DNA of 40,523 bases. Origin: Craspedostauros australis (taxonomy: Eukaryota). The notes below the pieces were generated by a model. That model did not search any database. It saw only the letters and a list, made by a program, of their open reading frames with translations, and was not told where the DNA came from. The stretch is from assembly GCA_030167865.1 (NCBI GenBank), contig JALAGF010002876.1, positions 1-40,523 on the forward strand, given 5' to 3'. Positions within the stretch are counted from its first letter, which is position 1. Every line of letters begins with the position of its first letter. Below, one piece after another: positions 1 through 40,523 of the stretch. The position numbers were made by a program, and so were the translations under genes.

Positions 1-164
1 TGCACCTTCATCCCATCCTAATGTCGTATGGTACGGCGCAGTGCACGCACGTACCATCGCATTCTGATGCAGTTTTGCTCCTCCTCACCTATTGTTCCAA
101 GTCCACCGCGAGAAACTGCGTGCAATCAATTGGGGCCAAAAACAGCCGGAATGTGTGCCCGTTC

Positions 165-334
165 NNNNNNNNNNNNNNNNNNNNNNNNNNNNNNNNNNNN
201 NNNNNNNNNNNNNNNNNNNNNNNNNNNNNNNNNNNNNNNNNNNNNNNNNNNNNNNNNNNNNNNNNNNNNNNNNNNNNNNNNNNNNNNNNNNNNNNNNNNN
301 NNNNNNNNNNNNNNNNNNNNNNNNNNNNNNNNNN
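165..334. other. Assembly gap (170 N)
   Basis: Run of N seen directly. Confidence 0.99.
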
Positions 335-996
335 AGAATAGGTACCTTCATGACCTCCTAACCCATCCAATATACGTTTTAAGAATGTAGTTCTTCTACA
401 TATATCTAAAGGAAGTATATGGTAAGGCCTCTTAAAGTTTATATCAGGATCGCAGATGCGACGCCGACTTTGGTGTACTATTTTGGCTCAGGCGGGTCAT
501 AAGTACGCACACAGTCAAAACCACAACAGCACAACTCACTTCCCAGCGGAGCATCTGTTCTGACACCATTCCCGGTTCCTGGAGCCGTTATCCATGATTC
601 AGAATAGATCTGTCTACCAAATCTTGAAATGGGACACGCTTGGTTTGCGCAATGACTGTTTCTGACAAGCGTTAATCAATAACCGTAATTCATTATATTG
701 TATTTAGCCCTGAGAATACATCATGAACACATCCAAAACGGAGCACCTCTCACATTTTTGCAAGCGCCAAACCACCACGTTACCAACTCGTTGTCACGGA
801 ACACGTGCCAACCACCGACTCCGACATTACCAACATCGACATCACCAACATCAACATCACCAACCTCTCAGCATCTCCTGGCACATTCTCGGTATCTCCT
901 ACAAAGCACAAAACAGCAGCAACAACAAGAACCACCAAGATGCCACCTTCGCAGCATGGAGTCAATCAGCAACACAAACCAACGTTGGCAATCATC

Positions 997-3900
997 ATGT
1001 TGAAGATATCTCTGATCGTCGCGACGGCAAGTGCAGCGGCAAGTGCACCGTCATTGCAATCCCACGCATATGAAGAGACAATGGATCTGAATGTGGATCT
1101 GCATCGAGAGCAATACGTTGATCCATCCTTTATTCAGAAACAACAACAACAGCAGCAGCAGCAGCAGCAGCAGCAAAAGCAACTGAGGCAATCATTCAAT
1201 GGCCTCATGGCGCAGGAACAACTAGATGGCGACGATACCGATGCCCATTTGGACAACCTCCTCAACGACTTTTCTTGCGACGTCTTCCGTGATGGCTGCG
1301 CATCCGCGCGCAATGGAATCTGCGATTCGCAGCACGGCAAGCCAGGACTTTCCCCATCCGACACCTGCTACGATGCCGACTGCCTCGATTGCGACGATTT
1401 CTGCAGACAGTACCAAGGAGATTGCACGGGGTGCCTGGACAACGGATGCAATTGGTGCCCAACCGACGGAACCTGCTTCAATTCACCGTACTACTTGTTC
1501 CGTAGCACAATCTCGACGTGCGAAGCTCCAGACTACGTGTCGTTGAAGGCATCGTTGGCATCGGGAAGCACAGAAACGGCACACGAAATGTGCCAATCAT
1601 CGTTCAACCCTGCGTTCGACGATCCACTCTACGATGCGCAGAAATGGATATGGGACATGATCAACATCAGAAGCGTGTGGGACCAGGGCTACACAGGAAG
1701 CGGCATCCATGTGCGGGTCAACGACAACGGTGTTCAGTCCACCTTGGACGAATTCGCAGGACGTTTCGACACGGCGTCATCCTGCGAGGAATACCTGCCG
1801 TCTCCCATCGACACATCGTCATATCAATCTCACGGAACCAGGGTGGCATCCATCCTCGCGGCAAGTGGCAACAACGCCAAATGCGGCACCGGCGTCGCAC
1901 CTGGCGCGACTCTGTCCGCGTGCAATTTGGTACAAGAGGACAACCCCCGAATATTGGAGGTGGGCGACGGGACGTACCTGTCATTGAACCTTGACAGCTT
2001 GGATATCTCACAGAATTCTTACGGCAGCCCCGCCTGCCGTGTCGTGTTGGATCAGGTTGCCGACAGCGACAATAACAGCGACAGCAACAAAGGCTCTCGC
2101 TGGTTGTCCGAGGATGCACCAGGATACAGCATCAATGCCAGGCACTTGCAACAGTGTCCCTTCACGTACCGTCCAAATTCTGGTTCTGGAAGCGGCAACA
2201 CTGTGGCGACTTCTTTCCCATGCGACATCTGCGATTTCATGTCGTCGCCAAGGGATGATGGCAACTGTCGCGATGCCATCACCCGTCATTGCTCCAGGTA
2301 CTACAAGGAAGATCAGGTCGGTTGCGTCGAGTTTCTGGATTTGCGCCTCAACGATGGAGTTTGCAGGTACAACAGCCTTCTGCCATCTCAAAGCAGTGGT
2401 CTCATCGAGGGCATCACGCGGGGCAGAGACGGCAAGGGCGTCCTCTACGTCTTTTCGGCAGGCAACAACTTCGAGGCCGGCGCCAACGTCAACGCGCAAG
2501 GCTTCACGAACACACGATTCACCATCACCGTCGGCGCGGTTGGTAGGTCCGGCCAGCATGCGTCGTATTCCACACCCGGCGCAGCGCTGCTTGTGTCGGC
2601 ACCCGGTGGAGACGGCGATTATATGGGAAATATGGTGACAACCGGCATCGACGGCTCCTGTGCCATCAACGGACTCGGGACATCGTTCTCCGCACCGGTT
2701 GTATCGGGCGTGCTTGCTCTGGTGCTGGAGGCAAACCCTGAACTGACATGGCGCGACGTGCAGGGCATCCTGGCACAAACGTCCGACCCCGTGTTTGCCA
2801 CAGACGGTTTTGATGAATTTGACAATGATTGGGTGAAGAACACAGCCGGAGTGCACCACTCGTACTACTACGGCTTCGGCATTGTTGACGCGGCCAAGGC
2901 GGTTGCCGCTGCGAAAACGTGGACGCCGTACGCGCCTGAGGACATCGTGGTCGGAGAATCCGGGGTGCTGAATGTGCCAATCCCAGACGATAGCACAGCT
3001 CCCGTGCAATCCAGCATCATGCTGCCTTCATCGTCCGATGGTGCGCTGTCACAAACTACTGGTCCGGTCACCCAGTTGCATCATTTCTACACCGAATCGG
3101 TGGGAGTGTACATCCACATCGACCACCCATCACGTGGAGATCTGGATATCAAGCTCACATCTCCAACCGGAGTCGAGTCCATCTTGCACCCTGGCAACAG
3201 GCCAGAGACCAGGTCGGCCGAAGATTGGAAGTTCCTCACCATGCGCAACTGGGGCGAATCTCCCATTGGCGAATGGAAGCTCACAGTGGCGGACATTTCG
3301 AAGGGAGTTGTGGGAGACGAAGACGCCACGAATGACGGGTCGGAGATATTGGTGGAGTGGGAAATCATCGTCTACGGCCGATTCGACATCCCGCCCACGT
3401 CCGGGCCAACCTCCAGCCCCACACGAGCCACGTCGTCGCCGACGATCACCACTGCATCGCCCACTCTTGAGACGCATGCACCAAGCATGGCTAGTGCTAT
3501 GCCGACGATGGAGACGGACACACCCACCCAGTCTTCGCCTGCCCCAACCATCACAACGTCGGCTCCCACTCTGAGATCAGACGTTCCCACAATCGAAACG
3601 GATTCGCCAACTCTGGCGTCGAATGCACCAACAATGGAGTCGAACCTACCAACCGTAGTCACTGCATCCCCGACCCAGCAATCCAGTGCTCCGAGTGCCC
3701 GAAGCGCCTCTCCAACCGAACAATCAAGCGCGCCTTCCAAACAAACTGACGCACCCACGATGGCAACAGGCCAGCCAACAGCCCAGCCGTCGGCATTGCC
3801 AAGCGGACCGACCGGTGCACCAACCATGATTCCGTCGCAAGCACCATCAGGAACTTCCTCGCCGACATCGAAGGCATCATCGACGCCAACTGTTGTACCA

Positions 3901-4410
3901 ACATCCCAACCAACTGCAACACCCACACAGCAACCAAGCGCCCTGCCGACGTCGCAACCAACCGTGATGCCGACGGCCCAGCCTTCCGTATCCCCTTCTG
4001 CGCCTCCAACTTTGCGACCGACAACGAAAAGTCAATCGGTATCTCCCACCGTCGTCAATTCGGCTCGTCCTTCGTCGATCCCAACCTCGTCTCCAACAAT
4101 GACGCAAAATCAAGAGACGGCCACGCCAACCGGACAACCGACGTCAACGCCAACGATCAATGCATCGATGGCGCCAACCACACAAGAACCAACGGTCCCG
4201 ATAACCACATCTTCGGCGACTGATGATGGCAACGCTGCCACGCTTGCACCTACATCCACGCCAATGGAATCCAACACGGAATCAAGCGATGACGGCGTTG
4301 ACAATCCGTTCTTGCAACGCAAGAGCGGTGGTGCCACATCGGCGCGTGCTGCAACGTCGATGGGACTGATCCTGCTGTTGACATCCATCCTTGGCTTTCA
4401 CTCGCTCTAA
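997..4410 (+). CDS. Subtilisin/kexin-like (S8) proprotein-convertase-like serine protease with P-domain, Cys-rich N-terminus, Pro/Thr/Ser-rich stalk and GPI-like C-terminal signal; single exon
   Basis: Catalytic Asp in VRVNDNG (1723), His in SHGTRVA (1831), oxyanion Asn in AGN (2464), Ser in GTSFSAP (2683). NPELTWRDVQ and YGFG motifs; P-domain with RGDL (3133). ATG 997 gives a signal-peptide-like MLKISLIVATASAAASA. An alternative ATG is at 940; the ORF-track start at 805 is GTG. Confidence 0.92.
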   Translation: MLKISLIVATASAAASAPSLQSHAYEETMDLNVDLHREQYVDPSFIQKQQQQQQQQQQQQKQLRQSFNGLMAQEQLDGDDTDAHLDNLLNDFSCDVFRDGCASARNGICDSQHGKPGLSPSDTCYDADCLDCDDFCRQYQGDCTGCLDNGCNWCPTDGTCFNSPYYLFRSTISTCEAPDYVSLKASLASGSTETAHEMCQSSFNPAFDDPLYDAQKWIWDMINIRSVWDQGYTGSGIHVRVNDNGVQSTLDEFAGRFDTASSCEEYLPSPIDTSSYQSHGTRVASILAASGNNAKCGTGVAPGATLSACNLVQEDNPRILEVGDGTYLSLNLDSLDISQNSYGSPACRVVLDQVADSDNNSDSNKGSRWLSEDAPGYSINARHLQQCPFTYRPNSGSGSGNTVATSFPCDICDFMSSPRDDGNCRDAITRHCSRYYKEDQVGCVEFLDLRLNDGVCRYNSLLPSQSSGLIEGITRGRDGKGVLYVFSAGNNFEAGANVNAQGFTNTRFTITVGAVGRSGQHASYSTPGAALLVSAPGGDGDYMGNMVTTGIDGSCAINGLGTSFSAPVVSGVLALVLEANPELTWRDVQGILAQTSDPVFATDGFDEFDNDWVKNTAGVHHSYYYGFGIVDAAKAVAAAKTWTPYAPEDIVVGESGVLNVPIPDDSTAPVQSSIMLPSSSDGALSQTTGPVTQLHHFYTESVGVYIHIDHPSRGDLDIKLTSPTGVESILHPGNRPETRSAEDWKFLTMRNWGESPIGEWKLTVADISKGVVGDEDATNDGSEILVEWEIIVYGRFDIPPTSGPTSSPTRATSSPTITTASPTLETHAPSMASAMPTMETDTPTQSSPAPTITTSAPTLRSDVPTIETDSPTLASNAPTMESNLPTVVTASPTQQSSAPSARSASPTEQSSAPSKQTDAPTMATGQPTAQPSALPSGPTGAPTMIPSQAPSGTSSPTSKASSTPTVVPTSQPTATPTQQPSALPTSQPTVMPTAQPSVSPSAPPTLRPTTKSQSVSPTVVNSARPSSIPTSSPTMTQNQETATPTGQPTSTPTINASMAPTTQEPTVPITTSSATDDGNAATLAPTSTPMESNTESSDDGVDNPFLQRKSGGATSARAATSMGLILLLTSILGFHSL
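1141..1176 (+). repeat. CAA/CAG trinucleotide tract encoding Q12 in the protease N-terminus
   Basis: (caa)3(cag)8caa seen directly. Confidence 0.95.
3391..4270 (+). repeat. Coding Pro-Thr/Ser periodic repeat (mucin-like stalk) of the protease
   Basis: PT/PS dipeptides recur every 7 aa (e.g. SPTLETHAPSMASAMPTMETDTPTQ) and then every 4 aa (PTSQPTATPTQQPSALPTSQ). Confidence 0.85.
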
Positions 4411-4942
4411 CATAAGATAGTGTGACGTTTTGGAATAGAAGAGCAAGGAGTCACCCAACGTACCTACGGAGCGGAGTTACGATGATGTCGAGTACTCTCC
4501 GTGGAACACGAATACACTGGAACTCCGCAAATAGGACATTCCTCCACTGCGCAACATGTCTACCAGCACATGAAGCAATGCGATCCAACGACGTATTCAC
4601 AGCATAGAAGTCTGCGCAGCGTTTGTGGAATTATTTGCAGTATTATGTTAATACTATTACGGTTTGTTCATGTCATCGATTATGCGCACCCGTATATCAC
4701 CAGTGCTCTGCAGTCGCCAAGCATATGCTTTTTGCAAAGAGTGCTGCATATCTTTCAGTAGTATGTTGTATGTACGAGCCGTGGAAGAAATAGTGCAGCC
4801 GCAGAGAAACTGGTGGAGGGAGCAATTCGTCTGCTCTCCCCAGCCTTCCCAGCACATGCACTATTCCGCTCTGCCATGTTATCAGTCTGCACCACTCCAT
4901 ACCATGCCATGCCATACCCTGCACACACGCAGATTCTCTGCT

Positions 4943-6495
4943 CTAGTCTGCCTTGACCCCCCTCTTCTTGAGCTTGTTGATGTACTTCTGATCGGACTTG
5001 GGCAGCTTCTTGATTTCCTGCTCTTCGATCCATTCCAGCAGATTCTCCTTGACCCAGAGCTTGCGCGCGACCATCGCCTTGCGATCATCATCGGACGCCA
5101 AATCCCACGCCACATGTCCCACGGCCCGCTCGGTGAGGACGTCCTTCTCTTCGTCGTTGAGATCCTTCTTCTGCATCCGCCGCACGACGTAGCTGGCCTG
5201 CCATATGGCGCCCTGCGCGAGCGTGATGGGGAGGTTGACCATGCGCACGGCGAAGAGGTCCTTCCAGGTCGGCTTGTGAAATCCGGCACCGAAATCCTCG
5301 ATATCGTTGACGTAGCCGGCGATGATGGGTCTGAGGAGGGCGTTCTGCTGCTCCTTGCGTTCCTTGCCCGTGAGCTTGCTGCCGCCCTTTGACTTTTTCT
5401 GATTCTTTGTGGACTTGGAGGTGCCGTTGGATGATTGCTTGTCCGACTGCTGATCTTTCTGCTGCTGCTGTTGCAGTTCCGCCATGGCGCGTTCCCTGAG
5501 CTCCTTGGATTCGGGCGATCCGCCCTGGCTGGGCGTCCAGTCCTCCACGGCGGCCTTGACGAGACGGTCTGCGACCATCTGCCAGCGGTGTTTCTGAGCC
5601 ATCCAGGTGAAGAAATTGACTGCGGCAAAGAGGACGATGAGGATGAACGTGGCGTCGGACTTGGGTGCGTAGGCCCAGAGGACGTCGGCACCGTATTTCT
5701 GGAAGTAGGCCTCCTGGTTGTATCGCATGAAATCATACTCCTTGCGCTTCTCCTTGTTCGTGAGCACTTCGTAAGCGCGTGCGATTTTCTGCAGAACGAC
5801 AGAGCAAAGCAGAATACGAATGTCATTGTGCAGGAGTGCATTTGTTTGATTGATTGATTTTTTGTTTGGAAAGAAGGATGGAAGAAATGGAATGGTGAGA
5901 CCTCATGTTGAAAGAGAGAGAAGATGAATTGTAACAACATGACTTTGACATCGACTCCTTCCGGCATCGCGGCTTGCATGAATCTCGCAACTGGACAGTA
6001 GGTCGTACATCTCAGCCAAGCCCAGCCCAGCGCAGTACAGCATAGTCGCAAAGCAGATAATCCATGAAATGCAAAAGAGAGATGCAGCACAACGACGATG
6101 AATGGACTCACAACAAAGCGGTCCTTGGCGTTCTTGTGCTTGGACTTGTCCGGATGCCACGCCCTCGACAAGGCACGGTACCGCTTGGTGATGACCTTGG
6201 TGTCGGGGATCTTGGAGCCGAAGGATTCGAAGTCGAAGCCGAGGATCCGGTAGCAATCGAAGTGGCCGCAGAAGATGTTCTTGGGATCGTAGTAGTTGCC
6301 CCAATCGGTGTGGGTGTGCACGTCGAAATTGTCGACGTCCGGCGTCTTCTGCTTTGGTTTGTTGGCGTCTTCAGTCGGGGATGCCGTTGTGGTGGAGTCC
6401 GCCTTGGGTGCCGCGTCCTCCTGCGCCATCGCAGACGGCGTTGCGATGGACAGCACCGAAAGGAACAGGACGGAGAGCGGAGCAATGACCTTCAT
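4943..6495 (-). CDS. DNAJC25: DnaJ/Hsp40 J-domain membrane protein, DNAJC25-like (409 aa); exons 6495-6112 and 5788-4943
   Basis: Signal peptide MKVIAPLSVLFLSVLSIA. J-domain FCGHFDCYRILG...WHPDK...DRFV|KIARAYEVL is restored by a 323-nt GTGAGT...TGCAG intron (6111-5789). It is followed by APKSD plus a TM helix, as I recall for DNAJC25. Spliced length is a multiple of 3. Confidence 0.85.
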
Positions 6496-7510
6496 ATTGG
6501 TGGAGAGTACGCGAAAGGGTTGTTGGCTTTTCTGTGTTCGTAATTGTCAGCTGGTGTATCAGCTGGCGTACGATATCAACGTGTGAACACGGTGGTCAAT
6601 GGATGATGTGGTCGATGAATGAGGATGAATCAGTCGGTTGCAGTGCGTTGGTGAATCCTGGTTGAGTGGAGTATCAGTGGAGTATCAGTGGAGCATGTGG
6701 GTGCGGCCTGGAGTGTCGAATCTCGTCTGGATGAGCACAACAATGAGCTGTATGTTTGTCTCTGTCTCTGTCTCTGGTGATACGAGTACGAGTACGCGTA
6801 CGAGTAGATTGGTTTTTCTCCTTTCTCTCTTTCTGTCCTCCGATGATCACGATGGCGACACTGACAACGTCGATTGTGATGGTGGAACAAGCGATGGAGT
6901 CTGACTCTCTCTACCAATTCTCGCAACGCAACGACCACAACAACAACAATGCCATTTCTTCGTTTCGGTTTGTGACCGCAAATGCCAGCCAGCGCGTGAT
7001 GTGTGCGTTGCGCGTGGCGAAAGAGAGAGTGCCGCGTTTTCTTCTCACGGTTGGTTGGCATTCCATCCATTCTCAACGCACACCGTCTGACCGTACATAC
7101 GTCGAGTCATCGAAGGAACGAAAAACGGAGATCGAGTTAGTCGTGGACTGTAGACGAGAAAACAAGGCGAACGCGAAATCGGAGATTCGCGTCAGCGTTG
7201 TTGTGCGTTCCTTTCCTTCATCAGATCCGCAAATGCCTATCTCTCTCTCTCTTCGTATGCAGTATAGTAGTAGTCGTATGGCACATACACGCACCCATGG
7301 GCATACTCTCTCCCTCTCGAATGCGTTTGTCCCCGCAGGAAATGAAGGCTGCGTCTATGCCAACACCACCGCCATCATTACAATTCGGTTTGCTGGTGGA
7401 TTCCATACTCTGCCTGTGTCTGATTCTGCTGCGTATGCTCTTGCATATTTTTGCACACACTTTCCACTCATCCATGCATGTAGTATATGTAATGAAGCGC
7501 CGACCAGCCT

Positions 7511-8638
7511 TCAACCCAGCAAGAATATTCGACTGCTGATATCCTCCACCAGCCAATCCATCGACCGGGCCAATCCATCCCCCGTCATGGCGCTGCATGG
7601 CTGGATGGACCAATGCCGCGTGGCGTACCGCTCATCATGCTCCAGTTCCAGAAAGTCGCAGATCTGCTGCGACGACAGGCTCCCGTCCATGTCCTGCTTG
7701 TTGGCCATGATCAGCAGACTCGCACCTGCCAGTCGCTCCTGCTGCAACAGCTGCTGCAGTTCCTGCTTGCACAATTCCAGACGTTCCGTGTCGCACGAAT
7801 CCACCACCCAGATCAGCCCGTCGGTGCGCTCGAAGTAATTCCTCCAGTAGGCGCGGATCGAGGATTGGCCGCCGATGTCCCACAGGTTCAGATTGTAGCA
7901 TGCTGTTGTGTCGGATATCGCGGCGTGCAGTTGCGGATCGTCAGGGTTGTTGTTGTCGCTGTTCTTGTTGTCACTGTTCTTGTTGTCGTCGTCGTCGTCG
8001 TCAACGTCGTCTGCATGATCTCCACTGGAGTACTCCAACGTGTGAATGTTGAACCCCAACGTCGGCTCGATCTTATCGATCGGTTGTCCGCAATACTTCT
8101 TGCAGACGGTCGTTTTGCCTGCATGGGATGTGTCGAATGCACGGTGTCATCGTTCAGGTCGTTTTGTGGTGTTTGCGACTGAGTGAGAAGCCGAGCGGGT
8201 GCACGCGCGTACGTATCGTTCTCGATAGCAGATCAAAGCAACCCACATCCTGCGCATTGTGCGAACGATCGATGGCGTTCTCTCATTCACAGCATCCCAA
8301 TGCGATCGTACACACCACCACCTCCCGTGCAACCAAATCACGATTGGTTTCACCAAGAACAGGACACCAGCGTACCTGCATTGTCCAGCCCGAGAATGAG
8401 GATGCGAATCTCCTTCTCCTGCTCCTTGACCTGCCATTGCAGCAAATGGGACGCGCAGCATTACACAATACAAGGATGGAGTGGTTCGATCGATCGAGAG
8501 AGGGAGAGCGCGTGGAACAAGAGTGAGATGCGGCGGAGCAAGAGGCACTCTGTTGAATCCCAACAAATCAATCAATTCAGTGGATGCCATGGCATGGCAT
8601 GAAACGCTCACCTTCTTCAGTATCGTCAGCAACCCCAT
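7511..8638 (-). CDS. ARL2: ADP-ribosylation factor-like GTPase 2 (229 aa); exons 8638-8612, 8430-8376, 8118-7511
   Basis: Spliced protein [31 protein letters not shown]...PTLGFNI...[29 protein letters not shown]...[16 protein letters not shown]...CSA...DISSRIF. N- and C-termini are typical of ARL2. Donors GTGAGC and GTACGC, CAG acceptors. Confidence 0.95.
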
Positions 8639-9331
8639 CCTATCTATTATACTCTACGATCCACTCTATCTTGTGTTGTGTACACTGATTGTTCCATGAT
8701 ACTATACGAGCACGACGATGGCATCGTCGCAGCAGCGCAGGGGATCTTCATCCAAACACAACAGAACGCAACAGAACGCAAGAAGAGTTTGTTGCTGTTG
8801 TTGTTTTCCATTCGTCACATCTCTCGAAAGATCTCAAATTCGTGGCACGTTTGAAACTGAGTAGTCCACGTGGGACTCATCGATGTGTTTGATTCACGTA
8901 TCTTCGGTAGATTGATTGATACTATTGTTGAGCCAATCACAAGTGAGAAAGGCCTCGTCAGCACCATGACCAGTACGCACTCACAATTTGGACTTAAGCC
9001 AGGTAGTGACGAGAACAGATGTCCAAGACGCACGCGAGAAGACACTTTTCTCAGTGGCGAATGGTTTTGGTGTTTCTTTCTAGTTTTCGGCGCTCAGATA
9101 GTTTTGAGTGGATTGGTGATTTAGTGTTTGAATGGGTACGATCTATGGCGTGCTGAGTACGACTACGACTACGAGTATGAAGCCACTGTGCGAGTGCCAT
9201 ACCGTGAGTTAGTACATATTCGTAATCTGCACACTGTGCTATGCTGCACTCCATCTTGTTTCTTTCATCTGCCACTCTAGTACCACTGAATGTCATGTGG
9301 CGGCATCCATCCATCCTAGTTATCCATCTCT

Positions 9332-10576
9332 TCATCGCGTGGCAACCCCCGTGAGTTGCGGATTGGCACGTGAAGCGGCCGCGGCCGACAACTGCGCCGC
9401 CCTCGCCGACATGGCCGCATTGGCAGCCGCCGAAGTCGTGACGGTGGTGCAGATGGAGGAGGCCGAAACGCGACGTGGCTTGCTGGGGATGATGAGATGG
9501 CGACGTTGCGTGAGAAATCCCATCCACACAGCCCAATGATCGCGGCGCGCGTAGGCAAAGGGCGTGTGACCGCGCACGTCGCTGAGACCCAACAGCTGCG
9601 GCGCCTCCTGCATGAGGAAGTCCATGAGGTCGAGGTTGGGCTTGACGGTCCAGCAGGCATCGTGGGCCGGCGTGCGGCCGTAGTCGTCGCGCACGAAGAG
9701 TGAGACGCCGGCCTCCTGGACGAGGAACTTGACGATGTCCGTGAGTCCGTTGCGGCAGGCCATGTGGATGAGCGATTCGCCGAAGCGGTTGCAGCACTGC
9801 AGCTGTTTGCCCTGCTGGTGCAGGTCGCGCAGCATCTGCAGGTTCTTGTGGCGCACGGCGCTCAAGATGTCCTTGTCGTAGGCTTCGATCATGGCGGCTG
9901 TGGGTTCGACGAAGTAGGCCTGATCTCGTGCCGGCTGTATCGCGAGGCCGCTGTCGGAGTACATCTTTGAGATGAAGAGGGAAGGACTCTGGGGAGCCGG
10001 TGGGGGTGGTGCCAGCGGTGTTGTGCGTGACGTTCGCTTGGCCATGGTCGACGTCATCGTTTGAGACCGTGTGGGTTGCGACCGTGGCCGTTGCTGAGTC
10101 TGGAGAGGCATAGAAGACGGAGTGATGGATGCGGCCGACGACGATGTCGACCAAGCAGACGAGAATGATGAAGCAGAGGACGATGAAGCGTACGTCGTTT
10201 CTGCGAACTTGCGCTTCTGTGTGCTCAATGCGATTCCAACGCCCCCCGTCATGGCTGGGTTGGTCATTGCCGTAGTTGTGGCTGTCAAGGGCACGGTCAT
10301 GTGAGAAGTCACAGGAACCGCAGGTATCCTGACGCCCCTTGGCGCGATGACGACGGTCGGTGCTGGTGCGATCGGCACATTGCGATCAGTGTTAACATTG
10401 ATGCTGACATTGGCATTGCCATTCGAGTGAACATGCATGTTGGCTGCTGCCGCTATGGCTGCCGCAGTTGCCGCAGATGTTGCGTGTGCTTGTATTGAGG
10501 TGGCATGTGCTGAAGCTTGGGTCGGTCCTGAAGGTAGAGCCTTCGTCGGGCTTGGCGCGTGAGGCATTGCTGTCAT
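9332..10576 (-). CDS. Ankyrin-repeat protein with low-complexity Ala/Thr/Ser N-terminus (414 aa)
   Basis: Ankyrin-like motifs NRFGESLIHMAC, DDYGRTPAHDAC, DVRGHTPFAY. First ATG is at 10576 (ORF-track start 10657 is TTG). Confidence 0.85.
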   Translation of the reverse strand: MTAMPHAPSPTKALPSGPTQASAHATSIQAHATSAATAAAIAAAANMHVHSNGNANVSINVNTDRNVPIAPAPTVVIAPRGVRIPAVPVTSHMTVPLTATTTAMTNPAMTGGVGIALSTQKRKFAETTYASSSSASSFSSAWSTSSSAASITPSSMPLQTQQRPRSQPTRSQTMTSTMAKRTSRTTPLAPPPPAPQSPSLFISKMYSDSGLAIQPARDQAYFVEPTAAMIEAYDKDILSAVRHKNLQMLRDLHQQGKQLQCCNRFGESLIHMACRNGLTDIVKFLVQEAGVSLFVRDDYGRTPAHDACWTVKPNLDLMDFLMQEAPQLLGLSDVRGHTPFAYARRDHWAVWMGFLTQRRHLIIPSKPRRVSASSICTTVTTSAAANAAMSARAAQLSAAAASRANPQLTGVATR

Positions 10577-10650
10577 GGTATGCTGTGTTGCGATGAATGA
10601 TGTTGCTGTCTGTGATGGTTGCTGTGTGCGAGGACAGATGTGTTCTCGTG

Positions 10651-10682
10651 TGATCAATGGATGATCAATGGATGATCAATGA
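10651..10682. repeat. 11-bp tandem repeat (TGATCAATGGA, ~3 copies) just upstream of the ankyrin gene
   Basis: tgatcaatgga tgatcaatgga tgatcaatga seen directly. Confidence 0.8.
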
Positions 10683-12647
10683 TGATAGATGATTGCGTTG
10701 TTGTGATAGTCCAACAATACTCGTACGAATGTATGGTGGGAGTGTGGTATTGGCACTGGTCACTGGTCACTGACGTTGACGTTCGAGTGCGAACTACTGA
10801 AGTACACTCTTGGTTGTGGAGTCTCAACTTCAGCTTGTTTGTCGGAGAGGAGGCTGTGTGTGGTATGATGTGGTATGAGGTGGCGCAGATGTTTGTACCA
10901 GTAGCGTGTGATACTAATACTATTGGTTGTGATGTGTGTTCAGTTGCGTAGGGCTTGTAGTTCTCGTTTTGGCCACACTCCTGCTTCATCGCGATGTGTT
11001 GTGGTGAAACGCTGATCTGCTCGGCAGACACTCTGTAGGATTACGCGGTTACTGCGTGTTCCCCACTTCCCTCCTCCCAGAACCTCGTTCTGTTGGTTCG
11101 TAGGGGTTGTGGATGCCGTTCTCACAACCAAGGAAACAAACCAGCTGCGATGCTGCGACACAGGGATGTCCACGCACAAATACGGCCTCCCCATGAGCGA
11201 CCCGAAGACACGCACAACATCAAACGCAGATGGGAGGCACACGTGAGCGAGATTGCGCCACGTCGAACAACAAAACGGGAACTGCTCGCGCCAGTGCCAC
11301 TGTCTCAGCCAGTAATCCATGACGTCAACCAGTTTGTCGCCACGCCTCACCCATTGGTTGTACGCACTTGATCTACAACACAACAATTCGCGTGCGTGCT
11401 CTCAGTACCTCGTCACGAGTGTCGCAGTGAGTTAACGACACGACAAAGAAGACCAATCAAAACGCTCGATTCATCCACATCACTACAACGACCACGTCAT
11501 GTTTTCGAAACTGTGGAATGCGCGGAGGCGTCCCGATTGAAGCAGCATCCACGCAAGTATCTTTTGTTCGTGTCACTTGTCACCAGTCCAAGACAGATGC
11601 AACACACGGATGCCGCCACTTTCTCGCCTTCTGATTGGTGGGAATGGAGAGCGTCAGATGGTGGATGCATCAACCAGTTGGCCCACCATCGAATCGGGAG
11701 CGTTGCAACACTGCCCACAACTTCGTCACCCATTCCTCGTTCTCATTCAAGTTCTTGTGTGCGCTTGTAGACCACCACAAGGGAGAACAAACCACTTGTT
11801 TTGGGTCTTACGTGATGGTCTTGTCTCTTGGGTGTGCTTCAGTTGCCTCGTGTCACCATCCACCTTCACTCCTGTCCCGGTTTTTAGCTCTTGGAAATAA
11901 AGCAAGATCAAAGGGCATGTTCGCAGTAACGTATCATAGGTCGTGCTTCTTCACTGCTACTCGTGCTGCGTCGCTGGTTGCCTTGATCGCCTGGAGCAGG
12001 CGAATAAAGGAGCTGCCCATGTAGTGTCGAGCACCCACATCGTTGTTGTCGCAAAGATTCCGCTCGAGTTCGGCCCATGCCCACACCTCGTGCCTCTTGT
12101 GTCTCGTTCCATTGATACGAGTGCGACGATGAGGACGAGCATCTGCTGTACTCTCAACACATGGACTTTTGGTGCTGCATTGCTCTTCGAATTGATAATG
12201 TTATATTCGACCTCAACGTTGCGGACGTGACAGTGCGAACACTTGATGTGTCGCAACCAGCATCCACGCCGAACAATTTCTTCCCAACGCCAAACATCCC
12301 CAGACGTATTCCGTTTCAATCTACGATGATTAAACTAGAATCGATGTCATTGGGTTGTTTTGTGGTCGATGTAGTCGTGTATTCCAGTGGTCCATTGGAA
12401 TCCACGGAATTCTTTAGATCAGCATCGAAGATCCTCAGAACAAAGATCCAAACGTTGTTGATGATACAGCGACGCAGACACAAACACATCAAGCACAACA
12501 ACGCGAGCAACTTCTCCGCATCTCCTCTGAACTGTGCCTCTGGCGAGCACAACACACACAGTTCCTACATTGATTGTTGACTGGTTGCGTCCAGGTTCGC
12601 AATCGCCTTCATCCGTCTCTGCTCTCATAAATCGCAAGCGTGCTCGC

Positions 12648-13743
12648 ATGTTCAGATCAACCTCATCTCTCGGTTACGCCTTGCTCGTCTTCCTGCTTCT
12701 CCACACGAGTGCGACAACATCCGCCATGACGACCATTCTAGTGACAGGTGCCAACTCGGGCATTGGGTTAGGTACGTATGGTTTGGCGCGTCGCCTCCGT
12801 GCTTGCTTGTTGTGATAGCTCGGGCTGTACGATTGTTCGAACATGATCTTTCTACCATTACCGTGCTTTGCAGATGCGGACGCGCAGCCACTTTCCAAAG
12901 CCCGGCACTCACAGTTTTCGTCAACGCGCTCGTTCGCGTCTGCTTTCTTCGCTTCTCCTCACAGCGCTCTGCAAACAACTGGTGAAGGACCACGGCGCCA
13001 AGGTGCTGCTGGGAGCCAGAAACGCGGAACGCGGCGAGGCTGCTGTCAAGGCGGTCAAGGAACACGCGGGATCGGACAGCGCTCCCGTCGAGCTCGTGCT
13101 GATGGACGTCGGCAGCGACGAATCCGTCCAATCCGCAGCCGCCTCGCTGACGGCCAAGGGCATCAAGCTGGATGCCATCGTCAACAACGCGGGGCGCGGA
13201 TTCATGCACGAAGCGAAACCGTCCGAGATCGTCAACGTCAACCTCATGGGTCCCAAGCGCGTCGTGGAGAGCTTCCTGCCGTTGCTGTCCGGAGATGATC
13301 CACGCATTGTGAATGTTGGATCGGGGGCGGGTCCCTTGTACGTGCGAGAGCAAGCGAGGGATCTGCAGAAGATCCTGTGCTCGCCTGAAGTGACGTGGGA
13401 GCAGATTGAGAAGATTCGGGACACTGGTCTGCCCGCCGATGGGCAGGGCGGATACGGTCTGTCCAAGTCGCTGCTCATGTGCTACACGATGTCGTGCGTC
13501 AAGACGTACCCCAATGTATCGCACTTCTGCGTCACGCCAGGATTCATCGATACTGCCATGACTGCCGGGTTTGGTGCCTCCAAGAAGCCAGAAGAAGGAA
13601 CGGTGTCCATTCGCCACGCCCTGTTCGAGGCGAAGAAAGAGCAAAGTGGATGGTTCTTCGGCTCGGATGGCCAGCGAAGTCCGCTCCATTTCATGCGCAA
13701 TCCCGGTGAGCCAGCCTTCGACGGTGTGTACCCATGGGAGTAA
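12648..13743 (+). CDS. Short-chain dehydrogenase/reductase (carbonyl-reductase-like, probably NADP(H)), paralogue 1; exons 12648-12771 and 12965-13743
   Basis: TGANSGIGL|ALCKQL joined by a GTACGT...ACAG intron (193 nt). GARN, NNAG, NVGS, catalytic YGLSK, TPGFIDT. Alternative ATG at 12726. Confidence 0.92.
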
Positions 13744-14218
13744 GCACATTGTGAGACCGACAATGGAAATTGGACCATAACACTCCACTCTATATTATGG
13801 AGATCTCCGATTTCTAACATATTATATAATATTGTATTATGTCTACCACGACAGCGAACAATGCCAGCCTTTGGCTCGACCATGCCGAATTGATCTGCCA
13901 GGCTCGGGATTGTAGAAGGACCAGAGGGCAAGATGCCATGATTCCCTCACATACGCTGTCTCTGCAGAATCTATCAAATTACCAATACCTGTTCATTACC
14001 TACAGACCTTGTTCCGTCTGAATCGGCTCGTGGAGAATCGGGACTGGTTGCTTGCTTTCCGCAACATCGCGGCTCTGCAGCGAAGAGCCAAGGATCCACA
14101 AGTCCTCCTCGCAGTTGCATCAAACCAATCTATCGAACTGGACATCAACCAACAACACTGGCTCCATCCGCACAATCCCAACGTGGATCTCACACGCGTC
14201 TCGATACGAGTACGATAT

Positions 14219-15394
14219 ATGATTGCGCGCACCACAATCACAATCGCAACCGCCTCAGTAAACACATCAACATCAATCGCTTCGTTCCCGTTCTTGGTGG
14301 CCCTCTTGATCTTCCAAATGAGCGTCGTCGATTCTAGAATGCCCACAATTCTGGTCACCGGTGGCAACGGTGGCATCGGATTGGGTACGTCCCTTCGCTC
14401 CTTGTCCACGATGATAGTTCATTGTTCATGTTCGTGATGGTGTCTGTTTTCGTTGTCAAGGGCCACCCACGATTCGCATGGCTTCCACGTACATTGTCGT
14501 GCGTGCAAACATCCTTCAACGATGGCATTGCCATTCTCACAGCATTCCCTCTCTCTCTCTCTCTCTACTTCGTCTTCTTCTTCCATTTTCCGATTCATTT
14601 CCACCCCCGCAGCCCTCTGCAAGCAACTCGTCCAGGAAGACGGCGCCAAGGTGCTGCTGGGAGCCAGAAATCGGGAACGCGGCGCGGCTGCTGTGCAAGC
14701 AGTCAAGGAGCATTGCGGATCCGACAGCGCCGCGATCGAACATGTGCTGCTGGATGTCGCCGACGACGATTCGGTCCGGACGGCGGTCGCATCGCTGACC
14801 AAAAAGGGCATCCGGATCGATGCCATCGTCAACAACGCCGCCTGCGGATACGCGGAGGGCACGGATCCAGCCGAGATCATCAACACCAATCTCATGGGCC
14901 ACAAGCGCGTTGTGGAGAATTGCATGCCGCTGTTTGTGGAGGAAGGAGCGCGTATTATCAATGTCGGATCCGGATTCGGACCCGGGTACGTGAAGGAGCA
15001 GTCGATGGAATGGCAGAAGATCCTGTGTTCGCCCGACGTGACGTGGCAGCAGATTGAGCAAATTCGCGATGGGCCGCTCGTCGACCCAAAGACCACCTAC
15101 CGCATGTGCAAGGCCTTGCTTGCGAGCTATACCTTGTATTGTGCCAAGAAGTATCCCCGCATCATGAGCTTCTGCATCACGCCAGGGAAGGTGGATACGC
15201 CGAAGGCCAAAGGATACGACGGTGCCAAGAAACCATCGCAAGGAACTGTCTCCATTCGACATTGTTTATTCAAGGCCGAGAAGGAGCAGAGCGGGTGGTA
15301 CTTTGGTTCGGATGCTCAGCGAAGCCCGCTCCACTTCCTGCGCAACCCTGGAGAGCCGGCCTTCGACGGTGTGTACCCGTGGGAGGAAACTTGA
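14219..15394 (+). CDS. Short-chain dehydrogenase/reductase, paralogue 2; exons 14219-14384 and 14613-15394
   Basis: TGGNGGIGL|ALCKQL joined by a GTACGT...GCAG intron (228 nt). NNAA, NVGS, YRMCK. Start uncertain (ATGs at 14219, 14318, 14339). Confidence 0.9.
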
Positions 15395-15945
15395 ATACCA
15401 TTGTGCTATGACATGATATAATACTATGGTATAGATTGCGCAGAAGAGGAGAAGAAGAGGACGATAACAGATAACAGCACGATGATAGTACGGTCTGAGT
15501 TACAAGTCTCGAGATAAGATCTGGACAGAGCAACAATGCAGATTATTCTCGGATGTAGATAGAAACAATAGCAGCAACATCGACGGCAACGGCAACACCT
15601 CGATCACCATCACTGCCACCTTGGCCACTCGTGTCGATGAGTGGCTGGCTGTGGTTGGGCGTCGATCCACAACGGAGAGGATCGAAAAAGGCGCCAAGTG
15701 TGACGTCAGAAACATCAACCAAATCCAAAAACGCCGACACGCAAACGTCCATCTGCAACCACACCGACGACCACACACAGATCAAACAAAGAGACCACCT
15801 CCATCCCATCTCCGCCGCTTGACATCCTCTATCGTACTCGCACCTGTAGGGTGTATTAGATTGATCCAAGCAACAGAAAAGAGACAGGCATTCCCACTGC
15901 CACCATACGTACTGCTCGTGGTATCTGAGCAAAGCACCCTGCAAC

Positions 15946-17157
15946 ATGACATTGCTGTCCTTGCTCTCCTCCACATCTCGGATGCGACGTTTCCAAGCCA
16001 CGATCATCATGTCCATCGTCTTCACCAGATCTGCGCTGGCCTTGTCCAACATCATGGTGACAGGCGCCAATTCGGGCATTGGATTGGGTGAGTAAGACAT
16101 CGGGTGCCGCGTTGTTGTCTGCGCCTGATCTTGTTGGTTGATACTCGTGCATTGGCCATTTGGCTGGCTTTGGATTGCGGATGGCCACTTGCGTATGTGC
16201 GAATATGTACGCGTATTTAGTCGAAGTAGAAGCAATGCAATACTCTACTCGACAACTATTGCAACGCACCCATAATGATATCTCACTCCAAAGCTCGCCC
16301 CAACTCTGCCACGACCCTCACCATGCTCTCTTCGCACACTCTGCGTACACGCCACAGCACTTTGCAAACAACTCGTCAAGGACCACGACGTCAAGATCTT
16401 CCTCTGCGCACGCGATCCAACCAAGGGCAAGGCCGCCGTGAAAGAAGTCGAGGCCTGCAAAGATGGCAACGGTGATGCCGAAGTGGAATTCCTTTTCCTC
16501 GACGTGGCGGACGACAAGGCCGTGCAGCATGCGGCCAAGGCGCTGCAGCGCAAGGGCATCCAATTGGATGCCATTGTCAACAATGCGGGACGCGGTCTCT
16601 CGCACGGAGCCACAGAGCAGGAGGTCATGAACGTCAATTTCATGGGCACGAAGCGCGTCGTGGATGCCTTCCTGCCGCTGCTGGTGCCAGAGGGACGCAT
16701 AGTCAATGTGGGATCGGGCGGCGGGCCGAACTACGTCAAGACGCAGCCCGTGGCACAACAGAAGCTGCTGTGTTCGCCGGATATCACGATGGAGCGGATT
16801 GAGGATATGTACGATGACGGGTATGCCAATGCGCAAGGTCACACGGCGTACCAGCTGTCCAAGGCGCTGGTGTTATGCTACACCATGCACCTCGCCAAGC
16901 AGCATCCAGAGATCATGGCATTCTGCGTATCGCCTGGTTTCATCAAGACGGCCATGACGGTGGGGACCACGGCGTCGGCGCCGCCGGAGCAGGGCGTGCG
17001 TTCCACGATCCATTGCCTGTTCCATGCCACGAAGGAACAGAGCGGGTGGTATTTTGGTTCGGACGCATTGAGGAGCCCATTGAACGTGCTTCGAAATCCA
17101 GGTGAACCGGAGTTTGATGGCGTGTATCCATGGCAGAGCTCAACTGAACTGCGCTGA
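15946..17157 (+). CDS. Short-chain dehydrogenase/reductase, paralogue 3; exons 15946-16087 and 16358-17157
   Basis: TGANSGIGL|ALCKQL joined by a GTGAGT...ACAG intron (270 nt). NNAG, NVGS, YQLSK, SPGFIKT, and the shared C-terminal RSPLxxxRNPGEPxFDGVYPW. Confidence 0.9.
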
Positions 17158-17608
17158 GCTGGTCGCGTGGTTACGGATGGCACACACGATGCGTACTCGT
17201 GCGACGCGGACGAATGGATAGAATACCCGAGGGTGACACGGCGTGGATATGCTCATGATCGTGTTGACGGCAGCAGATACTTGATGTGACTGTCGCCACA
17301 GCTGAAAGTCGTCAATTATTTCGCATCTTATCACCCAGAACTATGGCGGCTTGGCCATCTTCTCGATGCTACTCGTAAAATGCTAAGATCTATAGCGCCA
17401 TCAATCAGCCTTATCTAACATACTACACGGCACTATCACATGAGCCGTTCTTCATCATGAAAGCAACTACAAAGTCCGATGACTGTGAAAAGTGCAGGAG
17501 TGTTCATGCCGACACTGGAAAGACTTCGAATCGATTTCGCCCAGAGTCGGTCCCTTCCGCTTTGCTTCCTTTCTTGATGTTTGTTTCTGTATTCTCTGGA
17601 GAGTCATT

Positions 17609-18430
17609 TCACAATTCCCGTGACTGCTGCTGGCTGAGCAACTGGAGATAGACGTTGAGCCGCTTTTCCAAATTGATGCGACTGGGATGGACAATGCGTT
17701 CGATGTACTTCGCATCCGACGAAACCAGGAAGATGTTGACACGATCATCGTCATACGCGGCATCCTCCAATCCATGTAGCGGCTTCAACGACAGGATGTA
17801 CTGCAACGCTGGATTGGCTTTTGTGTCGGCCGTCTCTTGCAGCAGAATCAACTTGGACTTCGTGTCTGCGGTGTCCAACATCTGCTTTCGCATATCCGGC
17901 GGATTCTCCACATTCTCCTTGCGCGCGGGCAGCACGAAGGTTTCGAGCGTGTATGGGAAGACATCCTGGATGTGATTGAGCATCTTGAACCAGTACGGCG
18001 TCATGCCGGGGTACATGGGCAGCACGACGAGCATGACGACGTAGCCCTCCACGTCCTCCATCTGGATGGTCTTGCCGTCTGCCTTTTGGAGCGTCACATC
18101 GTACCAGTCATCGGGATCGCTGGCAGAGGCGAGCACGCCCTTCGTGTTGAACTGGGCGGTGCAGGTCTGGGAGCACACGTAGTGGAACTTGGCGTCTGTG
18201 CGGCACTTGTCGGCGATGGATTCGGGCGAGGAGCATTCGTCGTCCTTGCCGGTGTCCACATCCCACTGGAAGGCGGATGCGAACAGTCCCCCATGGCTGC
18301 TGATGCCGCAGCTGCTGCTGGCATCGCTAGAGGAGAGCCATTGCTGAATCGACGAGGATTGGGACCAGCTCCAAATCAGCAACAGCTGGATGATGCGACC
18401 AACGAAGGACGAACGTCTCATTTGGGACAT
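17609..18430 (-). CDS. Putative secretory-pathway protein: small Cys-rich (ShKT-like) module plus glutathione-peroxidase/thioredoxin-like fold without catalytic Cys, ending SREL
   Basis: Long ORF with coding-like composition. WYDVTLQKADGKTIQMEDVEGYVVMLV...LETFVLP...IFLVSSDAKYIER aligns by eye to the GPx scaffold. Hydrophobic N-terminal segment. Start uncertain (upstream in-frame ATG at 18583). Confidence 0.65.
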   Translation of the reverse strand: MSQMRRSSFVGRIIQLLLIWSWSQSSSIQQWLSSSDASSSCGISSHGGLFASAFQWDVDTGKDDECSSPESIADKCRTDAKFHYVCSQTCTAQFNTKGVLASASDPDDWYDVTLQKADGKTIQMEDVEGYVVMLVVLPMYPGMTPYWFKMLNHIQDVFPYTLETFVLPARKENVENPPDMRKQMLDTADTKSKLILLQETADTKANPALQYILSLKPLHGLEDAAYDDDRVNIFLVSSDAKYIERIVHPSRINLEKRLNVYLQLLSQQQSREL

Positions 18431-18857
18431 GTCGGAGGCGTTGTCCAAAGACGATGGAAGGTGCGATGTTGTTGATGTTGATGATGATGTCTTGTGGTGG
18501 TGATGTATTGTGATGGTTGACGTTGCGCGGGTCTCCAGCAGCATGTTTGAGCATGTGTCCGTTTCTGTCGCTTTCGCTTCCATCGTTTTCCACAGTCTTC
18601 GCTTTGTGACTTCGCGAGAAAGATACGATTTGAGTCGTGACTTGGATCGTGACTGGGTAACATCAATGGTTCTCCAGATTCGTTCTCCGTGGGTGGTGAG
18701 GTACCGTGCGATGCCAATCACCAATACTCTCAGACAGGATCATCCATGGCGCATACTTGCATGGTGGAATGATGAACTGTAGAAGAGAGCAGAGTGCATA
18801 GCAATGAGATAGCGTGGATTACGTTGCTTCAAAGTACTCTATCCTGCATTGCTTTGC

Positions 18858-21028
18858 TTAAACGATGCTGTCAACGTTATCGCGCTTCGGCGGAGACCCC
18901 CTTGACCTCAGCTCCGAAAATCGATGGCCCGTCACGCTGTTCCGTCGTCTTGCGTTACTGCTGCTGCTGGTCGCATCGACGGCGTTGGACGTCCCCAGTT
19001 CTTCGCTGGAATCCCGCAGCAGGCTGGAGACCTTGCGGAACGACTTTTGCTTGTTGCGTTCTGCTTTGTGATAGGAAAAGGAGAGGAATCCACCGACGCT
19101 CACCGCAATGCCGAGGATCCCGACCCACGTCAGCGTGACATGGAAGATGATGGACGTGATAACGATGGCGAAGATTCGTCGCAGGCAATTGAGTGCCGCG
19201 TGATGCACCACGGTGATTCTGGAAAGCAAGTATGTTGATGCCAAGCTGTAGTCGTGTCGTTCCGTTGTCATGGGTGTCAACGTGGGTATTAGTAGAGTGG
19301 AGCAAATGAGAGAGGCAGGGATGTCGGTATCAGAGAGTGCAGCATGGTCGCGATGACCCAAGTCTCTAGAGTTGGCCAATCAAGCTGTTCACATCCACAC
19401 AAAGCACGCTCCGCCGCACCACACCACACCACCCATCCCATCACACCATAGCATAGCACACCATAGCACACCATAGCACACCACTCACTTGTAACTCGTA
19501 AAGGCCGCGCCGTTGACGATCGCCAACCCGGCATATCGCGCCATCGTCTGAAACGCAGTGGTCGTATCCAGATAGATCCACATATTGCGCATGTGCCCTG
19601 CAATGGGCAACAGCTCCATGACCACAAAGAAGGGCAGGATGCAGCAAACTCCAATCTGTTGCATGCGGTATTGCAGATTCCAGTCGTCCACTTTGGTGAC
19701 GGCGCCAGCACGCCATAACTTTTGGAAGAGGCCGCGGAAGGAGAAACAGAGATTGGCCGTCATGACGATGACGCAGGCGTGGATAGATGTGGAGATTCCC
19801 GATGATGATGTTGTTGTTGTTGCCGTCTTGGTGTTGCCAACGGTGGAGAGAATGACACCAACCACGATGCTAGCCAAGGATGAGACTTCCGGCGAAGATA
19901 GCTGTTCGATGCCCCATGACACAGCCAAGGCGGCTGACGTGATTGGTTCTGCCGCCTTGATGGTCTCCACAAAGGATGCGGATGTCCCGGAGAAGGCCAT
20001 GTTGGTGGTCCAAAAGCCGACAGCGAAGCAAATCGCAGCACCAAAGAGCTGAACCAAACGGGCATGGCGCACATCCGCCTTGCGATCCCCAGTGAGCCAA
20101 ACCAAGAGGGGTCGGAAGATAGCCGATGCGTTGCTGCGATGATTTGGAATCGAGCGGGATCGAATGGAATGTCGTGCATGGTGCGAGTAGAGTCGAAGAC
20201 GCAGCACGAACGCAGCCATTGGTTAGTTGTGGCAATTATCAATGCAACGAAGGTGCCACAGCAGTGGCTTACACACTCTGCAGTACAGCGTTGGTCTCCA
20301 CATCCACAGTACCAAATGAATACTTGTTTTGATTCGCACGACGCCAACACGCATCGGCACATATATGCGAAAGTCCCATTCGCATGGACGCAACACCACC
20401 CTCACCTCCTGGGCCGTTCCGGCTTATGATCCGAGACATGCCGAATCTCCGGCGTGACCCCCAACCCGGTCCACGGCAGAACGCCACCGCGACGCTGCAC
20501 GATCGTCCCCAGCAATGTGCTGCCCAACAGCAGCTGCTGTATCGTCAAGGTCGTCGGCGAGATGCCGCCGATGCATTCATGCACGTTGTCGTCGCACGCC
20601 GTCAGCAGAAGCTTGGATGTGGCGATGCTGAGAACACCCAGCGTGTACCACAGGGCGACGGCGATGATGAGGGCGGGCTGCAGGAACAGGATCGTGTCGG
20701 ATTTCTTGCGACGCAGCGTTCGCGATGTCGCATGGCCGTTGGATGCATTCCTGCGCCGGCGTGATGTGTATTCATGCGATGGGATGAGATTGGGACGCGC
20801 CTCGTCGATGGATCGCTGGTAGTCCCGAATGTCTGACTGGGAAGCGTAGTAGGGAACGATGGCATCGGGATTGCCGCTCACGTGGGCGGAAGCGCTGGGC
20901 AGAGGTGCTGCGGCATGTCCATTGCTACTATCATTGCTGTTGTCATTGCCATTGCCATTGCCATGGTCATTGACATGATGGTGCGAAGATTGGCTGCCAT
21001 TGTGCACCTTCGCACTCGTGGACGGCAT
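18858..21028 (-). CDS. Triose-phosphate-translocator / SLC35E-family (DMT) transporter (551 aa); exons 21028-20406, 20133-19489, 19245-18858
   Basis: Family motifs LWY...SK.LL, SASFVETIKAAEP, ANLCFSFRGLFQK, FTSY|NLASTYLL...LNCLRRIFAI. Multiple TM helices. Two canonical GTGAG...CAG introns keep the frame. Confidence 0.88.
19442..19483. repeat. Intronic 10-bp tandem repeat (CCATAGCACA) next to the 5' splice site of transporter intron 2
   Basis: cacaccatagcatagcacaccatagcacaccatagcacacca seen directly. Confidence 0.75.
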
Positions 21029-21702
21029 GATGAATCACCAACCGAGGTGTCTTTGATGACTGGCCCTTCGACAGCAGCGAGCTACCAATGGAGAGGAGTG
21101 TGTGCTCCAACCCGTACTAATATAGTAATGGTGTTGTGGATGAGCAACGGCAGCTGCAGTTTGGTCTTTTTGTGCGATCTCAACGACCGCCATTGTGAAC
21201 CGAAAAACGAAGGAACCGTTGTTGATTGGTAGCCTACGCTGACGAGGATAGAGAATCAGTACGGAAATGGAAGATCTGGTGTCACGTGCATCACACTCGT
21301 ACCATCCTTGCTCAAGCCTGAAGGCTTCACGCTGTGTGTAAAATGGTTCCTCTCTAGCTACTCATTAGTTGCTTTCGTTACCTATAATATTGTACATACG
21401 GGGAGCAGTAACCAAGGGTGTGCCATGCTTGTGTGGTACGGGACCAGTTTGGACGTGGGAGCTCTGGAAGGGTGGCAGTGCTTTTGTTGTCTGCCAGGGC
21501 CATCGCTCGATCTTGGTTGTGCTCATCGTTCGGCGTCTCTTTGGCGGTATAGTGGATGTATCGGTAGATCGACTACCAATTCGTGTTCATATGTGTTGTG
21601 TGAGTATTTGTACAGTCGCAGCTTCGTGGTGGCCGCGCTCTCTCTAAGTGTTGCGATGGATGTTAAGGAGCCATCCATCCGTTCTTCCCTTCAGACCTGT
21701 GC

Positions 21703-22281
21703 TCAGTTCGTTCTCTTGCGCAGGTTTCCGGGCTTGTCTTCCAGCTGTCTCTGCTGCAGCTGCTCGACATCGTCAGTGGCTTCGGTCCTTCGGTCACCGC
21801 ATCCGGTTCTGCTGATGGTGGCCGCGGAACCACCGAAGCCTTCCAACTCGGCAATCGACTGTCGGTTGCCTGAGTTGTTGCAAGGACCGCCGTACTTGAA
21901 TTCTGGGATGTCCTGCGGAGTGCCGCTGTTGTCTGGAGGTGGGAGCTCACTGCTCTCGTCTCCGATGCCTCCACCATCGCCGCCTCCAAAGTCGATACCT
22001 CCACCACCGCCACCTCCAAAGTCAATGCCTCCACCATCGCCGCCACCGCCGTCGCGGTCGTACTCGTCATCCTTATCGTTGTCGCCGATCGTGACGACGA
22101 GGTTCAGTGGCTCTACGCATGGCTCGACACATGGCTCGTGGCAGGGTGCCTCCCCTTCGCTGAGCGGGAAGTAGTGCCAAACACCGTCCACCTGGCAGAG
22201 ATGGCCGTCGTAATCGAAGCCGTTCACACTGGAGATCAGGATGAACGCGGAAACGATGGCTTGGGAGAAAGAGAGCTTCAT
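21703..22281 (-). CDS. Small secreted acidic Gly-rich protein (192 aa), unknown function
   Basis: ATG with signal peptide MKLSFSQAIVSAFILISSVNG. EPC repeats and three ~10-aa GGG(D/G)GGGIDF units. Coding-like codon usage. Confidence 0.75.
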   Translation of the reverse strand: MKLSFSQAIVSAFILISSVNGFDYDGHLCQVDGVWHYFPLSEGEAPCHEPCVEPCVEPLNLVVTIGDNDKDDEYDRDGGGGDGGGIDFGGGGGGGIDFGGGDGGGIGDESSELPPPDNSGTPQDIPEFKYGGPCNNSGNRQSIAELEGFGGSAATISRTGCGDRRTEATDDVEQLQQRQLEDKPGNLRKRTN

Positions 22282-24168
22282 GATGGCTTCAGTTGTGTGG
22301 TTGCCTCAGTGTCTGAGCAGTGTCTGTTTGTGTGCTGAGATATGATATGTATGGTAATATGAGTGGAACAGAGTGAGTGTGATCGAGTTTGATCGAGTGC
22401 GGTTTGAATGCAAAGTGTGAGCTCTTTGTTGATTCTGCGCTCCAGACGAGGCTGAATCTGTTGCACCACCAGAGACACATCACACAAGGAGGAGGGCAAC
22501 CAGAACAAAAGTCGACGTGCAGCGCCTTCGTATTCAGCGATACCGTACAGACAGTCCGCAAACAGACCAAGAAACAGACGGAAACCGAACTCGGAGGAAA
22601 TCGCTGCAATCTCTCGCGGTCGACTCCAACCAGCCCACCAAGACCGCCATTGGAGGCCACCGGGCCGTCGCGAGGCTTCCTCCATCGTCAAGCGAGGGAA
22701 AATCTCAGAAATCCAGCGCTCGCATCGTTGACATTCGCGGATTCAACCAGCGGAATTGATCGCGGTCCCGTAAAGGTGCGCGGTAAGGAACGAGGCGCTT
22801 CATTCGTTGGTGATGTTACCCTTTGTGCTCTTCTCCGTGTTCTCTTTGTGCCGTTTCCGTACCTTGCTTGCCGATGTTCACGATGATGGCCTTGATGCCT
22901 TGGGTGATGTCGATGCTGTGGGTGTTGGGATGATGATCTGAGTGTCGAAGGTGTGGGTGTAAGTGTGAGTGTGGGTGTAAACGTGGATGAGGCAGGCAGT
23001 GTGCTTTCTTTGGTTGTTTGTTGGCTTTCCTTCTTGTCGCTGCTGTATTCTTGGTCCACTCCGTTCGTTCTTGTCGCTGCGTGTTTTTGCATCGCATCGA
23101 GGTGGTTGCGTTTGTCGTGGTTGTCGCTGTCTTCGCGTTGTTCATTCCACGTTGTTACTCTTCACGCTTTTGTTTGTCCTGCCATCGTCCGGCGTCTTCT
23201 CTTTCCTTCATGTGCCATTCTGTGCAATGCATTCCGATTCGCTTGCTCTGTCCTTAAGCAAATTGTGTCCATGACAGTTATGAAACAAGACTGTCGCACA
23301 GTGTCCCATAATCAATCATTGAACTATACTCAGCCATGAATATAATTTAATGTTTGTCCCCATCGTGGTTCGAAATCCGATTTCAGTCTTGATTCTGGCC
23401 GTTCGTGTGTGTGAGACTTGGCGACGACACCAACCACGGACTCGAAACGGCGGAATGGGAGTCATCACTTTTTCTCCTCCATCCTTTCTGCACCCTCCCA
23501 AGGCGCAACAATGACCGTACTGCGATCGCTGTACAAACTCAGAGCACTTCTCACAAACCAAGCGCGCGACGAGCAGGGGCTTCTCCCTGTATGTTTTCGT
23601 GGGTTCGAGGCAAGAGCATCATCCCTCCAAAGTATGGTAGCGGCGTGGAGAGTGGCAAAAGGAATCCTATTTCTGAGTGACCTGCGCTTCAATGCTTTGC
23701 TTCACCTCTTGCACTTGTACATGGAGCTCGTAGATCGAGGCACTTCATCTGAGCACGAGTTTGGGACACGACCTACATGCGCCCACATGGTGGCTGAAGC
23801 TCGTGTCACCTTCGCACGAGCAAGGATTGCCGCCAATGATTGGATCTTGTTCCGAGACAGGTGACATGTGGCACACACACAACATTCCTTGGTTGCGCAC
23901 GACCTCCATGCTGTCATTGCATGGAAGTGGCGAGCTCCCACAACTACGCACAGCACAGAAGATGCGTTCCGACTCTGTTCCGCAGTGCGGGCAATGCCTC
24001 ATTCCTCACACAACAGATAACAGGCAACAACCAACAAGAGACACAATTTGCCATGTGCGTGTTCGAGATACTCGAGTACTCTACCATACAATAATACTAT
24101 GCAATGCCGCACTTCCCTTCATTACTCCACTCGCCTCAACTTGGCTCTATTCCATTGAAGCAATCGAT

Positions 24169-26199
24169 TCACATCCGCAGAATGCGAGGCGTGGGTTCGA
24201 TGACCATGGGCGCCTCAAGATCCTGGAGGATGACGGCGGTCTCCAGCATGTGCGATTCCTTGGTGCGATCATCGATGACGGCGTCGGCATTGGAGATGGA
24301 CTCCGAGACGATGGGCGATGCCCGCGATTGCTGGGTGTAAGAGGGCCGGCTGTCACCGTGCTTCTGGTTGCTGGCTCTCACGTCGGGGTTGGGGATGGTG
24401 ATGGAGCGCGTCGGTACGCCGTGGCGGGTGATGGGTGGTGCAGATACGACGGCGTGGTCGATCTCGTCCATGGCTGGGAAGCAACCCGGGAGGGCATCAT
24501 TGACGCAGCCGGGTATGAAGCCGAAGTTGCCTTCCGCCCCATCCAAAGAGCTGCTGGTGACGGCCCTTATCTTGGCGTGCTTGGTCCTGCGATGTCTCTT
24601 GGGATCTTCGTTGCCCGTCGAATCGGTGGCCCCTCGCAGCGCATCCATGACGGCGGCGGCTCCACGTCGGATGGCGTCATCGTCACCGCAAAGGACGCTG
24701 CTCTTGGGTTTCTGCGGCGTTTCGATGATTCGCGCCGTGTTGTCGCTGCTTCCGAGCTCGCTGATGCCGTCATCGAAGTTGCAGGCAAAGAGCACCAGAT
24801 CGCTCTGTGCCTTGTTCTCCGCGAAATCCTGCCAGGTGTCCAAGCTGTTGAGGGTGTGCTTGGTGGGTGCAACCGAGTGCGGATACACCTTGCTTTGCTG
24901 GGTGGTGAGCGTTTCCCTGCCATAGGCTGGCGCCATTGCAGGCCGGGTGTTGGTCATTGGTGCCTCCGCCTTTGCTGCTGCCTTTGGCGCTTGCTTCACT
25001 TGCGGGTCAGAGATAGTTGCCGGCGCTGCTTGCGGAGCAACATTTCTGTGGGAGAACTGAAACATGGATGGCTCCGCCTGCACCCGAACCTTGATCTGCG
25101 ACGCGGCCTGCGCAGCTGCCGCCGCCTCCCGCAGTCGTTTCTGCTCCTGCTTTTGCTTCTCTTGTTCCATTTCCTTCTGGCGTTTCAGTTCCAGTTGCTG
25201 TTCTTGTAGCAACAGTTTCTGCTGCCGCTCCTCTTGTTGCTTGAGCTTCTGCTGTTCCCTCTGCTGTCGCTTCAATTCCCTCTTCGATAGTTGCTTGGGC
25301 TGTTCTTCTTCATCTGCCATACGGGCATCGATACGAGCATCGGCATGGTTCTCAGCAGCACCGTCTGGTTCTGTCTGCTGCTGGCGTTGCTTAGTGCCCG
25401 ACTTGGAACGCAACCACCTCGGCCGGATCTGCAGCTCGACATCTTCATCCTTATCCTCGCTGTTGCTGGTGTCGACGACGTTGGTGGCGGAACTGCTGGA
25501 CCGCGTGTTGATGATGGAAGGAATGGACTTGTCGAAGGAGTCGTCGGTACCAATGGCGTTGTCGTTGTCATTGTCATCGTTGTTGTTGACCCACGCCTGC
25601 AGCTCCTCCTGCCACTTGGGCGGGTGCATGCACTGCGTGATCAAGGTGAGGATGACCCATAACAAGATGGAGACGATGTTGAAGTAGGAGCCGATGTCGA
25701 GGGTGCAGGTCTGGCGGTTGATGTCGCGGATGCAGGGTTCCGATTCGAAGAGGATGAAGACGGGAACCTCTAGCACGGCCGTCGCTGCGGCCACGATGGA
25801 GAGGCAACGCCACGTGGCGGTGGTGGGCGGGATGCAGGTGCTGAGCAGCCATGCCAGGAGGGTGGCGATGGAGGCCAGAGCGACGTTGCCGACGTAGAAG
25901 AACCACCGCGACATCGTCCGCATGCTGTCATCGTCCTCGAACATGGGGTTGTCCTCGTGGTCGCAGGTGACGCCCACGGAGAGTTCCGTGACCGCGGATT
26001 GGGTGGTGAGCGTCCCGTTGTAGGCTTGACCGAAGAGCTCCACGCCGTTGCCATCCTGCAGGGTGCGACCGCGCTCGGCCTGGATCTCGAGGAAGTTGCA
26101 TTGGATTCCAGCCAGCACGCCGAAGATGAGCGCGATGGATGCGAGGCAGGCGATGGAGACCGCCTTCATTCTGTGCGCCATGGCGTGGATGTTGCCCAT
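24169..26199 (-). CDS. Hypothetical membrane protein: four N-terminal TM helices with Cys-containing loops, Q/E/K coiled coil and long disordered C-terminus (~676 aa)
   Basis: 2-kb uninterrupted ORF. Hydrophobic segments IACLASIALIFGVLAG, VALASIATLLAWLL, IVAAATAVLEVPVFILF, IVSILLWVILTLI. First ATG is at 26199. Confidence 0.8.
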   Translation of the reverse strand: MGNIHAMAHRMKAVSIACLASIALIFGVLAGIQCNFLEIQAERGRTLQDGNGVELFGQAYNGTLTTQSAVTELSVGVTCDHEDNPMFEDDDSMRTMSRWFFYVGNVALASIATLLAWLLSTCIPPTTATWRCLSIVAAATAVLEVPVFILFESEPCIRDINRQTCTLDIGSYFNIVSILLWVILTLITQCMHPPKWQEELQAWVNNNDDNDNDNAIGTDDSFDKSIPSIINTRSSSSATNVVDTSNSEDKDEDVELQIRPRWLRSKSGTKQRQQQTEPDGAAENHADARIDARMADEEEQPKQLSKRELKRQQREQQKLKQQEERQQKLLLQEQQLELKRQKEMEQEKQKQEQKRLREAAAAAQAASQIKVRVQAEPSMFQFSHRNVAPQAAPATISDPQVKQAPKAAAKAEAPMTNTRPAMAPAYGRETLTTQQSKVYPHSVAPTKHTLNSLDTWQDFAENKAQSDLVLFACNFDDGISELGSSDNTARIIETPQKPKSSVLCGDDDAIRRGAAAVMDALRGATDSTGNEDPKRHRRTKHAKIRAVTSSSLDGAEGNFGFIPGCVNDALPGCFPAMDEIDHAVVSAPPITRHGVPTRSITIPNPDVRASNQKHGDSRPSYTQQSRASPIVSESISNADAVIDDRTKESHMLETAVILQDLEAPMVIEPTPRILRM

Positions 26200-28052
26200 C
26201 TTGACAGCTCTTGCTCGGCTCGAACTGTGCCGTGTCCAGGTTGCTCTGAGATGGAGTGCAACTGGAGTGCAGCTGCGACAAGGAGGCAATGGGGCAAGTG
26301 GGAGGGAGTCTTGATGGCACCGATAGCAACGCAGCGAGACGTTGACACTTGATGTATAGGGTCGTATTCTATAATATAATACTCTCTATTGGCAGAGAGG
26401 TAGAGTGTCGAAGCTGGTTGTGCTATTATGCTCAATGCTGGCTGCCCAGTGCTCTGCGAGAAGTGAGGAGCTGAGTTGAGGATCGAAGGACTCTTGCATG
26501 CACTTGACGAAGAGGCAAGCCGGAGATCGTACTCTCTCCAAATAGTCGTATGATGGAGTGATGGAGTGATGTGTGTTTGTGGACGTCGATGATGCCCAAT
26601 TTTCAAACCACCGGTAGCACTGATGATGTGCGAGGATGATCCGACACAAGCAAAACGAAGTGGAGTGAGGTGAAGCGAAGTCAGGTCAAGGGGAAGTGGG
26701 AGCTGCCTTGCTTTGTTCACAAGTGGGACGGTGTTGCTCTGCACCTCTCCGCAGTGTTTGTGGTGATCTCAGGTGGAGATTTTGGCGACTGTCGCTTCCG
26801 TGAAATCACACCACCAAGAAATCTGTCCACACGCAGAGCGTTTCTTTGGCGCGAAGCGAACAAGTTCACCTCAACACCACAGAATCAGTCTTGAAAACGA
26901 AATTCGAAACCTTGCTGGCGTTTGCCTCCCGCGATGGTGGGAGTGTGACAATGCGCACACGTAAAACGTGCCGAACAATTGAAATGATCATCTACAGCAC
27001 TGTATACATTCAAACATACATCCACTTAAGGCGAATTGTCGGAGTTTCATTGATGTCGGTCAAAAAATCTCGCCTCGGGAGCACAAAATTTCTCCACGAA
27101 GATCCGCAAAAGTTGGCAACAGGCACAGCCGTTGCTCATCGATTCAACAAACAACCATCTCGCACCGCGCGAGCGCGTCAACTCATCTCACAATTGTTGG
27201 CAGTCAGGCAATCCCACGCCCTTCTTTTGGATCCGTTCAGACGCGCTCTTGGGCAAGGCCCACCACAGAGGCGAAGCTTGTGAAAACTGGATCATACATG
27301 TACCACGCTGGCAGCAACGGCAACACTGTAGTCCTTTGAGTATCGTGACCTTACGAGACGATCGAATGCACCAAAGCAACAGGCGTAGAGACGATTGCAA
27401 GGAGCCTTCTTGGGTGTGGGAATGTTCCCATCACTTTTATAGTGGTTTGGATTGAATTGCGTACTATGTTGCGAGAATGACAAGAATGGGCTGTTCTACA
27501 TACCATGCGTTCGTGTGTGATACACACTCCCACTATGATCACATGTGTCATGTTGCTGGCAAGTCCGCTTTGAGTTCAGTTCCAGGCATGGCGCACTCTG
27601 ACAGAAATCTGGCAGTCTTCATGCAAGCACATACTCTTCGAGTACAGTATGTAATCGTGTCCATGCTCTATCATGTGGTGCTCTTTGAAATCATTCTCGA
27701 TTGCGTGTGCCCGTGCAGTCTTTGACTTGATGCTTGTGGACTCTCACACAGAGTACGGAAAACCACCAATTTGATAGCGTACTCGTCCTTACAAATAGGT
27801 GGAGTACCATACGAATGCAGATCGTGCCCAACTCCTCTATCATTCTCTGTCCCAACCTCCAAACTGTGCTGATCCCACTCCGAACAAACTGCCTTCCGTA
27901 TTCAAGTCTGTCTGCTGTTTCAAATGTTTCATTCTGCAAGTGTACAGAACGGCGTTCCGCATGCTCGGCGTATTAGTACTCGTACATAGAATAGTATAGA
28001 GCGCTCCACTTGTTTCTGTTCCATACTAAACCTGAAGCAGTTATCCCCCGCT

Positions 28053-30216
28053 TCAAACGATATGGTCTTCGACGCTGTGCATCTTGGAAGCGGACAGCCG
28101 AAACTCGGGACGCTTGCCCTGCTCTCCCGCGATCGGCAATGGCAGATACTCGGGCTGCCGCGTGGATGGCAGCAGCACGGCAAGAAAGGGATTGAGACGC
28201 GATCCAAACACCTGCTGCCAATTGCGACGCGCGCCCAACGAGTACGGGTTGATCCATTTGCGCTTGGCCTTGCGCGCCTTGCGAGCCGACATCCAGTTGC
28301 CATGAAATTCGATCGTGGTCTGCGCCGTGAGGGTCAGGTACAGGTGGAACCCACCGAGAAAGGCGACGGCGATGCCCACCGCGAGACAGATCATGAATGC
28401 CAGTGAGATCGGCATCTTTTCGCGTGGGAACGGGACCATGGAATCGGCATGCATGCGTTCCCAGTGTCCCGTCCGACGGAATTGATCCACCTGGCTGCGG
28501 TAGAGTGGACCTGAGGTATTGACAAACGGAACGTACGTGATACAGACTCCGTACATCATTCCCGTATGCACCAGCCACAGGAACGTACAAAAGTAGCGGT
28601 AGTTGAAGTAACCGACTGCGACGATCGTGGTTGTTGGTTGGTTTGTTCCATGTTGGCAAGGGGGACGATAGAACGTAGCAATGTCAGATTTGAAAACTCA
28701 TGTGGTGGGCGACGCAGTGGAGAGCGCGACCGTGGTACAGCGGCGACAGCACCGAGAATAGCACCACAAGTGATAAAGTGATATGTTCCGCACCTCTGTT
28801 CGATGCGCAGATAGCCATAACACGCCCCACATTTTTCACCCATCGCACAATCATCGCTGGCGTCCAACTCTCACTCTCATTTGCTTCCAAGCAAACAGGC
28901 ACGGTGTGGGACTTACTCGCGTTGAACATCCACGGACAGTAATGATCCAGGTTGAGAATGAGCGATTGCGACACGTGATCATAATGCGACCTCGGTGGCT
29001 TGGGTTGCTTGGAACGATTGCACCAACTCCATTCATCCGGCGCTAATATCATCCAACTTCGAATCTGCTTGGGCGTTGCCTGTACTTGCTGTGGCTGCGG
29101 TTGTCTTTGTGGTTTCGCCTTGCTGTTGGCAACCCGCCGTTGCGCCACACCACCTTGCACCACATTGCCCTGCACCACACCAGCCTCCGCAGTACCACGT
29201 TGCGGAGCACCACCCAACTCCACATCGTCCGCCATACGCGCCGCATCTTGCACGGCCGCGGCGGAGATGGGCATCTTGCTCTGCAACGTGCTGTTGATCT
29301 GCTTGGCAAGCTGCGTGTTGCGCTGCAGGATGGCGTTGGTACGGGCCTGTTGCAGATGCTGACGTCGCTGGCGTTGCACGGCACCGGGATTGGCCTTTTC
29401 GTGCCGCCTCTGAAAGCGAATGCGCAGTTTGTGTTCGACGTCGAGCCGGAACTCGGTCTCTTCGTCGGGTGACTGCGGGAAGTAGACGCCTTGCGTGTGC
29501 GCCAATTCCCTTACGACCTTCTCGTACTTGGTGCCGCCGTTGCTCGTCATGACGCACATGAAGTAATTGAAGGCGATGTTGGTGAGGAAGTAGCAGACGA
29601 TGAGGATGTGGCCCATGATGATCCAATCGCCCGTCGTCGCATTCTCCGCGAAGATGTTGGGGATCAGGGTCGCGTGCGTGTTTGCAGGTGCACTGTCGAT
29701 GGCGTTGCCCAGCAGAGAAGAATCCGACCCTGCTGATGACCCTGTTGATGACCCTGATGATGGAGATAGGAGCTGCTGCAGTCCCAGGAACATTGAGGAC
29801 AAGAATGACGAGAGGCCACCTTGGCCATTATCCGCATCCACCTGTCCAACCGAACCTGGCAGCACCTCGTGAGGATACTTCTGCTCGTAGTAGCGATGCA
29901 TCATCGGCAGGATGATGGTGAAGAAGGTGTAGCCAAGGCCGCTGAGGATGGCAAGCGCGAAGCAGATGAGGATGGGTCCCAGGATGTAGACGATCTTCTC
30001 CACGAACGTGGTGCATGCCATGAGCGCGCAATCCGCCAGGTTGGCGAAGGTGCATTGGAAGGTGCGTCTGCCTGGTCCCTTCTTTGGGAGGCACCACAGG
30101 GAGAACCTGCGCCGTCGTGACGAGGCATCCGCCGATGCTTGTGATGGCGCTGATCCTGATGCTGGAGCTTGTGATGAACCATTGCGGGCACCGGTTCTTG
30201 CTGCCGATCTTGCCAT
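28053..30216 (-). CDS. DHHC-family protein S-acyltransferase, DHYC variant (620 aa); exons 30216-28917 and 28615-28053
   Basis: KPPRSHY...LDHYCPWMFNA|IGYFNYRYF is restored by a GTAAGT...GCAG intron (301 nt). Four TM helices, QTTIE (TTxE motif), NPYSLG..RNWQQVFG (PaCCT-like). Confidence 0.92.
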
Positions 30217-31209
30217 CTCGAACTTGTGTGCTCAATGTCCGTATAGTATGGACTAGCAGACTTCTCGCTCAGTTGACAATCGATCTCTCGTTTGGGTCGT
30301 GCGGCAGGTAAGATTCGACAAAGACAGAGCTATCCAGAGTATGGTATGGCTCTTGTGGAGATGGATGCATGCATGGAATGTGCGGTGTGACTACTGTTCG
30401 TAGAGTATGAGATTCGTTGGATGAATCGAATGCGGAGAGGAGCGAGCAACAGCGGAACGAAGGAGGAGGAAAGCTCAAGAGAGAGAGGAGATGCGCCCAA
30501 CAGCAAATGTGCTTGTTGCGGGTGCGGAACCACGATGGAAAATGCCGCAATGATGGATGAATCCTTTGACTCCAATCGCAGTTGACTGGTTTGACTTCAA
30601 TCGTTGTATTCCATTCATCGGAGTCGGAACCAGGATGCTGTTTGCGTTGAGGTATCTTTGATGTCTTGGTTGTGGGCAGAGACGCGCGCGTTTTCTGGTG
30701 GTGTGATCTTTTTGCGTGTGTATCTTGCGTGTGGTGGTGTGGGTTTGGGGTTCCTCTCTTTCTTGCTTCTTGTTCGTGTTGGTGTTCGTTTCCGCGTTGA
30801 AGGGGGATGAAGCACACGAAAGATGAGAACACCCCTTGGGCAGACAGAAGATTGTTGCGTTTCTGGTGCGTTGTCACACTCGTTCTTGCGGTTCGTGTAT
30901 CCATTCTTGCCGTTGGGGTTGTGACGATGCATGACAATCGAGTGAGCGGCCAACCGATCTCACCAACCAGACACAAACGCAAGAGACAACATCAGAGACG
31001 GCACCAGGGCAAGGAGAGCAGCGAGGTTGAGACAGGAACCACCGCGTCTTGTGCTTGCCAACGATAATACTGCGCTGCTTGTTGCGCTCCTGCTGGCGGA
31101 GAGCGGCGAGAGATCTTCGTTGTCACAACACTTGCGATCAGCGTTGCAAGCACAAGAACAAGAAGATCAGGAGGGAGTGAGGTTGGGAGAGACAAAGACC
31201 AACACCAAG

Positions 31210-33375
31210 ATGGAGGATCCGCAACCGCAACCGCAACCAGCAAGGCCACCAAGAAGCCAAGGTAAGGCCAAGGCCAAAGGAAAGGCCAAGGCGAAAGACA
31301 GTGGCACAAGCGACGCCAAAAGTGGAGGCAAGAAACAAGGCAAGAACGATGGTAAGAACAACGGCAAGAACGATGGTAAGAAGACCTTCCGCAACAAGAA
31401 GCAGAACAAGAATAAGAACAACGGCAAGAACAAGAACAAGAACAAAAACAAAGGAAAGAACCAACGGGCTGCTGTGCGCAAGGACAAGCTCGGCCAATCC
31501 ATCGGCCTTGAGGACTCCCACTGGCTGCGATGCATCCAGGATGCCACCGCCTGTCTCTACGGCGGCGCTACCTCCGGCGGCAACCCCGATGATAGCAGCG
31601 TAGGCGGCAACAGCTACGCCTCCGTGAACACCGCTTCGTCTTCGCTCGCGTCTGCATACGAGTACACCAATGTCAAGAGCAACGCAAGGAACGGCCACCG
31701 CATCGACGTTCTGGATCACTCGCTCAAGTACTTGGACTACCTGCAAGACTGCCTCAAGTCCAAGACCAACGTCGCTCCAAGCCCCGGCGTCGTCGTGGCG
31801 CATCCGGATCGTCAAGATCTCAACCTCGCCATGCCCGTTCCTTACTCCGAGTACGTGCAGCACACCTACTCCAAGCACAAGAAAGGCCACGGCCATGCCA
31901 ACAAGGCCGGTCCAAACAACCGAGCTCAGCTTCCAGACAACTTTGCCTATTTGCAACCCACTGCAGCATCGGGTCAAGCCGCCCGCACGGAAAGCGCCGC
32001 CAATCGCGGCACTCGCCAAAACCCCATCCAATTCATCATGGTCCCTTCCCAAGTCGTGCACGCAACGACGCAGCCCACTGCCATTGGCGCTCCCACATCC
32101 ACATCCAACGTCACACCGAACTCGGCCAACGCGCAGGCTGCGAATCAAGGGTCGGGGATTGATCTGCGCAAGGTGCATTTGCATTCCAAGGCGTACAACC
32201 CTGACCAGGCGTCGTTTCCAGCCGCAGGAATGCAACAGCAGCAACAGCTGAACCAATCCTTCCAGCAAGCAAAACAGTCCCCATCGTACAACCCATTCGC
32301 CATGCTTGCCTCCAGCGACAACGAGGACTCCACCGACGATGAGGAAGAAGAGATCGAAGAGGTGCTGTCAACGCAGGGTGACGCTGCTGCTCCCTCCGTA
32401 GCAACAGAGGCGGAGACGGGCACCATCCTCGTCTATGGTCTGGAGACGGTCATCCATGACGCAGAGGTCGCCGCATCAGTCCCACCACCTTCTGCTCCTC
32501 CGTCCGATGCCGCAATTACGGGCGCAACGGCAGCAGGCGATTCTGTCGATTCGGCGGCCTCGGATGAGAGCACAATGACCCTGCGACGGTTGCTCATCCG
32601 CATCGCCGCGGCCCAGTCCGACATTGTCGTGCGCAAGGCCGCCATCGCAGCGCAGATCGTCAAGGCAGAATCCAAGGGCAACTTCGCCCCCAGCAGCAGG
32701 TTCGAAAGCGCTGCGGGAGAACCGCACGAAGGCGCTGGTGACGACGACACCATTGCAACTGGTACCACCAAGAACAACAATCACAGAAGATGGTCGTGGT
32801 ACGACATCGCCAAGCTCTACAAGAGAGCTCTGGACCACTCGCGCTTCGCTCTCTTCATTGCCAACAGGCACATCTCCCTCTGGACCAACGACCTGTACCG
32901 ACAAGAGCAGGAAAAGGCGAGGTTGAAGGAAGAGCGGGCCAAAGCTGCCGCCCAATCGGGAACCGAGACCAAGGTCGATGACGCCTTCGACGGCGACAGC
33001 GTCGAAGAAAGGCGCCGGCAGGAGATGCACGACCTCCTGGTGCAGGACGCGAGCATCGTCGAGGTCTGCATCGCGTCGCTGGTGAAGTCCTGCGACAAGT
33101 ACACGCACATGGCCAAATCCCGCAAGGCCTGGCTGGAGGCCAAGCTGCGTCCGCAGTGGATGTCGCGCGATGCCGTCAAGCAGAGGTTCGGGTTGGACCG
33201 CTGGAAGAACAATCCCAACCCCACGAACGACTTCGCCAAGCGCCGCGAAATCTTCGAACGTCAGCTCGAGGCCATCAAGCGCGCGCTGGAGCTTCATGAC
33301 GATGGCAACGTCCACTTGTTGCAGGGCATGTTCCATGAGCAGATCCAAACCAAGCTTGATAGCTTGGAGCTGTGA
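31210..33375 (+). CDS. Hypothetical protein (721 aa) with Lys/Asn-rich N-terminus, acidic patch and predicted helical C-terminal region
   Basis: 2.2-kb uninterrupted ORF with GC3-rich codons; ATG at 31210. No family recognised. Confidence 0.8.
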   Translation: MEDPQPQPQPARPPRSQGKAKAKGKAKAKDSGTSDAKSGGKKQGKNDGKNNGKNDGKKTFRNKKQNKNKNNGKNKNKNKNKGKNQRAAVRKDKLGQSIGLEDSHWLRCIQDATACLYGGATSGGNPDDSSVGGNSYASVNTASSSLASAYEYTNVKSNARNGHRIDVLDHSLKYLDYLQDCLKSKTNVAPSPGVVVAHPDRQDLNLAMPVPYSEYVQHTYSKHKKGHGHANKAGPNNRAQLPDNFAYLQPTAASGQAARTESAANRGTRQNPIQFIMVPSQVVHATTQPTAIGAPTSTSNVTPNSANAQAANQGSGIDLRKVHLHSKAYNPDQASFPAAGMQQQQQLNQSFQQAKQSPSYNPFAMLASSDNEDSTDDEEEEIEEVLSTQGDAAAPSVATEAETGTILVYGLETVIHDAEVAASVPPPSAPPSDAAITGATAAGDSVDSAASDESTMTLRRLLIRIAAAQSDIVVRKAAIAAQIVKAESKGNFAPSSRFESAAGEPHEGAGDDDTIATGTTKNNNHRRWSWYDIAKLYKRALDHSRFALFIANRHISLWTNDLYRQEQEKARLKEERAKAAAQSGTETKVDDAFDGDSVEERRRQEMHDLLVQDASIVEVCIASLVKSCDKYTHMAKSRKAWLEAKLRPQWMSRDAVKQRFGLDRWKNNPNPTNDFAKRREIFERQLEAIKRALELHDDGNVHLLQGMFHEQIQTKLDSLEL

Positions 33376-34357
33376 GCTGCGTCCGAAGCGTCTTTCCTCT
33401 CTCTCTCTACAGAGACGGCTGTGCCAGTCAAGAAGGAAGCTTTGTGCCTCTCTTTCTGCCACAGAGAGAAGAGGGAAGCTGCGAGGCGCGCCAACCAACA
33501 AGATCATGTCCGTCAAACAAGGGTCCCAGTCAAGCCATGCGTAACATTACATGCCATAGTAACAAAATGCGGTCGTCTGCAATTGAAGCTGGGATGTCGT
33601 TGCTGTTGTTGTGTTGTGTTGACTGATTGCATGGTATCCTGATTCGATCCCTTGGCAACTTTTGATGAATCAACGAACTGATGGCGCCAACTTCGTTGAA
33701 TCCGTTATGCATGACTGAATGAATCTGTGTCAGTCTGACCATCTGTCCCCAGTACACACAACAGGAAATGCCGGAGGATCTCGCGCGGTTCTGCGCTACT
33801 ACTGGAGGATCGGTGGAAAAAAGTGAATGTTATTCCGTATTGTGTGTGTATCAAGTACCGACTATTTTATGATGAATACAAATTACCGATCGTTGAGGAG
33901 TGCCACAAGCCGCAAAGATCTGTGTTCAAAGAACCAGTCCTCGACGAACAACAGATGTCATTGGGTGACACCAACTGTGCGGAACAAACAAGGAACAAAG
34001 GCATCCTGTTCTGTGCAGTGCGGAACACACGCTGCTTCGCCAGAACGGGCTACAACACGCTACAAGACAGCACTGTGTTGCAACCAAAAGCATCTCATTC
34101 CATATTCTCGCATACATCTTCATGTTCTGCAACCAAAGGCAGCCGTAAGAGAGAAGACGCGACGTTCTCACATTGCAAAGAGGAGGAGCTTTCATACCAA
34201 TACCAATACTATACCAATATCAATACCAATACTGAGGACAGACAGAGATACCATACGAGTGGAGAGAAAGAGGATGCTCGGATAGCCACGACATTCATTT
34301 CAACACACATCGAAACAAGCGCAACAACGAAGGAACGGACGACAACCTGCTGCGACG

Positions 34358-36542
34358 ATGGCCGGGATGAACACAATGAGCACCGCCAAGATGATCGCGT
34401 TGCTGGCTCTGTCGAGTCTGTCGCTCTCATCGGCTCTGTCCTACAATTACATCACGGCGGTGTCCACGATGTCCATCGCAACTTTGGCATCAACGACGGC
34501 CGCATTTTCGTTTCCCGCAAATCCAGTTGCGACAGCTGGAGTCAGCTCTGCCTCGCGGGTGTCCGGCAACGCCAGACCACAGCAGCAGAGGCAGCAACAA
34601 CAACAACAAGAGCTGCAGCAAAGGCCACTGCTGTCCCTCCAACTCGCGGCGACCGCGACAACAGCAGAAACAGCACAGGCGTCCTTGCCGTCCGTGCCAT
34701 TGAAGTCCATTTCGAACACGCAGACTGCGTTCTATGATGGCTCCGAATGGGAATCCATCCAGCACCTGCTGCACCAGCAGAGCAAGCTCGCCGACCAATC
34801 CCCAACGGAGTGCGGCCAGCTGCAGCTGGTTGCGGGCACCATCTGGAACGAGACCACCAACCAGGAGGAGTCCGTCGTCGGCATTCTCGCATCGGCCGCG
34901 GCCGACCAGCACATTTACGTCGACTCCATCGTCATGCCTGCTGGTCGCAACGCCAACAAGGAACCCAGCAAGCAGCTCATCGAGGATTGCATGGCGACCT
35001 ACACCCTCGCTCTTTCCACCGTGCACTGCGTCATGCCGCAGCTCGATGATATTGGCGGTTCGTCATCCGCAGCCTCCTTCCCCATCGCCGGCAGCAAGAT
35101 CGTGGTGGCGGGCGGATCGGCGGTGGCGCAGTTTGCGGCCAACGGATTGTCGGCCATGGGGATGGACGTCTTCCTCGTCACGACGGATTCTGAAGACAAG
35201 ATTCAAAAGAATTTGCGTGAGAATGGTGCGTGCGTGCATGTGTCACCATTGTTTTATCATCTGTTGCAGGGGCTTGCTTGTTTGTGTTTGGTTATGAGTA
35301 CATGTGTAGGGTCACTAACTAAACGTTTTGTTCGCGTCCCATGCGTGCCTCAATTGTGTGCCAATCGCATTGCAATGCACAGTCAAGGTAATGCAACCGG
35401 CGCAAGAGAAGGAAGATTCTGACATTGATGAGGACGATGATGAGGACGACGATGACGAAGATTTTCTTGATGATGATGACGATGACATTGGCTTCTGCGA
35501 AGCCATTGGCAATTTCGATGCATTCTTGGACACAGCCAACGATGAACGAGGACCCCTCAACCCGAGAAGCCCGCAGCCATTCAAACATCTGTCATCCACC
35601 GTCACGACGCTTCTCAAGGAGCGCCACAACTGCCATGTATACGTCTCCACCAGGACCAAGTCACAGGAGCTGCTGGCCGACAACGGCGTTTTCTGGGGAC
35701 CTGGCAAGGCCAAGGACTACGTCAAGACCATCACCAACAAGCAGAAATCATCGCGGGCCACCAACGTCCTTCCGCCAAACGGGATCGGCGCCACGATCCA
35801 GACCCTCATCGACAACAACGTCGTTATCACGGCCAAGCAGAAATACAAGGAGTGCCATGCCAACGCCAACAATGACCTCGTGCGCGGATTCGCCTGGTCC
35901 GATTTTTGGGAGGACACCACGTGGCCTCGCGACACGTCGGGATCGGGCACCACGCGTTACGGATTGCCCGTGCGGTTGTCAGAGATTGATCTGGCGGATG
36001 AGACGGCACTAGTGGAGGCAAAGACCCAATCCAGCAATCCCGGTGCGCGCCCAGAGTTCGTCTTCTCCGATGCTCCGGCATCATCGTTATCCGCGTCGGG
36101 AGCCACCGAATCGCAGACAGTCAGCCTGCCAAAGACGTCGTCGTCGTCCGCATCCGACAATCCCTACGTCCTCCAGATCAGCAACGGCATGGACGGCATC
36201 GAAGCCGATATCGTGCAGCAGGATCGCACGTGCGCGATCTTCATGAGCGCCAGGTTTTGCAAGAAGTGCAAGCAGATGAGTCCCCAGTACACACGCATGG
36301 CGCGAACCAACACCAATGACGATCTCATGTTTGCCAAGGCCGAGGCGTCCGGTCCGGCCGGAAAGCTCATGGGCCGGCAGCTCAGCGTGGAGGCGGTCCC
36401 GGCCTTCGTCTTCTACCGTCATGGCCAGAGGTACGGCACGCCCATGATGATCTCCAAGTTGCCGTCCACCCAGTTGGATCGCGCATTGGAGCTGCTTTCG
36501 TCCGGGAAGGAATGGGATCATGAATACATATTTACGGAGTAA
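34358..36542 (+). CDS. Putative plastid-targeted protein with Rossmann/MDR-like central region and C-terminal thioredoxin domain (CKKC) (675 aa); exons 34358-35225 and 35383-36542
   Basis: Hydrophobic N-terminus, then TTAAF-SFP and a Ser/Ala/Arg-rich transit-like stretch. KIVVAGGSAVAQFAANGL resembles a Rossmann strand-helix. A GTGCGT...ACAG intron (157 nt) joins the two ORFs in frame. Trx fold AIFMSARFCKKCKQMSPQY...VEAVPAFVFY. Confidence 0.8.
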
Positions 36543-37920
36543 GCCAGTGTCGATCGTCGGCATCGGTACAGATACGTACGACGAGCTAGCATAGCATAGC
36601 ATAACCTTCTGCAATACAAAAACGAAAGGGGGGACGAATGAGCTACTACCGCTACCCTCAATACACAACAGTAATTCGATGCATGTGGCGCCGAACCACA
36701 TTCCTCCATCGGCTTTCGTACTCATGTTATACGCACCAAACATCCATTGCGTGTGCAGCAGACACTCCTGCTTTGCACGTCCGCCTGTTCATGTGAACCA
36801 TACTTCAGAGTATTCGTGCGGATGGTAGGACTACATACGACTACTCGTGGAGTACGATCTACATATTTGTGCGACTCCGCCAGACCTTGCTTCCGCGTGG
36901 CTGAGCCGACATGATTCTCACGACCGATGACTCATGTGGACATGCCACTGCATTCTTGCCTGTCCAGAGAGGTCAATACCATAGATCGTACAGTAGTCAT
37001 CCTTGTACCAATCCATTCCACGATTGTTGATCATCAAGGCGCTATGTAGAAACAAATATCTATAGTTCTCTATTCTCCGTCCCTGTGCCAACCATGCACT
37101 CGTCTTCCGATGCCGATTCGTGTATTCACGCAATCCCATGCTTGCTCACCATTTCTTTCCAAGGAGTAGAGCAGAGGATTGAATTGAATTGAGCAGAGTA
37201 AGTAGATTCCTCCAAGGCAGAGTACCGTGCCAGTAGCCACCTTGGTGGCTTTGGTTTTGTAATTTCAAATTCGGGAAAGCTACGATGAGTAGGTATCGCA
37301 TGAATGGTACGCTTCGCTCACTAGGAATTCTAAGTAAGTTGTGGACTGTTCCACGACTACAAACTGGAGCAGGGCATGCAGAGTCCATGAGGATGGCACG
37401 GAGTACCATACAAGTCGGGCACTGCCCTCGCATGTATAGATTCCAAGAGACGACCCCAATCGCCTCTCATGCTGACGAAGCGTGCTGAACACAACGAGTA
37501 CCTCCAGATGGTATGCCGAGTTCCTTGGCGGACGGACGGGCACGGCACACCGCAGAAAGCGAGTACTCCAGCATCTGTACACACCCTCGGATTCAATCCA
37601 GTGTGGTGATGCTGATACCGTGCAGAGTGTCATCGAGCACGTACGAGTGTGATATGGTACGTAGAACTGCTCTCCTTGCCCAGCTGTTCAATGGTTGTAT
37701 GCCACCATGTGCGTGCTTGCGTGATCGTGCTGGTTCCATCCGCTTCCGAGTTCAGTGAAATCGCTGTCGCGAATTGCTGCTGCTCCACTATCTGCCTGTA
37801 GGGTAGACATTACTCCAGAGTAAAGTGGTTGAGTTGCAGGTGCCTCAGGAATGCGCGTCTTCGCGTTTGCATTCATCGTTGCCATCTTCCAATCAAGCAT
37901 CCTCAGCATGAAGGGATCGA

Positions 37921-38769
37921 TCAGGAAGCCGATGACGCTTGATCCCTCGGAAGCCGCCAGTGACGGTCGTTGGCACCATAGAACCGTGCTGTGTACGCCT
38001 GATGCTTCCATCGTTTGTCTTCACTTGCGTTGGTAAGACTGCTGATGGGATGTAGGAGCAGCAGATGAACGAGATGGTATTCGCCGTTGGGATGAGGGAT
38101 CGGGTGCTTGGTGACAACCGCATCATACCAACGGAGGTGTTCCTTGGATTGTTGCTGCTGTTCAATGTAGGGGTGCGTCTCATCGATAGCACACTTTACA
38201 ACCATGCCCACGTGTAAGTTACTGATCGATTGCAACGACGGGATGTTGGATTCGGAAGTGCCGTCGGTGCTGAGCATGTTGTGTGCGCTGTGCTCCTGTG
38301 GGATCAATACATGCCCCTTGGAAACATCTCCATGTTGAATAGATGGCAGCAAAGACGACGTACGAGTATGATTGCTGCGTCGGAGGCTGTTCTTGCTCCA
38401 CAACTGCTGGTGGTGTTGCTGGTGTTGCTGCGTGGCAAAGGAGATGATGTCGAACTTGCCATGCGTGATGTAGATGAGGAAGTACAGAGTGGAGAGCATC
38501 ATATCGAGAATCATGCATGTCTTGACGCAGCCTGACACTCTCTTGGTGGTTGAAGGAGATGAAGGTGGAGACGGCGACGATGGTGGTGGTAGTGATACTG
38601 GTGATGCTACTGGTGATGACGATGATGATGAAGGATGGCAGGGTTTCTCTCCACACCCTCCGAGTATTGACGAATGGCACATTGCTCGGAAGCATGCAGT
38701 CGTCGACGACTGCGAAGGCGAGTCCATCGACAACGCCGTACTCTCCATCGTGTTCTGCTCGTTGTCCAT
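37921..38769 (-). CDS. Hypothetical protein (~282 aa) with one TM-like segment and a possible Tudor/Agenet-like motif; 3' structure uncertain
   Basis: 850-nt ORF from ATG 38769. Contains MILDMMLSTLYFLIYI and LHVGMVVKC...WYDAVVTK...YHLVH. Weak codon bias. Confidence 0.45.
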   Translation of the reverse strand: MDNEQNTMESTALSMDSPSQSSTTACFRAMCHSSILGGCGEKPCHPSSSSSSPVASPVSLPPPSSPSPPSSPSTTKRVSGCVKTCMILDMMLSTLYFLIYITHGKFDIISFATQQHQQHHQQLWSKNSLRRSNHTRTSSLLPSIQHGDVSKGHVLIPQEHSAHNMLSTDGTSESNIPSLQSISNLHVGMVVKCAIDETHPYIEQQQQSKEHLRWYDAVVTKHPIPHPNGEYHLVHLLLLHPISSLTNASEDKRWKHQAYTARFYGANDRHWRLPRDQASSAS

Positions 38770-40177
38770 TGCTCCTTGATCGATGCTCCGCAGAGTGCCG
38801 TTTTGTGTATCAGTGAGTGTATCTGTGAATGTATCCGTTGGTGGCTGGGGGCGAACGTTGTTGTCTCTTGCGTTTTGGTGGCTGCTCGATCTATGGCAAG
38901 ACTTGCCAGTTTTGGCGCCACTCTTGGCTCTTTTGATGGTGTTGATGGTGTTGATGGTATTGATGAACAAATGGTCGACTCGTCCTCGTATGTACTGTGC
39001 TCAGGCGCTCAGGTGCTCTGCGAGGTATTCTGTTGTGATGGTACGGCTATGGCATGAGTAGTTGTACGATGCCCAATCATGTATTCCATGCCGGAGTTGA
39101 TGTCGTCGGAGTCGGCGTTGGAGGATTTGCAAGGCTGATGGTGAGTTTGTTGTCTTGTTCCATTCTTACTTTTCTCCCATGTGGGTCGTTCCCATTCATT
39201 CCTGTCTCGTGGAACATGTGGATGCCGACAACACTTACTCTGCTCGTGCTCTCCACTCCATGTTCGAGTGTCGTCCCATTGTCAAGGTGGAGAGGTTGAC
39301 CAGCACCAGCTCCATCCGAGAGGAACCTCCTCCGCAATCACCAATCACCAACAAGTTGGTGACCAAGATCAAGAAACGCCGAACAACACCACAGCGACAA
39401 CATCGCGCCACACTCACGGATCCGGATCCTCCGCGAATCCTGTCTTGGCACGAAACTCTCTCCCACACAAACACACACACAAAACGGCATCAACCACACG
39501 TTCACGGAAGCCAACGACCAAAATGTGGGTCGATTCCCACCACATTCAAAGCATCCAACACCGTTCACATCATAACGCCAATATAACGCATAACTATCGC
39601 TTCAATGTTCCCATTTCTCTGAAGGCTGCCTGACTTGATCAATTTGACTATTTATATATACTTACCGCAACTCCAGGCATGAGAACATGTGACTGAACTG
39701 TTCAAGACTGAAACAAAAGTTCCGAGTCCACACAGACGAAAATAGTCTCAAATGCACATGAAACACACATGCTTCGAGAACTTGGGCGAAAACGTCAGCA
39801 CGTTTAGCCGATCGTCAGCTTTTCCGTGACGTCACGTTGCTTCGCTTGTGGCACAATTGAGTGATCGCGTGCGAGATGTGGAAGCGTGGAAACACGGAAG
39901 AGGAAAGGAACCGAATTCCAACCGCCTTTTGGAGTTTGACGCCTGCATCTGCGCCAGGCCTGTTCGGTCGTTGCGCCCTGCTGCGAATCTCGGAGATCGA
40001 ACAGTTCACCGCTCCTTGATTGACATTACTATTCTGGCGTGCAAAGAAGACAGGCGGCCAGATGACACGAGGAGAACACGCATAGGAGCCCGATCAGTGA
40101 GTCGACCTGCACTCCGTTATTGGCGTCTATAAAATTTATCTTGAATATCCCAACCAAGCACATATTCGTAATCCTTG

Positions 40178-40350
40178 NNNNNNNNNNNNNNNNNNNNNNN
40201 NNNNNNNNNNNNNNNNNNNNNNNNNNNNNNNNNNNNNNNNNNNNNNNNNNNNNNNNNNNNNNNNNNNNNNNNNNNNNNNNNNNNNNNNNNNNNNNNNNNN
40301 NNNNNNNNNNNNNNNNNNNNNNNNNNNNNNNNNNNNNNNNNNNNNNNNNN
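40178..40350. other. Assembly gap (173 N)
   Basis: Run of N seen directly. Confidence 0.99.
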
Positions 40351-40440
40351 GGAATAGACGCCGGGATTGTCGTTCGTTTGGTACGCGTTAAATACACGTT
40401 AGCATCTGCGACATGATCTCACATTTTGCTCGTCACAACA

Positions 40441-40507
40441 CACATGACACAAAACACATGACACAAAACACATGACACAAAACACATCACACAAAACACA
40501 TCACACA
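40441..40507. repeat. 14-bp minisatellite CACAT(G/C)ACACAAAA, ~5 copies
   Basis: cacatgacacaaaa x3, then cacatcacacaaaa and cacatcacac, seen directly. Confidence 0.85.
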
Positions 40508-40523
40508 TCCAACATCATCGCCA

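Follow-up and report, generated by a model that had tools for sequence, protein, structure and literature searches.

The window, a stretch of 40,523 nucleotides from Craspedostauros australis (contig JALAGF010002876.1, assembly GCA_030167865.1), contains close to its start a real protease gene. The gene is intron-free and consists of a single uninterrupted open reading frame that encodes 1156 amino acids plus a stop codon, and the enclosing frame (805..4410, + strand) is open throughout. A second possible start is the ATG at position 997, at which the putative signal peptide begins directly. The domain order is a signal peptide, a PSI-like Cys-rich domain, an S8 catalytic domain, a P-domain with RGDL, a Ser/Thr/Pro stalk and a GPI-like hydrophobic end, and residues 230–800 align unbroken to homologues. 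The gene and its domains are located as follows:

940..4410, + strand: whole gene, a single open ORF, 1156 amino acids from the ATG at 940
997..1047, + strand: putative signal peptide MLKISLIVATASAAASA, read by eye (hydrophobic core and A-x-A end)
1276..1593, + strand: N-terminal Cys-rich PSI (plexin-repeat)-like domain, residues 113–218 (Pfam PSI, sub-threshold)
1618..2919, + strand: kexin-type S8 catalytic domain, residues 227–660 (Pfam, phmmer against the PDB, AF2 model, Foldseek)
2941..3384, + strand: P-domain, residues 668–815, with R732-G-D-L735 at nt 3133–3144 (Pfam, furin alignment, model)
3385..4269, + strand: mucin-like stalk, rich in Ser/Thr/Pro (58%), residues 816–1110 (composition; Pfam PT repeat below cut-off)
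4360..4407, + strand: terminal hydrophobic stretch MGLILLLTSILGF plus HSL, with small residues ahead (GPI-anchor-signal-like, read by eye)

The N-terminal Cys-rich block matched PSI with an E-value of 0.0023 and 18.7 bits, versus a Pfam cut-off of 23.1 bits, and it was modeled by AF2 with pLDDT 82–91 and little secondary structure; the homologue P0041 has PF01437. This block occupies the location of the kexin pro-domain. No match to the S8 pro-domain (PF16470) or to Inhibitor_I9 was obtained for the query in Pfam, even at E<=10, and several complete homologues in the 80-row alignment pass from the signal peptide directly to the catalytic domain, such as two proteins of Cylindrotheca, in which 29 and 36 residues precede it. 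At the other end, the C-terminus resembles a GPI-anchor signal and may serve as one. A terminal hydrophobic tail was found in 77 of 163 family members, and 29 have a transmembrane segment together with a tail. A secreted or cell-surface location fits the predicted signal peptide, the stalk and the tail of the query.

By sequence as well as by fold, the protein is closer to furin and Kex2 than to other subtilases. Pfam returned Peptidase_S8 at 4.6e-32 and P_proprotein (PF01483) at 1.4e-17, and phmmer searches against the PDB gave 1.1e-53 for furin and 2.9e-49 for Kex2, versus about 1e-12 for subtilisins. The AF2 model (pLDDT 80.4, pTM 0.82) shows residues 668–815 as a beta-sandwich directly after the catalytic domain, and with this model Foldseek found furin with an E-value of 7.9e-40 and a target TM of 0.89, and Kex2 with a target TM of 0.85–0.87, both domains being covered. 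Residues were mapped with a HMMER alignment to furin, a phmmer alignment of the family, and a MAFFT alignment with the fungal kexin P0335 and three canonical bacterial relatives. The original prediction of an intact Asp/His/Ser triad with its oxyanion Asn was borne out, with furin D153, H194, N295 and S368 corresponding to D262, H298, N509 and S582. The predicted P-domain is likewise intact, and its RGDL (residues 732–735) lies beyond the interval 1711–2700 that had been highlighted, which is bounded precisely by the VRVNDNG motif on one side and by GTSFSAP on the other. The catalytic and pocket positions are these:

1723..1728, + strand: catalytic Asp262, then Asn263 (furin D153-D154; DDG to DNG), from alignments
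1831..1833, + strand: catalytic His298, from alignments; Tyr295, three residues ahead, corresponds to furin D191
2017..2034, + strand: S1 pocket wall S360-Y-G-S-P-A365 (furin S253-W-G-P-E-D258), from alignments, the last three positions by adjacency only
2464..2466, + strand: oxyanion-hole Asn509, from alignments
2485..2505, + strand: N516-V-N-A-Q-G-F522, in which Gln520 corresponds to furin D306 at the bottom of S1 and Phe522 to Y308 (high HMMER posterior)
2683..2685, + strand: catalytic Ser582 in GTSFSAP, from alignments

For furin, we take D154, D191, D258 and D306 to be acidic S1/S2 residues, E236 and D264 to belong to the S4 region, and D258, D301 and E331 to be the ligands of the Ca site at the pocket; these residue numbers and subsite roles are assumed, and the numbering offset alone was matched to the PDB chain. 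In the query, furin D154, D191, E257, D258, D301, D306 and E331 are replaced by N263, Y295, P, A365, A515, Q520 and M562. The furin wall W254-G255-P256-E257-D258 becomes Y361-G-S-P-A365 (SYGSPA), and here the equivalence of E257/D258 is given by adjacency only: the alignment breaks one residue on, where the query has 124 residues versus furin's 17. The prediction that the positions of D154, E257/D258 and D306 are non-acidic (N263, P/A365 and Q520) holds with this limit on its middle part. The counterpart of D264 disappears within the insert of the query, and two acidic residues assigned to S4/S5, D233 (E340) and E236 (D343), are possibly kept, in a stretch that is weakly aligned and has a pLDDT below 50. 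The subsites could therefore still be reached by acidic side chains, either from D343 and E340, if these are retained, or from the loop beside the pocket with its many Asp and Glu. The S1 bottom of the query is the polar Gln520; subtilisins that accept Leu have Gly or Ala at this place (the logic of subtilisin G166).

The query belongs to a large and previously undescribed family of algal paralogues, whose named members so far come from raphid pennate diatoms and pelagophytes. The family, for which 185 members were collected, appears to depart from proprotein convertases in three linked ways: there is no N-terminal pro-domain, a disulphide-rich insert of about 125 residues is present, and the acidic S1/S2 residues of furin are swapped clade by clade. 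At the D306 column, Glu is found in 48 members, Gln in 34, Lys in 24, Asp in 20, Ser in 19, Gly in 14 and Ala in 11 (n=185). The D258 column is acidic in none of the 185, and the full acidic set (D154=D, D258=D/E, D306=D/E) is equally absent from all of them. On a FastTree phylogeny that excluded the pocket and loop columns and used bacterial relatives as an outgroup, the pocket signatures are clade-specific. These comparisons support a convertase lineage with re-wired S1/S2 pockets, as had been proposed for this gene, and the proposal can be extended to the whole family. The family has expanded into many paralogues, which differ in their pockets and in their C-terminal modules. The query itself sits on a long branch (0.72) and has no close orthologue, the top identity being 53%. 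None of the named family matches is from T. pseudonana or Phaeodactylum, most database proteins being nameless. For T. pseudonana, THAPSDRAFT_4922 and THAPSDRAFT_263936 are listed as subtilisin-like serine proteases induced by Si (PMC5501833). A profile search with the alignment gave 39 matches, mostly already known or bacterial, and no further named diatoms, and the ESM Atlas returned generic S8 plus P-domain clusters only. Several very long top matches (P0123, P0171, P0178 and others) were not counted as family, as they are without the loop pattern.

The family-specific insert and the loop that opens it are located as follows:

2035..2409, + strand: Cys-rich insert, residues 366–490, from alignments, with no Pfam family
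2038..2154, + strand: variable, acidic, disordered loop between C366 and C406 (pLDDT <50 at 371–376 and 381–401)

The insert lies between the S-x-G wall and the G-R-x-G-K-G helix and has the pattern C...C-P-F...P-C-x-x-C...C...C...C...C, with near-invariant positions C366, C406-P-F, P427-C428, C431, C443, C451, C462 and C475, so that the query has eight of the eight near-invariant Cys. It is absent from furin, the fungal kexin and the bacterial relatives compared. The idea that the insert is a transposed pro-domain was dropped, given that its ordered part, which is made up of three short helices and contains six Cys, matched no Pfam family.

In the disordered loop, we found a conserved (R)RxLQ motif that matches the RRIL/RRNL-type processing site of diatoms. 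An R.L occurs in 54 of 77 loops, versus 15.6 expected from shuffles, and in a wider set it occurs in 109 of 155 loops versus 32.3 expected, with Gln after the Leu in 75 of the 109. The density of R.LQ is 24.9 per 1000 loop residues versus 0.12 per 1000 in the remainder of these proteins, which is an enrichment of about 200-fold. Arg is also favored at the three positions preceding the Arg of the motif, and the loop motifs are often polybasic. No R.L was found in 46 of the 155 loops, including one entire clade. The copies of the query are R387-W-L389 and R401-H-L-Q404 (nt 2140–2151); taken alone, its three R.L in 1156 residues are within chance, and the signal is one at the family level. Pelagophyte members carry the loop motif as well. 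It occurs with every pocket residue (Glu, Gln, Lys, Asp, Gly and others) and also in the triad-dead members P0031, which has G-F-D-I at the four catalytic positions, and P0048. The proteases therefore look like RXL substrates, and the independence of the motif from pocket and triad suggests that a shared enzyme cuts them in trans. In the parts of the literature available to us, the diatom RXL endopeptidase is defined only by its sites, which are RRIL/RRNL in Sil1p and RXL in frustulins, cingulins, silacidins, Sin1 and SiMat7-like proteins. These sites share their form with the (R)RxL(Q) motif of the family, and the compartment is the same. Cleavage at the loop motif would follow from this likeness, and we regard the family proteases as likely RXL substrates rather than as proven agents.

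With moderate confidence, we favor as the best overall explanation that the locus encodes a catalytically competent serine protease of the kexin/furin fold, which would be secreted and tethered at the cell surface. The signal peptide would direct the enzyme into the secretory pathway, where it may fold without a pro-peptide, stabilized by the conserved Cys of the insert and by the P-domain, and the stalk and GPI-like tail would present it outside the membrane. The loop between C366 and C406 may be cut at its (R)RxLQ by a common protease of RXL type or dibasic type in the secretory pathway, which would yield a two-chain, disulphide-joined enzyme with a freed pocket entrance. With Asn263, Tyr295, Ala365 and Gln520 in place of Asp, the enzyme would not select paired basic residues and may prefer an uncharged or polar P1. 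As a tentative extension, and one for which the chances are modest, the insert-bearing family may contain the diatom RXL endopeptidase and may run as a self- or cross-activating cascade: pro-domain-less members would be blocked by the loop beside the S1 pocket and opened at their own (R)RxLQ, and paralogues with other pockets, such as the Gln520 enzyme, would be downstream effectors with new specificities.

A different role would be that of a broad-specificity, degradative extracellular protease for organic-nitrogen scavenging or for the turnover of mucilage and surface material, in which RxLQ is a structural element that is never cut. The large paralogue expansion with its diverse pockets and varied C-terminal modules would agree with this, as would surface tethering, and a structural role is conceivable for L403 and Q404, which the model places where the loop becomes ordered (block pLDDT 76). 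However, the distance from the motif to C406 is variable and the loops vary strongly in length and composition, which is typical of a linear motif and not of a packed element, and the strong enrichment of the motif also speaks against this reading, which we consider unlikely.

The original prediction had gone further and proposed a candidate non-dibasic processing protease, for example for RXL sites, and possibly a maturase of extracellular or cell-wall proteins. In this reading, the query enzyme itself would trim the precursors of silaffin, silacidin, cingulin and other wall proteins after Leu. The compartment is right, Arg-specific S1 appears to be lost, and the catalytic domain of the family itself contains an RXL-type motif, likely in an activation loop, just as convertases carry their own cleavage motif; D343 and E340 might, as a weak argument, still bind an Arg upstream of P1. 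But the motif does not follow the pocket residue and is retained even where the triad is dead, the polar Gln520 would be a poorer acceptor of Leu than the Gly of other clades (14/185), and a pocket that is unconserved is contrary to what is expected of an essential maturase. Moreover, the query lacks a close orthologue, and the motif is also found in pelagophytes, which have no frustule. There is also no named member from T. pseudonana or Phaeodactylum, which is a weak point because most database proteins are nameless, although for T. pseudonana the processing of RXL sites is on record (PMC5525289). The literature searched yielded no link of diatoms to kexin, proprotein convertase or P-domain, and the RXL endopeptidase is called unknown in PMC5525289, PMC4557024 and PMC5501833, which leaves room for such an enzyme; for the query itself, we judge this role to be distinctly improbable.

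We hold it for similarly doubtful that the query is still a convertase for basic residues, in which D343, E340 and the Asp/Glu-rich loop 367–395 rebuild the Arg subsites. The equivalents of furin D233 and E236 are acidic, many Asp and Glu follow the pocket wall, D154 and an acid at the D306 column are both kept in 32 of 185 members, and the loop motifs are frequently polybasic; yet Asn and Gln stand at D154 and D306, the two positions that align best, the presumed Ca-site ligands D258, D301 and E331 are Ala, Ala and Met, and the Asp/Glu-rich loop is modeled as disordered. A non-functional relic or a non-catalytic binding protein is very improbable, given the intact motifs with all four catalytic residues, the open 3.5-kb ORF and the confident model, even though broken triads do exist in the family (in 6 of 185 members, at least one of the four catalytic residues is changed).

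The favored reading, a competent surface protease of convertase fold, can be set against known systems. The best match in sequence and fold is furin/Kex2 (MEROPS S8B; PDB 1p8j, 4omc, 1r64, 2id4), with which the query shares the order of catalytic domain and RGD(L)-bearing P-domain, the kexin-type motifs around D, H, N and S, and the nature of a secretory-pathway enzyme. Unlike them, it has no pro-domain, and apart from the replaced acidic residues it differs from furin in that eight conserved Cys lie in the 124-residue stretch. It ends in a mucin-like stalk and a GPI-like tail in place of their Cys-rich, transmembrane and cytosolic tail, and its RXL-type motif is inside the catalytic domain, whereas theirs is RXKR at the pro-domain junction. 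Aeromonas sobria ASP (PDB 3hjr; 3wqb) also combines a kexin-like catalytic domain and a P-domain with no covalent pro-peptide, and it matched the query with an E-value of 3.2e-20 (phmmer) and a target TM of 0.66 (Foldseek); however, ASP is bacterial, is without the Cys-rich insert and depends on a separate chaperone gene (ORF2; 3wqb title). The nearest non-algal relatives are bacterial kexin-fold P-domain subtilases (planctomycete, proteobacterial, and cyanobacterial RTX/cadherin-linked), and in contrast to the query, the bacterial P0112, P0115 and P0119 possess a pro-region but no insert, and they keep D154, D301 and D306. S1P/SKI-1 (MBTPS1), a subtilase of the secretory pathway, cleaves at sites that have Leu or another non-basic residue at P1 and an Arg further upstream, and it forms a separate subtilase branch without a P-domain. 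It may resemble the query in function, by a non-basic P1, but the query differs by its P-domain, and no S1P chain is among the PDB matches of the query listed (60 of 93).

To our knowledge, all characterized kexin-fold (S8B) enzymes cut after basic residues and need their pro-domain to fold. The insert-bearing algal family would dispense with both the pro-domain and the basic specificity, so that the convertase scaffold would have been re-tooled in a major algal group. By offering a naturally occurring set of S1 pockets on a common scaffold, the family may also be of use for specificity engineering. Ever since silaffins were first studied, the protease that processes wall and biosilica proteins of diatoms at RXL sites has gone without a name, and it was still given as unknown in reviews and papers from 2015–2017 (PMC5525289, PMC4557024). 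A secretory family with an RXL-type motif in a probable activation loop would now offer concrete candidates, at least as substrates of this protease and possibly as the enzyme.

The whole of the predicted convertase lies within one long open reading frame, whose first ATG opens a protein of 1156 residues (P0002, hereafter the query), whereas the product of the second ATG begins immediately with the signal-peptide-like MLKISLIVATASAAASA. Pfam finds Peptidase_S8 (E = 4.6e-32) and, as originally predicted, a proprotein-convertase P-domain (1.4e-17) with RGDL at residues 732-735. A PT repeat and a Cys-rich PSI-like module in the N-terminal region (E = 0.0023) are matched under their cut-offs.

Features of the protease gene (window positions)
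805..4410 (+): single long ORF
940: first ATG
997: second ATG
1123-1212 (residues 62-91): 13-Gln run in a Gln/Lys-rich stretch, between the putative signal peptide and the PSI-like domain
3372-4388 (-): long ORFs, antisense or out of frame, over the S/T/P-rich stalk, such as one of 184 aa at 3372-3926

The Gln/Lys-rich stretch forms one long helix in the AlphaFold2 model, and its weak Pfam matches (CCD97-like and others) look compositional. The ORFs over the stalk look like by-products of GC-rich, repetitive coding sequence.

A phmmer search of all PDB sequences matched furin at 1.1e-53 and Kex2 at 2.9e-49, followed by the Aeromonas sobria serine protease ASP (3e-20) and subtilisins (about 1e-12). 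The furin alignment is split into two stretches, between which 124 query residues stand against 17 in furin. Residues were mapped in this alignment, in a query-anchored family alignment, and in a MAFFT alignment that adds the fungal kexin P0335 ('pheromone processing endoprotease') together with three bacterial relatives in which the canonical residues are retained. All three gave an identical mapping:

Furin residues and their query counterparts
D153 (catalytic): D262
D154: N263
D191: Y295
H194 (catalytic): H298
W254-G-P-E-D258: Y361-G-S-P-A365
N295 (oxyanion): N509
D301: A515
D306: Q520
Y308: F522
E331: M562
S368 (catalytic): S582

The D/H/S triad and the oxyanion Asn are intact, in agreement with the original prediction. 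The strings DNG, SYGSPA and NVNAQGF, which it had put in place of the acidic pocket residues, are present and correctly placed, with the proviso that furin E257/D258 are matched solely by adjacency to a conserved Gly, because an insert starts one residue later. The pocket roles of the furin residues are taken as general background, the numbering offset being what was checked. Acidic residues may be kept at the furin D233 and E236 positions (query E340 and D343), in a stretch of weak alignment and model pLDDT below 50.

The AlphaFold2 model of residues 1-817, built on an 80-row alignment, has a mean pLDDT of 80.4 and a pTM of 0.82, with pLDDT below 50 at 1-59, 93-101, 336-340, 371-376, 381-401, 416-421 and 792-794. 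The top Foldseek match in the PDB was furin (9fid_A, E 7.9e-40, TM by target 0.89) and the second Kex2 (0.85-0.87), with ASP at 0.66 and subtilisins aligning to the catalytic domain alone; the comparison with furin and Kex2 is one of folds, not side chains. The query is very likely a real kexin-fold protease with an intact active site, and it is probably not dibasic-specific. No pro-domain was matched by Pfam even at E<=10, and in several complete homologues the catalytic domain follows directly on the putative signal peptide.

After the S-x-G pocket wall, the query carries a Cys-rich insert with the near-invariant positions C366, C406-P-F, P427-C428, C431, C443, C451, C462 and C475, which matches no Pfam family and is absent from P0335 and the bacterial relatives in the MAFFT alignment. 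Searched exhaustively, 1.84 billion representatives yielded 2719 proteins of the kexin-like class at large (E<=1e-30), one homology search with the query gave 182 matches, and the insert pattern is found in 185 collected proteins besides the query. The closest named relatives are raphid pennate diatoms with 40-46% identity (Nitzschia sp., Seminavis robusta, Cylindrotheca closterium). Named members come from Nitzschia (three genes, two adjacent on one scaffold), S. robusta (many, annotated 'Furin-like protease 1'), C. closterium, Tryblionella, Pseudo-nitzschia, Bacillariaceae MAGs and the pelagophytes Pelagomonas and Aureococcus, with one entry labeled as a diplonemid transcriptome; expression of members is shown by MMETSP transcripts. 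The diplonemid entry (P0127, labeled Lacrimia lanifica, a non-algal protist) is a close match (E 2.4e-126), and may stem from prey or contamination, or else indicate that the family ranges more widely. The adjacent Nitzschia sp. Nitz4 members (P0003 and P0288, scaffold272, gene models 008307 and 008306) are a sign of tandem duplication. No named Thalassiosira pseudonana or Phaeodactylum protein appeared in the match lists, which is weak evidence of absence, since about a quarter of the database proteins are named and the search used a word index.

Each clade conserves its pocket columns, but from one clade to another they are hypervariable. Among the 185 members, the furin D306 column holds E 48, Q 34, K 24, D 20, S 19, G 14 and A 11; the D154 column D 80, N 32, E 12 and G 10; and the D258 column A 85 and G 37, and never an acidic residue. 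Asp at 154 is combined with acids at both 258 and 306 in 0/185, and 32 keep D154 with an acid at 306. In a FastTree phylogeny rooted on the three bacterial sequences, with pocket and loop columns left out, each clade carries its own pocket signature; the query's own branch is long (0.72), and its sister grouping has weak support. Of 163 members, 77 finish in a hydrophobic tail as the query does, and 29 have a transmembrane segment plus tail, suggesting that most members are tethered. Many homologues in a family alignment (A1) have an extra Cys-rich piece with A-C-C-x-C-G-G-G immediately ahead of the last P-domain strand, which the query lacks.

The window's other ORFs, in which a domain survey found no protease paralogue or second copy, are ordinary eukaryotic genes, several of which look like lone exons of split genes:

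Neighboring ORFs
4882-6495 (-): DnaJ (below cut-off)
9332-10576 (-): ankyrin
14522-15394 (+): short-chain dehydrogenase (SDR)
19485-20219 (-): triose-phosphate transporter (TPT)
28684-30216 (-): DHHC
35391-36542 (+): thioredoxin

Two N runs, at 165-334 (170 bases, about 600 bases upstream of the protease gene) and 40178-40350 (173 bases), are presumably assembly gaps.

The insert begins with a loop between C366 and C406 that is disordered in the model and highly variable in length and composition. Even so, a short motif, (R)(R)R-x-L-Q, is conserved within it, one that had not been part of the original prediction. R.L occurs in 54/77 A1 loops against 15.6 expected from composition-preserving shuffles, and in 109/155 loops of a wider set against 32.3; Gln directly follows the Leu in 75 of these 109, and Arg is favored at each of the three positions before the motif's Arg. 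R.LQ reaches 24.9 per 1000 loop residues, compared with 0.12 per 1000 elsewhere in the same proteins. The signal sits at the family level, as the query's three R.L in 1156 residues (R337-I-L, and in the loop R387-W-L and R401-H-L-Q404) are not significant alone. In sequence, the motif shares the form of the RRIL/RRNL-like (RXL-type) processing sites of diatom wall proteins. Our literature search found no published account of an algal family with such an insert and internal motif.

The protease cutting RXL-type sites is called 'yet unknown' in PMC5525289, and PMC5501833 lists silicon-induced secreted proteases as candidates. Its supplement (Datasets S1 and S2) names T. pseudonana THAPSDRAFT_4922 and THAPSDRAFT_263936 as 'subtilisin-like serine proteases', which fall in silicon starvation and rise by as much as log2 4.7 and 4.0 on re-supply (PMC5501833). 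Since convertases carry their own cleavage motif, the insert-bearing family, whose pocket-side loop contains RRxLQ, is itself a reasonable candidate for RXL specificity. However, the motif is present whatever the D306-column residue (E 38/48, Q 27/34, K 18/24, D 16/20, G 12/14), and it is kept in P0031 and P0048, family members with replaced catalytic residues; both findings agree with a single shared protease acting in trans. In other protists, it is an ER aspartic protease that processes RxL-type export motifs, and an unrelated protease is therefore a serious rival. Such a trans-cutting enzyme could also be an active paralogue, or one of the 32 members that combine D154 with an acid at 306, which would cut behind the Arg pair. 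Catalytic residues are replaced in P0031, P0048, P0125, P0095, P0055 and P0312, with all four changed in P0031 (G, F, D, I), which represents a cluster of 10 sequences; as several retain the RxL(Q) motif, we call them probable pseudo-proteases.

In fold and predicted working, the query resembles S8B convertases, but it departs from them in two hallmarks, having neither a pro-domain nor acidic pockets; a kexin-like enzyme without a covalent pro-peptide is known in Aeromonas ASP (title of 3wqb). On balance, we lean towards a secreted serine protease of kexin fold, probably tethered to the surface by a GPI anchor, that would fold without a pro-peptide and no longer select paired basic residues. 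A cut at the RxLQ loop would probably open the enzyme into a disulfide-held, two-chain active form. Other clades of the family have Gly at the D306 column, similar to subtilisin with its open, hydrophobic S1, and would by this analogy be better acceptors of Leu than the Gln520 enzyme of C. australis.
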